Shown here: piece after piece, positions 1 to 64,000 of the stretch | Layout: each line of letters opens with the position of its first letter | How positions within the stretch are numbered: the first letter of the stretch is position 1 | Assembly (NCBI GenBank): GCA_964634885.1 | Contig: CAZWLN010000001.1 | Coordinates: 135,932 to 199,931 of the forward strand | DNA: 64,000 nt | Origin: an uncultured Hyphomicrobiales bacterium | Lineage (GTDB): Bacteria > Bacteroidota > Ignavibacteria > Kapaibacteriales > UBA2268 | Direction: 5' to 3' | Notes under the pieces: generated by a model | What the model was told of the DNA's origin: nothing | The model's input: the letters and a program-made list of their open reading frames with translations, nothing else | The model's database searches: none | Position numbers and translations under genes: made by a program

Positions 1-2507
1 AACTTATTAATAATTGCACTTCGACGGGTTATTTCCATGCAATCAATTGGAGTCCGGACGGGAAATATATTGTATTTTCCAACCGGTATCAAGTTTATGT
101 TTATAATACTCAAACCGGAAAACTTAATACGATCGACGGCATTACCGATTCTCATCCTTATTTATGCTGGTGCGGCGACAGCAAAAGAATTGCATTTATT
201 AGCAAAAATCATTATAGTATTGAAATCTGGGATGTGGAAAAACTTATAAAAATAAAAACACTTACTGAGAATTATATACCATATAATGTTTTTGAATGCA
301 GTCCGGACGGAAAAAGAATTGCTGTTAGTACCAATAAATTCCAGATAGAAATATGGGATTGGGAAAAAGGAGAGATTGTCCAAACCCTGACCGGCCATAA
401 AAAGGAAATAAATTCCTTAAATTACAGTCCCGACGGCAACTTCTTAATGAGCACATCGATGGATAAAACTGTGAAGATTTGGGACAACGATACTTATAAT
501 TTATTAAGTACTTTTACAAAAACCAACCTTAATTACAGTACGGCAGACTGGTCACCGGACGGTAAAAAGATTATTTACGTCGATGAAGAGATGTTTATCA
601 AATTATTTGAGTTCCCTTCGGGTAAGGTCCTCAAAGTATGTGCCGGACATAACGGAACAATAAGTTCTGTTAGCTGGAACCCCGACAATAAAAGCATTAT
701 CAGCGCTTCGACCCATGATATTCCAAACTATGAGGGCCTTGGACATAAACATTTGAATTATATCAAAAGGTGGAACACTGGTAACATGGAATATGATACG
801 ACTTTATACAGAAAATTTGATGATGATGTTATTAGTGGAGTCTCGTACAGCCCTGACGGCAAATATCTCTCCATTGTCTATGGGAATTCTGTCAAAGTCT
901 ATGAAGTCGATGGAATGAATTATTATCTTCAGATGAATAACTCTTACGGGGCAAATTACATTCCCCAATGGAGCCCGGACAGTACGAAAATTGCCTGTGG
1001 CGTTGTCGGTGCAGGCATTGTCATTCATGACCTCAATACAAAAAAGTTCCTGCGGTTTATCAGTTACAAATTAATAGAATATGAAAATACATATTGCTGG
1101 AGCAACGACGGAAAATATATTCTCACTGATTCCTATAATAATACTATTCAATTCTGGGATGTAAACACCGGCAGTCTTTACAGGGAAATACCCCTTACAC
1201 AGCCGAAAGTAAACTTAACCAAAGATATGACAATGAGCCCTGACGGAAAAAGGATCGCTTACAAAGGTATCGACACCATCTGTGTAATAAATGTCAACGA
1301 TGGCTCGCTTGCTTTCAAATTCAAAATGAAATACAATGACACCCCGATTGTGTGGAGCCCGGACAGTAAAACCCTGGCTATTAGCTATAGTAGAATTATT
1401 TCCTTTTTAGACAGCGAAAGCGGAAAAGAATTATATTCAATATGCGGCTACTATTCAGAGGACATGTGTTGGAACCCGAAAGGGGATAGAATTGCTATAA
1501 AATCGGGTATGATAATTATTGATCCCTTGAACAATAATGAAGAAGCTGTCTCCGAAGCCAACTGGTCGATAGTCAAGCCCAAGGCAGAGTGCAGTGATGT
1601 AAATATCGGGAAAATTGCCGTCAATTCTGTCAAAGACACCGTAATCAACGATTACATTTTAAGTACGGATTTCCCAATCAGGATCGACAGCATTGTATTT
1701 TCAGGGACGAATGCTGGTACTTTCAGGGTTGCCGACGGTACGACACCGTTCTTTCTTCCGCATCATGATTCGCAGCCTGTTGAATTCCTGTTCAGCCCCT
1801 ACTCTGTGGGTAAACACACGGCTCAGATTTTGGTATTCACCCAGACAGACACCCTCAGGCAGACGATTACCGGCGAAGGTACCGGTTCCGCTTTAGGTGT
1901 TAAATATGGCAGTATAAATCTCGGCCTGGTCAATACCGGAACAAAAAAGGATACTTTAATTACGGGAATAATAAATAATCCGGGTTCCGAAGCAATTAAT
2001 ATCAATGCAATCAGATTAAGGGATGACAAAGACGGAGAGTTCTCACTGTTGACAGGCTCCGGTCCATTTGTATTGAATGCCGGGGCTTCTGTCGATGTCG
2101 GGTTGAGTTACAGTCCACGGTCTGCAGGCTACAAAAGCTGCTTCCTGGAATTCCACCATAGCGGGGAAGGTTCGATAGCTACGGTTACACTAACCGGTGT
2201 AGGCCTTGAAAACCCAAGTTCTGCCGGGGACGATAAGCAGACGGATAAAAAGGCTGACAGAATTGTCATCAAACCCAACCCGGCAGGGGATGTGCTGAAT
2301 ATTGAATTGTTGCCCGACATTCCGGGTGAGTACAAAATAAGCATTGCAGACTTACTCGGCAACAGCTTAAAACTCCTGTATTCTGGATTTCTGACAAATG
2401 ATGGTAAGTCTATTCACGCCGACATCAGCGGCCTGGCTGCCGGACAGTATTATGTCATTGTCAGGACTCCGGTTTCAGAACAGGTAAAACCATTCGTAAA
2501 GGAATGA
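1..2507 (+). CDS. WD40/PD40 beta-propeller repeat cell-surface protein with T9SS C-terminal sorting domain (5' partial; continues upstream of window)
   Basis: Translating the same frame from position 3 gives an open frame to the window edge (LINNCTSTGYFHAINWSPDGKYIVFSNRYQVYVYNTQTGK...). The start listed at 234 (a GTG codon) is therefore internal. Repeated SPDGK/IWD blades. Tandem Ig-like beta-sandwich region. C-terminal KPNPAGDVLNIELLPD...GQYYVIV is typical of T9SS CTDs. Confidence 0.7.
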   Translation, partial: LINNCTSTGYFHAINWSPDGKYIVFSNRYQVYVYNTQTGKLNTIDGITDSHPYLCWCGDSKRIAFISKNHYSIEIWDVEKLIKIKTLTENYIPYNVFECSPDGKRIAVSTNKFQIEIWDWEKGEIVQTLTGHKKEINSLNYSPDGNFLMSTSMDKTVKIWDNDTYNLLSTFTKTNLNYSTADWSPDGKKIIYVDEEMFIKLFEFPSGKVLKVCAGHNGTISSVSWNPDNKSIISASTHDIPNYEGLGHKHLNYIKRWNTGNMEYDTTLYRKFDDDVISGVSYSPDGKYLSIVYGNSVKVYEVDGMNYYLQMNNSYGANYIPQWSPDSTKIACGVVGAGIVIHDLNTKKFLRFISYKLIEYENTYCWSNDGKYILTDSYNNTIQFWDVNTGSLYREIPLTQPKVNLTKDMTMSPDGKRIAYKGIDTICVINVNDGSLAFKFKMKYNDTPIVWSPDSKTLAISYSRIISFLDSESGKELYSICGYYSEDMCWNPKGDRIAIKSGMIIIDPLNNNEEAVSEANWSIVKPKAECSDVNIGKIAVNSVKDTVINDYILSTDFPIRIDSIVFSGTNAGTFRVADGTTPFFLPHHDSQPVEFLFSPYSVGKHTAQILVFTQTDTLRQTITGEGTGSALGVKYGSINLGLVNTGTKKDTLITGIINNPGSEAININAIRLRDDKDGEFSLLTGSGPFVLNAGASVDVGLSYSPRSAGYKSCFLEFHHSGEGSIATVTLTGVGLENPSSAGDDKQTDKKADRIVIKPNPAGDVLNIELLPDIPGEYKISIADLLGNSLKLLYSGFLTNDGKSIHADISGLAAGQYYVIVRTPVSEQVKPFVKE

Positions 2508-2532
2508 TTTATTAAGTATTTATTGTAATTAC

Positions 2533-5500
2533 ATGAAAAACGTTATTATCTTCTTAGTGCTGTTTATTGTATATTCAACGCAGGGGCAGGTATTAGCTCT
2601 TAAAAATATTGACAGGTCTGATTTCCCAAGAATAAAAGCAAGTGTTCTATGTACCGATTTATCGGGTAAAACATTGTCCGGACTGACTGCAGCAGACTTC
2701 AGACTCCTGGAGAACGGCAAAGAAAGCAAGATACTGGCTGTGTCCAATGGCGCTCAGTTTTCACCACAGCCATTGTCCGGAGCGCTGATCATCGATGCCT
2801 CAAGATCTATGGATGACGGGAAGACAGCGCTGGCACGTGCGGCAGCAAACCTGTGGCTTGAAATAATGCCCGAAACATCCGAATGTGCAATTACTGCTTT
2901 TGACTACCGAAGTTACACCATTCTGGACCTGACTTCAAATATAAACAAGCTTAAAACAAAAGTTAACGAATTGTTCCAGGGCTACGGTTCATATTACAAG
3001 TTAGCTTTCTCCGACAAAAGAAATAATGCATACGATATTCTTAAATCTGCAAAAAACAAAAAAGTAATAATCCTAATATCAGACGGATTTCATGAAAACG
3101 ACAGTTCCTTCATTGAAATCCTCAAACAGGCAGAGAATGAGAAAGTCGCCTTCTTTACCATTGTCCTGGGCGCCAGATGCTCCGAATCTTTCAAATACCT
3201 TGCTAACCTGACGGACGGCATGTACTTTGAAAATGTTACTAATCAGGAACAGGTTAACGACGCTGTCAGGGCAATTGTGCTCCTTGCTCAGGGAGAACAG
3301 TTCGGTACTATGGAATGGGAAACGGATTTCAACTGTACAAGAGATGTGGATGTGGAACTGACATGCCTGAAGACACAGGCAAGTTGTAAAGATGATTACT
3401 TTAAGACATACAACAACATAGGAAGGCTCGAATTCGACCCGCCCGTTGTTCGTTTCAGAAATATTCCGGCAGGAGTAATGCAAGACACGACGGTAACGGT
3501 TACGGCGTACAACACAGCTTTTAAAATCAACAGCATAAGTTCCTCAAACGGTCATTTTTCTCTTTCAGAAAAGAGCTTTACTCTCCAGCCCGGAAAAAGC
3601 ATGCAGTTAAAACTCAGATACTCTCCCACGGACGACAGTTACCAGTATTCCGTTTTCAATTTTGACAACGGCCTCTGCACAGTTGAATACGAAGCCTGGG
3701 GGTTAAAAGAGGACTCCGGTAAGTATAGAACCAATCTCAGGATTGTTTCACCCAATGGTGGCGAGGAAATTAACGCCGGACGTGAAACCCTGGTCAGGTG
3801 GGAGGGAATTGCTCCTTCGGAGCCTGTCAGGCTGGAGTTCAGTACCGACAACGGCTCTGCGTGGAAGACGATTGCAAAAGCAGTGACAGGCAACCGGTAC
3901 ACCTGGAAGGTTGACGGCAATCTATCAGGGAATAGCTGTTTGCTAAGAGTCTCCCAGGAAAACGGTTCTTCGTTTTTTTCTGATTTAATGTTAAGTATCA
4001 GATTCAGAACTGGGTTCACAAAAATCAAATTCAGCCCCGACAGCCGGCAAATTGCAGCCTATGGCCATAAAGATTTATCTAATGATAATTTACTGTTTAT
4101 CGATGTCAACACCGGCACCTCTTTAGCTAATTATAGAAGTTTGTTCACTACAGATGTTTCTTTTTGCCCGGACAGCAAATATTTTGCTGCTTGTGGTTTT
4201 AATTCTGCCTTATTTTTAGGTGAGCAACAAACCGGAAGAATGCTCCGGCAGTTTTTATATTCAAAAGGCAGATGCAATTCGGTAAGTTTCAGTCCCGACG
4301 GAAAGGAACTTGCATCTCTTACTTTCGACAGCCTGTTAATTCTGTGGGATTTTGTAACCGGGAAAAAAATCAATTCATTGTCCCATCCTTGTAAAACTGA
4401 CTATAATAATGTAGAATTCAGTCCTGACGGCAAACGCCTTTCCATACCCGGACAGAAGGCTAACACAACAGACATAATCGATGTGGCAACATTTAAGACA
4501 ATATGTACAATACCCGGAACTACTTATGAAAACCGGTTTGCTTTCAGTCCTGACAGCAGGTATTTTGCAATAAATAATTCGTCCTCTAATGTAACTTTGT
4601 GGGAAATCGAAACCGGTAAGATGGTCGAATCTTTTTCTCCAGAATCATTCGAGTGCAGTTACCTTTATTATACTCCTGACGGCAATGAAATCGTATGCGC
4701 TAATTCAAAAAAAATAATAATTATTGACGCCCTCAACGGAAATACAAAGAGGTTATTTAAAAATGTCCCGTATTTTAGTTTTACTGCTGTTTCTTTAAGT
4801 CCCGACGGAGAAAAAATCGCTACCATTAATGAAAGAACTCCGGACTTAATTGAAATATGGGATTACAAAACCGGTCTGTTGATAAAGACTATATATATCA
4901 GCACAAACGAATTCAACAAAGTAAAAGTTTATGATGAGCATGATTGCTTTGTTACTTCCGGTGTATTAAGTGTTTATTGTCTCAGTACTATGAATTTTCT
5001 AAGGCATGTACTGATTAGCAATGCTATGAGAATGATTCCCGATGATTTACCAATAATTACAGATAATCCCGACAGCCTCTTTTTTCTAATACCCAATGAA
5101 CAAGAACAAAAGTTACAGTATTATGATCTGCTATCAGGCACCTGCTCCAGAAAACTGAATCTTCCCATTTCTAATAGCTGCTATAAAAGTGTATTTCCCG
5201 ACAATAAGACATTGGCCTATAAATTCAGCAGTGAGAACCAGGTTACTATATATGATATTGAAAATGATAAAAGTATAAAAAAAATTAAAAATAATGATTT
5301 TCCTGCTTCATCTCCTTTCGTTATTACACCGGACGGTAAGAATTTAATATTTGAAAAAGAATTTGACAGTAACAACAACCTTCTGCTTTTCAATCTTGCC
5401 GACAGTGCATTTATTACTAAGTATTCAGGCCATCGAAAAGGCCTTACCAACTTTGATTTTACTCCCGACTGCAAATATTTTGTAACCGCAAGCTATGACA

Positions 5501-6768
5501 CAACGGTTAAAATATGGGATTACAACTCCGGCAGTGAGATCAGGACTTTAACAGGTTTTGAATGTCCTGTAGAAGCCATCTCCATTTCCAATGACGGCAA
5601 TATTCTTGCTACCAATCCTTTTCGCTCGACTCTAATCCAACTTTGGGACCTGAAAACAGGAACAATAATGAGTACCATCGACAATAAAGATAATTATTTG
5701 GATGTTTTGGATATTAGCTCAAGCGGGAAATATCTGGCATCCGGAAGTTTTTATAATGTGAATATTTGGAATCTCGAAGACAACAGGGTAAAAACGGACA
5801 TTTCCGATGCCGTTTTGGCAATCAGGCAGGCTCCTGTTGAAACAAAGAATGTCGATCTGGGAAAAGTCAGCATTAACACTGTAAAAGACAGCCTCGTTAA
5901 AGAATTGATAGTCAATTCAAGTTCAAAAAAAATCAGGATAGAATACATCTGCATCGATAGTGCTTACATAAGCCCATTTTCTGTTGCTCCCGGCATTCTG
6001 CCCGCAGAATTGGGCCCCGGCACTTCTTTAAGTGTCGATGTGTGTTTCAAACCTAAAGGACTTGGTACTTTCACTGCTTTACTGCTTATAATTACCGAGG
6101 CAGATACGATAAGAAAATCCATTACTGCTGAGTGTGTGAACCCGGACTTGGCTTCTCCTGTTGAATTGGTTGACTTTGGTACCGTTCCGGCAGGCTCTGC
6201 AAAAGATACGACTTTGTTGCTGCTGAAGAATATTACTGCCAATCCCATTGAAGTAAGCTCTATTGCAGTACAATATCCCAATACAGACCAATACGAACTG
6301 CTGAGCAGCAATCACTTTACTCTACAACCTTACGAAAAATCAAATATCACACTGAGGTTTAAACCAAATAGCGCCGGCAGGATCTCCGGCAGGCTGCTTG
6401 TGTATTACCAGGGTTCTACGTCGCCGTTAATCATACATTTATTTGGGTATGGAAACGGGGACAATCTTGGTATTGATGAAGGCATCAACAACAAATCAGG
6501 CATACAAAGCAGCAGGATTGTATTTATTTGTCCCAATCCTTCGAGCGAATCGGTAGAAATCGGACTTAACCTGCTCGAAGCAGGTACAAGCCGCCTTTTC
6601 ATCACCGACATACTCGGCAAAGAAGTTAAACAACTATTTAACAGTTCGGTTAACGAGTTCGGAACCAGGACAATTACTGCCGACATCAGCGGCCTGCCGG
6701 CAGGGGTTTACTTTGTCGTACTGCAAACTCCAACTGTAAGAAGTTCGATGATTTGGATAAAAAGATAG
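2533..6768 (+). CDS. Secreted VWA-domain / beta-propeller (WD40-PD40) / tandem Ig-like protein with T9SS CTD
   Basis: N-terminal signal peptide. MIDAS-like IIDASRSMDDGK (DxSxS) VWA motif. Many FSPDGK and IWDYKTG/KIWDYNSG WD40-type blades. C-terminal FICPNPSSESVEIGLNLL...GVYFVVLQTP sorting domain. Confidence 0.75.
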   Translation: MKNVIIFLVLFIVYSTQGQVLALKNIDRSDFPRIKASVLCTDLSGKTLSGLTAADFRLLENGKESKILAVSNGAQFSPQPLSGALIIDASRSMDDGKTALARAAANLWLEIMPETSECAITAFDYRSYTILDLTSNINKLKTKVNELFQGYGSYYKLAFSDKRNNAYDILKSAKNKKVIILISDGFHENDSSFIEILKQAENEKVAFFTIVLGARCSESFKYLANLTDGMYFENVTNQEQVNDAVRAIVLLAQGEQFGTMEWETDFNCTRDVDVELTCLKTQASCKDDYFKTYNNIGRLEFDPPVVRFRNIPAGVMQDTTVTVTAYNTAFKINSISSSNGHFSLSEKSFTLQPGKSMQLKLRYSPTDDSYQYSVFNFDNGLCTVEYEAWGLKEDSGKYRTNLRIVSPNGGEEINAGRETLVRWEGIAPSEPVRLEFSTDNGSAWKTIAKAVTGNRYTWKVDGNLSGNSCLLRVSQENGSSFFSDLMLSIRFRTGFTKIKFSPDSRQIAAYGHKDLSNDNLLFIDVNTGTSLANYRSLFTTDVSFCPDSKYFAACGFNSALFLGEQQTGRMLRQFLYSKGRCNSVSFSPDGKELASLTFDSLLILWDFVTGKKINSLSHPCKTDYNNVEFSPDGKRLSIPGQKANTTDIIDVATFKTICTIPGTTYENRFAFSPDSRYFAINNSSSNVTLWEIETGKMVESFSPESFECSYLYYTPDGNEIVCANSKKIIIIDALNGNTKRLFKNVPYFSFTAVSLSPDGEKIATINERTPDLIEIWDYKTGLLIKTIYISTNEFNKVKVYDEHDCFVTSGVLSVYCLSTMNFLRHVLISNAMRMIPDDLPIITDNPDSLFFLIPNEQEQKLQYYDLLSGTCSRKLNLPISNSCYKSVFPDNKTLAYKFSSENQVTIYDIENDKSIKKIKNNDFPASSPFVITPDGKNLIFEKEFDSNNNLLLFNLADSAFITKYSGHRKGLTNFDFTPDCKYFVTASYDTTVKIWDYNSGSEIRTLTGFECPVEAISISNDGNILATNPFRSTLIQLWDLKTGTIMSTIDNKDNYLDVLDISSSGKYLASGSFYNVNIWNLEDNRVKTDISDAVLAIRQAPVETKNVDLGKVSINTVKDSLVKELIVNSSSKKIRIEYICIDSAYISPFSVAPGILPAELGPGTSLSVDVCFKPKGLGTFTALLLIITEADTIRKSITAECVNPDLASPVELVDFGTVPAGSAKDTTLLLLKNITANPIEVSSIAVQYPNTDQYELLSSNHFTLQPYEKSNITLRFKPNSAGRISGRLLVYYQGSTSPLIIHLFGYGNGDNLGIDEGINNKSGIQSSRIVFICPNPSSESVEIGLNLLEAGTSRLFITDILGKEVKQLFNSSVNEFGTRTITADISGLPAGVYFVVLQTPTVRSSMIWIKR

Positions 6769-6884
6769 TAATATAATAATTCGGCTTTTAATTAGTGTAT
6801 ATAATTACTATATTTGATGGTTGTTCGAAGTTAATTTTCTGGCTCTTAAAGGAGTTTGTTTAAGTATTATTATTTGTTGGCAAC

Positions 6885-8993
6885 ATGCGAAGAATTTTGT
6901 TATTATTGCTATTATCAAGCAGCAGCCTGTGTGCACAGTCACTCTTCGTTTTCAACCCGGACACCACCGGATTTCCTGTAATGAAAGCGAATTTCTATGC
7001 TTATGACAGTACGGGTAAACAGGCCTTAAATCCGGGGACATCAGACTTTAAGGTTACCGAGAACGGAGAAGACAGAAGAGTGTTAAGTGTGAGCTGCCCT
7101 TTGCCAAAGCAACCTGTGAATGTTTCAGTGGCAATGAGTATTGATGTCTCCGGCTCGATGGCCGCGAATATTATTCCTATACCTGTTGAACTTGGGAAAA
7201 CAACAGCGACGGATCTGTGTAACATGGTAGCAATGCCACCGTCGGAATTTGCTTTACAAAAATGCGATGACATTGCTGTGATAATGCGTGATTTTACAAC
7301 TGACAGAAGCAAAATAATAAATGAAATTAATAAAATTACTGCTTCAGGCGATAATGATTTTGTTGAACAGTTGCTCAATGACAGGACGGGGTTGCTTAAT
7401 ATTGTAAAAACCGGAAATAACAAACGTATTGCCGTCCTGTACACCGACGCCTGGTGGTATTCCCTGACTGAGCCAGAATTACAAAGATGTATTGATACTT
7501 GTAAAAAATATGATATAAAATTTTATGCGATCATATATTCAAGGCCAGAAGCAATGCCCGATGGTATCAAATCATCTCTTAATAAATTAGCGGAGGCTAC
7601 CAGAGGAAAACTCTATGATGGTATAACAAGTCTGAAACAAGCTTCTGAATTGGCTGAAATATTACAGAAAGAGACACAGGACATCGATGCCTGTACGATT
7701 GAATGGGAATCCGAATATTCCTGCAAATCCAAAATAAATGACGTGGAGGTTAAACTACTTACTACAGGTAATGTGTCAAAACTTTCCTATCAATCGCCCA
7801 AAAATTCGCTAATGAAACTTGAATTCAATCCCGTAATAGTTTCTTTTCTAAATACATTAAAAGATACATGCACTACTGTTACTGTAACAGCACGCAATGC
7901 GGATTTCACTGTAACCAATATTACGCTGTCGAATCCATCATACAGAATCGAAGAGCCGACAAGCTTTACCCTGAAAGACGGGGAGAGCCGGAACCTGCAG
8001 GTATGCTACACGCCCCCCGACAGCGGTTACAGCTTTTGCCAGTTTACGTTTGTGAATGATCAATGTCCTGCGAACTACTATGCCAGAGGCGGTTTCAAGA
8101 ATAAGAAACCATCTATTAAAACAATAAAGTTAATCCATCCCAACGGTGCCGAAGTGTTTTTAGCGGGCAACGATACGGTAATTACCTGGGAAGGTGTGTT
8201 GCCCGAGGAGCCGGTCACAATTGAATACAGCACAGATCGGGGCTTAAACTGGAAATTAATTGCTCAAAATGCAACAGGCCTCAGTTACAAATGGCATATA
8301 CCGAATACTCCAAGTGAACAGTGTTTAGCAAGGGTTACAGCACAGGCAGGATATAGGTATTCTGATTTTCCAGAGGTTAAGATTTGTAATCAGATATGGA
8401 TGGGCATAAACCTCGATGTGGAGTGTTACAGGAATGGGGATACCATTCGTCATGCTGCAACCAATGATGAATGGAAGGATGCAAATGCAAAACAGGAAGG
8501 CGCCTGGTGCTACTTTAACAATGACCCTGTAAACGGGGAAATTTATGGAAAACTATATAATGGCTATGCCGTTAGCGACCCGAGGGGCCTGGCGCCTGTT
8601 GGTTGGCATATTGCAAGTGATATTGAATGGATTGAATTGGAAATGTGCCTCGGTATGTCGAAGGAAGAAGCTGAAAAATTCGATAAACGGGGAACAGTTC
8701 AGGGTGGCAAGCTCAAGTCCACTGGTACGATCGAAGAAGGGGACGGGCTGTGGAAATATCCTAATAACGGAGCAACGAATGAAACTGGGTTTTCATGTTT
8801 ACCAGCCGGGTCCCGTGATGGTATTGGAAAATTTTATTACATAGGTATTATGTCAATTATTTGGACATCAACGTCCCCCTCATGGAATTTCTCCTACTTA
8901 TGTTTTAGAAAATTTCAATACGATTATGTAACAATCGTAAGAAACCTTTATGATAAAAGTGACGGCTTTTCTGTCCGCTGTGTCAGGGATTAG
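6885..8993 (+). CDS. Secreted VWA-domain protein with C-terminal Fibrobacter-succinogenes-major-paralogous-like (TIGR02145-type) domain
   Basis: Signal peptide MRRILLLLLLSSSSLCAQS. MIDAS-like SIDVSGSM. The middle beta-sandwich block (IHPNGAEV...ITWEG...IEYSTDRGLNWKLIA...CLARV) is paralogous to the same block in the 2533..6768 protein. The C-terminus (GKLYNGYAV...GWHIASDIEW...GGKLKSTG...GFSCLPAG.R...GFSVRCVRD) matches the Fib_succ_major pattern. Confidence 0.65.
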   Translation: MRRILLLLLLSSSSLCAQSLFVFNPDTTGFPVMKANFYAYDSTGKQALNPGTSDFKVTENGEDRRVLSVSCPLPKQPVNVSVAMSIDVSGSMAANIIPIPVELGKTTATDLCNMVAMPPSEFALQKCDDIAVIMRDFTTDRSKIINEINKITASGDNDFVEQLLNDRTGLLNIVKTGNNKRIAVLYTDAWWYSLTEPELQRCIDTCKKYDIKFYAIIYSRPEAMPDGIKSSLNKLAEATRGKLYDGITSLKQASELAEILQKETQDIDACTIEWESEYSCKSKINDVEVKLLTTGNVSKLSYQSPKNSLMKLEFNPVIVSFLNTLKDTCTTVTVTARNADFTVTNITLSNPSYRIEEPTSFTLKDGESRNLQVCYTPPDSGYSFCQFTFVNDQCPANYYARGGFKNKKPSIKTIKLIHPNGAEVFLAGNDTVITWEGVLPEEPVTIEYSTDRGLNWKLIAQNATGLSYKWHIPNTPSEQCLARVTAQAGYRYSDFPEVKICNQIWMGINLDVECYRNGDTIRHAATNDEWKDANAKQEGAWCYFNNDPVNGEIYGKLYNGYAVSDPRGLAPVGWHIASDIEWIELEMCLGMSKEEAEKFDKRGTVQGGKLKSTGTIEEGDGLWKYPNNGATNETGFSCLPAGSRDGIGKFYYIGIMSIIWTSTSPSWNFSYLCFRKFQYDYVTIVRNLYDKSDGFSVRCVRD

Positions 8994-9012
8994 AATATAT
9001 TGATTTTTTCGT

Positions 9013-9033
9013 ATATGAATTATCAATTCATAT
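9013..9033. promoter_or_regulatory. Perfect 9-bp inverted repeat ATATGAATT-ATC-AATTCATAT about 30 nt upstream of the 9065 CDS (candidate operator or weak AT-only terminator)
   Basis: Read directly: the two arms are exact reverse complements, and TTTTTG follows. Confidence 0.3.
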
Positions 9034-9064
9034 TTTTGAAATTTTTAACTCAATAATTAAAACA

Positions 9065-9991
9065 ATGAAAAAATTCATCATCCTGATAATGACTCTTTCT
9101 ATGTATTGCTGGCTGACGGCGCAGGAAAGCGTCACCAGGACCGATTCCCTTGAATTCAACCTCTTCATCAGGTCTCTTCCCGAACTGGAACTGCCGATCT
9201 TTACTTTACCCGAACCTCAGACTCCGGAGATTACCGATACGAATTTCATGAAGAATTACTTTTTTGTATTTGAAGAAGAATTTTCCCCGGACCAGCAATG
9301 CAACCATGGATACGCTCTGGGAAAAGCATTAGTGAAAGACAAGATATTCGTATTCTACTGGATCGATGGATGTGCGGGCGGCGACAACCAGAGCGACTAC
9401 TTAGTAATATATGACTGGAATGGAAATAAAATTGATATGCTGGTAACAGGTTTTGGTAACGCTGACTGGGGAAATGAAAACTATCAATACGGCAAGGTTT
9501 ATGCGGACAGCATCACAATAGTACTGACCGTATCAGAAAGAGAAGGTGACGAAAACGGAGAAGAAGGAGAAATGGTACTGAAACACAGGGAAGATATTAA
9601 GTACCTCATCGGCCCGGACGGCAAAATCCGAATGGAATTCAGGACAATAAACAGGTCCTATACTATCAGGGACAGCCTTCTTTACATAAAAAACAGGCTG
9701 ATTTACAACTGCCGTAACAAAATCGAAGAAGTCTTTCCGGAACTGGACAGGGTCTATTTAATAGTCTCCCAAAAACTGCCCGGAAAAGAAAATGACTGTT
9801 CCATCGATCTTCATTCCGTTACAAAACAGGGAAAGTTACTTTGGAAGACTGGGCTTTTTTCTGAAGCTACAGATTTCCGGGATCATTACATCAGTTTCAC
9901 AAGCGGAAAAAAGAGTTTGGAACTGCATATTAATTATCACAGTTTTGCTATCGACAGGAAAACAGGTAAATTTGCTGAAAAACAATACTAA
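9065..9991 (+). CDS. Hypothetical secreted protein (signal peptide, no recognised domain)
   Basis: N-terminal MKKFIILIMTLSMYCWLTAQ signal-like segment. Reasonable ORF length and composition. Confidence 0.5.
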   Translation: MKKFIILIMTLSMYCWLTAQESVTRTDSLEFNLFIRSLPELELPIFTLPEPQTPEITDTNFMKNYFFVFEEEFSPDQQCNHGYALGKALVKDKIFVFYWIDGCAGGDNQSDYLVIYDWNGNKIDMLVTGFGNADWGNENYQYGKVYADSITIVLTVSEREGDENGEEGEMVLKHREDIKYLIGPDGKIRMEFRTINRSYTIRDSLLYIKNRLIYNCRNKIEEVFPELDRVYLIVSQKLPGKENDCSIDLHSVTKQGKLLWKTGLFSEATDFRDHYISFTSGKKSLELHINYHSFAIDRKTGKFAEKQY

Positions 9992-10219
9992 TTTACACTT
10001 TAATAAGATGGAACTGCCCATTTCTTAAATTCTGCTTCCTGTCAACTAGATTTATGTTGCGGGTAATAACTGCTTAATGGTCACATTACCAGTTAGTCTC
10101 TGTAGTTTAGCCCTCCGATTGTCTTTTGTTGCTGCTCGATACAAAATATTCTTTGTCAAAACATGAATTTTCGTTAATTTATAATAGTGATGTTTCATTT
10201 ATTATGACAGGTTTTTTGT

Positions 10220-10762
10220 ATGCTTGATTTTGACCTCTTTAACTATTACACTCAGGTAAAGGATCACAACATTCTAATCTCCTTCAAAGGGGCGCTCTCC
10301 CAGGAAATACTTGTCGAAATGGGTGATTTCATCAAGAACAAAGTGTCTGTCGATAAAAAGATTAAAAAGATATTCACGGTTTTCGTCGAACTGGCACAAA
10401 ACATCATGCATTACTCCGCCGAAAGGGAAGAGATCGACGGCAAATCCTACGGCGTGGGCATCATTACTTTTACCGAAAGCAGCGATTTCTACCATATAAC
10501 TTCGGGTAACCTTACCGAAAAAGAACAGGCCTCTAAGTTTGCCGCCAGGTTACAGCGAATCAACAGCATGACCGAAGAAGAACTGAAAGAAAATTACAGC
10601 GAACAAATACGCAAGCCCTTAGACAGTTCCAACAAAGGAGCCGGCCTGGGATTGCTCGAAATCGCAAGAAAATCCAGTGGGAAAATAGATTACGAAATTG
10701 AAGACTACAACGAACAGCACTCGTTTCTTGTTCTGTCTGTGAATATTAAAAAGGGAGACTGA
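10220..10762 (+). CDS. Small GHKL-type Ser/Thr kinase, SiaB/RsbW-like (partner-switch kinase)
   Basis: 180 aa. N-box-like VELAQNIMHYS (E..N...H). G-box NKGAGLGLLEIARKS. No His-kinase H-box. Lies 2 nt upstream of a DUF1987 gene. Confidence 0.6.
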   Translation: MLDFDLFNYYTQVKDHNILISFKGALSQEILVEMGDFIKNKVSVDKKIKKIFTVFVELAQNIMHYSAEREEIDGKSYGVGIITFTESSDFYHITSGNLTEKEQASKFAARLQRINSMTEEELKENYSEQIRKPLDSSNKGAGLGLLEIARKSSGKIDYEIEDYNEQHSFLVLSVNIKKGD

Positions 10763-10764
10763 GG

Positions 10765-11142
10765 ATGGAAAACCTGATATTGCCCGGTACTAAAACAACA
10801 CCTTACGTTAACTTCAACAGTAAAAGCAATGTCCTTGAATTGTCCGGCGAATCCTACCCGGAAAACGCCATCGAATTTTACAAGCAGGTATTTGAATGGT
10901 TGAAACACTATTTCAAAGAAGAGCCTGCCCTGACGACATTCAACTTCAAACTTATGTATTTCAACACAAGTTCGTCAAAAGCAGTTCTTGACATTCTCGA
11001 TGTACTCGACGACCTGTACAACGAAGGCTCCAAAGTCATCGTCAACTGGTATTACCAGGTTGACGACGAGGATATGCTCGAAAGCGGGCAGGAATTTGCC
11101 GAAGGGCTGTCCCTGCCGTTTAACCTGATTTCCTATGAATAG
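10765..11142 (+). CDS. DUF1987 (SiaC-like) partner-switch protein
   Basis: 125 aa. Family pattern TPYVNF...LELSGESYPENA..FY..V..WL..Y...F.FKLMYFNTSSSKAV..ILD.L......VIVNWYY..DDEDMLESGQEF. Confidence 0.7.
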   Translation: MENLILPGTKTTPYVNFNSKSNVLELSGESYPENAIEFYKQVFEWLKHYFKEEPALTTFNFKLMYFNTSSSKAVLDILDVLDDLYNEGSKVIVNWYYQVDDEDMLESGQEFAEGLSLPFNLISYE

Positions 11143-12127
11143 CGGCGGCGGGACAATGTCAAAAGACCAGATAAAAAAGGCGGATTTCGACAACATTTTC
11201 TCGACGGAGCTCTATTTCCTGAACCATGCAGAGGAAATTGCCGACAAAGCCGACATTATCTCACGTGAAGAACTGCTCGAGGAATTCAACAAGCTGACAC
11301 AGAACTACGCCAATCTGCTGAAACAGACAAAGAAGCTCATCAAGATAGGCGATTCCACCCAGCGTAAGCTGCGCAACGCCCACGTCAAGCTCGAAGACCA
11401 GAACGCCATGATCAACGCCCAGTACCAGAAACTGAGGGAACTGAACGCTACCAAGGATAAGTTCTTTACGATCATCTCCCATGACATCCGCAATCCAATC
11501 ACTTCCATCCTGATGATGGCCGAGATACTGAAGTATTCCTCAGACCGGCTGTCAAAAGAGGAACTGGGCGACAAGATCGGCTCCATCATCGAAGCCATCA
11601 AACGCGTTTTCGCCCTCTTTGACAACCTGCTCCGCTGGTCGCGCTCACAGACAGGCAGCATCAGCTTCATCCCGGAAAACATTGTCCTTTCTACCTTGGT
11701 TGACAAAGTGAGTACCCTGCTGGACATGGAGCTTTCGAACAAGAGCATTCGCTTTTCTACTGCCATACCCGACGACCTGGTGGTTTTCGGCGACAGGAAC
11801 ATGCTGGAGACAGTGTTCCGTAACCTCATCTCAAACTCCATCAAATTCTCCCACATTAACGGCGAGATCAAAGTCCTTACCGAAGTACAGAACAAAGAAG
11901 CCGTGGTTACCATCAGGGACAACGGCGTAGGCATCAATAAAGACGACATTAAAAAACTGTTCAGAATAGATGAGAATTACAAGACAAAGGGAACGGCCAA
12001 TGAGATGGGGTCAGGCCTGGGACTGTTGCTCTGCAAGGAGTTCGTGGAAAAGCACGGCGGCCAGGTCTGGGTAGAAAGCGTGGAAGGTAAAGGGTCCGAT
12101 TTCAAGTTTACAGTGCCAATTGCCTGA
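11135..12127 (+). CDS. Soluble sensor histidine kinase (HisKA + HATPase_c, no TM segment, no receiver)
   Basis: H-box FFTIISHDIRNPITSI. N, G1 and G2 boxes (NLISNSIKFS, IRDNGVGI, GSGLGLLLCKEFVEKHGG). N-terminal coiled coil. Overlaps the DUF1987 gene by 8 nt (alternative start ATG at 11156). Confidence 0.8.
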   Translation: MNSGGGTMSKDQIKKADFDNIFSTELYFLNHAEEIADKADIISREELLEEFNKLTQNYANLLKQTKKLIKIGDSTQRKLRNAHVKLEDQNAMINAQYQKLRELNATKDKFFTIISHDIRNPITSILMMAEILKYSSDRLSKEELGDKIGSIIEAIKRVFALFDNLLRWSRSQTGSISFIPENIVLSTLVDKVSTLLDMELSNKSIRFSTAIPDDLVVFGDRNMLETVFRNLISNSIKFSHINGEIKVLTEVQNKEAVVTIRDNGVGINKDDIKKLFRIDENYKTKGTANEMGSGLGLLLCKEFVEKHGGQVWVESVEGKGSDFKFTVPIA

Positions 12128-12154
12128 TGTTATACATTATTGCGCTGAAACAGC

Positions 12155-13216
12155 ATGCACGAAGCTCTTTTATATCAAAAAGCCGGAGACGGTTCGGGAG
12201 CGGTAAACTGCCGCCTGTGTTCCCATTACTGCCATATTGAAGAAGGCAACACCGGCACTTGTAAACTGCGTGTCAACGAGGACGGGACACTGTTCACCAT
12301 GAGTTGGGGCAACGCAGACGGAGCCGCCATCGACCCCATAGAGAAAAAACCCTTCTTTCATTACAAACCGAACACAAGGGTATTATCCTTCGGCACTCCC
12401 GGCTGCAATTTCCGCTGTCTCAACTGCCAGAACAGCCACCTGTCGCAGGTTTACAGGAACTATCACCCTCACTCCGACATGGAGAAAACACTCACTCCGG
12501 AACAGATTGTCAATTACGCGGAAAAGTACAAGGTGGACGGCATTGCCTACACCTACTCCGAACCTACCATCTTCTTCGAATATGCCCGCGACACTGTGCT
12601 GGAATGCAGAAGGAGGGAGGCCCTCTGTTCCGTTTTCCATGTCTTAGTGTCGAACGGCTTCTTCAGTCCCGAAATGCTTGAACTGAGCCTGAAAGAAGAC
12701 TTGTTTTCAGCAGTGAATATAGACCTGAAATTCATGAGCGACGGAAAATACAGGGATATTTGCGGAGGCAGGCTGCAGCCTGTGCTGGACAACATCCGTC
12801 GAGTGTATGATGCGCGCGAAAAGATGCACATGGAGATCATCAACCTGGTCATCCCCGGCGAGAACGACAGCGACGACGACTTCGTCAGGCTCTGCGAGTT
12901 CATGGCGTCGGTGTCGCCTGAGATTCCCCTTCATTTCAACAGGTTCTACCCGAAGTACAAAATGGCAAACAAGGACCTTACTGAACTGTCAACGTTGACG
13001 AGAGCAAAGGAGACAGCCATAAAGCACGGCCTGAAGTATGTTTACATAGGCAACGCCTCCCTCAGGGACTCGGAGAACACCTACTGTCCCGAATGTGGGG
13101 CCCTGCTCGTCGAACGCCATTATTATGAGATCGGCAGCAACTGCTTCGAAGCCCTGGAGCCTGGAGAGGAGCCACGCTGCCCCAAGTGCGGCGCCTTAGT
13201 AAATTTTGTGGTGTGA
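12155..13216 (+). CDS. amrS: AmmeMemoRadiSam-system radical SAM enzyme (AmrS-like) with C-terminal Zn-ribbon extension
   Basis: N-terminal CRLCSHYC...GTC Cys cluster. DPIEKKPFFHY. Radical SAM GCNFRCLNCQN CX3CX2C motif. C-terminal CPECG...CPKCG. Confidence 0.7.
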   Translation: MHEALLYQKAGDGSGAVNCRLCSHYCHIEEGNTGTCKLRVNEDGTLFTMSWGNADGAAIDPIEKKPFFHYKPNTRVLSFGTPGCNFRCLNCQNSHLSQVYRNYHPHSDMEKTLTPEQIVNYAEKYKVDGIAYTYSEPTIFFEYARDTVLECRRREALCSVFHVLVSNGFFSPEMLELSLKEDLFSAVNIDLKFMSDGKYRDICGGRLQPVLDNIRRVYDAREKMHMEIINLVIPGENDSDDDFVRLCEFMASVSPEIPLHFNRFYPKYKMANKDLTELSTLTRAKETAIKHGLKYVYIGNASLRDSENTYCPECGALLVERHYYEIGSNCFEALEPGEEPRCPKCGALVNFVV

Positions 13217-13440
13217 AGGTAAATTATAGTATTAATTAATCATGATATATTATTGTTAAGGAAAAGAAAATATTCGTACATTTGTATACAATAGTGTACA
13301 TTCACAATTTATTTGCATTAGGAAATAGAGGATGAAAGCATTTCATAGTAAAAAGGCTAAAGTATTTGAAAAATTTACATAGTTAGAACCTTCTTACACT
13401 CTTTAAATTAATTATTAAAATTACTTAATTTTAAAAATCT

Positions 13441-14637
13441 ATGGAAAAGACACAGAATTACATCATTTTACAAAATGGTTATACTCTATCCTACGATGAA
13501 ACTCAATGTTATGAGAATGATAAAGAGTATCAAAGTAATGATAGTGATAAAAGAGAACCCAATGAGATAATTAAAGAATTAAAGCATAAATTCTATAATG
13601 CTTTTTTTAAGAAACATTTTAGAAATCTTATTTTCCTTACTGCAGCTGGAACATCTCTAAATAATGGAGAAAACAGTGGTAAAACAAGAGAAGACCTTTG
13701 GAATGAATGCAAAGATGAAATTTCTTCATTAGAAAAAAAGGATAAGAATGTATCATCAAAACCTTTTTTTATAGAGAAAGATATTGAGGGGTTATTATCA
13801 TATATCATTCTCTATGAAAAAATTCATGGAGATTTGATAATTAATAAAAATGAATTATTAAAAGCAAAAATAGAAAAAAAAATATCTGAAACATGTAAAT
13901 TGGTACTTTCTGAAACTGCACCTCATAAAGAATTTCTTAATAAAATTACAGCAAGGAAGCCAAGTGAGCCAAGGATAAAACTATTTACAACAAATTACGA
14001 TACATTATTTGAACAGGCTGCCAATGAAGCAGGTTTTATTATTATTGATGGTTTTTCTTATACACAGCCTAGAAGGTTTTCTGGAAGGTATTTTGATATT
14101 GATATTGTAAACCGAGAAAAAACAAGAATCAAACAGGAAGAAAGTTTTCTTTCTAAAGTATTCCATTTGTATAAATTACATGGTTCTGTAAATTGGACAA
14201 AAGAAAATAACACAATATTGTTAAAAGAAAACCCAACAAATCCACTAATCATCTATCCGGCATCTGAAAAATATGAAAGTTCATATGAACAACCCTACTT
14301 CGAGATGATGTCGAGATTTCAATCATCCCTCAGACAAGAAAATACATTATTAATAGTTATTGGTTTTGGTTTTAAAGACAAACATATTCAAAATGTAATT
14401 ATAGAAGCTGTGGAACAAAATCCAAGTTTTCAACTTGTGATAATAAATTATAGTAATAGTAATAGTATTCAGACAACCAATTTAGAATCATTTTTTCTTA
14501 ATGTAGATGCAATGAAAGTCAAAAGAAATGTGACCATAATATTTGATAACTTTAGTGGATTTGTCGATAATTATCCATCAAATCTAACATATATTGAACA
14601 ACAAAAGGATAACAATAATGAATCCATTCAGCCATAA
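13441..14637 (+). CDS. SIR2-like (SIR2_2 family) protein, probable NADase effector of a SIR2-HerA defence pair
   Basis: Motifs IFLTAAGTS, KLFTTNYDTLFEQA and LYKLHGSVNW are characteristic of defence-associated SIR2 domains. The gene is very AT-rich. Confidence 0.7.
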   Translation: MEKTQNYIILQNGYTLSYDETQCYENDKEYQSNDSDKREPNEIIKELKHKFYNAFFKKHFRNLIFLTAAGTSLNNGENSGKTREDLWNECKDEISSLEKKDKNVSSKPFFIEKDIEGLLSYIILYEKIHGDLIINKNELLKAKIEKKISETCKLVLSETAPHKEFLNKITARKPSEPRIKLFTTNYDTLFEQAANEAGFIIIDGFSYTQPRRFSGRYFDIDIVNREKTRIKQEESFLSKVFHLYKLHGSVNWTKENNTILLKENPTNPLIIYPASEKYESSYEQPYFEMMSRFQSSLRQENTLLIVIGFGFKDKHIQNVIIEAVEQNPSFQLVIINYSNSNSIQTTNLESFFLNVDAMKVKRNVTIIFDNFSGFVDNYPSNLTYIEQQKDNNNESIQP

Positions 14638-16375
14638 TTACTTTTTAGGATATATCAATGAAGTCACTCCACAGTATGTAAAAATACACTTCCCATCTTC
14701 AGGTTTATTAGACAAATTTTGTCATGAAGGTAATGATTACTCAGGTGGAAAAGTTGGAAATTTTGTAGTAATCGAAGGAGAAGAATATGGTTTTTTGGCT
14801 AGAATCTTAGAAATCAACCTTCCTGACAGTGAGAAAAAAGAAATAAATGAAAAAGCAATTCAACATGATGAAACAACATTTCACCCTTCTGGTAAAGCTG
14901 AACTTTTATTATGCTTCAGCGTATATGACCCCCAAAAAGCTATGAAAACAGTATCAAAGTATCCTACAATAGGCGCAAAAGTATATTCTTGTTCTGATGA
15001 ACAAATTGCTGAATATGTAAAACAATTTGGAAAAAATGAAAAAGAAATTGATAATATATACGGTGAGTTAGGAAAACTGACTTCTAACAATGCTATTTGT
15101 AGAATTTCATTAAATTCTCTATTCGGAAGACATTGTGCCGTTGTTGGAACAACTGGAGGAGGTAAAAGTTGGACAATCGCAAAATTAATTGAAGAGATTA
15201 CAAAAGTAACTGATAATAAAGTTATACTAATTGATGCAACAGGTGAGTATAGCAAATTAGAGACTAAGTCCTTAACTTTAGGTAAGGATACGTTTTTCCC
15301 ATATCAAAAATTAACCATACCAGACCTATTTTTTCTGTTACGTCCTACGGGTCAATCTCAGAGGCCAATATTATTAGAAGCTATAAGATCATTAAAAATG
15401 AGAAGGCTTTTAAATATTAATTTACAAGATGATGAATCAATACTAAAAAAAGCTAAACAACAAAAACAACGTATATTAAAATTTTATCAAGATAAAATAA
15501 AAGAAATTGAGGATAATTCTTGTAATTTTGACATTAACTTTCTTATTTCTCAAATTTTTGAGGAATGTGTCTATCAAAATGGTTTTAATGATACAAACTC
15601 TTGGGGTGATTATGATAGGAAAACATATGACTACCAGACAACACTTATAAATAGAATTACTGATCTTATTAATAATAAGATATTTAATAGTCTTTTAGGC
15701 TTTACTGAAATTCCTTGCAATAATACATCTATTATTGAACAGATAGAAGAATTTGTTTCAAATAAAAAAGGAAATGTAAAAGTATTGAGACTGAATTTTG
15801 AGAATATCCCCTCTTTATATTCAGTTAAAGAAATAATCTCAAATGCTATTGCATCGTTCCTTTTAAATGAAGCCAGGCAAACAAGATTTAAAGAGTCACC
15901 TATAATTTTAATATTAGATGAAGCTCATCAGTTTTTAAATAAAAGTGTGAAAGATGAGTTTTTTGATAGTAACACATTGGATTCTTTTGATTTAATAGCG
16001 AAAGAATGCCGCAAATATGGGCTTTTTTTATGTCTAGCTACTCAGATGCCCCGTGATATACCTATTGGGACTTTAAGCCAGATGGGTACATTTATTGTTC
16101 ACAGACTAATCAACGAACAAGATAAGAAGGCAATAGAAAATGCTGCTTCATCTGCTAATAGAAGTGCTTTGTCATTTTTACCAATTTTAGGAGAGGGTGA
16201 AGCATTACTTATTGGTGTTGATCTCCCAATGCCTTTACTAATAAAGATACATGAACCAACGATAAAACCAGAGTCCAATACACCGAGGTTAAAAAAAAGG
16301 GCTGATCAGGAAATGAATAACAATGTGGATCAAAAAATAAAAGAACTATTCGGGGCAGTACCTTTAAACATGTAA
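14594..16375 (+). CDS. herA: HerA-like FtsK/HerA-superfamily ATPase (SIR2-HerA partner)
   Basis: Walker A VVGTTGGGKSWT. Walker B ILILDEAHQF. About 590 aa. Overlaps the SIR2 gene (an alternative ATG at 14618 gives a 20-nt overlap). Confidence 0.75.
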   Translation: MNNKRITIMNPFSHNYFLGYINEVTPQYVKIHFPSSGLLDKFCHEGNDYSGGKVGNFVVIEGEEYGFLARILEINLPDSEKKEINEKAIQHDETTFHPSGKAELLLCFSVYDPQKAMKTVSKYPTIGAKVYSCSDEQIAEYVKQFGKNEKEIDNIYGELGKLTSNNAICRISLNSLFGRHCAVVGTTGGGKSWTIAKLIEEITKVTDNKVILIDATGEYSKLETKSLTLGKDTFFPYQKLTIPDLFFLLRPTGQSQRPILLEAIRSLKMRRLLNINLQDDESILKKAKQQKQRILKFYQDKIKEIEDNSCNFDINFLISQIFEECVYQNGFNDTNSWGDYDRKTYDYQTTLINRITDLINNKIFNSLLGFTEIPCNNTSIIEQIEEFVSNKKGNVKVLRLNFENIPSLYSVKEIISNAIASFLLNEARQTRFKESPIILILDEAHQFLNKSVKDEFFDSNTLDSFDLIAKECRKYGLFLCLATQMPRDIPIGTLSQMGTFIVHRLINEQDKKAIENAASSANRSALSFLPILGEGEALLIGVDLPMPLLIKIHEPTIKPESNTPRLKKRADQEMNNNVDQKIKELFGAVPLNM

Positions 16376-16672
16376 AAATCAATGAAAGATATTAAACAAA
16401 CATAATTAAATTGAATGTACAAGTATAGATATTGAAATCATATACTACTAAAGATATTCAATTCATTATATTATATATACAATTATTCTAATTGTTTGAA
16501 TTATTTATGTTTATTTCACGAAGTGGAATTTTCACTGTATATATTAATCAAATTTAATTCATATATAGTAGCGGTAGATTAAGGATAATTTCTTAATTTT
16601 AAGTTTTTGTTTTGATATTTTCCGGAAAATGTTTGCCGGAGTGATAAAGATTGTTGAATTGATGGGGTGATT

Positions 16673-18595
16673 ATGTCGGAATTCTTGTTTAAACCATTTG
16701 AAGAAATGACTGAGAAGGATTATGCCGAAGTGGGATTTATGTCGGGCCTGGAAATACACCAGCAGTTGTTTACGGACAGGAAATTGTTCTGCCGCTGCCC
16801 TGCCGGCCACTACAGCGACGAATACCATGCGGAAATCCTTCGCCACATGAGGCCTACGCTCTCCGAACTGGGTGAATATGACGGTACGGCCTTGATGGAA
16901 TTTAAAACCAAAAAAGATATTATTTACAGAATAAACAGGAATACTGTTTGCACTTACGAGATGGACGACACACCGCCTTTCGAGATGAACGAAGACGCTC
17001 TGGACATAGGCATAGAAGTGGGTATGCTCCTCAACGCCAAAATCGTCGATGAGATACACATCGCCCGTAAGCAATACCTCGACGGCAGCATCCCGACAGG
17101 CTTCCAGAGAACCGCCATCATCAGTGTCGGCGGCTGGATACCGTTCAAAGACAGGAAGATCAACATCATACAGATGTCCATCGAAGAAGACTCCTGCCGC
17201 GAATACAGCGACAAAGGGCACACAAGGATTTACCTGACAGACAGGCTCGGAATGCCGCTTATCGAAACGGTTACCCATCCTGACATGAAAACTCCCCAGG
17301 AAGTTGCAGAAGTCAACGACATACTACGCAGGCTGTCACGCAGCACAGGCAAAGTAAGAACCGGCGTGGGCGCCACCCGCCAGGACGTTAACGTAAGCGT
17401 CAGGGGAGGCACCAGGATTGAGATCAAAGGCGTGCCAAGCATAAAGAGAATACCTTTACTTACATACAACGAAGCAATGAGGCAGTGGAACCTCCTAAGG
17501 CTCAGAACCGAAATGCACAACAGGGGCATCACCGAAACCACCTTCGAACACAAAGTGGACGAAGTGACAAACCTCCTGAAGAAAACCCACTACCAGCCCA
17601 TCGCCGACGCCATAGGCCAGGGTAAGAGAGTACTTGCCGTAACACTGCGCAAATGCAAAGGCCTCCTGAGATGGCAAACACAGACAGACACTACCTTCGC
17701 TAAAGAGATATCCGACAGGGTACGCGTCATTGCCTGCCTCACCGACCTGCCAAACATTACCCACTCCGACTATCCCGGCGAAACAATTTCCTCGGCAGAC
17801 GGCAGCAGGATCAGGCAGAAAGTCGGAGCCGGCAAAGACGACGCTTTGGTACTCGTATGGGGCAGCGAACAGGATACGGAATGTGCAGCCCGCGAGATCG
17901 CCATCCGCGTAAAAGAAGCCACAATCGGCGTTCCTTCGGAAACACGCCAGGCTCTCTCAGACGGAACCAACGGATTCGAGAGGATTCTCCCAGGTCCCGA
18001 GAGGATGTATCCCGACACTGACCTTCCTCCGAAGAAGCTCTCAGACGAGCGTAAGGAAGCCATCAGGAAAGGCCTGCCCGAACAAATATGGAGAAGAGAA
18101 GGCTGGTACCGCGAGATCGGCGTACATGAGGATTTCATCAAAGAACTGGCAAAATCTAAGTTCGCCCCTACTTTCGAAAAATTGGTCAAGGACTGGGACA
18201 TCGACCCCAAACTGCTGTCCTTCGTCCTGATACCTTACATGAAACGACTTAAGAAAAAGAAGATTGATATTAATTTGTTGAGCGATGAGATCATACTTAA
18301 GATCTTCGACGCCTATCGCACCAAAAAAATCATCAGGGAAGGCATCTTCGTTGCAGTGGAGAAATCGCTGAACCAAGGCAAATTTACTAAGGAAGTTCTT
18401 CCTAAGCCCGTCAACCTCGACGATATTAAAGACTTCGCAAAGAAAAGCCTTACAGAAGTAAAGAAGATGACTCTTTACTATCCTGACAACCTTCAGAAGA
18501 TACTTATGGGTGTGGTAATGAACAAATACCGCGGGAAGATCAGCGGCGCAGAAACAATAAAATATGTCGAAGAATTAGCTCAACAGGAGGGATAA
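16673..18595 (+). CDS. gatE: Glutamyl-tRNA(Gln) amidotransferase subunit E (archaeal-type GatE)
   Basis: GLEIHQQL...KLFCRCP N-terminal GatB/E signature. About 640 aa, the length of GatE with its insertion domain rather than the ~480 aa of GatB. ATG at 16673 is preceded by a GGGGTG RBS (the track start at 16667 is GTG). Confidence 0.75.
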   Translation: MSEFLFKPFEEMTEKDYAEVGFMSGLEIHQQLFTDRKLFCRCPAGHYSDEYHAEILRHMRPTLSELGEYDGTALMEFKTKKDIIYRINRNTVCTYEMDDTPPFEMNEDALDIGIEVGMLLNAKIVDEIHIARKQYLDGSIPTGFQRTAIISVGGWIPFKDRKINIIQMSIEEDSCREYSDKGHTRIYLTDRLGMPLIETVTHPDMKTPQEVAEVNDILRRLSRSTGKVRTGVGATRQDVNVSVRGGTRIEIKGVPSIKRIPLLTYNEAMRQWNLLRLRTEMHNRGITETTFEHKVDEVTNLLKKTHYQPIADAIGQGKRVLAVTLRKCKGLLRWQTQTDTTFAKEISDRVRVIACLTDLPNITHSDYPGETISSADGSRIRQKVGAGKDDALVLVWGSEQDTECAAREIAIRVKEATIGVPSETRQALSDGTNGFERILPGPERMYPDTDLPPKKLSDERKEAIRKGLPEQIWRREGWYREIGVHEDFIKELAKSKFAPTFEKLVKDWDIDPKLLSFVLIPYMKRLKKKKIDINLLSDEIILKIFDAYRTKKIIREGIFVAVEKSLNQGKFTKEVLPKPVNLDDIKDFAKKSLTEVKKMTLYYPDNLQKILMGVVMNKYRGKISGAETIKYVEELAQQEG

Positions 18596-19983
18596 TGGCA
18601 CAGAACGAAGACTATAAAGGCTACCGCGGCCAAACGCTCGAGGTACTGCAAAAATACGAAGCAATGATCTGGAGCGATGTTGAAATTGAAACCACAGACG
18701 GCGACTTCATCGGGAAAATACTGCCCAGGTCTGAAAACGCCGACGATAAACATATTGTACTTAAGCTCATCACCGGTTACAACATCGGCATTGCCTCTGC
18801 CAAAGTACAAAACATGAAGATTCTTGGCCGCAAGATCATCAACTATAAAATTCCTGAAAAGGCTTTCCCGTACGATCCGAAGAAACCGAGAGTCAAGCTC
18901 TTCGGTACCGGCGGCACCATCGCCAGCCGTCTCGATTACCGTACCGGCGCAGTCATTCCGGCCTTCTCGCCAGGCGAACTGTACGGTTCGGTTCCTGAAC
19001 TGGCAGACGTCTGCAACTTGGAAACAGATAAGCTTTTCGGTGTTTTCAGCGAGAACATGGGCCCCGAGCAGTACAAGATCTGCGCTGAGAGAATCGGCGA
19101 AGAGATTGAAAAGGGTGTAAAAGGCATAGTCATCGGGCACGGTACCGACACAATGCACCACACTTCGGCCATCCTGTCGTTCATGGTACAGAATTCACCT
19201 GTACCGATTGTAATGGTAGGTTCACAGCGTTCCAGCGACAGGCCTTCGTCAGACGCAGCGCTTAACCTGATCCACAGCGTTAAGACAGCCGCCGAGAGCG
19301 ACATCGCCGAGGTAATGGTCTGTATGTTCGGCCCCACATCCGACACTTACGGCCTGCTTCACAGAGGCACACGCGTACGTAAGATGCACTCCAGTTACAG
19401 GTCAACCTTCAGGACCATCGGCGACATTCCCCTTGCCATGGTCAACAGGGACAAGATTACTCCGCTGCGCAGCGACTACAAAAAGAGAAGGAACGACAAG
19501 AACGTTACAATCAACACCGCCTTCGAAGAGATGGTAACAATACTCTATTACTATCCCAACATGAGGCCGGACCTGATCTACTCGCTCATCGACAACGGCT
19601 ACAAAGGCATAGTAATTGCCGGCACAGGCCTGGGCCATGTCAACAAACCGCTCTACCCGGCGCTGAAACGCTGCCAGGAAGCCGGCGTTGCCGTTTACAT
19701 GACCGTACAGACCCTCTGGGGCTATGTACAGATGTACGTTTACGAGACAGGCAGGGAGATGATGGACCTTGGAGTCATTCCTCTCGCCAACGTCCTTCCC
19801 GAAGTAGCTTATGTTAAACTCGGCTGGGCTATGGGACAAACCAACGACCTCGACGAAGTAAAGAAGATTATGCTCACTCCCGTTAACGGCGAGCTTACCG
19901 ACAGGGAACCCAGCAACGGCTACCTGATCTACCAGGGCGGCATTCCCGAGGTAGAAGAGTTCATCTCGCAGTACAGGAAGTAA
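18595..19983 (+). CDS. gatD: Glutamyl-tRNA(Gln) amidotransferase subunit D (archaeal-type GatD, asparaginase-like)
   Basis: N-terminal GatD-specific domain followed by an asparaginase fold. LFGTGGTIAS and GIVIGHGTDTM motifs. Start overlaps the gatE stop (TAATG). Confidence 0.75.
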   Translation: MAQNEDYKGYRGQTLEVLQKYEAMIWSDVEIETTDGDFIGKILPRSENADDKHIVLKLITGYNIGIASAKVQNMKILGRKIINYKIPEKAFPYDPKKPRVKLFGTGGTIASRLDYRTGAVIPAFSPGELYGSVPELADVCNLETDKLFGVFSENMGPEQYKICAERIGEEIEKGVKGIVIGHGTDTMHHTSAILSFMVQNSPVPIVMVGSQRSSDRPSSDAALNLIHSVKTAAESDIAEVMVCMFGPTSDTYGLLHRGTRVRKMHSSYRSTFRTIGDIPLAMVNRDKITPLRSDYKKRRNDKNVTINTAFEEMVTILYYYPNMRPDLIYSLIDNGYKGIVIAGTGLGHVNKPLYPALKRCQEAGVAVYMTVQTLWGYVQMYVYETGREMMDLGVIPLANVLPEVAYVKLGWAMGQTNDLDEVKKIMLTPVNGELTDREPSNGYLIYQGGIPEVEEFISQYRK

Positions 19984-20016
19984 TTTCCGGTCAATAATAC
20001 CTATGCAAATAAATAG

Positions 20017-20047
20017 AAGCCCGATTCACAGCGAGTCGGGCTTTTAC
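20017..20047 (+). terminator. Rho-independent terminator after gatD: AAGCCCGA-(11 nt loop)-TCGGGCTT followed by TTTAC; possibly bidirectional for the convergent minus-strand gene
   Basis: Perfect 8-bp stem read directly from the sequence. Short T tract. Confidence 0.6.
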
Positions 20048-20066
20048 GTAATAACCACATTATTTA

Positions 20067-21320
20067 CTATAATTTGAAGAATCCTTTTGTTGTTATTCCG
20101 TTTACGGTTTCCATAGATAAATAGAAACAACCGCTGTTAATGTTTTTTAATTGTATTGATACTCTATTGTAACCTGATGAAAAGTATTGCATAGGAGTTG
20201 AGAAGATTTCATTGCCAATTATATCATAGATATGGAACCTGGCATGGCTTTGCTCTGAAAGCTTGAGAGTAACTGTCAGTTCTTCATAGGCAGGATTGGG
20301 AGTTATCAATAGAAACGCATTGGACGCATAGTAGTCAAAGACCTCAGTAACACCGCTGTAATTGTAAATGCTGTTCAAATCGGATTTCAAATTTTGTTTA
20401 AAGTCATCGACGTCCACAACAGTCCCGTATCCCATGACATTATCAGGGTCAAAGACTTTACCGTCGATTACCGGGTACATATTGAGGTATCGGTTACCGT
20501 TTGAAAAAGGTGAAAACCAATAATAGTTAGTACTGTCGTCGCTGCAAATACCTGCATAACCTGTTAACATGATATATTCACGATTGCTAACTATCCATGG
20601 ATTGCCCGAAGAATCGACAGGAGGGCCCTTATCTTTTGTATAAACACAGGAAAACTGAAAACACGAACCGGGCAGAGCTTTTTGAGTCCTCGGATATGGG
20701 TCATATACATCATAGCTGCTGTCAATAAGATTGGGATCCTTGCATATCGGAATTACTTTCCCGGAAATTGTATCGATGATTGTACCGGTAATAATTAAAT
20801 AGGAAAAAACGGTTGTAGGGCTTGGAATTGTTTTAACTTCATTAACTTTTATATGGCTGATATTAATTGAATTAGCAAGGTTTATTAATTTGTACGGAGA
20901 GTCTAACAATTCGCGCATTTTCGTTGATGTGTAACCATATATATAGATTGGTGCAAGTTGATAGTTTGAATCCCGATATATCCAGTACAAACTTGAAGTA
21001 AGGCCATCATAATTATTTTGAATGGCTATATACTTCAGGTAGTATCTTAATGTGTCGTTGAGGTAGGTTTGTCTTGCAAGGAAATCATTCCATTCCTTTA
21101 AATTTTTTACGTTGCGGGACAGGCTGTCGAAATACATATATGATTCGATTACATTCTCAGGCATGTCCTTATTTACCGGAAAAGCGTCGAGAAGATTAAT
21201 TCTGTATGTTAACCCGTAATAGCTTTCCCAATTATCCGGCCAACAGGGAGGCTGCTGAGATTCAGCGCAGTAGATAGAAAAAAGGAATAATAATGTAAAT
21301 AAAAACGATTGCCTTTTCAT
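20067..21320 (-). CDS. Secreted hypothetical protein with T9SS C-terminal sorting domain
   Basis: Signal peptide MKRQSFLFTLLFLFSIYCAES. C-terminal LLITPNPAYEELTVTLKL...GCFYLSMETVNGITTKGFFKL sorting-domain pattern. Confidence 0.6.
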   Translation of the reverse strand: MKRQSFLFTLLFLFSIYCAESQQPPCWPDNWESYYGLTYRINLLDAFPVNKDMPENVIESYMYFDSLSRNVKNLKEWNDFLARQTYLNDTLRYYLKYIAIQNNYDGLTSSLYWIYRDSNYQLAPIYIYGYTSTKMRELLDSPYKLINLANSINISHIKVNEVKTIPSPTTVFSYLIITGTIIDTISGKVIPICKDPNLIDSSYDVYDPYPRTQKALPGSCFQFSCVYTKDKGPPVDSSGNPWIVSNREYIMLTGYAGICSDDSTNYYWFSPFSNGNRYLNMYPVIDGKVFDPDNVMGYGTVVDVDDFKQNLKSDLNSIYNYSGVTEVFDYYASNAFLLITPNPAYEELTVTLKLSEQSHARFHIYDIIGNEIFSTPMQYFSSGYNRVSIQLKNINSGCFYLSMETVNGITTKGFFKL

Positions 21321-21789
21321 TAGTATTACTCCTCAATATTATGAATGTATTTTAATAATAAATACAAATTTAATATAGAACAGACAATCGACATTTCCAA
21401 ATTAATTTATATTCATTTTATTTTTATATAATATTGCCATTATTTTATCATTTATTTGTTCGGAAACATTCAGCTATTTGCTTATATCTTATATACTTAT
21501 TGCAACTATCTAATGTATTAATATTAATTAATTTACATAATTTCACTTTAGCATTAACTAAGTTTTGGTATTGGAATAAATATTTCTTATTATGCATTAA
21601 TAGTAAATGCAATGTCCAAAAAGCTGAAAGAAATGATCTGCTATTGGCAGGTTTAAACTCATGCGCAACCCGGTTTACTCTCTTCGGCTTTTTGGACTCT
21701 TTTTTTTGCAAAATTCCTTTAAAATTCCCTTGAAATTTCATAGGTTTCTGTTTATATTATATCTGTACCTTTAACAAAACGGACAGAAT

Positions 21790-22848
21790 ATGAAATATTT
21801 GTTTTTTGACAAGGAAGAGCAGCCATACACCATCGAAAGTGAAGATGAGATGGTTTCTTTCATCGAAGACGGTTCGCTCAAAGGAAAAACTTTACTCTAC
21901 GACTTCGAAAAGGACAGACTGGACAAGGCTTCCCAGTACGGAGAATTCTCCCGGCTAAACAGCGCTGCCGCCAAAGGGCCGCGTGTCGTCGAAACATCCT
22001 CAGGCCAGACTACCCTGACCTATGATCGGACATTGACCGACAAAGAACAGTATATCATCCGTGGGAAAGACGTCCTGTCGAAGTCTGCCCCACAGAAAGT
22101 GAAATCGGCCGTCGGCTGTGTCTTTTCACTGATTATTATTTTCGTCGTAGGCATTCCGTGGATCCTGAGCATTGTCGATAGTAACGACGAGGAAGTAAGT
22201 AGTACCACGTCTTCTGGTCCAATTATTAATTATGACGATGAAACAACTGACAATAAATTCGTTGCTCTACTGAAGTCCTATGAAGAAGAATTCAACAGCG
22301 ATCAGACCAATCTCCAGGCTTCATACGATAATCAAAATACCGGTGTTTTCCTTTCTGATACGGTGCTGAGTTCAAAAGATTCCATAGATAAATACAACCA
22401 AAGAACAAATATGCTGATTGCATATATTCAGGGGCTGATTACAAAAGAAGAGGAGCGGTACAAGCTGTACAAAGACAGCTTCGACGAATTCTTTGCCTCA
22501 GACAGCAGCTATTCTGCCTCCAAAGAAATCATCTACAAGGAGATAAACAAAGGACATGAAAAGATTGCCGCATTCTACAATCTCGAACTCGATGCGATGA
22601 GCGATATACAAAAAATCTACAAATTACTCATGTCCATTCCCCAAAAATATCATTTCGAATCGGGACAGATAGTTTTTGACAAGACTGCCGACCTCAAGAA
22701 GTTTAATACGATGATATTCGATTTCAGGGAAAAAGCCGCAATGGAGAAAGAATGGATGAACAAAAAAGAACAGTCGGGACTATTTGATATTCAGTTAATT
22801 CGGGAGAAAATGCTTGCTGAAGAGCTATCCGTTAAGCCAAATGAATGA
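21790..22848 (+). CDS. Hypothetical single-pass membrane protein (possible N-terminal GYF-like/DUF4339-like module, C-terminal coiled coil)
   Basis: One hydrophobic helix VGCVFSLIIIFVVGIPWILSIV. Preceded by an AT-rich promoter region. Confidence 0.5.
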   Translation: MKYLFFDKEEQPYTIESEDEMVSFIEDGSLKGKTLLYDFEKDRLDKASQYGEFSRLNSAAAKGPRVVETSSGQTTLTYDRTLTDKEQYIIRGKDVLSKSAPQKVKSAVGCVFSLIIIFVVGIPWILSIVDSNDEEVSSTTSSGPIINYDDETTDNKFVALLKSYEEEFNSDQTNLQASYDNQNTGVFLSDTVLSSKDSIDKYNQRTNMLIAYIQGLITKEEERYKLYKDSFDEFFASDSSYSASKEIIYKEINKGHEKIAAFYNLELDAMSDIQKIYKLLMSIPQKYHFESGQIVFDKTADLKKFNTMIFDFREKAAMEKEWMNKKEQSGLFDIQLIREKMLAEELSVKPNE

Positions 22849-23071
22849 TCTGATAAATCAATGTTCAATGCTGACATCACAAGTATCATGTAAAAAATTA
22901 TTTGATATTCCGGGAATAAACGGATAATTTTGTCGTATTATTAATATTAATTATGTGAATTGAAAATTTGAGAAATAATAAGTGTTTATCCGCATTAAGA
23001 ATGGTTGATTCGAGCCGATAACACACAATTAAACTGGATTGAAGAGTAAAAGGGGAACTGGCTTGAAAGTA

Positions 23072-24196
23072 ATGAATAGAATTATATGCGTTGTACTGGT
23101 ACTTCTAATAGCTATTACATATCTAAGCGAAGCAAAATACGGGAAGAATTGTGGTGGCTGTACAGGCTGCAGCAAAGGAAAAACACAACCTGTTGCCATG
23201 GTGCAGGATAAAGATGAATTTGAACCCGTTTCAAACCAGGACGAGTTTGAAGAAGTTACGGATACCAATGAATTCAGTGAGGTAATTGGCCAATCTGAAT
23301 TTGAACAGCCTGGCGCCATCGACACAACGGTTCCGGAAGAAGTTGGTATTAATTGGGATATGCTTTACTGGCCCCTCGGTGCCCTTGCTTTTACCATTCT
23401 TGCGGGTTTCCTTGTCAGGTTCAGGCCGACCAGGACAGTAAGGGGAGTGCTGCTTACCGGCTCAGTAATATTCCTCGGTTTCTACAACGGCGCCTGTCCA
23501 TGCCCTATCTCAAGCTTAAGCAATACCTTCATCGGCGCCATCGGCGGGGACGCCCCATGGGAGGCAATGGTCTGGTTCCTGGGATTGATACCGGTCACAT
23601 TTGTCTTCGGAAAAGTATGGTGCGGGTGGATCTGCCATCTGGGTGCGCTCCAGGAATTCATATACAGGTCGGACAAGCTGAAATTCCTCAGGGGCAATAA
23701 GGCACAGATTGTAATGAAAGTCATGAGATGGGCTTTGCTTGTTACCTTGATTGTACAGCTCATATATACACAGACTTACCTGTTCGACGAGATCGACCCC
23801 TTCAGGACAGCATTCAACCTTGGCTTCGGGACTAGCCTTACCGGCTGGATACTGTTGGGCCTCATGCTGCTTTCTTCGGTGTTCATTTACAGGCCTTTCT
23901 GCAAAGCTGCATGCCCCATAGGCCTGCTGCTCGGCTTTGTGGCAAAGATACCAGGTGCGTCCGTACTGGGAGCAAAAGAGATATGTACAGGCTGTGTAAC
24001 ATGCTCCAAAGCTTGTAAGTACGACGCCATTGTAAGGAAAGATAAATACAGTGTACTCGACAATACGGAGTGCATCCTCTGCGGCGAGTGTATCGACCAA
24101 TGCAGGCAAAACGGTATTTTATTCTATAGAAAAGGGAAAAAACACGGTGATAAAGTCATTCTTGAAGCCTGTTCTGTGGCTGCTGATAATAAGTAA
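23072..24196 (+). CDS. NapH/MauN-like membrane polyferredoxin (2x CX3CP + 2x 4Fe-4S ferredoxin motifs) with acidic periplasmic N-terminal segment
   Basis: TM-embedded WCGWICHLG and FCKAACPIGLL (CX3CP). C-terminal CTGCVTCSKACKYDA and CILCGECIDQCRQN. N-terminal CGGCTGCSKGK and an acidic DEFEPVSNQDEFEEVTDTNEFSEV stretch. The track start at 23039 is a TTG codon, so the true start is uncertain. Confidence 0.7.
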   Translation: MNRIICVVLVLLIAITYLSEAKYGKNCGGCTGCSKGKTQPVAMVQDKDEFEPVSNQDEFEEVTDTNEFSEVIGQSEFEQPGAIDTTVPEEVGINWDMLYWPLGALAFTILAGFLVRFRPTRTVRGVLLTGSVIFLGFYNGACPCPISSLSNTFIGAIGGDAPWEAMVWFLGLIPVTFVFGKVWCGWICHLGALQEFIYRSDKLKFLRGNKAQIVMKVMRWALLVTLIVQLIYTQTYLFDEIDPFRTAFNLGFGTSLTGWILLGLMLLSSVFIYRPFCKAACPIGLLLGFVAKIPGASVLGAKEICTGCVTCSKACKYDAIVRKDKYSVLDNTECILCGECIDQCRQNGILFYRKGKKHGDKVILEACSVAADNK

Positions 24197-25424
24197 CATT
24201 ACATTAAAGGCAGGAGTTGACTGCCCCTCGTCGGTACCGGCACACATGAAGCCAATATGGGACGGCAGCAACTTCTCATGGGCTGTTGAAGGTACATTCG
24301 GCATCGGTGTAATTAACGACGTTACCATCATGAACCAGATGCTTGTTTTGGGCGCTGCATACCAGTTCGGAAGCCCTCGGCACCGCATCTATTTCGAGGG
24401 GGTAGGAAAAGGCTGGTACAATTCCGAAGAAGGCGATAACCTGGACTATGACAGGAATATTGAAGTAATCGAACGCGACCACATCGGTGTCAGGGAACTG
24501 AACTACAAATACTCAGGCAAAGAAACCAGCCTGGCCGTGGGGTTACAGACAATGGGCGTCGGCGACTATTTCCTGATGGATGAACGCGCACTCGCTATTA
24601 ACTATGGCGATTACTTCGGCAAACTTAACGTAAACGCTTCTGTCGGCACCGTGATGAGGCATTTCGCACGGCAACGCAGCGTATGTGCCCTGAGACACCT
24701 GTACAACATCAGCGGCGGGGGTAAATACGGCCTTGTTGGAAAAGGGTTCGGGGAAACGAACTTCCTCGCTGCAACAGCCAAATGGCTTCCCAACCGCGAA
24801 GTAAAAAAAGACGGTGAAGAGTCGGCGGATGAATTTGAGGAAGTTACGGATGACAATTCAAAAAGCATATTCGAAGAAGCCGGCCTGATCTTTTACGAAG
24901 AATTCGGCAGGGGCTTTTCGGAGTATAAATACTATGCAGGAGCCTTTACTTCGGTAAACCTGCCTTTCGAATCGCTCCTCAGGTTCGAAACCGTTTACCA
25001 GTATATCCCGAACGAAAGGTGCTTCGCTTATTACGCCGACATATACAAAGGCATTACCTGGGACAACAACTCATCCACCGGGTTTGCCGTCGGCGGCCTC
25101 GGAAAATCATGCATTGACAACGGTGTATATTTCTATCCTTCATTCTCCAATTTGTATATTGGCGAGGTGATGAGGCTCGACGACAGGGAAATCCCGATCG
25201 TTTATGCCGCCGTTAAGCATAAATTCCCCTGGAAGAACAAACTCGTAATCAACTTCCAGGCAATGACACAGCTTGAAGATGTACATACAAGTGAAATAGA
25301 CCTGGAATTTGTTTGCAGGCTGTTCGGTTTCATCAAGTGGACAAATACCTTCAGCATGATAAATTCCAATGCTCTCGACGAAACCTATTATATGGCAAGA
25401 ACAGAAATAAGATTGGCTTATTAA
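24162..25424 (+). CDS. Predicted outer-membrane beta-barrel protein
   Basis: Start uncertain: TTG at 24162 gives MKPVLWLLIISNITLKA, and GTG at 24147 is also possible. The track ORF at 24051 overlaps the upstream gene. Alternating amphipathic beta-strand pattern. C-terminal ...TEIRLAY ends in an aromatic residue. Contains an acidic ADEFEEVTDDNSKSIFEE stretch that echoes the upstream protein. Confidence 0.55.
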   Translation: MKPVLWLLIISNITLKAGVDCPSSVPAHMKPIWDGSNFSWAVEGTFGIGVINDVTIMNQMLVLGAAYQFGSPRHRIYFEGVGKGWYNSEEGDNLDYDRNIEVIERDHIGVRELNYKYSGKETSLAVGLQTMGVGDYFLMDERALAINYGDYFGKLNVNASVGTVMRHFARQRSVCALRHLYNISGGGKYGLVGKGFGETNFLAATAKWLPNREVKKDGEESADEFEEVTDDNSKSIFEEAGLIFYEEFGRGFSEYKYYAGAFTSVNLPFESLLRFETVYQYIPNERCFAYYADIYKGITWDNNSSTGFAVGGLGKSCIDNGVYFYPSFSNLYIGEVMRLDDREIPIVYAAVKHKFPWKNKLVINFQAMTQLEDVHTSEIDLEFVCRLFGFIKWTNTFSMINSNALDETYYMARTEIRLAY

Positions 25425-25438
25425 ACTAAGGAAATAAT

Positions 25439-26677
25439 ATGGATGAAAGAATAAAAAGGCGGAATTTTCTGAAGGCAATATCCCTGGCTGCTGCCGGCAG
25501 TGCGGTATGTTCTGCATTCCCGTTACTGACCTCGTGCACAAAGAACGGCGTCAGCCCACTCGGCGTCTATTCCATCGACACTGAAAAATGCTTAGGGTGC
25601 GGCGACTGCCTCGGAGCATGTCTTTACAGTGCCATCGACCTTCCCGAATTATCCCGTTATACCATCGACGGGTCAAAGTGTGTCGGCTGCGGCAAATGTG
25701 TGGAAAAATGCAAATATGATGCATTTATCTTACCCGTCAAATCATCCTATACCATAAATGAAACGGCATGTATCGGCTGCGGCAAATGCCTTGAATACTG
25801 CAAGGAAAACGCCATCATCCTGCCGGAGAAATCAACCTATTCCATAGATACGGATACTTGCACCGAATGCGGTAAATGCGTACCAAAATGTCCGGAAGGA
25901 GCATTTGAGGTTAGCATAATAGACTACATCTTCAACAGCGACAATTGCGTCGGCTGCGGCAAATGCCTGACGGCCTGTGCAAACGAAGGTGTGGCAATTA
26001 CCTGGAAAAAAGAGTATTACACCGTTAAAAGGGACCAGTGCGGGCACTGCCATTCGCAATGCGCCACTGCATGTGAGTATGAAGCCATTACCATTTCAGG
26101 TAAAGCGACGATCGACAAGGACAAATGCCAGAGATGCGGCAAGTGTATTATTGCCTGCCCTAACAGCGCAATCAATAAAGCCGTCGTTCAGAAAGACGAC
26201 ACTAAATGTAACCACTGCGGAAAGTGCTACCGTTATTGTGCTTACGACGCCGTTACACAATCCAAGCCGTCGGACTATCACGCTCCCAGGGTAAACCAGG
26301 AACTATGCACTGCCTGTGGCCAGTGTATGCTGCCTGCCTCCCTGGCTTGTGTCGATTACGAGGCTGTTACGAGGGTATTAAAGAAAGCAGCCATCGACCT
26401 GAATAAATGTACGGCATGTGGTGACTGCAATGTTCCTGCCGCTCCGGCATGCCCCGAAAGCTATGCTGCTATTGTAGGGAACCTGAAAACAGCTGAAGTA
26501 AACCAGTCGAAGTGCATACGCTGCAATGAGTGCCTCAGCGTTTCAGATCCAGCATGCCCCGTGAAATTCAATGCCATTACTCTTACTTCAAAACAGGCAG
26601 AGATAAATGACGCTAAATGCCGTGCATGTGGGGACTGTCTGCCGGAATGTAAATATGACGCTATTTTCAGGGGGTAA
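25439..26677 (+). CDS. Tat-exported polyferredoxin with ~12 tandem 4Fe-4S cluster-binding motifs
   Basis: Twin-arginine signal RRNFLKAISLAAAGSA. Twelve CxxCxxC(x)nC(P) units counted by eye (CLGCGDCLGAC, CVGCGKCVEKC, CIGCGKCLEYC, CTECGKCVPKC, CVGCGKCLTAC, CGHCHSQCATAC, CQRCGKCIIAC, CNHCGKCYRYC, CTACGQC...AC, CTACGDC...ACP, CIRCNEC...ACP, CRACGDCLPEC). Confidence 0.8.
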   Translation: MDERIKRRNFLKAISLAAAGSAVCSAFPLLTSCTKNGVSPLGVYSIDTEKCLGCGDCLGACLYSAIDLPELSRYTIDGSKCVGCGKCVEKCKYDAFILPVKSSYTINETACIGCGKCLEYCKENAIILPEKSTYSIDTDTCTECGKCVPKCPEGAFEVSIIDYIFNSDNCVGCGKCLTACANEGVAITWKKEYYTVKRDQCGHCHSQCATACEYEAITISGKATIDKDKCQRCGKCIIACPNSAINKAVVQKDDTKCNHCGKCYRYCAYDAVTQSKPSDYHAPRVNQELCTACGQCMLPASLACVDYEAVTRVLKKAAIDLNKCTACGDCNVPAAPACPESYAAIVGNLKTAEVNQSKCIRCNECLSVSDPACPVKFNAITLTSKQAEINDAKCRACGDCLPECKYDAIFRG

Positions 26678-26680
26678 AGG

Positions 26681-26884
26681 TCAGATACGCCTTCTTTCCA
26701 TCAGCTTCCTGAAATGCTCGAAAGACCTGTCGTAAGTCTTTTCCGCATCAGCGGGGAAGAAGCATGCCGGTAACTCCCGTGCCCGTTTGTGGTAATTGAC
26801 ACAGTCGCAGCAACGGCCCTTCCTGGGACATGGTTCGTAGGTACAGTTGCAGTTTTGCCTGTTCTTTTCGTCGTTACATTCCAT
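26681..26884 (-). CDS. Small Cys-rich protein ([21 protein letters not shown] family-like), function unknown
   Basis: 67 aa with 8 Cys in a conserved-looking arrangement. Convergent with the polyferredoxin gene. Confidence 0.45.
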
Positions 26885-26889
26885 AGCGT

Positions 26890-27777
26890 TCAGCCTTTAT
26901 TAATTTCGAATACATAATCAGTGTTGTATGTCCTTACAAAAAGTTTGCCGTCTTTTTTGATGAACATCTCTGCTGCCGAGGCAATCTTTGTTTTACCTAT
27001 AACCCTTCCTGAGTATTTGTCCAACAGGTAGATGAAATCCTTTTCCTGAGTAAATCCGTAGCCGGTGATGATGACATCGCCCTCGACCAGGAAATTGCGC
27101 GAATTGCAGATCAGCGGCTGGCTGCGCCACAGGATGCTATTGGTTTTAAGATCGATAGCCGTAATATATGCGTTCATGTTCCTGGAACTGGACGCGTAAG
27201 TGCTGTGGGCATTGGAAACATAGAGAATTCCCCCTTCGATAGTTGCCCAGTTCACACTCTGGTAGATGAACTCTTTGTCGGCAGCGATATAATCGGGCGA
27301 GTATATATAATTGGAAAAATCGAAGGCGTATTTCATTGAGGATTTTGCCTTGTCGCACACGAAAAGTATCTCCCTGTCGGCAAAATCCTTACCGTAAATC
27401 ATATAGATATAATTATTATCATAGAAACAATCAGTCAGTATCCTGTCGCCGTACTTCACCGGTATCTCCGGCGGAATTTCCCCTGATTGGCCCATGAAAG
27501 GATTGTCAGGGGTATAGGACGGAAATGTAAGTGCATTGCTGCTGAACCAGTTTTCCTCGTCAATGATCTGGTTCTTTTGCTGTGTAACTTTTTTCAGGGC
27601 AATCATCTCTGCCTTCTGCTTTACGTTGGCAAACTGGCCTTTGAAAGGAGGGATTTCCAGTTTTACAGGTTTCATTCCGAAATCGATGTGCGGCTTGTCG
27701 TTCCCCTGGCCGTTTACTACGGCTGAACACAGGAACATTGTAAACACCGTAATTGTTGTAATTATTATTGTTCTCAT
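26890..27777 (-). CDS. Secreted hypothetical protein, possible PQQ/BamB-like beta-propeller repeats
   Basis: Signal peptide [23 protein letters not shown]. Repeated ...ILW...G.VI.G... segments. Confidence 0.45.
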
Positions 27778-27977
27778 AAATTATATATATTTTATTAAAC
27801 AATTTTAATTTTTATCAATTTACGTAGAAATATATTAAATATTCAAATATTTAGAATCAGCAATAATTTAATCGAAATTGAAAATATAGTTCAACATCTG
27901 AAGAATGCTTTTTTTCTTTTCAGTCTCTTTTTTAAATTACATTCTTGAATATTGATATAATTTGTTTTTTATTAAGA

Positions 27978-29033
27978 ATGTTAAAAAAGCCATCACTCAG
28001 TAAAAGCGGCAGTTCCAAGGACCTGTCGGCAAAGTCCAAAAGCCCGGTGCTTCCGTTGATACTTCTGGCGGTAGTGATAATCGTCGGTACTGTCGGCTAT
28101 TACTTAATGTGGCTCGACGATTATAATGCCACGATAATCGACTCTCTGTTCATGACACTGACAACAATCACCACCATTGGCTTTGGCGAAGTCAAGCCGC
28201 TTGACGATACGGCCAGGATATTCACCATACTAATTGCCTTTTTCGGCATCGGCAGCCTGTTCTACGTGCTGGGAGTCTGGATGGAAAACCTGTTTATGAT
28301 TCAATTGAATAATAACTCCCGGAGAAAAAAGACCATGAAGATCATCGATAAACTCAACAACCACATAATACTCATCGGGTACGGCAGGGTAGGGCAGCTC
28401 GCCGCAAACGAACTGAAGCAGAGTAACGAAGATTTCATTATCATCGACGCTTCGATTGTTGACAACGATGTCCGCGGCATCGACGACTCAATGCTTACAC
28501 TCAGGGGCGACGCCACCTATGACGATGTACTGATCAGGGCCGGTATCCGGAGAGCAAAAGGCCTCATCATCTCGACACCCGACTCCGCCACCAATGTATT
28601 TATCGTTCTCAGCGCCAAGGTTCTCAATCCGGGGATATTCATCGTTGCAAGGTCAGACTATGAAAACGACGTGGAAAAGCTCCGCAGGGCAGGCGCCGAC
28701 AGGATTGTCAATCCTTACTCCATCGGTGGTGTCAGGATGGCAAACATGATGCTCAACACCAACATCATCGATTTCCTGGAAACGAGCTACGGCGAAGGTG
28801 AAGAAAACCTGAAGATGGAAAACCTGACAATCACTAATAATAATCCATGGGTGAATATGTCACTCAGGGATACTATGGTCAGACAAAAGACAGGGGTGAC
28901 AATCCTCGCAGTCATCAGGAATGGTAAACCACTCGTGAATCCCGGAGGCGACTTCATCATCCGCTCAGGCGACCAGCTTGCTGTGTTTGGTACGAGGTCG
29001 CAGTTGCTGAACCTGGAAAAAGCCTGGGATTGA
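27978..29033 (+). CDS. K+ channel-like protein with RCK (TrkA-N/TrkA-C) domains; non-canonical pore filter TTIGFGE
   Basis: Two TM helices flank TLTTITTIGFGEVKP. Rossmann IILIGYGRVGQLAANEL. C-terminal TrkA-C-like domain. ATG at 27978 (the track start at 27945 is TTG). Confidence 0.7.
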   Translation: MLKKPSLSKSGSSKDLSAKSKSPVLPLILLAVVIIVGTVGYYLMWLDDYNATIIDSLFMTLTTITTIGFGEVKPLDDTARIFTILIAFFGIGSLFYVLGVWMENLFMIQLNNNSRRKKTMKIIDKLNNHIILIGYGRVGQLAANELKQSNEDFIIIDASIVDNDVRGIDDSMLTLRGDATYDDVLIRAGIRRAKGLIISTPDSATNVFIVLSAKVLNPGIFIVARSDYENDVEKLRRAGADRIVNPYSIGGVRMANMMLNTNIIDFLETSYGEGEENLKMENLTITNNNPWVNMSLRDTMVRQKTGVTILAVIRNGKPLVNPGGDFIIRSGDQLAVFGTRSQLLNLEKAWD

Positions 29034-29090
29034 ATTCTGAATTCTGAGCCGAGCGCAGCGAGACCGGCGTAGCCAATTCTGAATTATGAA
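29032..29090. repeat. Intergenic repeat block GAGCCGAGCGCAGCGAGACCGGCGTAGCCAATTCTGA (also present twice at 35211..35282)
   Basis: Direct comparison of the two intergenic regions shows a near-identical ~37-nt block. Confidence 0.7.
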
Positions 29091-29181
29091 TGTAAGAAAA
29101 AGCAGAGCTGGAGCGACTTTCCCCTCCTTGGATAAGGAGGGGGCAGGGGGTGGTTGGACTTCTTCAGTTCTTCAGTTCTTC

Positions 29182-29337
29182 AAGTTTATAAAGTTTGTAA
29201 AGAAAGAATGAAAGCCCCAGAGAGGCGGCATATTAATATTGAAAAGTAAGAATGATAGCCCCAGAGGGGCGGCATATTAATAGTTTATAAAGTTTGTAAA
29301 GAAAGAATGAAAGCCCCAGAGGGGCGGCATATTAATA
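29182..29337. repeat. Direct repeats: two ~56-nt units plus a partial copy, each carrying the hairpin core AGCCCCAGAG(A/G)GGCGGCATATTAATA
   Basis: Cores lie at 29213..29238, 29257..29282 and 29312..29337. Each contains the GCCCC-AGA-GGGGC stem-loop. Confidence 0.7.
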
Positions 29338-29350
29338 GGTAAAGACGAAC

Positions 29351-29371
29351 AGCCCCACAGGGGCTTTTTCC
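29351..29371 (+). terminator. Rho-independent terminator AGCCCC-ACAG-GGGGCT-TTTTT
   Basis: Perfect 6-bp GC-rich stem followed by a T5 tract. It terminates the stem-loop array. Confidence 0.6.
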
Positions 29372-29548
29372 TCTCTCAATAGCCACGTCATTTATGGCGT
29401 GGGCAGGAAATAGAAAGAAAATAATTTACTCAGTTCCAGGAGCGTCGGGTTTGACTCTACCTGCGAGGTGGAGTCTATCTTGCAGATTGCCCGTTGTTAA
29501 CCTTACGAATTTGGTAAAACCTTCGGAAGGTTTGATGCGTATTTGTGT

Positions 29549-29604
29549 TCTTTCTCCTTCCCCTTGGGGAAGGCCGGGATGGGGTTTGTTAGTTTGTAAA
29601 GTCT
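29549..29604. repeat. Intergenic repeat block CTCCTTCCCCTTGGGGAAGGCCGGGATGGGGTT...GTTTGTAAAG (paralogous copy at 35119..35199)
   Basis: Near-identical block in both intergenic loci; the second copy has an internal CCCCTTGGGGAA duplication. Confidence 0.7.
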
Positions 29605-29672
29605 TAAAGGTATGAAGCCAACCACATAGGCATAATATTGTTGAACATAGGAAAAATAACCGGCAATAAATA

Positions 29673-30386
29673 CTATGTATGATCCGCAACGGCCAGCGTA
29701 GCTGCATCCACACGCCGGGCGCCGCTTTCCAGCAGCGCTTCTGCACAGGCGTTGAGTGTAGAGCCGGTTGTTAATACATCGTCAACCAGCAGGAAAGACT
29801 TGCCCTGTGTACCTGCACCCTTTACGACTTCAAATACCCGGCTGACATTCTTACGTCGGGCTTCTTTACTCAGTTTTGTCTGCGTAGTGGTGTATTTCTT
29901 TCTGCGGATAATTCTAATATCGACCGGAATACCTGTTTCGCGGCTAATGCCTCTTGAGATCATCTCGGCCTGGTTGTAGCCGCGTTCCCGTTTGCGGGCG
30001 GCATGGATGGGTACAGGCAATATGGCGTCGTAGCCGAAGCCGGGAATGTACTTCAGCAACCTGCCGAATTCACCGCCAAGCTCGATGCCGATTTTCCACA
30101 TGCTGTGGTATTTCAGCTCGCGAATGAGGCAGGCATAGACATTTTCATCATTATATTTAAAAAATGAGTATATGCCGCTCAGGTAGAAGTAATCCCTGTT
30201 CTCCTGCATGGATTCGATCCTGTTAAGAAGGATGTCCCCGGGAGGCGCCAGAGGTATATTGTCAAGGCAGGTACGACAGACGAAATCGCCTTCGCATGGG
30301 CCGGACAGTCTGTCGTTGCAAATCAGGCACACACGGGGAGCTATGAATTGCAGGAGATTGTCGGCAATATTCTTAAATAATTTCAA
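29673..30386 (-). CDS. comF: ComF-family phosphoribosyltransferase (competence protein ComFC-like)
   Basis: N-terminal Cys pairs (CLICNDR...CRTC). PRTase motif FLLVDDVLTTGSTL. Confidence 0.75.
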   Translation of the reverse strand: MKLFKNIADNLLQFIAPRVCLICNDRLSGPCEGDFVCRTCLDNIPLAPPGDILLNRIESMQENRDYFYLSGIYSFFKYNDENVYACLIRELKYHSMWKIGIELGGEFGRLLKYIPGFGYDAILPVPIHAARKRERGYNQAEMISRGISRETGIPVDIRIIRRKKYTTTQTKLSKEARRKNVSRVFEVVKGAGTQGKSFLLVDDVLTTGSTLNACAEALLESGARRVDAATLAVADHT

Positions 30387-30862
30387 ATATTCGTTTGTGA
30401 TTCTTTCAAAGATTCTTTAACTAAGAATTTTTCAAATGAAAGTGTATTGTTTGGGAAGATGATGAGCCAGACAGCAGCTACGAGCATCCCGAAGTCCTCA
30501 AACAATTTGGGCCAGCCGACCTCTTCAGGATTAGCCGTAGAACAGCCGCAGTTGATGCTGAATCCCCTGATCATTGCCGAAGAGATTGCGATGATGAAGA
30601 CGACAAGCATGAAACCGATGACGGCGGCATTAGCCCTGATCTTTATGCCTGCAATCAACATGATGCCGCATATCAGTTCGAGCCAGGGGAGGATTAATGC
30701 AAATATGTTGACAATGAAATCCGGCAGGATGCGGTAATTTAAAATCTCCCTGGCAAATTCTCCGGGGTCGGCGATTTTACCGATAGACCAAAAAACGAAT
30801 ATCGCGCCCAATACAACTCTGACGACTAAAGTTAAATATGGATTATCAAGAATCTTTTTCAT
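30383..30862 (-). CDS. DoxX/MauE-family membrane protein
   Basis: Four hydrophobic helices. NCGCS motif. 4-nt overlap with comF. Confidence 0.6.
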   Translation of the reverse strand: MKKILDNPYLTLVVRVVLGAIFVFWSIGKIADPGEFAREILNYRILPDFIVNIFALILPWLELICGIMLIAGIKIRANAAVIGFMLVVFIIAISSAMIRGFSINCGCSTANPEEVGWPKLFEDFGMLVAAVWLIIFPNNTLSFEKFLVKESLKESQTNI

Positions 30863-31049
30863 AGTTCATTCTTTATGTCAATTATACATAACTTCCAAAA
30901 ACTGTTTTTTACCGGTGGATTACACTTCCACTACATATGTAAGACGCAAATCCATCGATTAAGACTCATCAAAAACATAATTATTTGAATATTTTCTGAA
31001 CCATAATTCATAATTTTGCAATTATTATTAATGTAATGTAGAAGAGAAT

Positions 31050-32414
31050 ATGTCATTAGTTAGGTCAATATCAGGTTTGAGAGGTACTTTGGGCGACAGC
31101 CTGACACCTGAATTAGTTGCAGCTTACACTGCTTCGTTTTCTTCCATTATGCCCTCCGGGCCGATTGTTGTCGGCAGAGACGGACGCCCTTCCGGAGCAT
31201 GGATGGAACAAATTGTTGCAGGGACTCTTGCCGCTTGCGGCAGGAAAGTGAAAATAGCGGGAATAGTTCCGACTCCGACGGTACAAATGCTTTCGGAACA
31301 TACGGACGCTGCCGGCGGCATTGCCATCACTGCTTCCCACAACCCAAAAGAATGGAACGGGCTGAAGTTTATGGACAGCGACGGTGTATTCCTCGACAAA
31401 ACTGAGAACGAAAGGCTCTGGGACTGTGTCGATAAGAAATTATATACATTTGAAGACTGTACTCTGCTGGAACCGGAATACCTGAGCGACAGGGCTTTCG
31501 ATTTCCACATCGATGCCATCCTCGGCCTGCCCTATATTTCAGATAACCTTAATGCTGTTGTTGACAGGAAATACAGAGTTGTCCTCGACGCCGTCAACGC
31601 TTCAGGTTCGAGAATAGTGCCGCGCCTGCTCGAGGAATTCGGCTGTGAAGTAATACCCCTGTTTTGCGATGAATCGGGTATCTTCCCTCATACACCCGAA
31701 CCATTGCCTGAGAACCTGGACCTACTTGCCCGGAAAGTAATCGAAAGCAAAGCAGACCTGGGAATCGCCGTCGATCCCGACGCCGACAGGCTCGTATTAA
31801 TCGACGGGACAGGAAAACCGATTGGCGAGGAGAAAACCGTGGTCATCGCTATCGACAGTGTCCTCTCCAATATCAGCCATTTCAGGAACTACAATTACTC
31901 CGGTGTCGTCGTCAATCTCAGCACTACGAGGCTGGCACGGGACGTAGCGGAAAAACACGGCGCTGCTTTCAACCTGGCTCCTGTCGGTGAGATTAACGTT
32001 GTAAGGCAGATGAAACAAAAGAAAGCAATCATCGGCGGGGAAGGCAGCGGGGGAGTAATTTTCCCTGTTTGCCACTACGGCAGGGACTCACTCGTCGGCA
32101 TTTCACTCGTCCTTACCTTCCTTGCAACCAAGGGAATCTCACTGGAAAAACTGAACAGCGAATACAAGAACTATGTAATTGTGAAAAAGAAATTTCCCAG
32201 GAATAGTCCCATGGATGCTATCATCGACAGGGTCCGCTCCAGGTATTCACAGGAAGAAGTAAATACTGACGACGGTATAAGGGTTGATTTCAGCGATTCC
32301 TGGGTGCAGGTACGGGCTTCGAACACCGAGCCGATAATCAGGATCATTGCCGAAGCGCCTACTAAAGAACAGGCTGAAGAGCTTATAGATAATGTAAAAG
32401 AGCTGTGTTTTTAA
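31050..32414 (+). CDS. glmM: Phosphoglucosamine mutase (phosphohexomutase family, Bacteroidetes-type N-terminus)
   Basis: SISGLRGTLG start. Active-site TASHNPKEWNG. Metal site GIAVDPDADRL. GGEGSGG sugar-phosphate loop. Confidence 0.7.
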   Translation: MSLVRSISGLRGTLGDSLTPELVAAYTASFSSIMPSGPIVVGRDGRPSGAWMEQIVAGTLAACGRKVKIAGIVPTPTVQMLSEHTDAAGGIAITASHNPKEWNGLKFMDSDGVFLDKTENERLWDCVDKKLYTFEDCTLLEPEYLSDRAFDFHIDAILGLPYISDNLNAVVDRKYRVVLDAVNASGSRIVPRLLEEFGCEVIPLFCDESGIFPHTPEPLPENLDLLARKVIESKADLGIAVDPDADRLVLIDGTGKPIGEEKTVVIAIDSVLSNISHFRNYNYSGVVVNLSTTRLARDVAEKHGAAFNLAPVGEINVVRQMKQKKAIIGGEGSGGVIFPVCHYGRDSLVGISLVLTFLATKGISLEKLNSEYKNYVIVKKKFPRNSPMDAIIDRVRSRYSQEEVNTDDGIRVDFSDSWVQVRASNTEPIIRIIAEAPTKEQAEELIDNVKELCF

Positions 32415-32565
32415 AATTGATAATAGAATAAAAATATCTGTTTTTTGTAATAAATTATGTTTGTATATTACGCTATGGTATTATGCAAAGGATACAATTC
32501 CTGTGTCTATATCCGCATAATATCAAAAGAAGGAGTTTATTGATTTAACTAATTCCGGAGTACAA

Positions 32566-33906
32566 ATGGCGGATGCTGAAATACTATCACGCATACAGTT
32601 TGCAGTAACGATCGCTTTCCATTACATCTATCCACCGTTAAGTATCGGGCTTGGCGTCATTCTCGTCGCAATGGAAGGACTGTACATTAAAACGAAGAAT
32701 AAGCTCTTCGAAGACATGACAAAATTCTGGGTCAAGGTTTTTGCAATTACTTTTGCCATTGGCGTTGCTACAGGCATTGTGATGGAATTCCAGTTCGGTA
32801 CGAACTGGGCCACCTATTCTCGTTTCGTCGGAGACGTGTTCGGATCGCCTCTGGCAGCAGAAGGGATATTTGCCTTCTTCCTCGAATCCGGTTTCCTGGC
32901 AATACTCGTGTTTGGGTGGAAGAAGGTCAGCCCGAAGATGCATTTTACTTCGACCATTCTCGTTGCCCTGGGAGCTCATCTCAGTGCAGTGTGGATAATC
33001 ATTGCAAATTCATGGCAGCAGACACCTGCCGGATTCCATGTCGTAGGCGAAGGCCTGAAAGCCAGGGCCGAAATGACGGATTTCTGGGAAGTGGTGTTCA
33101 ATCCTTCATCGATGGACAGGCTCTCGCACACACTTTCCGGTGCCTGGCTTGCCGGCGCCTTCCTTGTGCTGAGCATCGGTGCTTATTACCTCATTAAAAA
33201 CAAGTATATCGATTTTGCAAAATCATCTATGAAAATAGCTGTCTGCCTGGCAATTTTTGCCTCGCTCTTCCAGCTTTTTACCGGGCATAATTCAGCTCAG
33301 GGTGTAGCCGAGAACCAACCCTCCAAGCTTGCGGCTTTTGAAGGGCATTATACGACCGGGCCCGCAGACCTCTACCTTTTCGGATGGGTTAACCATGAGA
33401 ATAAAGAAGTTACAGGGGTAAAAATACCGGGAATGCTCTCCTGGATGGTATATTTCGACTCAGAAAAGCCGGTTACAGGTCTTGACAGGATACCACCGGA
33501 CGAGCAGCCTCCCGTAAACATGGTCTTCCAGGCCTATCATATCATGGTTGCCATCGGCATGGCTTTGATTGCACTAAGCCTGGGTGCAGCCTTTTTCTGG
33601 TGGCGCCGGACACTTTGGAACAAACGCTGGTTCCTGAAGATACTGTTGTTCGCGGTGATACTGCCCCAGGCAGCGAACCAGATCGGATGGATTGCCGCGG
33701 AAGTCGGAAGGCAGCCGTGGATTGTCTATGGTTACCTCAAGACCAGAGACGGCCTGTCGAAGTCTGTCGATCCATCGCAGGTAATGTTTTCGCTCATTTT
33801 CTTCTCGTTGATATATATACTGCTTTTCGGTTTGTTCATGTACCTGCTTAACAGAAAGGTCAAGCACGGGCCTGAGCTTACGGAAGCTGAAAATAATGCT
33901 CTTTAA
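32566..33906 (+). CDS. cydA: Cytochrome bd ubiquinol oxidase subunit I
   Basis: [25 protein letters not shown]-terminus. Q-loop. Multi-TM protein. Confidence 0.9.
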
Positions 33907-33929
33907 TTGAAAATATCCGGAGTAAATAT

Positions 33930-34946
33930 ATGGATTTAAATACGATATGGTTCATCCTGATCGGGGTACTCCTGACAGGCTATGCAATCCTCGACGGATT
34001 CGACCTCGGCGTCGGTTCGCTCCATCTGCTGGCAAAAAACGACCTGGAGCGCAGAATACTAATTAACTCGATCGGCCCTGTCTGGGACGGCAACGAAGTG
34101 TGGCTCGTTACCGGTGGAGGCGCCTTGTTCGCAGCGTTCCCGCATGTATATGCAACAGTATTCTCAGGCTTCTATACCGCATTCATGCTACTGCTGTTCA
34201 TGATCATTTTCAGGGCAGTATCAATCGAATTCAGGAGTAAAGTTGAGACTGCCGGATGGCGTAATACCTGGGACCGGGCTTTCAGTGTTTCAAGCTTTGT
34301 AATTGCCCTGTTGATGGGTGTTGCTTTGGGTAACATCGTCATCGGCGTCCCGCTCGATGCGAATTTTGAGCCACTGTTCGGACTGCTCGACCTGCTCAAT
34401 CCTTATTCAATTCTGATCGGCCTTACAACAGTAGTCATGTTTATGATGCACGGCTCCCTGTTCCTGACGGTAAAGACCGAGGGTGAACTTAACGAGAAAG
34501 CTAAACGCTGGGCAAAAAACAGTTACTTCTATTTTGTTGCCTGTTACCTCGCCACTACAATATTGACCGTGATATATGTCCCACACATGACAGCGCCTTT
34601 CAACAGCAATCCAGTACTCTACGCCATCCCGCTCATCAACCTGCTTGCTATTGCAAATATTGCGAGGGAGCATTTCAGGGGAAAACCATTAAGGGCTTTC
34701 ATATCCTCGGGTGTGAATATTGCCTGCCTCATGGCCCTGTTTGCCGTCGGCCTGTTCCCGGACATCGTCATCTCCAGTCCTGCACCGGAAAACAGCCTTA
34801 ACGTTTACAATGCTGCTTCTTCACCCAGGACTCTGGAGACGATGCTGATAATAGCCCTGATAGGGATGCCGCTGGTCATCGGTTACACCATTTTCATTTA
34901 CCGCATCTTCCGCGGCAAGGTGAAGATCGAAGAGACAAGCTATTAG
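33930..34946 (+). CDS. cydB: Cytochrome bd ubiquinol oxidase subunit II
   Basis: MDLNTIWFILIGVLLTGYAILDGFDLGVG is a typical CydB N-terminus. Immediately downstream of cydA. Confidence 0.9.
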   Translation: MDLNTIWFILIGVLLTGYAILDGFDLGVGSLHLLAKNDLERRILINSIGPVWDGNEVWLVTGGGALFAAFPHVYATVFSGFYTAFMLLLFMIIFRAVSIEFRSKVETAGWRNTWDRAFSVSSFVIALLMGVALGNIVIGVPLDANFEPLFGLLDLLNPYSILIGLTTVVMFMMHGSLFLTVKTEGELNEKAKRWAKNSYFYFVACYLATTILTVIYVPHMTAPFNSNPVLYAIPLINLLAIANIAREHFRGKPLRAFISSGVNIACLMALFAVGLFPDIVISSPAPENSLNVYNAASSPRTLETMLIIALIGMPLVIGYTIFIYRIFRGKVKIEETSY

Positions 34947-35053
34947 TGGCTGGTGACTGGTGGCTGGTGAATGGTTGCCGGTGGCTGGTGAATGGTTGCC
35001 GGTGGCTGGTGAATGGTTGCCGGTGGCTGGTGGCTGGTGGTTAGTGGCTGGAC
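34947..35053. repeat. Tandem minisatellite, 21-bp unit GGTGGCTGGTGAATGGTTGCC x3 plus degenerate flanking copies, starting at the cydB stop codon
   Basis: Read directly. In-frame stop codons rule out a coding extension. Confidence 0.8.
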
Positions 35054-35118
35054 TTTTTAGTTCATCAAGTTTGTAAAGTTTATCAAGTTCATAAAGTAAG
35101 AAAAAGCTGAACCGGCAC

Positions 35119-35282
35119 TTCTTTCTCCTTCCCCTTGGGGAATAATTCCCCTTGGGGAAGGCCGGGATGGGGTTCGCAGTTCATCAAGTTTGTAAAGTCA
35201 GAAGAGTTCCGAGCCGAGCGCAGCGAGACCAGCGCAGCCAATTCTGAGCCGAGCATAGCGAGAACAGCGTAGCCAATGCTGA
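35119..35282. repeat. Composite intergenic repeat region paralogous to 29032..29604 (CTCCTTCCCCTTGGGG block, GTTTGTAAAG motifs, two tandem GAGCCGAGC...CCAAT(T/G)CTGA blocks)
   Basis: The blocks are shared with the other locus but arranged in a different order. Confidence 0.7.
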
Positions 35283-35494
35283 ATCAAGAATGATGAATGC
35301 TGAGTATACTGTATGTTCCTTTGTCAGATAATTACTACATGACACAGAGTTATGTGAATATTTTTTCACATAATAGACTTCAATATATTATCATTTGAAT
35401 CAGGTAAGCAATTAATAATAATACTGTTTAGCCTTCATTAGAAATTTCTGGCACAATAATTTCATTATTAGTGGGCATTATTCAATAAACAAGA

Positions 35495-37687
35495 GTGATT
35501 ATGAAAGTCTTTACAGTTTTGTTTTTAATGGCTATATCAAATACGCTTATTCATTCTCAGGATTACTGGGAGAGGTTCGACCTTCCACCGTATCATGGCG
35601 CAGTATCTAATTTGAAGCCTATTAGCGACGGCAGCTTAATTTATGTAAATTTCAGCAGAGGCGAGCCTTATTGCAATTCCAATAAAACCTCATTCAACAA
35701 ATTGGATATGGAAGGGAATAGTACTGTATTATGCGATGCTTTTACTCCTAATTATATATCTTCGGCGAAGTATTTATCTGACAAATATGGAGCATTTTAT
35801 TGTATTACAAAATCATCAGGCAAAACGGAGAAAATATATTCAAATGTCAACGACAGCGGTTTGGAAATGGACACAATAAGCGAGTTTAAAAGTGATAATT
35901 TCATTGAATTCGATGGGAGAATTTACAGGTTTGAAACTCCAACTCTCTATATTCTGGATAGCGACCGCAATTGGCAGGTGTTTATCGATTCATTGCCAAT
36001 CTTAAACAGGATAATCAATTTTGGGTTTAACGGCAATGATGTGTTTTATTCCGATGAAAACCAATCCATACATTATGATTTGAGTACAAAAAATCATCAC
36101 ATTGAAAAAATGAAGTATTCGGATCAGTTCTATAAGGTCGTTGATGGCTTCGATTCTAATCTTGTATTCGTCTATTATGATAACAAGGGTTTGTCGCTTA
36201 ATTATTATGATAAAAATGAAAATAATTGGATAGTTGACAGCAGTAGCTATTATGAAAAACAATATGCCTTATTTTCTCAGATTGTTTTTTATAAAAACGA
36301 ATTCTATGTTTATACTAAAAAACGCTTTGCCAATTTGAATATTTATGAGGATGCATTTCAAATAGGTAAACTATCGCTTGGAAAAAAATTCGAAGAAATA
36401 CTGACTTTTGCCGGATGTATGAATAATATGGCTGTTGGCAACGACAAAATCTATATTGGTTCGAGCGACTTTATGAACATTTATAATCTTCAGGGAAACC
36501 TTGTCAGGACTGTCCTGTCAGGCGATTGTGGGTTGGAATCGAATTTGAGGTTTTCTGTTTTTGATGTGGATAACATATATTATTCAAATGTGGCAGGATT
36601 GTATTCGTACAACTTAATCACAAAGAAATATCAGGGTTTGATGAGCGCCTGCACAAGCGCGACAATCCGTAGGTTTATGAGAGTAAATAATACAATCTAC
36701 ATAACGCCCGGCTACCTTTTCTCTACTGACAATGGAAATTCCTGGAAAGTCAACGATTGGTCTTTTAGTTTAGAATTCCCGGATGAATATGGTAATTTGT
36801 ATAGTTGGTATCGTTCTTACCAAAATTTACTAATTTTAAAAAGCACAAACTTAGGAAAAACATGGGACAGCATCGATTATAAGGTTAATGGAAATGGTGT
36901 GGAATTACGTAGTGTTAATGATATTATATACAATCAGGGCTTTGGTATGTTGGCCCAATCCACAGACGGCGTATTCCGTTCAACGGATTACGGGGTTACA
37001 TGGGATAAAATTGCGGAACTGCCTGTCAATGTCAATGATACCATTGTAAGCGGAGAATTATATTATTCTGATAATATCCTGCATTCTGTAGTAAACATCA
37101 AGAACAGTCAGGTCTATCGCACAGTATATTACCAAAGCAGGGACTTCGGTAAAAACTGGGTCCAAATAATGTACGGTTTGGAGAATGTCAGGAAACCTGT
37201 TTTTAGTGGCGCCGACAAATACGGGAACATGTATGCAAGCGACAGCAGTAAAATATATATACTGAAAAAAGACAGAGGATATTGGACGCCTCTGGCTCAC
37301 AATTTTGAAGCCGGCACAATTGACGATTTCAAAGTCTATGAAGACGGAACCTTATTTGTCTATTCTGCTCCAAACAGCATATACAGGTCAACCATGCCGC
37401 TCGGGGCCGGGGAAACTGTAGAGCCTGGACCGACAGGGTTAGCGCTGTTTCCCAACCCGGCAACAGACTTGCTGACAATCACTTTCAATAATGAATCAAC
37501 AGCAGATGTGACTGTCAGCGTATATAACCTTCTGGGTAACAAAGTGGCAGAGGTCTGCCATGAATACATGGACCCGGGTAACAGGTGCGTTTCCTGGAAT
37601 TGTTCTGCCCTTCCTCCGGGACAATACTATGCACGGCTTCAGGCAGGGCAGAATGTGAAGACTGCCGCTTTTACAGTCAACAAATGA
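35495..37687 (+). CDS. Secreted BNR/Asp-box repeat (sialidase-like beta-propeller) protein with T9SS CTD
   Basis: Signal peptide. Asp-boxes STDNGNSWK, STNLGKTWDSI, STDYGVTWDKI, SRDFGKNWVQI. C-terminal LALFPNPATDLLTITF...GQYYARL sorting domain. Confidence 0.7.
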   Translation: MIMKVFTVLFLMAISNTLIHSQDYWERFDLPPYHGAVSNLKPISDGSLIYVNFSRGEPYCNSNKTSFNKLDMEGNSTVLCDAFTPNYISSAKYLSDKYGAFYCITKSSGKTEKIYSNVNDSGLEMDTISEFKSDNFIEFDGRIYRFETPTLYILDSDRNWQVFIDSLPILNRIINFGFNGNDVFYSDENQSIHYDLSTKNHHIEKMKYSDQFYKVVDGFDSNLVFVYYDNKGLSLNYYDKNENNWIVDSSSYYEKQYALFSQIVFYKNEFYVYTKKRFANLNIYEDAFQIGKLSLGKKFEEILTFAGCMNNMAVGNDKIYIGSSDFMNIYNLQGNLVRTVLSGDCGLESNLRFSVFDVDNIYYSNVAGLYSYNLITKKYQGLMSACTSATIRRFMRVNNTIYITPGYLFSTDNGNSWKVNDWSFSLEFPDEYGNLYSWYRSYQNLLILKSTNLGKTWDSIDYKVNGNGVELRSVNDIIYNQGFGMLAQSTDGVFRSTDYGVTWDKIAELPVNVNDTIVSGELYYSDNILHSVVNIKNSQVYRTVYYQSRDFGKNWVQIMYGLENVRKPVFSGADKYGNMYASDSSKIYILKKDRGYWTPLAHNFEAGTIDDFKVYEDGTLFVYSAPNSIYRSTMPLGAGETVEPGPTGLALFPNPATDLLTITFNNESTADVTVSVYNLLGNKVAEVCHEYMDPGNRCVSWNCSALPPGQYYARLQAGQNVKTAAFTVNK

Positions 37688-37814
37688 AATGTATGAATAA
37701 ACCGGGATTCGTCCTTTGACATATTTCTTTCTTCTGCTTTCCCCCGGGCAATTAACGAGGCAATGTACAAACCCTATCCCGCCATATTCCTCCCCGGGGG
37801 GAAGCGTGAATAAA

Positions 37815-38570
37815 TTACCCCTTCAACCCGATGAACGCTACCATCCTCCCGGAGTTCAACCCGTCCCGCCTGTAGGAATGGAAACGGTTGTCGGCGATGG
37901 TGCAGAAAGGCGACACCTCGATGTTCCCGTCCCTGACACCCGCCTCCAGTAACTGGAAGTATATCTCTTTACGATTGTCGAAGAGGTACTTCTCTTCGCT
38001 CACCCTGACTGTGGAATGGGGAAAATGGCGCGCTACGTCCCAACGCACTTCATAGTTCTTAACCGATGCGCAGGGGGAGATGTAAACCAACAATTCGCCG
38101 GCATTGCTGCCGTAGCGCTTTTTCATCTCCTGAATACCTTTCGAAGCAATGTTTTGCATGGTACCTTTCCATCCTGAATGGAATGCGCCGACAGCAGCGT
38201 TGACAGGGTCAAAGACAAGGACTGCCGCACAATCTGCAATTTTTACTACGGGGAAAACAGCGGGAATGTTAGTAATCATACCGTCTGCTACTGTCACTTC
38301 GGAGTTAGCGTCTATAACATGAATGATATCCGTGTGTTCCTGTTTCCGGAATTTCAGATGTTGAAAAGGCACGCCGAGATTTGCTGCGAGCAGTTCCTGG
38401 TATTCTTTGATTTCTTCATCTGTATATATTGTAGTTGAGAAATTGGAGAAGGAGATGCCTCTTTCACCGCCAATGGCTTCGTTCTTAAGTGTTACACCCG
38501 CCGTAACCATGTCTTGCGGAAATATTTCCGGTGCAACAAGCTCAATTCTTTTCATTCCAATCCAAATCAA
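37815..38570 (-). CDS. pgeF: YfiH/PgeF-family (Cu-oxidase_4, DUF152) purine nucleoside phosphorylase / peptidoglycan-editing-factor-like protein
   Basis: AVGAFHSGWKGTMQNI (HxGWRG-like). C-terminal FHSYRRDG. Confidence 0.7.
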   Translation of the reverse strand: MIWIGMKRIELVAPEIFPQDMVTAGVTLKNEAIGGERGISFSNFSTTIYTDEEIKEYQELLAANLGVPFQHLKFRKQEHTDIIHVIDANSEVTVADGMITNIPAVFPVVKIADCAAVLVFDPVNAAVGAFHSGWKGTMQNIASKGIQEMKKRYGSNAGELLVYISPCASVKNYEVRWDVARHFPHSTVRVSEEKYLFDNRKEIYFQLLEAGVRDGNIEVSPFCTIADNRFHSYRRDGLNSGRMVAFIGLKG

Positions 38571-40476
38571 TAATTCTGTACAAACCTTCTTTCAAATTTA
38601 ATAAATTTCCCAGTATCTTTTCATCCCGATAATTAAGGCTGCACGCGCGGCACCCTCCAACAGCCGCCACTGAATCGGCAATGCTGCGGCTGAGCCTGCC
38701 GCTGTAAGCCAGTAACAGCCGCCCCTCTTTAGCGATGAGGTAATCGAGTACGCCCCGGTCACTGTAATTATACCTGGACGGTTTCCTGTCTGCCATGTAA
38801 ACCAACGTCAGTGAGTCGGAAAGAGGTTTCTCAAGTAAAACCATGTGCCTTCGGGGATAGATCCTTGTGTCGCTACTTAAAGCTTCTTTCTCCGGGACAA
38901 TGAAAAGTACTGACAGGAATACCAGGGCACAAGTGGCGAACCTCGTGGAAAAAGCCCGCAGGGAAGCGGACAGGGTAAGATAGAGGACGGCAATGGGAAA
39001 GAGGATTGACAGGACGATCGACAGCGGCCCCCTGAAGACAAGAGCATCTATTCCGGAAAACAGGGTTACAAGGTAATTGGCTGTTACAATCAGGAAGTCG
39101 GACACTGCCGAGTATATAAGCGCAATATCGATGGATATAAGCGAAAACAGGAGGGAGACTACCGAGAAGACCAGCCCGCCCATCATCATAGGAATTACCA
39201 GTATATTGGCAATAATCGAAATGAAGCTGATGAAACCGAAATTGAGCGCAATTACAATGGAGATAGTTACTGACGTAGCAATGCCGACGGCAATGGTATC
39301 AATCAAATATGTCCCGGCTTTGTCCCGCGTCCTGATTAATAAGTTCAACCTTTCCCTCAGGGGTTTGTAGAAGAGGGTAATTCCCAATACCGACAGGAAT
39401 GACAGTTGGAAACTGAAGCCGGCAATTAGCGGTGGGTCTGCCAGAACAATGGCATAGGCAGTAAAAGCGAGGATATTAAGCATATTGGCCTTCCGTTGAA
39501 CAGTAACAGCCAGCATGAAAACCGAGGCCATTACCGCCGCCCTTAATGCCGGGGGCTGCATTCCGGTAAGAAATACGAAAGTGCCTGTCATTACAATGAA
39601 AATCAGGAATTTAATCCATGGCCTGCCGATGATACTCAGGAAAAAGAAAAGTATATATGCTATGATGCCGACATGAAGGCCGCTGATCGACAATACATGG
39701 ACAGTGCCGGTAAGGGAGTAGGCCTGCTTTGTCTCTTTCGTCAGTCCCGACCTGTCTCCTGTAAGCATCGACTTGACCAATTCCTTTGAGTTGGGATGGA
39801 ACAGAACGTCAATCCTGTCGTTAACTGCTGTAACAGCGTCATACCTCAGTCCGGCCAAGAGGTCTGTACCGCCTCTTATTGCCATGGCCCCTGCGTCGGC
39901 TGTTGCATACCAGCGGGCGTCGAGGTAGCGGGCATAGGCTTCCTCGTCCATTTCACCCGGCAGGGTTTTCTTTTGAGGTATTCGCACTTTAACAGGTACC
40001 ACGATTGTAATGCCTTCCATGAGTTCTGATCCTACTACTCCGGGATTGGCCGCATTGATTATTACCCTCTGGCCTTCGAGCACAGGCAGTTCTTTAGCGT
40101 CGAGCCTGCCTTCGGCAACGAAAGCCGTTTGTGTCGTACTGTCGGTTTTAAGTATTTGTACGATCCTGCCTTCGAAAATACCATCCATCACCGGCGTGCA
40201 GTTGTGTGCGTCTATGTCATTCTTACCGAAGGCCACAAATCCTATATAGAACCCCAATGCAAAACAAACGGCAAAATAGCTGAAGGTACGGGCCCTGGTC
40301 AGTAAGAGAATGATTGAAGCAAGCAGTAAAACAGCGATAATAACGACAAACAGCTGTAAACCGGGGAGCGTAAACGCAGCAGCAGCAATGCCCGGCAGCG
40401 TAAAAAGCGACAGTTTTACCGAAGGATATTGGTTGAATAATGATTTTGTTGCTTTTATCATTATTTTTTGACGCAA
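38542..40476 (-). CDS. comEC: ComEC/Rec2 DNA-internalisation competence protein (membrane core, no C-terminal MBL domain)
   Basis: Polytopic membrane protein. LTGTVHVLSISGLHVGII competence-domain signature. Confidence 0.75.
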   Translation of the reverse strand: MRQKIMIKATKSLFNQYPSVKLSLFTLPGIAAAAFTLPGLQLFVVIIAVLLLASIILLLTRARTFSYFAVCFALGFYIGFVAFGKNDIDAHNCTPVMDGIFEGRIVQILKTDSTTQTAFVAEGRLDAKELPVLEGQRVIINAANPGVVGSELMEGITIVVPVKVRIPQKKTLPGEMDEEAYARYLDARWYATADAGAMAIRGGTDLLAGLRYDAVTAVNDRIDVLFHPNSKELVKSMLTGDRSGLTKETKQAYSLTGTVHVLSISGLHVGIIAYILFFFLSIIGRPWIKFLIFIVMTGTFVFLTGMQPPALRAAVMASVFMLAVTVQRKANMLNILAFTAYAIVLADPPLIAGFSFQLSFLSVLGITLFYKPLRERLNLLIRTRDKAGTYLIDTIAVGIATSVTISIVIALNFGFISFISIIANILVIPMMMGGLVFSVVSLLFSLISIDIALIYSAVSDFLIVTANYLVTLFSGIDALVFRGPLSIVLSILFPIAVLYLTLSASLRAFSTRFATCALVFLSVLFIVPEKEALSSDTRIYPRRHMVLLEKPLSDSLTLVYMADRKPSRYNYSDRGVLDYLIAKEGRLLLAYSGRLSRSIADSVAAVGGCRACSLNYRDEKILGNLLNLKEGLYRIIDLDWNEKN

Positions 40477-40558
40477 TTACTTAGTAAATTTACACATGTA
40501 AAATAAAAAAAAATAATTAAAGTTTACTATTATTTAAGTTGGACAAACAGAGAAAAAT

Positions 40559-42391
40559 ATGTGCGGAATTGTAGGCTACATTGGGAACCAAAATGCAACA
40601 CAGTGCCTTGTCAACGGCCTGAAGAGAATGGAATACAGAGGCTATGACTCAGCCGGCTTCTCCATTCTTCAGGACGGGAAGATACACACCGTCAAGAAAT
40701 CGGGCAAAGTCAGGGACCTGGAGAATTGCTTTAACTATGACGATTGCATCTCGACAATAGGAATTGCTCACACACGCTGGGCGACACACGGCGTCCCGAA
40801 CGACGTCAACGCCCATCCGCACCACGACAGCACCGGCTCGGTGTCAATCGTTCACAACGGCATCATCGAGAATTACCAGGCCCTGAAGAAGAAACTCCTG
40901 CAAAAAGGATACTCCTTCAAGTCCGACACAGACACAGAAGTCCTCTCAGTCTATATCGGCGCCATTTTCGAACTCGTCGGCGACCTGGAAAAAGCTGTTC
41001 GCATCGCTCTGAGCGAAGTGGACGGCACATTCGGAATAGTTGTACTCTCTGTCCACGAACCCGACAAAATCATTGCAGCCCGCAGGGGCAGCCCCATGGT
41101 ACTCGGCATCGGCGACGGCGAATATATAATTGCGTCCGACGTCGCTGCCATCATCCAGCATACACGCCAGGTAATCTACCTCTCTGATAATGAAATGGCA
41201 ATTGTCGGGAGGGAAGGCTTTTTAACAAAGACAATCGACAACGAAGAAACCAATTCCATGGTCCATGAGATAGATTTCAACATCGACCAGATTGAAAAAG
41301 GCGGATACGAACACTTCATGCTCAAAGAGATTTCAGAGCAGCCTGTAACGTTCGGGGATGCCTTCCGCGGCAGGCTCGACGCCGAGAGCGGCAATGTCAG
41401 GCTTGGCGGCCTCATCGGTGTGAATGAAAAATTACGTAAAGCAAAGAGAATCATCTTTACTGCCTGCGGTACATCATGGCACGCCGCCCAGGTCGGAGAA
41501 TACATGATCGAGAACCTGTGCCAGATACCGGTGGAAGTGGAATACGCCTCCGAATTCAGGTACAGAAACCCTGTCCTCTATGAAGATGACGTTGTTTTTG
41601 CAATATCCCAGAGCGGAGAGACAGCAGACACACTCGCCGCCGTCAAGGAAGCAAAGAACAAAGGAGCGACGGTGCTGGGCATCGTCAATGTTGTCGGCAG
41701 CTCGATTGCCAGGGAAACCGACGGAGGCATATACATCCATGCCGGCCCTGAGATCGGTGTCGCGTCAACCAAGGCTTTCACTTCTCAGCTCTCAGTTCTG
41801 GCACTTCTGGCTTTGTATCTTGGCAGGATGAAGAACCTGTCGAACATCGAAGCGCTGAAGATTGCCAAAGCCCTGAAGGAGATACCTCAGCAGATCAAGT
41901 CCATCTTTGACCACTCCGAAGAAATTAAGGCAATCGCCAAAGAGTACAGCAAGTCGAGGAACTTCCTCTACTTAGGCAGGGGATACAATTTCCCGGTAGC
42001 TCTCGAAGGAGCGCTGAAACTGAAGGAAATATCCTATATTCACGCCGAAGGCTATCCCGCAGCAGAGATGAAACATGGGCCCATTGCCCTCATAGATGAT
42101 AACATGCCCGTAGTGTTCATCGCTCCCAAGGATGTTATCTATGACAAGGTCATCTCAAACCTCGAAGAAGTTCGCGCCCGGCAGGGGAGAGTCATCGCCA
42201 TTGCAAGCGAAGGAAACACCGATATAAAGAATTACGCCAATCATGTGATATACATCCCCAACACTCTGCCGATGCTGACACCTGTACTGGCAGTAATCCC
42301 GCTTCAGCTCCTGGCGTATTACATGGCAGTGGAACTTGGTTGCAATGTTGACCAGCCGAGAAACCTGGCAAAAAGCGTTACAGTGGAATAA
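40559..42391 (+). CDS. glmS: Glutamine--fructose-6-phosphate aminotransferase
   Basis: MCGIVGYIG Ntn-amidotransferase start. Two SIS domains. C-terminal ...SVTVE. Confidence 0.95.
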   Translation: MCGIVGYIGNQNATQCLVNGLKRMEYRGYDSAGFSILQDGKIHTVKKSGKVRDLENCFNYDDCISTIGIAHTRWATHGVPNDVNAHPHHDSTGSVSIVHNGIIENYQALKKKLLQKGYSFKSDTDTEVLSVYIGAIFELVGDLEKAVRIALSEVDGTFGIVVLSVHEPDKIIAARRGSPMVLGIGDGEYIIASDVAAIIQHTRQVIYLSDNEMAIVGREGFLTKTIDNEETNSMVHEIDFNIDQIEKGGYEHFMLKEISEQPVTFGDAFRGRLDAESGNVRLGGLIGVNEKLRKAKRIIFTACGTSWHAAQVGEYMIENLCQIPVEVEYASEFRYRNPVLYEDDVVFAISQSGETADTLAAVKEAKNKGATVLGIVNVVGSSIARETDGGIYIHAGPEIGVASTKAFTSQLSVLALLALYLGRMKNLSNIEALKIAKALKEIPQQIKSIFDHSEEIKAIAKEYSKSRNFLYLGRGYNFPVALEGALKLKEISYIHAEGYPAAEMKHGPIALIDDNMPVVFIAPKDVIYDKVISNLEEVRARQGRVIAIASEGNTDIKNYANHVIYIPNTLPMLTPVLAVIPLQLLAYYMAVELGCNVDQPRNLAKSVTVE

Positions 42392-42473
42392 ATTGTAATT
42401 ATTTTTAATAAAATGACTTACAAAATTTGTAAATTTGGTTTTTGTATTAAATCGATATTGGATGAAGTAATAT

Positions 42474-43127
42474 ATGCCGGATTTAGAGCCGAGTGAGAAG
42501 CCGATTGAACGTAAGTACGGCTTGCCGAAATACAGGACTGAGATATTAGAGAAATTGAACGATGCATTTTCGAACGGTTACCTCGAGATGGAGGACTATG
42601 AAAGCCGTGTAGAACTTGCCCACAAGGCCGCCTCCATCGAAGAACTGCAAAAAGTTGTATATGATTTTCCCGGCAGCAACATGCAAAGCACCCAATCGCA
42701 GCCACCGTCAACACATTCACACCGCAGTCCTCTGAACATCAACATCGATATGCAGGACACTGTTTTCACCGTCCTGGGCGATAATACTTTCAATGGTGTC
42801 GATCTGCCGTCCGACAATCTTAACATTGTGAATATCCTGGGCGAGACAAAAATCGACCTTACTTCCGAAAACTACACTAAGAATATCTTCGAGATTAATG
42901 TTTTCTCAATGCTGGGCTCCCTGAAAATCTATGCTCCGGACAATCTGAAAGTGAAGTCCCAGGCGTTGGGTGTCCTCGGCAGCATTAATAACAGCAACCC
43001 GCCAATTGACTCCAGACAGGAGAAGATACTGATCATCAAGGGAGTGTGCATCCTCGGGGAGATTAAAGTAATCAGGCAAAAAAGGCCGGGAATGAAAAAG
43101 CGCAGCAGGGATATCCCGATAGAATAG
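42474..43127 (+). CDS. DUF1707-like N-terminal domain + LiaF-like C-terminal beta-repeat domain protein
   Basis: RTEILEKLNDAFSNGYLEMEDYESRVELAHKAASIEELQKVVYDFP resembles the DUF1707 pattern. Repeated LG..K/N.... segments follow. Confidence 0.45.
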   Translation: MPDLEPSEKPIERKYGLPKYRTEILEKLNDAFSNGYLEMEDYESRVELAHKAASIEELQKVVYDFPGSNMQSTQSQPPSTHSHRSPLNINIDMQDTVFTVLGDNTFNGVDLPSDNLNIVNILGETKIDLTSENYTKNIFEINVFSMLGSLKIYAPDNLKVKSQALGVLGSINNSNPPIDSRQEKILIIKGVCILGEIKVIRQKRPGMKKRSRDIPIE

Positions 43128-43178
43128 AATATCCCATATTTAGTATTAATTATTGCCGAATAAAAATTACTCCTATTA

Positions 43179-43454
43179 TTAGGGCCTGCGGTTAAATCTT
43201 CTGTCAGGGCTGTTTTTGTCAAGAGCTTCCTTTACAGTAAGCTGCTTACCGTAATACTCTGAACCGTTCAATCGGTTCATGGCATTTTTGGCTTCCTCGT
43301 CGTTGCCCATGTCAACAAACCCGAAACCGCGGGAACGGCCTGTTTCCCTGTCCATAACGATCTTGACCGAAGAAATCGATCCGAAAGCTGCAAAGATGTC
43401 CTTTAATTCGTCTTCTTCCATGGCATATGGAATGTTGCCAACGAAAATGTTCAT
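43179..43454 (-). CDS. RRM-type RNA-binding protein
   Basis: RNP-2 IFVGNIPY and RNP-1 RGFGFVDM motifs. 91 aa. Confidence 0.85.
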   Translation of the reverse strand: MNIFVGNIPYAMEEDELKDIFAAFGSISSVKIVMDRETGRSRGFGFVDMGNDEEAKNAMNRLNGSEYYGKQLTVKEALDKNSPDRRFNRRP

Positions 43455-43665
43455 TTAAAAACTCCTCAATGTGAAAAAAAACAAACCTTTTAAGTTTGTA
43501 TGATTAATAATCGTCGGGAAACGGATTCTCATTATCAAAATTTCTTGGAATGATAATATTTGTCTCCATTAGATCATATCTAAGAAACAAATATACGAAA
43601 ATAAAAACCGTGTGCTTATCAATTATTTTCTCGTAAGTAATAATTCCGTTGTTAAAGACTGTATT

Positions 43666-43705
43666 TCCCCAAAAAGAAAAAGGCCGTCAATTAAGAAAAA
43701 CGGCC
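43666..43705 (-). terminator. Rho-independent terminator of lplA (minus strand): GGCCGT-loop-ACGGCC followed by TTTTTCTTTTT
   Basis: Read on the reverse complement of 43666..43705. Confidence 0.55.
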
Positions 43706-43752
43706 CCTGTAGCTATTATGTGATAATAATGAAAAAATATCAAATCGATTAA

Positions 43753-44733
43753 TTAAAACAGGCCGTCCATGATCTCATCAATATTGGAATTCATGAAGTA
43801 TTCGTTCAAATTGATTTTCGCCAGGGCCTCCCTGATGGTGTTCTCTTCATGTTTCAGCCCTGTGAGGGCTTTTTCAACATCGGTAGTGTCTTTCATGCTG
43901 AAATAATCTCCGTAAATGCGGCAGCCGGCAATAATACCCTTCTCGACATTGAGGTGAAATTCGATGAAACCACCGCTGCTTTTTACTGCTTTATTGAAAT
44001 TGTACTCTCCGTGGTAGCCGAAATTCCATTCCCATTTCGAATACTTTTCATCGGCAAGAGCCTGGATGGCAGTCCTGTCAGCAGGTGTCAAACCATAGTT
44101 CATGCTGTAGGGATAGAGTTCGAGGACATGAGCCATTATCTTAGCAGAGAATTCATCGAGTGTAAGGGGCTGTTTCAGGTGTTCACTAATGTTTGTAACC
44201 CTGCTGCGGACAGATTTCACCTTCTTGTCGCTGAACTTCAGGGGATTGACGTTCAGAGCCGACGTAAGGTCCTTCATGTCCGAAGTAAAGAGCAGGGTGC
44301 CGTGTTGCAGTATCCTGTCCCTGTAAATGTGCTTGGCGTTACCTGAGAATTTCATGCCGTCGATGGTGAGGTCGTTCCTTCCTTCGAATCTGGCGTCCAC
44401 GTCCAGGTTCCGCAAAACGTCGATTATCGGCTGGGTAAAACGGGAAAAATCGTCATATTCCCGGGGATCGCCTGTTACGATGAATGTGAAGTTCAGGTTC
44501 CCGAGGTCGTGGAAGACAGCGCCGCCGCCGGAGAGCCTTCTTACAACTTTGATACTGTTTTGTTTTACGTAATCAATATTTATCTCAGCCAGGGAGTTTT
44601 GGTGCTTTCCGCAAATGATGGCATTATCATTCCTCCATAGCATAAAAATATCTTCTTTAAAATTCTTCAGCAGGTACTCTTCCGCAGCCATATTGTAGTA
44701 TGGTTCGGTTGAATCGTTGTAAATACAAAGCAT
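43753..44733 (-). CDS. lplA: Lipoate--protein ligase A
   Basis: RRLSGGGAVFHDLGN motif. 326 aa. Confidence 0.8.
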   Translation of the reverse strand: MLCIYNDSTEPYYNMAAEEYLLKNFKEDIFMLWRNDNAIICGKHQNSLAEINIDYVKQNSIKVVRRLSGGGAVFHDLGNLNFTFIVTGDPREYDDFSRFTQPIIDVLRNLDVDARFEGRNDLTIDGMKFSGNAKHIYRDRILQHGTLLFTSDMKDLTSALNVNPLKFSDKKVKSVRSRVTNISEHLKQPLTLDEFSAKIMAHVLELYPYSMNYGLTPADRTAIQALADEKYSKWEWNFGYHGEYNFNKAVKSSGGFIEFHLNVEKGIIAGCRIYGDYFSMKDTTDVEKALTGLKHEENTIREALAKINLNEYFMNSNIDEIMDGLF

Positions 44734-44773
44734 AGGATGGTCCTGTTAGTGATAAAAAAAATGATATTCGGAT

Positions 44774-45253
44774 TTATTTCTTTTTCTTTTCTTTATTCTT
44801 CATCGATTTGAAAATTATTTTCCTCAGTTCCGTATTGAAGAAATGCTCGAAGACGACAAACTTAGCATAGTTACGTGTCCCCAGCAGCCTTTTCATCTCC
44901 TTATTCTTATCGATCACCATATTTTGCAATTGCTGCTGTATCCTGACGTAATCGTCAACCAATTTATTGATTACTTTGTCGGACACGCTTTTGGTGATTG
45001 CCGAATTCAGTTCCTTAGCAGTTTCAGTAAGCATCTCCTGGTGTTTTTCAATTTTCTTTTCCCAGTTGTTGTAAGACTCGATTACCTTTTCTTCGGTTGC
45101 CTCGTCGAGTTCCAGCGCGTCCAACAGCTTCATGTTCTTGATTATCTTGACTCTTTCCTTCACCCTTTGGCTCTGTGAACTCAGGGGGAAACTGCAGAGC
45201 ATCATCAAGCCCAATGAAAGTATTAACAGGTATTTAAGATTTGATCTGAACAT
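44774..45253 (-). CDS. Periplasmic hypothetical protein (possible Spy/CpxP-like LTxxQ fold), last gene of the ECF sigma operon
   Basis: Signal peptide. Helical Lys/Glu-rich sequence. Overlaps the anti-sigma gene by 20 nt. Confidence 0.4.
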   Translation of the reverse strand: MFRSNLKYLLILSLGLMMLCSFPLSSQSQRVKERVKIIKNMKLLDALELDEATEEKVIESYNNWEKKIEKHQEMLTETAKELNSAITKSVSDKVINKLVDDYVRIQQQLQNMVIDKNKEMKRLLGTRNYAKFVVFEHFFNTELRKIIFKSMKNKEKKKK

Positions 45254-45974
45254 TTTTTATATCCTCGATTAATGATTGTATCTGTGATTCATCCAGGTTT
45301 TCAAGTTCGTTGTAGATATTTTCCATTGAACTATTGTCTTCTTTATACAGTGAATTTAATTCTTTCTGTCCTGCTTTGCCCAACTGTTCCGTCAACTGCT
45401 CCTGGTATATCCTGTCGATGGGGCTGTCTTCATCTTCAGCAAAAGCAGTAAGGTCTGAGTAGTCGTCGTTGGAACTGACCGAGAACAAGGGCTCCAGTTC
45501 ATCGGGATTCAAACTGTCGCCGATGATTATGGCCGCATCAGCCTGTGTAACAATTTCAGGTATCGTTTCAGTGGCCGCGGTTGCAATTGCCTTATTTTTG
45601 TCTGTACTGTTGCGCATCAGGTTGTCGCGGTTGAGATAGGTATAAACTCCGATGATGATGATGCCCATGGTAGGGACTGCGTATTTCATGAACCAGGAGT
45701 AGCCGTATGATTTCTTCTTTACCTTAAGTTTGTTCTGTACCCTTACCGAAAGGTTGCGGGTTTTTGCGTCGATGACACTGTCGATGTCCATCTCTTCAAC
45801 TTTGCTGAACACATCTCTGACCTGCCTGATTTCCAGTTGCATTTCAGGGTATTGGGGCAGGTTCTGTTCAAACAGCAGGCGGCTTTCCGTGTCGATCCTG
45901 TTAAAAACATAGTCGGGAAGCATCTCCTGCATCTCTTTTTCCGATAATTTCCTGAATATTTCAGCTTCTTCCAT
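45234..45974 (-). CDS. Putative anti-sigma factor (single-pass membrane protein downstream of ECF sigma)
   Basis: Start abuts the sigma-factor stop. One TM helix AVPTMGIIIIGVYTYL. Confidence 0.5.
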   Translation of the reverse strand: MEEAEIFRKLSEKEMQEMLPDYVFNRIDTESRLLFEQNLPQYPEMQLEIRQVRDVFSKVEEMDIDSVIDAKTRNLSVRVQNKLKVKKKSYGYSWFMKYAVPTMGIIIIGVYTYLNRDNLMRNSTDKNKAIATAATETIPEIVTQADAAIIIGDSLNPDELEPLFSVSSNDDYSDLTAFAEDEDSPIDRIYQEQLTEQLGKAGQKELNSLYKEDNSSMENIYNELENLDESQIQSLIEDIKNVQIKS

Positions 45975-46559
45975 TTATCTATCCTCCATTTCCTCTTCTT
46001 TTTTCAATAAAGATGCCAGTTTTTGGACAGCCTGGTAATAATTTGCTTTCAATCCGCCGACGGAAGTCCCGAGCATCCTTGAAATTTCTTCGTAGGGCAG
46101 CTCATCGAAATACCTCAGGGCAAACGTTTCTCTTTGTTTTTCAGGAAGGCGGGCAAGCATCTTCCTGAAACGCGACTCGAATTCCTTGTTTTCGACAGAC
46201 TGATGGGGTGAAACATCCCCGGAGGGAACTTCGAAATAGTCTTCGCTGCTGCTGCCGGAAAAGAAAGAGAATAATTTCTTCCTTCTTAGGAAGCTGCTGC
46301 AAAGGTTTGAAGTAATCTTGTAGAGCCAGGTCTTCATGCTGCTGTCGCCTCTGAAGTTCCTGATATTGTTAATTGCTTTGATGAACGCTTCCTGAGCAAT
46401 GTCGTCCGCATCTTCGTAATTCTGTACAAATCTCAGGGCTGTCGAGTACACGAATTTCCGGTATTTCCGTACAAAAAGTGTAGCCGCAAGTTCTGCGTCG
46501 CCTTGTAGAAATTCGTTTACTATATCCTTGTCTTTATCTAATACCAATGTGTAACTCAC
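45975..46559 (-). CDS. ECF-family RNA polymerase sigma-70 factor
   Basis: Region 2 (DIAQEAFIKAINNIRNF) and region 4 (LPEKQRETFALRYFDELPYEEISRMLGTSVGGLKAN). Confidence 0.85.
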   Translation of the reverse strand: MSYTLVLDKDKDIVNEFLQGDAELAATLFVRKYRKFVYSTALRFVQNYEDADDIAQEAFIKAINNIRNFRGDSSMKTWLYKITSNLCSSFLRRKKLFSFFSGSSSEDYFEVPSGDVSPHQSVENKEFESRFRKMLARLPEKQRETFALRYFDELPYEEISRMLGTSVGGLKANYYQAVQKLASLLKKEEEMEDR

Positions 46560-46632
46560 ATTTTACCTCTAATTAAATAACCCTCTACAGTTATTTAATT
46601 TATTAGACACATAAGAGACAAAAAGGTTTAAT

Positions 46633-47106
46633 TTACCTCGAAATTTCAAGAATTTCATATTGGGTGATGCCTGCAGGAACTTTTATCTCTGCAACCTCGC
46701 CCACAGTTTTACCCATCAATGCTTTGCCGAGGGGACAGTCCACGGAAAGCTTCTTTCTTTCGTAGTCGGCTTCCTGAGGACTTACCATCAAGTATTCGAT
46801 GATCGAATTATTCTTTGTATTTTTCAGTTTTACCTTTGACAGGATATAAATCTTGTCATTGGGTAGTTCGCTTGGGTCGATTATCTGGCTATTAGCGAGA
46901 ATGTTGCTCAGTTGTGCAATTTTTGTTTCGAGCAACCCCTGGGCTTCTTTGGCGGCATCGTATTCTGCATTCTCGGAAAGGTCCCCGTGCGAACGTGCTT
47001 CGGCAATCTTCTGGGCAATATCCCGGCGGCCCCTGCCTTTTAATTCGTTCAGTTCTTCTTCAATTTCTTTTATTCTTTCCCGAGTCATGTAAATTACTTT
47101 TTCCAT
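46633..47106 (-). CDS. greA: Transcription elongation factor GreA
   Basis: MTRERIKEIEEEL...SENAEYDAAKE coiled-coil followed by an FKBP-like C-terminal domain. Confidence 0.9.
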   Translation of the reverse strand: MEKVIYMTRERIKEIEEELNELKGRGRRDIAQKIAEARSHGDLSENAEYDAAKEAQGLLETKIAQLSNILANSQIIDPSELPNDKIYILSKVKLKNTKNNSIIEYLMVSPQEADYERKKLSVDCPLGKALMGKTVGEVAEIKVPAGITQYEILEISR

Positions 47107-47126
47107 TTCTCCCTCTAATAGCAGTT

Positions 47127-47157
47127 AAAAAAAAATAAAGCCGGTTTATTCGGCTTT
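47127..47157 (-). terminator. Rho-independent terminator of ribBA (minus strand): AAAGCCG-AATAAAC-CGGCTTT then ATTTTTTTTT
   Basis: Perfect 7-bp stem followed by a T9 tract on the reverse complement. Confidence 0.7.
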
Positions 47158-47195
47158 AAATAAAATACTTCAATTAAATTAATCAAAAAAAACAA

Positions 47196-48407
47196 CTATT
47201 CCAAATTTGTTAGAATATGACCCATTTTATTCTTTTTTGTTTTCAGGTAATTGATGTTGATCTCGTTGGGTTCTACCTGCAGCGGTATCTGCTCCACAAC
47301 TTCCAGTCCGTAGCTCTCTAAGCCCACCCTTTTCTTTGGATTGTTTGTCAGGAGTTTCATTTTCCTTACACCGAGCGAAACGAGGATTTGAGCGCCGATG
47401 CCGTAGTCTCTGGGGTCGGGATGGAATCCCAGTTCGACATTGGCTTCGACAGTGTCTTTGCCCTGGTCCTGGAGGTGATAGGCACGGATCTTGTTGCTCA
47501 GCCCGATGCCTCTGCCTTCCTGGCGCATATAGAGTACGACACCGCGTCCGTCTTTATCAATCATATCCATTGCTTTGTCGAGTTGGGAACCGCAATCGCA
47601 GCGCATTGAACCGAAAACGTCTCCTGTAAGGCATTCCGAATGAACCCTGACCATGATTGTGTCGTTTTCTGTCCAGTTGCCTTTGAAAATGGCGACATGT
47701 TGTTTGCCGTCAAGAATATTCTCATATATATTAATCCTGAAATTGCCATGGCGTGTCGGCAGTTCGGCGTCTGCAATCCTGCTGACGAGGCTGTCGGTTC
47801 TTAACCTGTATGCAATCAGGTCTTTCACTGTAATTATCTTGAAATTGTGTTCTGCGCCAAATGTAATGAGGTCGTCGCGCCTGGCCATTGTACCGTCGTC
47901 TTTAAGCACTTCGCACAGTACGCCGGAGGGCTTCAGGCCCGCCAGCCTCATCAGGTCGCCAGCAGCTTCGGTGTGTCCGGCGCGCCTCAGGACGCCGCCA
48001 TCGACAGCGATCAGTGGGAAGATATGTCCCGGCCTGCCAAGATCTTCGGGTTTAGTGTCGTTGTCAACCAATGCCCTGATGGTAATGGCCCGGTCATAGG
48101 CGGAAATGCCCGTTGTAACGCCTTTGTGAAGATAATCGACAGAGACTGTAAAATTGGTACCGTGCATGGCGCTATTGTTGGATACCATCCTGTCGAGTTT
48201 CAATTGCTCGGCTCTTTCGCCTGTAATAGATACACAGATAAGGCCCCTGGCGTGTGTTGACATGAAATTAACCATATCAGGGGTACACAGTTCGGATGAA
48301 GCAATCAGGTCGCCTTCGTTCTCCCTGTCTTCGTCGTCCATTACGATTATCATCCTGCCTGACATCAGGTCTTTCAATGCATCTTCTATTCTGTCCATTT
48401 CTTTCAA
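47196..48407 (-). CDS. ribBA: Bifunctional 3,4-dihydroxy-2-butanone-4-phosphate synthase / GTP cyclohydrolase II
   Basis: RibB MIIVMDDEDRENEGDL. RibA zinc site CLTGDVFGSMRCDCG. Confidence 0.9.
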   Translation of the reverse strand: MKEMDRIEDALKDLMSGRMIIVMDDEDRENEGDLIASSELCTPDMVNFMSTHARGLICVSITGERAEQLKLDRMVSNNSAMHGTNFTVSVDYLHKGVTTGISAYDRAITIRALVDNDTKPEDLGRPGHIFPLIAVDGGVLRRAGHTEAAGDLMRLAGLKPSGVLCEVLKDDGTMARRDDLITFGAEHNFKIITVKDLIAYRLRTDSLVSRIADAELPTRHGNFRINIYENILDGKQHVAIFKGNWTENDTIMVRVHSECLTGDVFGSMRCDCGSQLDKAMDMIDKDGRGVVLYMRQEGRGIGLSNKIRAYHLQDQGKDTVEANVELGFHPDPRDYGIGAQILVSLGVRKMKLLTNNPKKRVGLESYGLEVVEQIPLQVEPNEININYLKTKKNKMGHILTNLE

Positions 48408-48535
48408 TTCTTAATTATACAAAATATAAATGGCAAAGTTAATAAAATAAATGCTATTATTTACAAAAGAAAAAAGACATAACAGCATATATTAATGATA
48501 AAGAGGAATAAAATGAATTTACAGTTACTTAAGCT

Positions 48536-49069
48536 TCAGGAGAGTGTCCTGAAGAAAAGTTCCGGGTTAATGAGGGAGTAGGGCTTTTGTTCAAATAAGC
48601 TATAGCCTATGAAATAGGGTTTGAACTCAAAGATGGGAGGTTTAAGTATCTCAAGGTGAAGGTAATTCCTTCCGCCCTGTTCAATCAGGGAGTATATCTC
48701 TTCTTCTTCCAGGGTCAATTCTGTCCTCCCGTTCAGGACTGAGCCGATGGACCCGATTTTTGTCCCTCTTTCTACAAGATCGCCGTCATTGACATACACT
48801 TCTTTCAATCCGGCATATTTGAGAAAGACATTGTCTGATTTGATTACAACAAATTTTGTGTTAGCAAGTATCGGTGAGATTGAATGGTCAGTAAACCGGC
48901 TGCCGGCGATTACTTTCCCTTTCCTGATGCTTAACACATCAGAGTTCTCGGGAGCATAGATGTTAACGCCACAATTGTACAAACTTTCTCTCTTTTCCCA
49001 AAATGAACCGGGACTGCCGGAGCGGGGTATCTCCTTACTGTAACTTTCCGGCACCGGCCATGTAAACAT
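48536..49069 (-). CDS. M23/LytM-like peptidase domain protein (motifs partly degenerate)
   Basis: YLHLEI (HxH-like) and GTKIGSIG segments. 177 aa. Confidence 0.4.
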   Translation of the reverse strand: MFTWPVPESYSKEIPRSGSPGSFWEKRESLYNCGVNIYAPENSDVLSIRKGKVIAGSRFTDHSISPILANTKFVVIKSDNVFLKYAGLKEVYVNDGDLVERGTKIGSIGSVLNGRTELTLEEEEIYSLIEQGGRNYLHLEILKPPIFEFKPYFIGYSLFEQKPYSLINPELFFRTLS

Positions 49070-49259
49070 TCTTTTCTCCTTACAATTTCAACTTAATGTT
49101 ATATACACTTTTGTTACTGTTTTGTTAGTAACCCGGTCAGCATAATAAATTTGCTAACAGTGATGAAAAAACGTATATTAATAAAATTTAATTAATGTAT
49201 TTTGCTTAATAATGTGAAAATTATTATTACTGAAAATTCAACGGTAATTGGGAGAATAT

Positions 49260-52200
49260 ATGAAACTGCTTTACTCTTCAGTCCTATTGATGCTGGCAGC
49301 AACAATCTCTTATTCTGCTACTTTCTATTCAATTAATTCCGGTTCCTGGGAGAATCCATATTCATGGTCCAATGAATCGCATTACGGAAAACCTGCCGGG
49401 ACATATCCCAACAGCATTTCTGATACGGTTTACATCGACAACAAAAATATCATTTCTTTCTATACGAAGTCGGTTACAGTTGCCAAACTGTCAATCAACA
49501 ACGGCGCCCTCTATGTCGAAGCTTCCAACAATAAGAAACTGACAATTACGAATTATCTCTATGTCGGACAGAACGGCACTTTCAGGAGAAACGCCGGTAC
49601 CGGGTCAATTGGCATCGACACTCTTGCCGTTGCAGGCACCATTGAAAACAGGTCCACACTGTCGAACATCATCTCACTTTACAACACTGCTTCCGACCAG
49701 ATGATGCTGTCCTTCGAAGGCAACACAAGCAGCATCATCACCGGAGAAGGAAACTGGCTGGCTCCAAATGTGAGAATCAATAAAACCTATGGTTTGAAAG
49801 ACACTGTTACAAATAATTCGAAAAGCTTTTCGAACAACCTGTCGGCGCAAATAGATGCGTACCTTGTTTCTTTGTCCGTACTTTCAGGTGTTTATTACCA
49901 CAACAACAGCGCCGCCTTGTCTCTTTCTCCCGATGATGCCGACGGTTACACTCTTGGCAAGAACTCGGGGCTTTTCATCTCTCAGGGTACAATCAACTGC
50001 GGTGTCAGCATCGTAATGGGGGACAGCGCCTCTTTCAGCCTGACCGGAGGAATTGTGAATATCGGTGCGTCAAAAGACCAAAACCTCCTCTACGGCATTG
50101 ATAATTATATGAAGGTCAGTGGTGGAGAACTTCATGTTGCCGGTGTCTTCGCGCAGAACAAATCCAATTCTTCAGTCAATTTCGTTATGTCGGGCGGCAT
50201 AATGGAAGTAATGAAATACGGAGTCTCCATCTCCAACATTAAGCCTTCTTTCTCCATCAATGCTTCCTCGGTTTTCACGAGGAATTTCGACGACAATCCG
50301 GCAGAAGATCAGAGCAGGATAATAATTGCCGGGCAGCACAGCGGGGGTGCTCTGTCGTACAGTGTCCAGACCTCTAATTATGATATTAAAGGAGGTACTG
50401 TCCAGTTCGGTGTCGAAGGAAATTACCTCAATTCCAAATTCCAGGATTTTACTATCTCGACGATTGCTCCGAACTGGAACATAGACATTGTAGAGACAAG
50501 GTACAGCACCACGGCCTTTGGCGCATTAATACAAATGACAAGCCAGATGAGGGTGCTTAACAAACTTGATATCAGAGCTAACGGGGCTTTTGACCTCAAT
50601 TGCAATAACCTTATAATGGAGGGAATGTTTTTCAATTACGGAAGGTTCACTCCCGACGGCGAAGGCAACAACACTACCGGATTGAAGAAGGTTACATTCA
50701 TCGGTACCGCCGAACAGAAAATTCAATGGGACAATCCTGTGGTCAATAAACAGGGAACCGGTACTGTCAACAACGAGCCCTTCTACGACGTCGAAATCAA
50801 CAAAACCGGAGGCAGTCTGTACCTCAGCCCCGGGGCCAACAACGACATAGTCATCAGGAACAGCCTCGTTTTCACTTCTGCCAACACTGTCCCCATCAAC
50901 GGACGGACTTATGACAAATATGTCGAGATGAGGCCTGTCAATACAGGCGACAAGGGAACCATCACCAGGAGCGGAAAGGGACATATCGACGGCAGGCTCA
51001 GGCTTCCTGTTTCCGACACATCACAGGCGCTGATCTTCTTTGTCGGCGCCGGTACGGACTACACTCCGGTGAGGCTGGACTTCAACGGCTCCGGCAGCAA
51101 TACCGGAAAGATAGAAGTGTGTTCCAATCCTGTCCATCCTGCCAGTCTTCAGGCTAACGGCCTGAACATAGATACTAATAAAAGCGTTAAGAGGTACTGG
51201 AACGTACAGGCTGTTGACAATTACAACCTCGGAAGCAGGACTTTTGACCTTACTCTGCAGTTTGTAACGGCCAAAGACATACGCAACGGCGCCGACTGGA
51301 ACAATTTCCGGCAGTTTGACTGCTCACAGGCACCTTACCTGATGCTTACCGAAGGCACAAAATCCAATATGCTGAACCAATCGCTCGGCAACGTCGCTTT
51401 CGGTAACTTCTTCATAGCGGAGGAACCGATCCCTGTCATCGCTGTTCAAGGTACGGTCAGGAGCCAGGCCACAAAGACACCGATAGCCAACGCTTCCGTT
51501 GAGTTTACAAATACTTCGGATAATACGGTCAAATCTGCAGTTACAGACGCAACCGGAACCTACTCGCTGAACTTAGACGAGGGTTCGCAGTACATTGCAA
51601 GAGCAAGCTCGGGCACACAGTATATCCCTGTGTATTACAACGGCACACAGAATATTACCGAAGCGGAACCGGTTGTTGCCAATGCCAATTTGGGTACCGT
51701 GGACTTCCTGCTGAAGGCAGTACCCACCGCCAATAACTCGATTGCCGGCAGGGTAGTGGACAAGTCGAACACTGCCGTACCTGCTTCGGTGGTAGCATAC
51801 CTCATCAAAGCCGACAACTACGACATTACTGCACAATATGAAGCAAGGACTTACGAAGCAATCGCCGGCAAGGGTGTTTTCCAGATCAGCGGGCTTTCTC
51901 CCGGGCGCTACGTCTTACAGGCTGTACCCGTGTCGCCTTCCCTGGTACCGGGCTATTACCTGAAAAGCAACTTCGCAGTCTTTTCCTGGCTCAATGCTAC
52001 TGTCATTGAAATCAAGGAAGACACCAAATCAATCGGCAATGTAATAAAACTCATGGACCTGTCGGCAGCAACCGGCACAGGCAGCATTCACGGGACAATC
52101 ATCGGTGAGGAACTGAAGGTTGTTGCATTTTTCAGCGATGTTCCCAACGCAAAGAAGTCCGTTTCGGGAGCAATGACATTCACTGTCGATGAGAACGACA

Positions 52201-52637
52201 AAGTGAGGAAGTACGATTTCAGCGACAAAAACGGCAGCTACATCATGGACGGCCTACCCGAAGGAGCCTATGATGTAATCGCTGACAAAGTCGGCTACGA
52301 ACTCAGCCAGGACAACATCAATGTTGACGGGGACACGGAAAACGATGTCGAATTGATACCCTGGGAAGAAACAGGCGTCGAAGATGAGTTATTTGTCTCC
52401 CGGCCTTTGTTCCGGCCCAATCCTGCAACAGACGCCCTGATGATCTTCATCGACAGTCGCGGTTTTCCCGTACATGCCAGTCTCAGCGATGTTCACGGCA
52501 GGCTCCTGTCTGAGTTTACAAGCGAACCCGTCAGTTCTGTCCTGAAACTCGACATTGCCGGGCTTGTACCCGGAACATATTATGTCCGCCTGAATTATGG
52601 AAATATGGTTGGAATACTGTCTTTTATAGCATTGTAG
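49260..52637 (+). CDS. Large secreted surface protein with carboxypeptidase-regulatory-like domains and T9SS CTD
   Basis: Signal peptide MKLLYSSVLLMLAATISYSA. GGGAG RBS upstream. CarbopepD_reg-like VQGTVRS...ASVEFTNTSDNTVKSAVTDATGTYSL. C-terminal RPNPATDALMIFI...GTYYVRL sorting domain. Confidence 0.65.
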   Translation: MKLLYSSVLLMLAATISYSATFYSINSGSWENPYSWSNESHYGKPAGTYPNSISDTVYIDNKNIISFYTKSVTVAKLSINNGALYVEASNNKKLTITNYLYVGQNGTFRRNAGTGSIGIDTLAVAGTIENRSTLSNIISLYNTASDQMMLSFEGNTSSIITGEGNWLAPNVRINKTYGLKDTVTNNSKSFSNNLSAQIDAYLVSLSVLSGVYYHNNSAALSLSPDDADGYTLGKNSGLFISQGTINCGVSIVMGDSASFSLTGGIVNIGASKDQNLLYGIDNYMKVSGGELHVAGVFAQNKSNSSVNFVMSGGIMEVMKYGVSISNIKPSFSINASSVFTRNFDDNPAEDQSRIIIAGQHSGGALSYSVQTSNYDIKGGTVQFGVEGNYLNSKFQDFTISTIAPNWNIDIVETRYSTTAFGALIQMTSQMRVLNKLDIRANGAFDLNCNNLIMEGMFFNYGRFTPDGEGNNTTGLKKVTFIGTAEQKIQWDNPVVNKQGTGTVNNEPFYDVEINKTGGSLYLSPGANNDIVIRNSLVFTSANTVPINGRTYDKYVEMRPVNTGDKGTITRSGKGHIDGRLRLPVSDTSQALIFFVGAGTDYTPVRLDFNGSGSNTGKIEVCSNPVHPASLQANGLNIDTNKSVKRYWNVQAVDNYNLGSRTFDLTLQFVTAKDIRNGADWNNFRQFDCSQAPYLMLTEGTKSNMLNQSLGNVAFGNFFIAEEPIPVIAVQGTVRSQATKTPIANASVEFTNTSDNTVKSAVTDATGTYSLNLDEGSQYIARASSGTQYIPVYYNGTQNITEAEPVVANANLGTVDFLLKAVPTANNSIAGRVVDKSNTAVPASVVAYLIKADNYDITAQYEARTYEAIAGKGVFQISGLSPGRYVLQAVPVSPSLVPGYYLKSNFAVFSWLNATVIEIKEDTKSIGNVIKLMDLSAATGTGSIHGTIIGEELKVVAFFSDVPNAKKSVSGAMTFTVDENDKVRKYDFSDKNGSYIMDGLPEGAYDVIADKVGYELSQDNINVDGDTENDVELIPWEETGVEDELFVSRPLFRPNPATDALMIFIDSRGFPVHASLSDVHGRLLSEFTSEPVSSVLKLDIAGLVPGTYYVRLNYGNMVGILSFIAL

Positions 52638-52666
52638 TATAAAAGAGATACAATTGTGGAATAATC

Positions 52667-54595
52667 CTACTCTACAGTCAACGCTGTTTTGTATTTCGCC
52701 GACAGAGTCTTAGCGGCTTTCCGGGCATCTTCGAGTTTGGAATAGCCCCAGAGTTTGACTTTGTAGTAGGGTATGTCTCCCTGCATATAGCGGTCAAAGT
52801 ATGCTTTCTGCCCGCGTTTCTCCCATTTGTATATCAGGTCGAAAGCGTCTGTTTCACTCTTAGCGTCTTCCGCATAAATCTCATAGGGAAGTATCGATGG
52901 GTCGAGCCACCTGATTTCTACCCGGCGGTTGTAAAACTCCTGCCAGGGGTTTTGTATGAACAGGAAATTGGGTTTCGCTGAACCTTCATCTTTAAGTTTT
53001 ACCTGATCGGGATTGACACCGTGGTCCACCAGCTTCTTTCGTGCTTCTTCCGCGCGGCGCATGGAGAGGTCTTTGCCGAAGCCGGTAGTACCTTCGTCAA
53101 AGGAATGGCCAGTGAGTTGAATTTCGCTTTGGGGATTGTCCTGAAGAATTTTCGCCAGAGACTCGAAAATAATGTTGAAATCAGGGTTGATTTTGAAGCT
53201 GTTTTTCTCGAATGTACAAAGTGACTGCGGGAAAGAAAATTTACCGTAAGGCTTTAAAACCGTATTGAGTTTCTCCGTTAACTTAAAGTCGCCAATGTTG
53301 GCGAATATATTGGTCGTCATCTCAAGACATTCATTGGAATTGGTAGTATTGGGGAGTTTCAATTCATAATAGTATCTCAGCGACAGAGAAATCTCGGTAA
53401 GAATATCAGAGATGTTTTCCAGTTCATCGTCGAACAGGAAGTAAAGCCTCCCGCCGGTAAGGTCCGTGAGGTATTTGAGGTAATAGCTGCGGACAGCGCT
53501 GCCGAGGGCAATTACATATACCGGGATATCGTTGTCCCTGGCATATTGAGCACAGTCGTTGATGTCGAAAGAGATCGAAGAATTGTCGTCGTAGTATGTC
53601 AGGATGATGAGTGCTTTAGTTTTATTCCTGCCGTTCTTCAGGCTGTTGACGGCGTTGAGAGAAGCCCTGTACAAGCCGTTGAGCGTTCCGGTATTGTCGG
53701 GTATCGACAGGGCAGAGAGCTTCTTGACGGCATCCTCACAGGGCGAAAGGCCTAACTCGCCGCCGTAGTTCTGGTTGAAGAACGAAAAAGAGATGTTGTC
53801 GCCTGGGAAAAGCCTCGAAAAGAATTCCCTGATGTAGAACAGGACCATCTGGTTGCTTTGTGCAACGGCCGAATTGTCGAGAATGATGCTAAGGTCGGCA
53901 TTATCGGGGCTAATCGAGTCGTAATTCTCTGATTTTACAAGGTCTTCGAAGAATATGTTAAAGTTGTCGCATTTATTTTCGGCGTTAATAATGAACTTAT
54001 CTTTATTTTTTTTAATGGCGTTATGGAGGTGGTTCCCGTACTGGTCGAGCAGCACAAACCGGACGGCAATCTCCTTGTCGCCGGTTCCGTAGATTGTCCT
54101 CATTACCTTGAAAGTAACAGGGGAGAAGGATGTCCTGCTGTCGTCCAGACCAATGAAATAATCTGTGTTTGACATGGAAGGCGTCAGTTTTATCTGCTGA
54201 ACATTGCCTTTTCTTTTTACGGCCTCGTCTTTGCGTACTTCGGAAAGGCCTTTGTATCCGTCAGGTTCATTTTCACCCCGCATACTGACAATGCAGGTAT
54301 TGATCAATGAATCGACATCACCCTGATATGCAATTACATTGTACTTCATCGGATTGTCAACCCTTACCATAAGAGAATCGGTTGGTTTGAACCAGGTGTC
54401 GATGCCCTTGACCCTGACTCTGTCGGCATTGTCGAAACTCCACTTAATGGTTGCCGTCGAATCTTTTCCTGCAACCAGCTTATTTGGAAAATACCTGACA
54501 GTGATGGGTAATGGTGCACATGATACGACATAAAGGGCTATTATTAACCAGAGATATAGTCTATGGTTAATCCTATCGTACTTTTTTTCACACAT
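52667..54595 (-). CDS. Lipoprotein with VWA-like, OmpA-like and C-terminal SPOR-like domains
   Basis: Lipobox ...VVSC. OmpA signature NRRVEI. C-terminal YYKVKLWGYSKLEDARKAAKTL resembles SPOR. Confidence 0.55.
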   Translation of the reverse strand: MCEKKYDRINHRLYLWLIIALYVVSCAPLPITVRYFPNKLVAGKDSTATIKWSFDNADRVRVKGIDTWFKPTDSLMVRVDNPMKYNVIAYQGDVDSLINTCIVSMRGENEPDGYKGLSEVRKDEAVKRKGNVQQIKLTPSMSNTDYFIGLDDSRTSFSPVTFKVMRTIYGTGDKEIAVRFVLLDQYGNHLHNAIKKNKDKFIINAENKCDNFNIFFEDLVKSENYDSISPDNADLSIILDNSAVAQSNQMVLFYIREFFSRLFPGDNISFSFFNQNYGGELGLSPCEDAVKKLSALSIPDNTGTLNGLYRASLNAVNSLKNGRNKTKALIILTYYDDNSSISFDINDCAQYARDNDIPVYVIALGSAVRSYYLKYLTDLTGGRLYFLFDDELENISDILTEISLSLRYYYELKLPNTTNSNECLEMTTNIFANIGDFKLTEKLNTVLKPYGKFSFPQSLCTFEKNSFKINPDFNIIFESLAKILQDNPQSEIQLTGHSFDEGTTGFGKDLSMRRAEEARKKLVDHGVNPDQVKLKDEGSAKPNFLFIQNPWQEFYNRRVEIRWLDPSILPYEIYAEDAKSETDAFDLIYKWEKRGQKAYFDRYMQGDIPYYKVKLWGYSKLEDARKAAKTLSAKYKTALTVE

Positions 54596-54624
54596 CAGTA
54601 TCTCAATTTATTATTCAAATATCA

Positions 54625-55971
54625 TTAATTCTTTTTAGCAAAGATAAAACCGCCATACTCATTAGAGTCAACGATTATTTTGTCACCGCTAACAAATTCC
54701 GAAGCTAACAATTTTAATGCCAAAGGGTCGGCGATGTGCCTCTGGATGGCTCTCTTCAAAGGCCGGGCCCCGTATTGGGAATCATAGCCAATCTTTGCAA
54801 GCCATTCGAGGGCAGCTTCTGTAAATTCAAGGCTGATGGCGCTTTTGTTGAGCCTTGCTTTAAGCATATCAAGCTGTAAACGGGCAATACTGAATATCTC
54901 GGTATTTGTCAACGGTTTAAACAGTATTATCTCATCGACGCGGTTCAGGAACTCGGGTTTCATCTTTTTACGGACCATCTCCACGATCTTCACCCTGAGG
55001 TCTGCCATTATGCCGCTCCTGTTTTCGTCGGTAATCTCACTGAGCGAATCCTGTATTATCTCAGTACCTAAATTGGAGGTCATAATTATTATTGTATTCT
55101 TAAAATTGACAACCCTGCCTTTACTGTCGGTCAACCTTCCGTCGTCCAATACCTGGAGGAGGATGCTGAAGACTTCGGGATGGGCTTTTTCGATCTCGTC
55201 GAGCAGTACGACGGAGTATGGCCTGTTCCTGACAGCCTCCGTCAACTGGCCGCCTTCTTCATATCCTACATAGCCGGGAGGAGCGCCAATCAACCTCGAC
55301 ACAGAGAATTTCTCCATGTATTCGCTCATGTCGATACGGATGAGTGAATTCTCGTCGTCGAAAAGGAATTCAGCCAGCGCTCTTGCCATCTCGGTTTTAC
55401 CTACGCCTGTAGTACCGATGAATATGAAAACACCGATTGGCCTGTTCTCATCCTGCAAACCGGCACGGCTGCGCCTGATGGCGTTGGCTACAGAAGTAAC
55501 GGCTTCATTCTGGCCGATGAGCCTCTGGTGTATGCGCTCTTCCATCCTGACAAGCTTAATCCTTTCGGATTCGAGCATCCGGCTTACCGGAATCCCGGTC
55601 CATTTGGATACGACATCGGCAATTTCATCCGCATCTATCTCTTCTTTCAGCATCTTTCCTGTCTTTTGCAATTCACGAAGCTTGTCGTTCGTGTCCTTCA
55701 TCTTTTGTTCAAGTTGGAGAATTGTCCCATATCTGATCTCAGCTACTTTTGCCAGTTCCCCTTTTCGTTCGTGTTCGTCTGCGTCGGTCTTTGCCTGCTC
55801 GATGAGTGCCTTGGTATCCCTAATCGTCCTAATCAGGTTCTTTTCCTTTTCCCAGCGTTCACTGAGCTGAGCGCTTTCTCTTTTCAGCCCTTCCAGTTCC
55901 TTTTCGATCTCGGATATTCTTTTTCTGGTTGCTTCATTATTATTTTCTTCACTCATCGCCGCCTCGTGCAT
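54625..55971 (-). CDS. Stand-alone ClpB-like AAA+ ATPase (M-domain coiled coil + NBD2 only, no N-domain or NBD1)
   Basis: Walker A GTTGVGKTE. Sensor and arginine-finger region. VVLLDEIEKAH Walker B. ClpB D2-small domain. No upstream partner ORF. Confidence 0.7.
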   Translation of the reverse strand: MHEAAMSEENNNEATRKRISEIEKELEGLKRESAQLSERWEKEKNLIRTIRDTKALIEQAKTDADEHERKGELAKVAEIRYGTILQLEQKMKDTNDKLRELQKTGKMLKEEIDADEIADVVSKWTGIPVSRMLESERIKLVRMEERIHQRLIGQNEAVTSVANAIRRSRAGLQDENRPIGVFIFIGTTGVGKTEMARALAEFLFDDENSLIRIDMSEYMEKFSVSRLIGAPPGYVGYEEGGQLTEAVRNRPYSVVLLDEIEKAHPEVFSILLQVLDDGRLTDSKGRVVNFKNTIIIMTSNLGTEIIQDSLSEITDENRSGIMADLRVKIVEMVRKKMKPEFLNRVDEIILFKPLTNTEIFSIARLQLDMLKARLNKSAISLEFTEAALEWLAKIGYDSQYGARPLKRAIQRHIADPLALKLLASEFVSGDKIIVDSNEYGGFIFAKKN

Positions 55972-56172
55972 AAATTCCTTTTAAATACCACAACTTTTAT
56001 ATATCTTAATAATAATTAACATAAATAATATTGTTTTGAAATAATTAAAAAAAATTATGATTTAATGTATCTAAATATAATCGGAAATCAAAGAAAATTA
56101 TTTTCATACATTATTATTTTCATTGAATATTTAGTATATTGGGTTTTTAAAATGATTTCATCGGGAAGAACA

Positions 56173-56850
56173 ATGAAAAAGGGATTACTCCTCATAATGT
56201 TATTATTAACAGTTGAGACTGTTATTATGCATTCACAGGAGCTGCAATACACTCCCTCCGTCAGTATGGGTGATGTCGAAGCAGGCAGCGGATGCAAAAC
56301 CGTAGTGGTCCATTTCGTCAATACCTCAAACCATACTATTACGCTGAATGATATAACAGCTGTCAAGCCTTTTGTTACTGTCGGTGCATCATCCCTGGCA
56401 ATAGCTGCCGGAGCGACGGCAGGCATTGCAATTACATTCAATCCTGACGGCTTAGCTGGTGTTGTTAACAACGCTGTCCGCTTTCATACATCCACGGGTC
56501 CGGACCGGCCCTCGTATATTCGAATACAAGCAGTAGTCCGTACCCCGGTTGAGATCAGGCCGGTAAAACATTACTCTGCATTTTTAACCGCTACTCTTAA
56601 TACCTATGAATTCGAGATTGTGAACCGAACTAATGAATCCATCAGAATAAATGAATTTAAAGTTGAACCTGAGAGAATAACCGTGTTCGACCGGGAACCT
56701 TTTTCTTTGGCCCCGGGTGAAACTAAGAGGGTAAGCGTGGAAATCATACCCGACGAAGCGAAATCACTGATGTTGTCTCTCAGGCTGAAAACTTCCCTGG
56801 GCGTGTGCCCGGAAGTCTTTTGTTCATTGCCATTGAGGCCCTTAGAATAA
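56173..56850 (+). CDS. Hypothetical secreted protein with two Ig-like beta-sandwich domains
   Basis: Signal peptide MKKGLLLIMLLLTVETVIMHSQ. GGGAAG RBS 5 nt upstream. Confidence 0.5.
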   Translation: MKKGLLLIMLLLTVETVIMHSQELQYTPSVSMGDVEAGSGCKTVVVHFVNTSNHTITLNDITAVKPFVTVGASSLAIAAGATAGIAITFNPDGLAGVVNNAVRFHTSTGPDRPSYIRIQAVVRTPVEIRPVKHYSAFLTATLNTYEFEIVNRTNESIRINEFKVEPERITVFDREPFSLAPGETKRVSVEIIPDEAKSLMLSLRLKTSLGVCPEVFCSLPLRPLE

Positions 56851-56868
56851 TACTATGGCAGGTGTAAT

Positions 56869-59800
56869 ATGAAAAACACAATAATGATTGTCAGGCTGTT
56901 TATACTTTATATGCTCTTCTGCGCTGTTGCTTCCGCACAACTCGTCGTTGACAACAGTATGTCGTCCAAACCGGAAAAGCTGATGAAAAAGTATTTTCTC
57001 GGAGAAGGGGTAGATATAATAAACATATCCTATTTCGGCAGCTCCAATCCTTTTTACCCGTCAATCGGGTACTTTGACGGTTCAGGGTCCAACATCGGGA
57101 TCAATTTCGGTATCCTGATCAATACAGGGGCCATCTGGGAAGCCGTTGGGCCGAACAGGTACTACGACGTAAGCAACCCTTACTTTGCCAACAGGATAGG
57201 TGACAGAGACCTTACGAGGATCATCAGGACCGAAACCTATGATGCCACTTCCATAGTAATAGATTTTAAACCTGTTAACAGGAAAATGGAATTCAAATAT
57301 GTCTTTGGCTCTGATGAATACGAAGAATTTGTATGTAGTGAATTTAACGACGCTTTTGCTTTTCTTGTTTCCGGGCCAGGCATCGATGGTGTAATCAATA
57401 TTGCCAGAGTACCTGACTCCGATGACATTGTTTCTATCAATACTATTAATAACGGCTGCCACAACGCCAGGCGCGACTCAACAGACTGGTGCGGCATTCT
57501 GCCGGTACCATGCTACCCCATGAACAGCAGTTACTATATTAATAATGAATTCGGCCAGACTATAGAATATGACGGTTTTACCCAGGTACTGACAGCAAAA
57601 ATCGACAGCCTGACCCCCGGAGAAACTTACAGGATGAAGATCGTAATTGCCGACGCATCCGATGGCTTATATAATTCGGGGGTGTTTCTCGTCGGCGGCA
57701 GTTTTTACGGCAATCATACACTGGACTTTTCAGGCATGTGTATGTTCGACACAATTTATTTTACTTCAGATGTTACCCGGAATGCCACTTTATGGGAATG
57801 GGACTTCGGGGACGGAGAAAAGTCCAATTTGGAAAACCCGGTCCATTATTACCGGACACCGGGCGATTACAAAGTAACGCTCATCGTTGTCTATCCGGAC
57901 ATTACGGCTCCCGACACCCTTGTCAGGTATATCTACATCAATGAGCCAAAAGCCGATTTTTCTTATTCAAGAGAAAAGAAGGCGGGGACACAGATAAGTT
58001 TCACAGATAATTCCCTGGTAATTAACGGCGAAATCGATTCGTGGGAATGGGACTTTGGCGACGGCGGCACTTCAACGGAGCAAAATCCGGTATATAATTA
58101 CGGTGATTTGTTCAGTCATAATGTCAGGCTCATCATTACTACCGAAAATGGCTGTCAGGACACTATCTACAAAACTTTGGAACCGGGCACTATCATGACT
58201 GCCGCAGATACTTCATGTATCGGCGATCCCGTGAGCTTCCGTATCTTATCGGGCAGGCAGGTAACAGGATGTGATTGGGCATTCGGAGACGGGGAGGCCT
58301 CCACCGACAGCATGCCTATACACTATTACACCAACCCCGGGATTTATGACGCTCAGGTGATTGTTACTTTTAACAATTCAACCAAGGATACACTGCTTCA
58401 TACCATTTCCATATCAGACGTTACGGCCGACTTTGAATACGACCTGAACAGCCTCGTGTCCGCCTCTTTCACCGACAGGTCCTTTGCTGATAACGACACA
58501 ATCACTTCCCGTACTTGGTCATTCGGCGACGGGCAGGCTTCGGCTGAACTCAACCCGGTTCACGATTACTCTTCAGCCGGAACATACAAAGTACTTTTAA
58601 TCGTTGAGTCAGCTAACGGATGCTTAGACACTCTTGAGAAAACCATTACCCTTCCGTACAACGTTATGACAATAGACGGAAGTTGTGCCAAACAGGCAGT
58701 ATATTTTAGTATTGCATCTACCTGGACCAACTATTCTGTACATTGGGATTTCGGTGACGGAGGAAGCTCGGACGAAAACAATCCCGTTTACTATTATTCT
58801 GCACCTGGTACCTATAAGGTAACCGCCATCGTTGATAATACCGACGACATGACTCACGATACCCTTACCCAATCCGTTGAAATCTTCGGCGTAAAAGCTG
58901 CCTGTGAAATAAAAAACGGAAGCGGGGCCAACCCCGAATTCCTATTCTACGACAAATCCACTTACACTGGCGATCCGATTGTTTCCTGGTACTGGAATTT
59001 CGGCGACGGCAATGTCTCTTCACAACAGAACACCGTTCACCAGTATGCCTCGATCGGTACCTACAAAGTGACGCTGATTGTAATGACGGAAAATGGCTGC
59101 AGGGATACCTTGGTTACAGATTTGGACGTTAGTTCCTACTCCAATAAATTGCTGATAGAAACCGAATGTGCCGGCATTCCCTGTGATTTCGATGTGGAGA
59201 CATACTGGGACATCGCTTCCTGCAAATGGGATTTTGGCGACGGAAGCACCTCTGATCAGAAAATAACCGAACATATTTATTACCCGGGCGGCGATTATAG
59301 TATCAGGGCTATTATTGCAGATAAAAACGGGAAACAGGACACTCTCGACAGTACCGTAAGGATTGACCAGGCTTTGGCCGATTTCTCCTATCATAAAGAC
59401 AAAAGTTTCAGCCTTGAAACCAATTTCACGGACCAGTCAACTTCATTGTTCTCCAATATCATAGCCTGGTTCTGGGATTTCGGGGACGGATCGCGCTCTA
59501 AACTGCAAAATCCAAGCCATACCTATGCCGACAACAAAAGTAAAAAAGTCTATCTGATTATAACAAATGAAAATGGCTGCCAGGATACCATGATAAAAAT
59601 TCTTAACCGAATCGAAGTGTCCCAGAATTGCGCAGGAAAGGTATCTTATTTCTTCTATCAGACTGACTGGCCCAATTCATCATGTGAATGGGACTTCGGC
59701 GACGGTACCGGTTCCACTGAAAAATCTCCGGAACACACATACAACACTCCCGGAGACTACACAGTCAGAGCCATTATTAAAAACACAGGCAGCAGTGAAC

Positions 59801-60774
59801 TCGACACCATCATCCAGATTGTAAACATTGCCGGAGCCAAAGCCGACTTTCTACCGACTGCAGTGTCTGGTTCTTTCCTGTACCGCTTCCAGGACATCAG
59901 TACAGTCTTTAACGGAACCATTACCGCCTGGTACTGGAATTTCGGGGACGGATCCGTCAGTTCTGACCAGAACCCTGAACATGAATACCAGGAATACGGC
60001 AATTTCAAAGTAACATTAATAATTACTACTGATTACGGCTGCCAGGATACTGTGAGGAAACTGATAAACAATTACGGAAGAGCCTCTTGTACCGTAACAA
60101 TGCCAGATACCTGCCTGAACACTGGCGACACTCTGCTCTTGCCTCTCTTCCTCGACAGCCAGTCCTATCTTACTCCCAATGAGAACTTTTCATTCGAAGC
60201 GAAGATAAGATTCGACAAGTCCGTCCTGCTTCCTTTACCCGACAACAGCCATCAATATAGTTTTGAAGGCGATGACTGCATTCTGACGGTTACAGGTACA
60301 AGAAACAGCCAATTAGCAGATTACAGGGGTAAAAAAGTCCTTGCCTGGCTCAGACTGTTTGTCTTGCTGGGCAGCAGGGAAAACATAGATATTCAGATCG
60401 ACAGTTTCAAATGGACAGACGGCTACGACTCAGACATCACTACCGACAATTCCACTTTCTGTGTACTGGACCTATGTAAGGCGGCAGGAACAAGATTGTA
60501 CTTCGGGACAGGTTCTGTGGCGCTGATGGAACCCAGGCCCAATCCTGCCAGCGACGCCGTCGAAATTGAGTACGAAGTCGTCGGGGACGGCAAAGCCGAT
60601 TTGTTCATCTGTGACATGACCGGTAAACAGGTAGCGGTACTTGTGGACAACACAGTCCCGGCAGGAAGGTATTCAATCAGCTACCGGACTTCGGGCCTGC
60701 CTTCAGGTGTATATTATATTACCCTGAAAACGTTGTCGGAAACCGTCACTAAAAAGTTCAGTATAGTAAAATAA
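56869..60774 (+). CDS. Giant secreted adhesin-like protein: N-terminal choice-of-anchor-L-like domain, ~9 PKD repeats, T9SS CTD
   Basis: Repeated WEWDFGDG / WSFGDG / WNFGDG PKD signatures about 85-95 aa apart. GSDEYEEFVCSEFNDAFAFLVSGPG block. C-terminal RPNPASDAVEIEYEV...GVYYITLKT. Confidence 0.75.
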   Translation: MKNTIMIVRLFILYMLFCAVASAQLVVDNSMSSKPEKLMKKYFLGEGVDIINISYFGSSNPFYPSIGYFDGSGSNIGINFGILINTGAIWEAVGPNRYYDVSNPYFANRIGDRDLTRIIRTETYDATSIVIDFKPVNRKMEFKYVFGSDEYEEFVCSEFNDAFAFLVSGPGIDGVINIARVPDSDDIVSINTINNGCHNARRDSTDWCGILPVPCYPMNSSYYINNEFGQTIEYDGFTQVLTAKIDSLTPGETYRMKIVIADASDGLYNSGVFLVGGSFYGNHTLDFSGMCMFDTIYFTSDVTRNATLWEWDFGDGEKSNLENPVHYYRTPGDYKVTLIVVYPDITAPDTLVRYIYINEPKADFSYSREKKAGTQISFTDNSLVINGEIDSWEWDFGDGGTSTEQNPVYNYGDLFSHNVRLIITTENGCQDTIYKTLEPGTIMTAADTSCIGDPVSFRILSGRQVTGCDWAFGDGEASTDSMPIHYYTNPGIYDAQVIVTFNNSTKDTLLHTISISDVTADFEYDLNSLVSASFTDRSFADNDTITSRTWSFGDGQASAELNPVHDYSSAGTYKVLLIVESANGCLDTLEKTITLPYNVMTIDGSCAKQAVYFSIASTWTNYSVHWDFGDGGSSDENNPVYYYSAPGTYKVTAIVDNTDDMTHDTLTQSVEIFGVKAACEIKNGSGANPEFLFYDKSTYTGDPIVSWYWNFGDGNVSSQQNTVHQYASIGTYKVTLIVMTENGCRDTLVTDLDVSSYSNKLLIETECAGIPCDFDVETYWDIASCKWDFGDGSTSDQKITEHIYYPGGDYSIRAIIADKNGKQDTLDSTVRIDQALADFSYHKDKSFSLETNFTDQSTSLFSNIIAWFWDFGDGSRSKLQNPSHTYADNKSKKVYLIITNENGCQDTMIKILNRIEVSQNCAGKVSYFFYQTDWPNSSCEWDFGDGTGSTEKSPEHTYNTPGDYTVRAIIKNTGSSELDTIIQIVNIAGAKADFLPTAVSGSFLYRFQDISTVFNGTITAWYWNFGDGSVSSDQNPEHEYQEYGNFKVTLIITTDYGCQDTVRKLINNYGRASCTVTMPDTCLNTGDTLLLPLFLDSQSYLTPNENFSFEAKIRFDKSVLLPLPDNSHQYSFEGDDCILTVTGTRNSQLADYRGKKVLAWLRLFVLLGSRENIDIQIDSFKWTDGYDSDITTDNSTFCVLDLCKAAGTRLYFGTGSVALMEPRPNPASDAVEIEYEVVGDGKADLFICDMTGKQVAVLVDNTVPAGRYSISYRTSGLPSGVYYITLKTLSETVTKKFSIVK

Positions 60775-60785
60775 CGGGGTAGAGT

Positions 60786-62921
60786 GTGCAAAAAGTAATT
60801 CTTTTGTTTCTTGTCTCAGCATCGGTTCTGTTTGCGAATGAAGATGATTCACTGATATACCACAATTATAAAATCGGGGTTTTCGGAAGCTACAATCTTA
60901 ACTTCCACGACCCCGACTTCAAAGAGCTGCCGGGAATACCGAACTGCTGCCCGCGATTCAATGAAGGGAACGGTACTGGCTTTTCCGTCGGCGCTTTGTT
61001 CGAGTACCTCTTCAGCGAAAAGATGAATGGGGCGGCAAGGCTGTCCTATACTTCCGACGGCGGCTTACTGACAGGCTATGATTATGACTATGTCAATTAC
61101 CGGAATAGCATTACCCTGGCGAAGATACGCCACGAGCTTGACGTTACTCTCGACGCCCTTGCCCTGGACCTGCTGTTCCAGTACAACTTCTTCGACAGGT
61201 TCTACGTCCACGCCGGTCCCCGGTTAGCGTTCCTGCTTGTACATGACTATTCCCAGATTGAATTGTTGAAAGACCCACCTGACGGCAGCTTCGAAAACGG
61301 CGCCCGTTACCGTAACAATACTTCCGGTACCATCAACGAAACAACCGCTTTACTGGCCTATATCCAGGGCGGCATCAGCTATGAACTTCCCCTTAACAGG
61401 CAGCAATACCTCTTCCTGTGCCCCGAAGTTTTCTATTCGTTCCCGCTGAACGACATCGTTTCCGACTCCGCCTGGAAATTTTCCCAACTGCGGATCGGGA
61501 TGGCGCTGAAATACAGGCCTTACGAACTGCCGGTGGAAAGAAGGCTCGAAAGAAAAGTGTTCATAGACACCGTTAAATATGTTGACGATTCGATCACCGC
61601 TTCGGTGTTCATCATGGGTGTTGCGGACACGGCAAGAGATGTGGAGGAATTCGAGAAGCTGGTGATTACCCATGAGAAGGTAACGAGGACTGATACCCTG
61701 CTGTTACCGGAAATACCGCCGGAAGCCTCGATGAAGATTACAATCATTCCGGAGCCTTACAAAAACGCGGACTCTGTCTATCTGTACAAGGAGCGTTACT
61801 TTGTTACGGAGATGCTGCCGCTGATACCTTTTGTCTTCTACGGAAAGGACAGCTCCGACATCCCGCAAAGATATTTTTCCGACCTTGAGCCACAGGACTT
61901 TTCCAGGCCGGAGTATGACCTCAACCCGGTAATGATCCAGAGGAACATCCTGAAGATACTCGGTGCAAGGCTGAAACAGTACCCCGACATTACCCTGACC
62001 TTGACTGGCACTGCCGACAAGAATGCCGAAAAAGGCAACTGCAGGCTGGCAACAGACAGGGCAGAGAACCTGAAAAGCATTTTCACAAAAGAGTGGGGCG
62101 TGGACGAAAGCAGGATTGCCGTCTCTCCGCCGAAGAGCAAATGTGTTCCAAAGAATCCTACATTGTCGAACAACGAAGACGGCAACAACGACAACAGGAG
62201 GGTGGAGATCAATTCTTCCGACGACATAAGGCTCTTTGCACCCATCGTCAGGAAGCGTTTACTTAAGGAGATAAAACTTACGACTTCGAAAACGAACGAC
62301 ATCAAGGAGATTTTCCTTGAAAACAGTTTCAAAGGCACAACTACCGGTAAGGGCTATGAATACCGCCTGACTGCAACCCAGGACGGCAATGTCCTTTTCA
62401 ATAAATCCGACACATCCGTGAAAAGCCTGGAAATGGTCAGGCTGACTGAAGACAAGATACAGTTGCTCAGGAATGCGCTACCGATTGAAATGGAGCTGTC
62501 GGTCAGGTCTCCCAGGGGTAAGACCGCATCCTACAAAACGACGGTGCCCGTGAGGATCGATTCGGACTACGTCGAAGTGCAGCGTTTCTCGCTGACATAC
62601 TTCACAGTGTCCTGGGATTCGCTCAGCAGCAAAGAAGTCAAAGAGTTCAACGAACTCATGAAGGGCATCAGGGAGCAGCCCAATGTCTCGGTCATCGGCT
62701 ACACGGACTACCTTGGAGACCCGAAGATCAACGTACAGCTTTCCACGAACAGGGCAAAGGCTGTAGCTGAATACATTAAGAATTACATTCCCGGCACCAA
62801 CATCATCAGGAACGAAGGAGTGGCCGATTCGGTATTCCCGCCGGGCATCAGGTCTTACTCCACACCGGAAGAGAGGTTCCTGTCGCGAACGGTACAGATT
62901 GAATTCCGTATCAGCAGGTAG
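60786..62921 (+). CDS. Outer-membrane protein with N-terminal beta-barrel and two OmpA-like peptidoglycan-binding domains
   Basis: Signal peptide. LTGTADKNAEKGNCRLATDRAENL and IGYTDYLGDPKINVQLSTNRAKAV OmpA-like cores. Confidence 0.6.
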   Translation: MQKVILLFLVSASVLFANEDDSLIYHNYKIGVFGSYNLNFHDPDFKELPGIPNCCPRFNEGNGTGFSVGALFEYLFSEKMNGAARLSYTSDGGLLTGYDYDYVNYRNSITLAKIRHELDVTLDALALDLLFQYNFFDRFYVHAGPRLAFLLVHDYSQIELLKDPPDGSFENGARYRNNTSGTINETTALLAYIQGGISYELPLNRQQYLFLCPEVFYSFPLNDIVSDSAWKFSQLRIGMALKYRPYELPVERRLERKVFIDTVKYVDDSITASVFIMGVADTARDVEEFEKLVITHEKVTRTDTLLLPEIPPEASMKITIIPEPYKNADSVYLYKERYFVTEMLPLIPFVFYGKDSSDIPQRYFSDLEPQDFSRPEYDLNPVMIQRNILKILGARLKQYPDITLTLTGTADKNAEKGNCRLATDRAENLKSIFTKEWGVDESRIAVSPPKSKCVPKNPTLSNNEDGNNDNRRVEINSSDDIRLFAPIVRKRLLKEIKLTTSKTNDIKEIFLENSFKGTTTGKGYEYRLTATQDGNVLFNKSDTSVKSLEMVRLTEDKIQLLRNALPIEMELSVRSPRGKTASYKTTVPVRIDSDYVEVQRFSLTYFTVSWDSLSSKEVKEFNELMKGIREQPNVSVIGYTDYLGDPKINVQLSTNRAKAVAEYIKNYIPGTNIIRNEGVADSVFPPGIRSYSTPEERFLSRTVQIEFRISR

Positions 62922-62996
62922 AATTTTTTTCAGGAGATGAAGATTTTGTTTTGCAGAAACTGAAAAGTGTTGTAATTTTGTATTCTCTGAAAATGA

Positions 62997-63079
62997 GCGG
63001 AAGTGGTGAAATAGGCAGACACGCTATCTTGAGGGGGTAGTGCCGCGCAGGCGTGGGGGTTCAAGTCCCCCCTTCCGCA
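62997..63079 (+). tRNA. tRNA-Leu (anticodon GAG), class II with long variable arm; CCA not encoded
   Basis: Acceptor GCGGAAG/CTTCCGC with discriminator A. Anticodon stem CTATC/GGTAG around loop TTGAGGG. T-arm GGGGG-TTCAAGT-CCCCC. Confidence 0.8.
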
Positions 63080-63227
63080 CAAAAAAACAAAAGTGATTTC
63101 AACAAAAGAATAACAAAAACAGATTAATATCATCTGACAATTGAAATTGTCCCGCATTTTTGCCCAATAACCACTATTCTCTCTCAATTTCCGTCTAAAT
63201 AATGATTTGTTATTACGGGATTGAAGG

Positions 63228-64000
63228 ATGAATATTAAAAATACTGAGACATGGGACAGGCTGACGGCTTTGATGAACGGTAAAATCCTCGTTCTCGACG
63301 GCGCCATGGGAACCATGATACAGCAGTACCGGCTGACTGAAGAGGATTTCAGGGGAGACAGGTTCTCAGGCCACGACGGCAGCCTGAAGGGCAACAACGA
63401 CATCCTGTGCCTTACTAAGCCCGGCGTCATTAAAGAGATACACACAAAGTACCTCGAAGCCGGCGCCAACATCATCGAAACCAACACCTTCAACGGCAAC
63501 GACTTCTCCCAGGCAGATTACAACCTGCAAGGGCATGTCTATGAGATAAACCTGGAAGCAGCGCGCATTGCAAAGCAGGCAGTTCTCGAGTTTACCGCTG
63601 CCAATCCCGGAGCCGAAAGGTTCGTCGCCGGTTCGATTGGGCCTACTAACCAGACCGCATCGATTTCTCCCGACGTGAACCGCCCTGCTTTCAGGCGCAG
63701 GACTTTCGACGAATTTGTCGGTGCATACTCTGAACAGGTTCGCGGCCTCATCGACGGTGGAGTTGATATCCTCCTACTGGAAACGATATTCGATACACTC
63801 AACGCCAAAGCAGCGATATACGCCATCTCGGAGATTCTCGGAAAATGCAACCGCAAGATACCACTGATGATCTCCGGTACCATCGTGGACCTCAGCGGCA
63901 GGACATTGTCGGGTCAGACATTGGAAGCCTTCTGGATTTCCATAGCCCATGCTCCCAACCTTCTGAGCATCGGACTGAACTGCTCCTTAGGACCCAGGCA
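63228..64000 (+). CDS. metH: Methionine synthase, N-terminal homocysteine S-methyltransferase domain (3' partial, runs off window)
   Basis: ILVLDGAMGTMIQ start and the GLNCSLGP zinc-site region. The frame is open to the window end, so it is absent from the ORF track. Confidence 0.8.
   Translation, partial: MNIKNTETWDRLTALMNGKILVLDGAMGTMIQQYRLTEEDFRGDRFSGHDGSLKGNNDILCLTKPGVIKEIHTKYLEAGANIIETNTFNGNDFSQADYNLQGHVYEINLEAARIAKQAVLEFTAANPGAERFVAGSIGPTNQTASISPDVNRPAFRRRTFDEFVGAYSEQVRGLIDGGVDILLLETIFDTLNAKAAIYAISEILGKCNRKIPLMISGTIVDLSGRTLSGQTLEAFWISIAHAPNLLSIGLNCSLGPR

What the first reader, a model, noticed from the sequence alone, without database searches (positions are those of the whole stretch)
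13217..16666. AT-rich defence islet: SIR2-family NADase-like protein + HerA ATPase (SIR2-HerA anti-phage system) between amrS and gatE
The two overlapping genes have the hallmark motifs of defence SIR2 domains (TTNYD, KLHGS.W) and of HerA (Walker A and B), in the order and sizes known for SIR2-HerA systems. The whole ~3.4 kb segment, including both flanking intergenic regions, is visibly far more AT-rich than the neighbouring housekeeping genes. That is consistent with recent horizontal acquisition. No integrase, tRNA or direct repeats flank it.
Basis: partly seen in the sequence, partly recalled or inferred. Interest (0 to 1): 0.55.

Follow-up and report, generated by a model that had tools for sequence, protein, structure and literature searches.

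The report
SIR2–HerA phage-defence gene pair

Summary
Window 13441-14637 encodes a 398-aa SIR2_2 protein. Window 14618-16375 encodes a 585-aa HerA ATPase that overlaps it by 20 nt. Both match PADLOC SIR2-HerA models almost end to end (1e-79 and 4e-168). The SIR2 catalytic Asn185/Asp187/His247 align with the catalytic residues of solved SIR2-HerA systems, and the HerA Walker A and B motifs are intact. All of these residues are invariant in 25-27 homologues. The segment has 28% GC (GC3 0.19-0.20), against 45% (GC3 0.39-0.69) for every other gene in the window. It is the most AT-rich 3.45-kb stretch of the 64 kb. No tRNA, integrase, convincing flanking repeat or other defence gene lies nearby. 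The closest homologues (64%/76% identity, mostly Bacteroidota, also Listeria plasmids) keep the same overlapping gene pair. They sit in restriction-modification and defence islands. Three corrections apply. The host is a bacterium that carries archaeal-type GatDE. The foreign DNA probably ends near 16543, because 16544-16666 is the native gatE leader. The "empty site" synteny test could not be done, because no close relative has amrS beside gatE. The clade is only about 20% identical to any experimentally studied SIR2-HerA. Verdict: a new member of a known kind, of low to moderate interest.

The parts
13217..13440 (+). AT-rich (21% GC) spacer upstream of SIR2; presumed promoter region of the pair. 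It holds a Bacteroidota-type -7 box candidate, TACATTTG, at 13277-13284.
   Evidence: Sequence; GC. It holds no ORF of 20 aa or more on the + strand and no Rfam match. It shows no DNA similarity to the flanks of homologous pairs. Nine of the 14 intergenic TAnnTTTG matches in the window lie 27-157 nt upstream of a gene in the same orientation, and this is one of them. The promoter role is inferred, not shown.
13441..14637 (+). SIR2_2-family NADase-type effector, 398 aa. NAD-binding loop AAGTS at aa 68-72; catalytic N185, D187 and H247.
   Evidence: Pfam PF13289 4e-15. PADLOC SIR2 PDLC04075 1e-79, covering aa 36-381. PDB sequence hits 8yhx, 8w9l and 8j4u at about 1e-22. Catalytic residues aligned and invariant in 25 sequences. 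The top 36 Foldseek hits of the AF2 model (pLDDT 71) are all SIR2 chains of SIR2-HerA complexes.
14618..16375 (+). HerA-family (FtsK/HerA clade) ATPase, 585 aa. Walker A is G177-S184 and Walker B is D434/E435. It overlaps the SIR2 gene by 20 nt, with AGGA 10-13 nt upstream of the ATG. An alternative TTG start lies at 14594.
   Evidence: Pfam DUF87 3e-22 and HerA_C 1e-8. PADLOC HerA PDLC04103 3.8e-168, covering aa 7-572 of the 593-aa TTG-start ORF that was scanned. PDB hits 8xau (DUF4297-HerA), 8wiv (Paenibacillus SIR2-HerA), 8j4u and others. Motifs and invariant in 27 sequences. The gene caller on the Logan contig gives 585 aa. The AF2 model is poor (pLDDT 58), but its best fold matches are defence HerAs.
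16376..16543 (+). Extremely AT-rich (18.5% GC) 3' spacer after HerA. It is probably the distal end of the inserted DNA, and no function is assigned.
   Evidence: GC. No intrinsic terminator predicted, no Rfam hit, only tiny ORFs. No similarity to L001 or to the flanks of homologous pairs.
16544..16666 (+). Native gatE leader/promoter region. It is not part of the insert.
   Evidence: Conserved with the 133-nt intergenic region upstream of gatE in L001, the closest relative (gatE 80% identical). Conserved blocks are 16543-16558 and 16588-16616 (blastn), and similarity continues to the start codon in the local alignment. Local alignment score 45, reached by 0 of 500 shuffles.

Best explanation
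A two-gene SIR2-HerA abortive-infection anti-phage system was acquired horizontally as a bare cassette of about 3.3 kb. It now sits just upstream of the native gatE leader in a Kapabacteria/Ignavibacteria-like bacterium. What is shown here: both genes are intact, overlap by 20 nt (so they are likely co-transcribed and translationally coupled), retain all catalytic and nucleotide-binding residues, and belong to a large clade whose members sit in defence islands and on plasmids. What is inferred from published work on other SIR2-HerA systems (PMC11472057, PMC11514289, PMC13434337): HerA forms a hexameric ATPase that docks onto a ring of SIR2 subunits. The NADase is held inactive in the resting cell by autoinhibition and ATP. 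A phage cue, such as phage SSB-type proteins, DNA ends or ATP loss, releases it. SIR2 (N185/D187/H247) then hydrolyses NAD+. The infected cell stops growing and the phage cannot replicate.
For: The family assignment rests on four independent lines. (1) Profile matches over the full length of both proteins to PADLOC SIR2 (1e-79) and HerA (3.8e-168). (2) Sequence matches to solved SIR2-HerA complexes. (3) Fold matches ranked ahead of ThsA, SPARSA, DSR2 and sirtuin deacetylases, and for HerA ahead of archaeal repair HerA. (4) A conserved gene order with an overlap of 8-20 nt in homologues from five different contexts. The catalytic N/D/H residues are aligned to experimentally mutated residues and are invariant. 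Walker A and B are invariant. Guilt by association also applies: homologous pairs lie next to a type ISP restriction enzyme plus GAPS4 (L163), nested between hsdS and hsdR of type I RM operons (L166, L169), beside a DUF559 endonuclease and a patatin (L022), and on a mobilizable Listeria plasmid next to an invertase. Foreign origin is supported by GC of 28% against 45%, by GC3 of about 0.19-0.20 against 0.39-0.69, and by the pair's absence upstream of gatE in 80 related loci. DNA similarity to homologues is confined to the two coding regions. Both junctions are reproduced base for base in an independent Logan assembly.
Against: No functional data exist for this clade. It is only about 17-24% identical to any solved or tested SIR2-HerA. 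It scores far below the NCBIfam equivalog cut-offs (113.7 against 500 and 169.5 against 800). No paper in the searched library tests the Bacteroidota/Listeria clade. Expression in this host is unproven, since the promoter is inferred only. The AF2 models are mediocre: the SIR2 model is weak around H247 and the HerA model has pLDDT 58. No empty site was found, so acquisition and its recency rest on composition alone, and homologous pairs are generally AT-richer than their hosts.
Confidence: 0.85

Rival explanations
1. The pair is a silent or decaying passenger. It is a genuine SIR2-HerA cassette by descent, but it is not expressed or not functional in this host because its promoter and codon usage are foreign.
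For: Codon composition is extremely mismatched to the host (GC3 about 0.19-0.20 against about 0.55). No canonical promoter or terminator stands out above shuffles. The pair stands alone, without other defence genes.
Against: Both ORFs are full length, with no frameshift or stop codon. All residues that are invariant in the homologues are retained. The overlap and the internal AGGA are kept. A TAnnTTTG box of the type found upstream of other genes in the window is present.
Confidence: 0.07
2. The pair does something other than phage defence, for example HerA-driven DNA repair or translocation with a SIR2 regulator, or an addiction module that stabilises mobile DNA.
For: HerA also matches archaeal repair HerA and conjugation/FtsK-type ATPases at lower scores. 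The biological role of this particular clade is untested.
Against: No NurA, Mre11/Rad50 or conjugation genes lie nearby. Scores to the repair-HerA equivalogs are about a tenth of their cut-offs. The best matches are defence HerAs. The contexts of homologues are restriction-modification and defence islands. SIR2 lacks the Zn-ribbon cysteines of deacetylase sirtuins: it has three Cys and no CxxC (sequence), and it does not hit the classical sirtuin Pfam model.
Confidence: 0.05
3. The insert is an assembly chimera: AT-rich DNA from another organism was joined into this metagenomic contig.
For: The source is a metagenome-derived contig. Both junctions lie in low-complexity AT-rich DNA. The compositional jump is abrupt.
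Against: An independently produced Logan contig of SRR6476076 is identical over 14,782 nt spanning both junctions. The native gatE leader follows the insert in the expected register. A chimera would need two precise joins that leave both flanking genes intact. Note that both assemblies probably derive from the same reads.
Confidence: 0.03

Closest known systems
SIR2-HerA / Nezha anti-phage systems (E. coli 8j4u/8su9; Paenibacillus sp. 453MF 8w9l/8wld; S. aureus 8yhx)
   Same: A two-gene operon with SIR2 first and HerA second. SIR2_2 fold with catalytic Asn/(Asp)/His. HerA with Walker A and B. Similar protein sizes (about 400 and 570-600 aa). These are the best sequence and fold matches in the PDB.
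   Different: Only about 17-24% identity, with sequence E-values near 1e-22. The pair is far below the NCBIfam SIR2_antiphage and HerA_antiphage equivalog cut-offs. The oligomeric state (12-mer, 14-mer or dimer-based) and the trigger are unknown for this clade. The HerA C-terminal 25 residues are unique to the window protein (96% query coverage by homologues).
Bacteroidota-type SIR2-HerA clade (PADLOC models PDLC04075 + PDLC04103), e.g. pairs on L163, L166 and L169, and on Listeria plasmid CP030102
   Same: 64%/76% identity to the nearest members and 49% (HerA) to the Listeria plasmid copy. Same overlapping gene pair, same lengths and same invariant residues.
   Different: Those copies sit inside RM or defence islands or on a plasmid. 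The window copy stands alone between housekeeping genes of a different phylum-level lineage, and it shows a larger compositional contrast with its host.
DUF4297-HerA anti-phage system (8xau, 9c1m, 8ziq)
   Same: Its HerA is the top PDB match for the window HerA, both by sequence (2e-28) and by fold.
   Different: The partner effector is a DUF4297 nuclease, not SIR2. No DUF4297 gene is present here.
Other SIR2 defence effectors (Thoeris ThsA, DSR1/DSR2, SPARSA) and sirtuin deacetylases
   Same: They share the SIR2 Rossmann core and the catalytic Asn/His (ranks 37-50).
   Different: These are much weaker matches (E of 1e-4 or worse). No SLOG, TIR, Argonaute or large C-terminal sensor domain is present. 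No Zn-ribbon cysteines are present. The partner here is HerA.

Membership tests
SIR2-HerA anti-phage system (as defined by PADLOC / Gao 2020 / Garb 2022) | SIR2_2-family protein with an NAD-binding loop and catalytic Asn/(Asp)/His | tested here: met
   PF13289 4e-15. PDLC04075 1e-79. N185/D187/H247 align with PsSIR2 N163/D165/H212 and SaSir2 N226/H287 and are invariant in 25 homologues.
SIR2-HerA anti-phage system (as defined by PADLOC / Gao 2020 / Garb 2022) | HerA-clade ATPase (DUF87 + HerA_C) with intact Walker A and B | tested here: met
   PF01935 3e-22 and PF05872 1e-8. PDLC04103 3.8e-168 over aa 7-572. GTTGGGKS and ILILDE are present and invariant.
SIR2-HerA anti-phage system (as defined by PADLOC / Gao 2020 / Garb 2022) | The two genes are adjacent, co-oriented and operonic, with SIR2 upstream | tested here: met
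   20-nt overlap. The same order, with 8-20-nt overlaps, occurs in L163, L166, L169, L022 and the Listeria plasmid.
SIR2-HerA anti-phage system (as defined by PADLOC / Gao 2020 / Garb 2022) | Accessory gene found in defence-island or mobile contexts | tested here: met
   Homologues lie in RM/GAPS4 islands, inside type I RM operons and on a plasmid. The pair is absent upstream of gatE in 80 relatives. The window copy itself has no other defence neighbour.
SIR2-HerA anti-phage system (as defined by PADLOC / Gao 2020 / Garb 2022) | SIR2 oligomer and HerA hexamer assemble into a supramolecular complex that activates the NADase | not testable with these tools
   This needs co-purification or cryo-EM. 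The monomer AF2 models are only of moderate or poor confidence.
SIR2-HerA anti-phage system (as defined by PADLOC / Gao 2020 / Garb 2022) | Phage protection with infection-dependent NAD+ depletion | not testable with these tools
   This needs experiment. No paper in the library tests this clade.
NCBIfam equivalogs SIR2_antiphage (NF042942) and HerA_antiphage (NF042943/NF042944) | Whole-protein score above the curated cut-off | tested here: not met
   113.7 bits against 500, 169.5 against 800 and 114.9 against 850. The pair is therefore a related but distinct clade, not those equivalogs.
HerA-NurA DNA-end resection machinery | HerA equivalog score plus a neighbouring NurA nuclease (and Mre11/Rad50) | tested here: not met
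   NF040937 89.6 bits against 800 and NF040819 86.7 against 970. No NurA-like ORF is present; the neighbours are a radical-SAM enzyme and GatE.
DUF4297-HerA defence system | A DUF4297 nuclease encoded next to HerA | tested here: not met
   The only partner ORF is SIR2_2.
Sirtuin protein deacetylases (CobB/Sir2, PF02146) | PF02146 match and a Cys4 Zn-ribbon module | tested here: not met
   Only PF13289 is hit. The protein has three Cys (C23, C90, C152) and no CxxC pair (sequence). Classical sirtuins rank 42nd or lower in the fold search.

The most novel reading that the evidence does not exclude
The Bacteroidota-type clade to which this pair belongs (under 25% identical to every studied SIR2-HerA) could be a mechanistically distinct subtype, with a different SIR2:HerA stoichiometry, trigger or accessory nuclease/nickase activity. 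It may spread as a bare two-gene cassette without its own mobility genes, landing repeatedly in intergenic 'safe sites'. Examples are the hsdS-hsdR gap of type I RM operons and, twice independently, the flanks of gatDE in Ignavibacteriota-like genomes (the window and L022).
Probability: 0.15. Interest if true: 0.5.

Novelty: new member of a known kind. Interest (0 to 1): 0.25.

Why it matters
The finding adds a clean, minimal example of a SIR2-HerA cassette in a poorly studied lineage (Kapabacteria/Ignavibacteriota). It has one sharply defined boundary (the gatE side) and an unusually strong compositional contrast with its host. That makes it useful as a test case for how defence genes without mobility genes enter genomes. 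It also points to a large, experimentally untouched SIR2-HerA clade with thousands of homologues, mainly in Bacteroidota and also on Listeria plasmids. It does not change what is known about SIR2-HerA biology.

Tried and rejected
(1) Empty-site synteny through gatE. All 80 related loci keep gatE-gatD, but none has amrS upstream, and the flanks are not syntenic. The closest locus, L001, has an unrelated membrane protein upstream.
(2) Empty-site synteny through amrS in metagenomes. The best relative is only 46% identical, so there is no informative context.
(3) Exact-protein look-ups for strain variants. Only the same arrangement, from one sample, was found.
(4) Flanking direct or inverted repeats as insertion scars. 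The only candidate is an AT-only 16-mer (13419-13434 and 16587-16602, 15 of 16 identical). It is marginal in a fixed 16-mer test (6 of 200 shuffles) and not significant in a local alignment test (173 of 500). Its right copy lies inside the native gatE leader, which does not fit a simple target-site duplication. It was rejected as evidence.
(5) Non-coding RNA or small ORFs in the two spacers. There is no Rfam hit and there are no credible ORFs.
(6) Sigma-70 promoter and intrinsic terminator scan. It is not above shuffles. The whole-window count of TAnnTTTG is not enriched, although the intergenic copies are mostly oriented upstream of genes.
(7) AF2 model of HerA. At pLDDT 58, with the N-terminal 138 residues unmodelled, it was used only as weak support.
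(8) The idea that the gatDE flanks are a defence hotspot. PADLOC scans of the immediate neighbours in 76 upstream and 63 downstream positions gave only a handful of strong defence hits (Cas9, mad3, PDC-S07 and LeoA, one member each). That is not clearly above a genomic background, so no hotspot is claimed.
(9) Carriage by phages. Only 4 weak hits were found in 50,697 phage records.
Full report
1. WHAT IS THERE

The stretch 13217-16666 contains two co-oriented ORFs on the + strand.
- ORF 13441-14637 (398 aa) carries TTNYD at aa 183-187 and KLHGSVNW at aa 245-252.
- The second ORF ends at 16375 and can start at TTG 14594 or ATG 14618.
- I take the ATG, for three reasons. It is the start used by the gene caller on an independent contig (585 aa). 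It gives a 20-nt overlap like those of homologues (8-20 nt). It is preceded by AGGA.
- With ATG numbering, the Walker A motif GTTGGGKS is at 177-184 and the Walker B motif ILILDE at 430-435.

- an AmmeMemoRadiSam-type radical-SAM enzyme (12155-13216; TIGR04337, 298 bits against a cut-off of 220);
- GatE (16667-18595; NF003107, 6e-163);
- GatD (18595-19983).

2. IS THE COMPOSITION UNUSUAL?

Yes, and strongly.
- The segment has 28.3% GC against 44.8% for the rest of the window. It is the lowest of all 3450-bp windows (mean 43.8%, sd 3.7%).
- GC3 is 0.185 for SIR2 and 0.205 for HerA. All 42 other long ORFs of the window lie between 0.39 and 0.69, and the four immediate neighbours lie at 0.61-0.69.
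- The jump is abrupt at both ends.

3. WHAT THE PROTEINS ARE

SIR2:
- It hits Pfam SIR2_2 at 4e-15. It hits PADLOC SIR2 model PDLC04075 at 1e-79 over aa 36-381.
- By sequence, its only PDB relatives are the SIR2 subunits of the S. aureus, Paenibacillus and E. coli SIR2-HerA complexes, all near 1e-22.
- Paenibacillus N163/D165/H212 are described as the putative catalytic residues (PMC11472057). S. aureus N226/H287 are the proposed catalytic dyad, and mutating H287 abolishes NADase activity (PMC11514289). These residues align exactly with N185/D187/H247.
- Those three residues are invariant in an alignment of 25 homologues, as are the AAGTS loop (aa 68-72) and GFGF (aa 308-311).
- An AF2 model (pLDDT 71, weak at 202-249 and 269-284) finds SIR2 chains of SIR2-HerA complexes as its first 36 PDB matches. 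ThsA, SPARSA, DSR2 and sirtuin deacetylases rank behind them.
- The protein has only three cysteines and no CxxC pair, so it lacks the zinc module of deacetylase sirtuins.

HerA:
- It hits DUF87 and HerA_C. It hits PADLOC HerA model PDLC04103 at 3.8e-168 over practically its whole length.
- Its best PDB relatives are defence HerAs: the DUF4297-HerA system 8xau (identified), then Paenibacillus, S. aureus and E. coli SIR2-HerA. Sulfolobus repair HerA ranks behind them.
- Walker A and B are invariant in 27 homologues.
- The AF2 model is poor (pLDDT 58). Its fold matches, again defence HerAs first, therefore add little.

4. RELATIVES AND THEIR CONTEXTS

- More than 2,400 SIR2 and more than 3,000 HerA homologues were found. 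The nearest are 64% and 76% identical.
- Where a source names them, most are Bacteroidota (Bacteroidales, Prolixibacteraceae, Algoriphagus, Agriterribacter, Paludibacter), with a few from Proteobacteria.
- Partners from the same contig co-occur in both hit lists.

The contexts of the nearest pairs are these:
- L163: next to a type ISP restriction enzyme and GAPS4.
- L166 and L169: nested between hsdS and hsdR of two different type I RM operons.
- L022: flanked by a DUF559 endonuclease and a patatin.
- Listeria: a mobilizable plasmid carries a 49%-identical HerA with an adjacent SIR2, next to an invertase.
- Phage genomes essentially lack the pair.

DNA similarity between the window and these loci (about 69-71%) is confined to the two coding regions. 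The spacers are unrelated. What is shared is therefore the two-gene module.

5. HOST AND INSERTION SITE

- The 80 best gatE relatives (62-80% identity) are all bacterial MAGs labelled Kapaibacterium, Ignavibacteria, Melioribacter or Bacteroidota. The window also encodes a T9SS-sorted protein. The host is therefore an FCB-group bacterium that carries archaeal-type GatDE, not an archaeon.
- All relatives keep gatE-gatD, but their flanks differ. None has amrS or a SIR2-HerA pair upstream of gatE.
- In the closest locus, L001 (gatE 80%, gatD 91%), a membrane protein precedes gatE. Its 133-nt intergenic region is clearly homologous to window 16544-16666 (0 of 500 shuffles).
- The foreign DNA therefore ends between 16376 and about 16543, directly at the distal edge of the native gatE leader.
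- The left boundary cannot be set. amrS has no close relative in the metagenome scan (best 46%), and exact-protein look-ups return only the same arrangement.
- That Logan contig is identical to the window over 14.8 kb spanning both junctions. This argues against a chimera.
- No tRNA, integrase or other defence gene, Rfam family or convincing flanking repeat is present.

6. HOW IT MOST LIKELY WORKS

Shown here:
- an intact, overlapping SIR2-HerA operon with all catalytic residues;
- a foreign composition;
- defence-island contexts in relatives.

Inferred from studied SIR2-HerA systems (PMC11472057, PMC11514289, PMC13434337):
- a HerA hexamer binds a ring of SIR2 subunits;
- the NADase is autoinhibited and ATP-gated;
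- phage cues (SSB-type proteins, DNA ends, ATP loss) release it;
- NAD+ is hydrolysed and the infected cell arrests.

Transcription probably starts in the 224-nt upstream spacer. A TAnnTTTG box at 13277 resembles those upstream of other genes in the window, but this is not shown.

7. COMPARISON AND NOVELTY

- The pair meets every sequence-level criterion of a SIR2-HerA system. It does not meet the NCBIfam equivalog cut-offs.
- It is only about 17-24% identical to any solved system.
- No paper in the searched library tests this clade.
- E. coli alone has several SIR2-HerA types that are 13-22% identical to one another (PMC13434337). Such divergence is normal for the family.
- I classify it as a new member of a known kind.

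Caveat on 'recent acquisition': homologous pairs are also AT-richer than their hosts (0.31-0.34 against 0.37-0.43). Low GC is partly a property of this mobile gene pool. The contrast here is larger, however.

8. VERDICT

Interest is 0.25. This is a well-documented but ordinary defence islet. The most novel reading still open is a mechanistically distinct subtype that spreads as a bare cassette into recurrent intergenic sites. I give it about 15% probability.

Noticed in passing
window 16667-19983 (gatE, gatD); loci L001-L080: Archaeal-type GatDE (GatE NF003107 6e-163; GatD with GatD_N plus asparaginase domains) is encoded in a bacterial genome. The 80 best relatives (62-80% identity) are all Kapaibacterium, Ignavibacteria, Melioribacter or Bacteroidota MAGs with the gatE-gatD pair conserved. 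No paper in the searched library links GatDE to these taxa. GatDE is usually regarded as an archaeal signature (my own knowledge), so this may deserve its own look.
   Followed up: partly
L022 12006-14904 (- strand), JBFMBS010000006.1: A second, only 44-49% identical SIR2-HerA pair lies immediately downstream of gatD in another MAG. It is flanked by a DUF559 endonuclease and a patatin-like phospholipase, and it is also AT-richer than its flanks. It is an independent acquisition next to the same housekeeping operon. A scan of gatDE neighbours in 76 upstream and 63 downstream positions found only sporadic defence genes (Cas9, mad3, PDC-S07, LeoA), so a hotspot is not established.
   Followed up: partly
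L166 2930-13792 and L169 2128-13972: In two different genomes the SIR2-HerA pair sits inside a type I restriction-modification operon, between hsdS and hsdR. Other cargo travels with it: a DUF1016/YhcG gene upstream of hsdS plus a Fic-like gene after HerA in L166, and an SLFN/AlbA_2 ATPase gene upstream of hsdS plus RhuM after HerA in L169.
   Followed up: no
L017 9905-10899, L059 5465-6484, L036 9878-10393: About 0.5-1 kb of extra sequence separates gatE from gatD in three relatives. The two genes abut or nearly abut in most of the other loci. The content was not examined.
   Followed up: no
window 10220-12127: A DUF6272 protein, a SiaC-family regulatory phosphoprotein and a HisKA/HATPase kinase form a tight, overlapping three-gene operon just upstream of amrS. 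This suggests a partner-switch signalling module.
   Followed up: no
window 12155-13216 (amrS): The AmmeMemoRadiSam radical-SAM gene has host-like GC, but it has no relative above 46% full-length identity among 549 matches in the metagenome scan. No AMMECR1 or Memo partner hit was seen among its immediate neighbours.
   Followed up: partly
window 20000-22000: A second AT-rich patch (GC 0.26-0.37) lies downstream of gatD. It holds a T9SS-sorted protein on the minus strand (20067-21320, GC3 0.39) and a 470-nt intergenic region at about 26-31% GC. There are no PADLOC hits.
   Followed up: partly
window 16544-16616 and L001 1168-1229: The conserved gatE leader contains the blocks TAATCAAATTTAAT and ATTT(C/G)TTAATTTTAAGTTTTT, shared at 86-94% identity between genomes whose gatE proteins are only 80% identical. 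These are probably promoter or regulatory elements of gatDE.
   Followed up: no

Follow-up and report, generated by a model that had tools for sequence, protein, structure and literature searches.

A bacterial chromosome fragment carries two adjacent, intact genes that probably form a functional gatE–gatD operon, which, to judge from the gene and protein sequences, would encode a heterodimer-type tRNA-dependent Glu-tRNA(Gln) amidotransferase in a Kapabacteria-like host. The two proteins are orthologs of GatE and GatD with the domain architecture and intact catalytic motifs of that family, and their operon structure is strongly conserved and occurs widely in bacteria. Reviews up to 2022 describe GatDE as exclusively archaeal, and this archaea-only distribution has been used both in scenarios for the last common ancestor of all life (LUCA) and to explain why archaeal tRNA-Gln and GlnRS never crossed between the domains (PMC2811023, PMC9499178). 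The pair that we describe is not peculiar to its host genome; it is a member of a large, conserved bacterial GatDE clade. Throughout, “the window” refers to the whole 64-kb stretch of DNA that was analysed.

Results

The large subunit is GatE

The upstream gene of the pair encodes a protein that, as the original prediction had it, has the length of GatE (about 620–640 amino acids) and not that of GatB. The 642 amino acids given there are reached only from a GTG at 16667, however; because the bacterial homologues are about 640 amino acids long and have N-termini of the type MSEF... or MYDF..., the ATG at 16673 is the likely start, giving 640 amino acids (Table 1). In NCBIfam profile searches, in which both window proteins score far above what chance would produce, this protein reaches 543.6 bits with NF003107 (equivalog cut-off 456) and 461.3 bits with TIGR00134 (gatE_arch; equivalog cut-off 319.55). 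Both motifs of the GatB/E N-terminal signature by which it was initially recognized (GLEIHQQL...KLFCRCP) are indeed present, and the GatE motifs can be read as GLEIH25-29, RKQY132, EED171-173, PLIE195-198, R236-D238-N240-S242, EIKG250 and RMYPDTD444. The cradle motifs are near-invariant, being found in 83–85 of the 85 bacterial GatE ORFs. The active-site residues of this domain (the His of GLEIH, RK, EED, the Glu of PLIE, R-D-N-S and E-K) are invariant in alignment A1 and reach 95% conservation or more in a set of 39 bacterial and 41 archaeal GatE sequences, and a total of 65 GatE positions are conserved at 95% or more when bacterial and archaeal sequences are taken together.

Table 1. Features of the gatE–gatD region, with positions counted from the first nucleotide of the window
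Feature	Position	Strand	Details
AT-rich intergenic region 5′ of gatE, presumed promoter region	16376–16672	+	GGGG at 16664–16667 ahead of the ATG
gatE, predicted kinase/transamidase subunit of Glu-tRNA(Gln) amidotransferase GatDE	16673–18595	+	640 aa; NF003107, TIGR00134
GatE cradle (GatB/GatE catalytic) domain	16742–18049	+	Residues 24–459, split by the insertion domain; Pfam GatB_N 167.5 bits
GatE-specific AspRS-like (GAD) insertion domain	17600–17872	+	Residues ~310–400; Pfam GAD 21.2 bits, slightly below the cut-off of 23.4
GatE helical/YqeY-like tail domain	18173–18574	+	Residues 501–634; Pfam GatB_Yqey 24.3 bits, below the cut-off of 27
Translational coupling signal	18585–18597	+	Shine-Dalgarno AGGAGGG at 18585–18591 and TAATG overlap at 18593–18597
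gatD, predicted glutaminase (asparaginase-fold) subunit of GatDE	18595–19983	+	462 aa; NF003217, TIGR02153
GatD N-terminal domain	18676–18819	+	Residues 28–75; Pfam PF18195 GatD_N 42.7 bits, cut-off 25.7
GatD asparaginase N- and C-domains	18889–19872	+	Residues 99–289 and 314–426; PF00710 181.2 bits, PF17763 (Asparaginase_C) 107.9 bits

The structural comparisons point the same way. Alignments with the GatE proteins of Pyrococcus abyssi (1zq1_C) and Methanothermobacter (2d6f_C) are unbroken over residues 12–629 and 16–627 of the window protein, respectively, with the insertion domain included in both. An AlphaFold model of the protein (pLDDT 88.9) finds its best PDB matches in 1zq1_C and 2d6f, with TM(target) values of 0.79–0.81, and in a fold search with this model the GatE structures are retrieved at E-values of 1e-44 to 1e-49, as compared with ~1e-24 for GatB. 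Within the model, the insertion domain gives weak matches to the AspRS fold, and the tail is all-helical and matches the fold of YqeY. This tail, which corresponds to the region that binds the tRNA D-loop in archaeal GatE, contains the GatE-type motif RGKISG, the archaeal counterparts of which are RGKADG and RGRADG.

The small subunit is GatD

The downstream gene had been described as encoding an asparaginase-fold protein with a GatD-type N-terminal domain, and the domain searches bear this out, with a GatD_N match well over the cut-off followed by both asparaginase domains (Table 1). It exceeds the equivalog cut-offs of both NF003217 (499 bits against 310) and TIGR02153 (gatD_arch; 493 bits against 324), and its best PDB matches, 1zq1_A (E = 3.7e-118) and 2d6f_A, align over the full length. 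The GatD motifs TGGTI105, HGTDT182-186, RSSD212 and VRKMH261-265 are kept in all 62 of the bacterial GatD ORFs, and both crystallised GatDs have them unchanged. Three of these, TGGT 105–108, HGTDT 182–186 and VRKMH 261–265, contain what we take to be the asparaginase-type catalytic Thr, Thr-Asp and Lys of GatD.

It is worth considering an alternative in which an unrelated insertion enlarges what is really a gatB, and the downstream gene encodes an ordinary type I L-asparaginase. GatB models do match the large protein significantly, and the small one scores 371.8 bits with the asparaginase model TIGR00519 (asnASE_I subfamily), above its cut-off of 260.5; such matches arise because the families are homologous. 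However, the GatB matches cover only the cradle domain and fall far short of the cut-offs (best scores 154 bits against 338 and 145.8 against 314.8; no GatB model is passed, TIGR00133 and NF004012 included), the insertion aligns contiguously with that of archaeal GatE, and the fold search favours GatE strongly over GatB. Likewise, the small protein possesses the GatD_N domain, is matched better by the GatD equivalog models than by the asparaginase models, and is coupled to gatE. We rejected both identifications on these grounds and consider their combination extremely improbable.

Operon arrangement and flanking DNA

The translational coupling originally proposed from a TAATG sequence can be read directly: the gatE stop codon TAA (18593–18595) overlaps the gatD ATG (18595–18597), just downstream of a Shine-Dalgarno sequence (Table 1). 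The order gatE–gatD is kept in most relatives. Specifically, a same-strand GatD match lies downstream of gatE in 74 of 84 related loci, mostly within ~150 nucleotides. Several of the other 10 loci end at a contig edge; in L068, L070 and L084, about 10 kb of downstream DNA is present, still with no GatD match.

Upstream of gatE, there was no significant sigma-70-like promoter and no exact site of the Bacteroidota-type TTTG...TAnnTTTG, a motif that is enriched elsewhere in the window. Promoter and terminator scans around the operon gave results at the level of chance, and the 64-kb window contained no match to an Rfam RNA family. The DNA directly 5′ of the operon is an AT-rich foreign island.

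Genomic context

The genomic surroundings of the pair are bacterial. The GreA, ECF sigma factor, type IX secretion (T9SS) sorting domains and OmpA-like protein on which the original prediction had relied were all confirmed in the window, and ComEC, RibBA, GlmS and CydAB are encoded there as well. The nearest named relatives of the host are Kapabacteria, and genomes that share GatE at 66% identity share GlmS at 73%, as judged from contigs of matching length (4233112 and 670279). In base composition, gatE (GC 0.50, GC3 0.61) and gatD (0.52, 0.66) are like the housekeeping genes, for example glmS (0.51, 0.62), which argues that they are neither a recent import nor part of a mis-binned contig.

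The only tRNA gene in the window is for tRNA-Leu. Neither it nor ~1.3 Mb of related loci, where the tRNAs are only those for Arg, Leu and Glu, yielded a tRNA-Gln gene. A tblastn search with Enterococcus GatA revealed no gatA in the window and related loci (~1.4 Mb in total), and when Enterococcus GatA and GatB were both used against the same DNA, only the gatE genes were matched.

An archaeal fragment that was mis-assembled or mis-binned in a bacterial genome, or the decaying remnant of a recent transfer, might also place archaeal-type genes in such a setting, and the AT-rich island and the fact that all carriers seen are metagenome-assembled genomes could be read in this way. Against this, the operon lies in the middle of the window, flanked on either side by bacterial genes, within a contig of 261 kb, and an independent Logan assembly contains the same junction. 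Furthermore, complete bacterial chromosomes of 3.8–4.2 Mb carry the gatE–gatD operon. Together with the host-like composition and the intact ORFs, which retain all catalytic motifs, these observations refute an artefact or a decaying remnant, and we assign it a very small probability.

Distribution in bacteria

Relatives of the pair are encoded in at least 597 stretches of species-representative bacterial and archaeal genomes, and the best 80 of these all belong to metagenome-assembled genomes of bacteria, some of which are complete chromosomes. Complete chromosomes with the operon include OW818676.1, OY820579.1, OY760517.1, OY970271.1 and CP070718.1. Given this and the bacterial context described above, the taxonomic restriction of GatDE to archaea that reviews state does not hold. 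The carriers are labelled as Ignavibacteria, Kapabacteria, Marinimicrobia, Cloacimonetes, Phycisphaerae and others. The named bacterial matches are all metagenome-assembled genomes, with no cultured isolate among the top matches; a query with a Melioribacter-like GatE, looking for the cultured Ignavibacterium album and Melioribacter roseus, likewise returned only metagenome-assembled genomes. The proteome tables of M. roseus contain AsnRS, two GlxRS and a “GatB.” Among the plasmids of PLSDB, none has a GatE of the bacterial clade. Across phyla, the bacterial proteins share 70–82% identity in GatD and 52–70% in GatE, a sign of selection, and the bacterial GatE clade is deep, comprising about 30 clusters at 50% identity. 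Bacterial GatDE proteins have already been named as such by annotation pipelines; a literature search that covered sources other than subscription journals found no paper describing them.

Phylogeny and origin

The relationship between bacterial and archaeal GatE was examined in neighbour-joining trees of GatE based on corrected p-distances. The split between bacterial and archaeal GatE was recovered in 50 of 50 replicates. In trees rooted with six GatB sequences, bacterial GatE was monophyletic in 96 of 100 replicates and archaeal GatE in only 13 of 100; the sister group of bacterial GatE was a subset of six Asgard-like sequences in 68 of 100, and the root fell between the two domains in 9–13 of 100. 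Bacterial GatE therefore usually lies inside archaeal GatE and beside Asgard-type sequences, which favours an old transfer from archaea to bacteria, in agreement with the ancient horizontal transfer suggested at the outset, although this position among the archaea is only moderately supported. We infer that the bacterial clade derives from one such transfer, perhaps from an Asgard-like donor, after which the genes would have been inherited vertically within Kapabacteria and Ignavibacteria while also reaching other phyla. This later spread is suggested by the GatD identities across bacterial phyla, which exceed the value for a pair of euryarchaeal GatDs (57.5%).

These observations can also be viewed in light of a much older origin, in which LUCA already had GatDE and the bacterial enzyme is its vertically inherited relic, lost from most bacteria, with no transfer from archaea. 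Sheppard and Soll suggested that GatDE was present in LUCA (cited in PMC9499178), and the clean separation of bacterial from archaeal GatE, the minority of rooted replicates with an inter-domain root and the depth of the bacterial clade are all consistent with this. However, the bacteria fall inside archaeal diversity in most rooted replicates, commonly with the Asgard-like sister group, their distribution is patchy over distant phyla, and the high cross-phylum identity of GatD is again at odds with a relic. Hence, we view descent from LUCA as unlikely.

Discussion

Comparison with known amidotransferases

Comparing the window pair with the archaeal GatDE enzymes of known structure, those of Methanothermobacter thermautotrophicus (2D6F) and Pyrococcus abyssi (1ZQ1), reveals the same two-subunit composition, the same four parts in GatE (cradle, AspRS-like insertion, helical region and YqeY-like tail), the same N-domain and asparaginase fold in GatD, and a full match of the catalytic motifs in both subunits. 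Among the differences, the host is a bacterium, and its proteins and their bacterial relatives group in a clade of their own. Identity to the crystallised archaeal enzymes is 33–36% for GatE and 45–49% for GatD, as opposed to 52% and 57.5% between the two crystallised enzymes themselves. In addition, the bacterial-clade GatE proteins have two extra conserved cysteines (Cys175 and Cys355). The operon with its stop/start overlap also differs from the one archaeal locus that was inspected (Heimdallarchaeota), in which there is no adjacent gatD.

The usual bacterial answer to the same problem is GatCAB, whose GatB subunit (3KFU, 3H0L, 3AL0, 3IP4) has a homologous cradle domain and a YqeY-like tail and performs the same kinase/transamidase chemistry on mischarged tRNA. 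In contrast to GatE, GatB is only ~480 amino acids long, has no insertion domain and is partnered by the amidase GatA and by GatC instead of the asparaginase-fold GatD. The stand-alone type I L-asparaginases (TIGR00519) resemble GatD in fold and in their catalytic residues (Thr, Thr-Asp and Lys), and it is the additional GatD_N domain and the translational coupling to GatE that set the window protein apart.

Proposed function and the question of the substrate

If the archaeal enzyme is taken as a guide, Glu-tRNA(Gln) would be produced by a glutamyl-tRNA synthetase whose substrates also include tRNA-Gln. GatE would bind this tRNA and, in its cradle domain, phosphorylate the glutamyl γ-carboxyl with ATP. 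GatD, as an asparaginase-fold glutaminase, would free ammonia from Gln or Asn, with which GatE would turn the activated ester into Gln-tRNA(Gln). The window GatDE is predicted to be enzymatically active and may be one way, possibly the way, in which its host obtains Gln-tRNA(Gln).

One structural detail weighs against this function. Archaeal GatDE reads the A1-U72 pair of its tRNA (PMC9499178, PMC2811023). In bacterial tRNA-Gln, by contrast, the pair is usually U1-A72, and an OCR'd supplement gives the same for Ignavibacterium album. In the GatE loop beside this first base pair (loop assignment from PMC2811023), the archaeal Thr-Ile is systematically replaced in the bacterial clade by Ala-Ala/Thr (positions 234–235 of the window protein, where the residues are Ala-Thr). 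The loop is GatE-like (short and basic) but has these clade-specific changes.

Such changes, along with the divergence of the bacterial clade from the characterised enzymes, would be in keeping with a true GatDE relative whose substrate has shifted or broadened, either acting on Asp-tRNA(Asn) too, like bacterial GatCAB, or carrying out a non-translational amidation. Ignavibacterium album has been reported to possess both GlnRS and gatCAB (PMC3927822), and a Gln route may thus pre-exist in related lineages. Nonetheless, both window proteins exceed their equivalog cut-offs, the entire active site is conserved, and the tail retains the GatE-type RG(K/R)xxG in place of GatB's Lys-rich motif (PMC2811023), and a shift in substrate seems to us improbable.

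Returning to an amidotransferase that acts on Glu-tRNA(Gln), we tentatively propose a broader scenario, which we regard as quite possible but hesitate to call likely: that a single acquisition from an Asgard-like archaeon founded a distinct bacterial GatDE lineage by means of which, and perhaps by no other means, hundreds of uncultured bacterial species (Kapabacteria/Ignavibacteria, Marinimicrobia, Cloacimonadota, Phycisphaerae and other phyla) may make their Gln-tRNA(Gln). In them GatDE would replace GatCAB and/or GlnRS, and the loop beside the first base pair would have been re-tuned to suit the U1-A72 of bacterial tRNA-Gln instead of the archaeal A1-U72.

Implications

The GatDE enzyme family is well understood; hence, the advance here concerns its distribution and evolution and not a new mechanism. 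The restriction to archaea has been a descriptive trait of the family and not a functional one, and an intact and strongly conserved gatE–gatD operon in many bacterial lineages contradicts it. In practical terms, GatDE is unfit as an archaeal marker for the binning or classification of metagenomic contigs. If the broader scenario proposed above holds, GatDE would no longer be an archaeal signature, and the idea that its co-evolution with archaeal tRNA-Gln forms a barrier to exchange between the domains would need revision. The bacterial operon also offers a natural experiment in the adaptation of a tRNA-dependent amidotransferase to a foreign set of tRNA identities.

Identity and arrangement of the two genes

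The region holds two co-directional open reading frames (see table). Because its homologues are about 640 aa long and begin with a methionine equivalent to ATG 16673, we take that codon, rather than GTG 16667, as the start of gatE. The overlapping stop and start codons, together with the AGGAGGG ahead of gatD, are the classic translational-coupling arrangement, as the original prediction had read from the TAATG.

Features discussed in the text (window positions)
Feature	Position	Strand	Basis
gatE	16667/16673-18595	+	642 aa from GTG 16667; 640 aa from ATG 16673
GatB_N, in GatE			Pfam, 167.5 bits
GAD-type insertion, in GatE			Pfam, 21.2 bits, slightly below cut-off
GatB_Yqey, in GatE			Pfam match
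gatD	18595-19983	+	462 aa
GatD_N, in GatD			Pfam, 42.7 bits (cut-off 25.7)
Asparaginase and Asparaginase_C, in GatD			Pfam matches
TAATG overlap	TAA 18593-18595; ATG 18595-18597	+	sequence; one base common
AGGAGGG	18585-18591	+	sequence
SIR2 and HerA	13441-16375	+	PADLOC: SIR2 266 bits, then HerA ATPase 557 bits
TTTG-N17-23-TAnnTTTG, examples	30984-31018; 49121-49153; 62950-62980	+	motif scan
TTTG-N17-23-TAnnTTTG, example	48434-48467	-	motif scan
Phosphoglucosamine mutase, 454 aa	31050-32414	+	TIGR03990 Arch_GlmM, 455.3 (cut-off 439)
ClpB-like ORF, 448 aa	54625-55971	-	C-terminal half only (profile positions 422-847 of 853)
702-aa protein	6885-8993	+	VWA and Fibrobacter succinogenes major-paralogous (145 bits) domains

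These genes had been proposed to encode an archaeal-type GatDE pair, and two other readings bear on that: that the large subunit is a GatB with an unrelated insertion, and that the small one is a generic L-asparaginase without the GatD N-terminal domain. Profile, PDB-alignment and fold-match results rule out both. GatE clearly passes its NCBIfam equivalog models (543.6 and 461.3; cut-offs 456 and 319.55) and reaches only 154 against the best GatB model (cut-off 338); GatD likewise passes (499 and 493; cut-offs 310 and 324) and carries GatD_N. The best PDB matches of both proteins are the two crystallised archaeal enzymes, to which GatE aligns over residues 12-629 and 16-627, insertion domain included, and GatD over residues 37-437 and 10-438. 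An AlphaFold2 model of GatE (33-sequence alignment as input; pLDDT 88.9, pTM 0.85) matches 1zq1_C and 2d6f, the Pyrococcus abyssi and Methanothermobacter thermautotrophicus structures, at E 1e-44 to 1e-49 (TM to target 0.79-0.81) versus about 1e-24 for GatB structures, its insertion and tail giving weak AspRS and YqeY matches. By BLASTP on archaeal sequences transcribed from the PDB alignments, GatE is 33-36% and GatD 45-49% identical to these enzymes, whereas the two archaeal enzymes are 52% (GatE) and 57.5% (GatD) identical to each other.

GatD keeps all the motifs holding asparaginase-type catalytic residues (TGGTI105, HGTDT182, RSSD212, VRKMH261), and GatE keeps all its cradle motifs (GLEIH25, RKQY132, EED171, PLIE195, R236/D238/N240/S242, EIKG250, RMYPDTD444); these motifs are retained in 62/62 GatD and 83-85/85 GatE ORFs at related bacterial loci. 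When 39 bacterial and 41 archaeal GatE sequences are compared, 65 positions reach at least 95% conservation. Constraint on bacterial GatD appears unusually strong: its identity to the window protein holds at 70-82% even at loci where that of GatE drops to 52-58%. Across bacterial phyla (loci L005-L084) the ranges are 70-82% for GatD versus 52-70% for GatE, a gap much smaller between the two euryarchaeal enzymes (57.5% versus 52%).

Residence in a bacterial chromosome

The predicted bacterial context is evident from the flanking genes, which encode GreA, an ECF sigma factor, T9SS sorting domains, an OmpA-like protein, ComEC, RibBA, GlmS, CydAB and a Fibrobacter-type domain; the closest named relatives of GlmS are Kapabacteria/Kapaibacteriota MAGs. 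GC and GC3 are alike in gatE (0.50/0.61), gatD (0.52/0.66) and glmS (0.51/0.62), unlike the SIR2-HerA pair immediately upstream (GC3 about 0.2). In two related genomes, identity to the window proteins is 73% for GlmS and 66% for GatE, the pattern expected of vertical descent within the clade, and the HerA-gatE-gatD junction recurs in an independent Logan assembly. Mis-assembly and recent import are thus excluded.

The predicted SIR2-HerA anti-phage defence pair (GC 0.28-0.31; window means 0.45 for GC and 0.52 for GC3) is an AT-rich island inserted immediately 5′ of gatE; L001, an independent Logan contig, carries it too. Matches to the Bacteroidota-type promoter motif TTTG-N17-23-TAnnTTTG exceed expectation in the window (10 versus 2.6; 0/100 shuffles reached 10), and several copies closely precede genes and tRNA-Leu; the window scan found no exact copy upstream of gatE. 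The phosphoglucosamine mutase, which fails the bacterial glmM model (194.8; cut-off 447.55), is a second “archaeal-type” housekeeping enzyme here. The ClpB-like ORF, with no N-terminal half among the listed minus-strand ORFs upstream, may be a truncated or single-ring ATPase, and the 702-aa protein is one among several large secreted or T9SS-tailed proteins.

Distribution and origin

The best 120 GatE homologues (62-100% identity) all come from metagenomes or MAGs, the named sources being Kapabacteria, Ignavibacteria, Bacteroidota and “FCB group”, and NCBI and IMG annotation already labels them GatE. Searching 1.84 billion cluster representatives exhaustively gave bimodal identities, with about 30 clusters at 42-58% and the archaeal bulk at 32-40%. 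With each GTDB species represented by one genome, scanning confirmed at least 597 stretches with relatives; the best 80 are all bacterial, titled Ignavibacteria, Melioribacteraceae, Kapaibacterium, Bacteroidota, Chlorobiota, Rhodothermaceae, Neomarinimicrobiota, Cloacimonetes, Phycisphaerae/Planctomycetota, Myxococcota and “Aminicenantes”. Among automatically binned MAGs, several taxon labels (“Hyphomicrobiales”, for example) seem untrustworthy. Complete chromosomes are among the scan matches (OY820579.1, OY760517.1, OY970271.1, CP070718.1), and OW818676.1 is a further one that carries the operon.

The same pair does recur in related genomes: in 74 of 84 loci, gatE is followed by a same-strand GatD match, and several of the other ten end at contig ends, although L068, L070 and L084 lack it despite about 10 kb downstream. 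Flanking genes show no synteny between lineages, gatA was not found in the window or the related loci searched, and no plasmid in PLSDB carries a GatE of the bacterial clade. Neither Ignavibacterium album, listed as GlnRS- and gatCAB-positive (PMC3927822), nor Melioribacter roseus, whose proteome lists AsnRS, two GlxRS and one “GatB”, is among the top GatE matches.

Our GatE trees are only a rough guide, as they are neighbour-joining on Kimura-corrected distances. Bacterial and archaeal GatE (anchors: Heimdall-, Thor- and Odinarchaeota, Thermoprotei, Diapherotrites) separate in 50/50 replicates over 614 columns; among the deep “bacterial” branches, membership was checked by context for P0130/P0278 (Mur ligases, MraZ, RsmH) and by name for P0134 (CSSED10-310). 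Rooting over 442 columns with three full-length GatB (Enterococcus, Fusobacterium, Azospirillum) and three PDB fragments recovers monophyletic bacteria in 96/100 replicates and monophyletic archaea in only 13/100. A second, separate bootstrap run places a subset of six Asgard-like sequences as sister to bacterial GatE in 68/100 replicates and all archaea in that position in 9/100, and the most similar archaeal representative is a Heimdall sequence (40% identity). The rooted-tree results and this similarity favour one old archaea-to-bacteria transfer, in line with the ancient horizontal transfer originally suggested, though long-branch effects of the outgroup could contribute to the tree.

Implications for Gln-tRNA formation

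Orthology to archaeal GatDE (PMC9499178, PMC2811023) suggests that a GluRS also accepting tRNA-Gln would provide Glu-tRNA(Gln), that GatE with ATP would activate its gamma-carboxyl, and that GatD would provide ammonia from Gln or Asn, with which GatE would finish the amidation to Gln-tRNA(Gln). The archaeal enzyme recognises the A1-U72 pair and the D-loop (PMC9499178, PMC2811023). The GatE loop beside the first base pair, as assigned by Nakamura et al. (PMC2811023), keeps its short, basic GatE form in the bacterial clade, without the 3-10 turn of GatB; it reads G-K-V-K/R-R-G-L/I-G-T-I-R-Q-D in archaea and G-K-V-R-T/R-G-x-G-A-A/T-R-Q-D in bacteria. This clade-specific change hints that recognition may have been re-tuned to a bacterial U1-A72 tRNA-Gln; the one tRNA-Gln available from a related species, that of I. 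album (OCR'd supplement), is U1-A72, in a species that is not a known GatDE carrier.

Reviews call GatDE exclusively archaeal (PMC2811023; PMC9499178), and a literature search pairing GatDE with Ignavibacteria, Chlorobi, Kapabacteria and Cloacimonetes returned no report of a bacterial one. Since the enzyme is well known and automatic annotation already names these bacterial proteins correctly, the advance is a taxonomic and evolutionary extension of GatDE.
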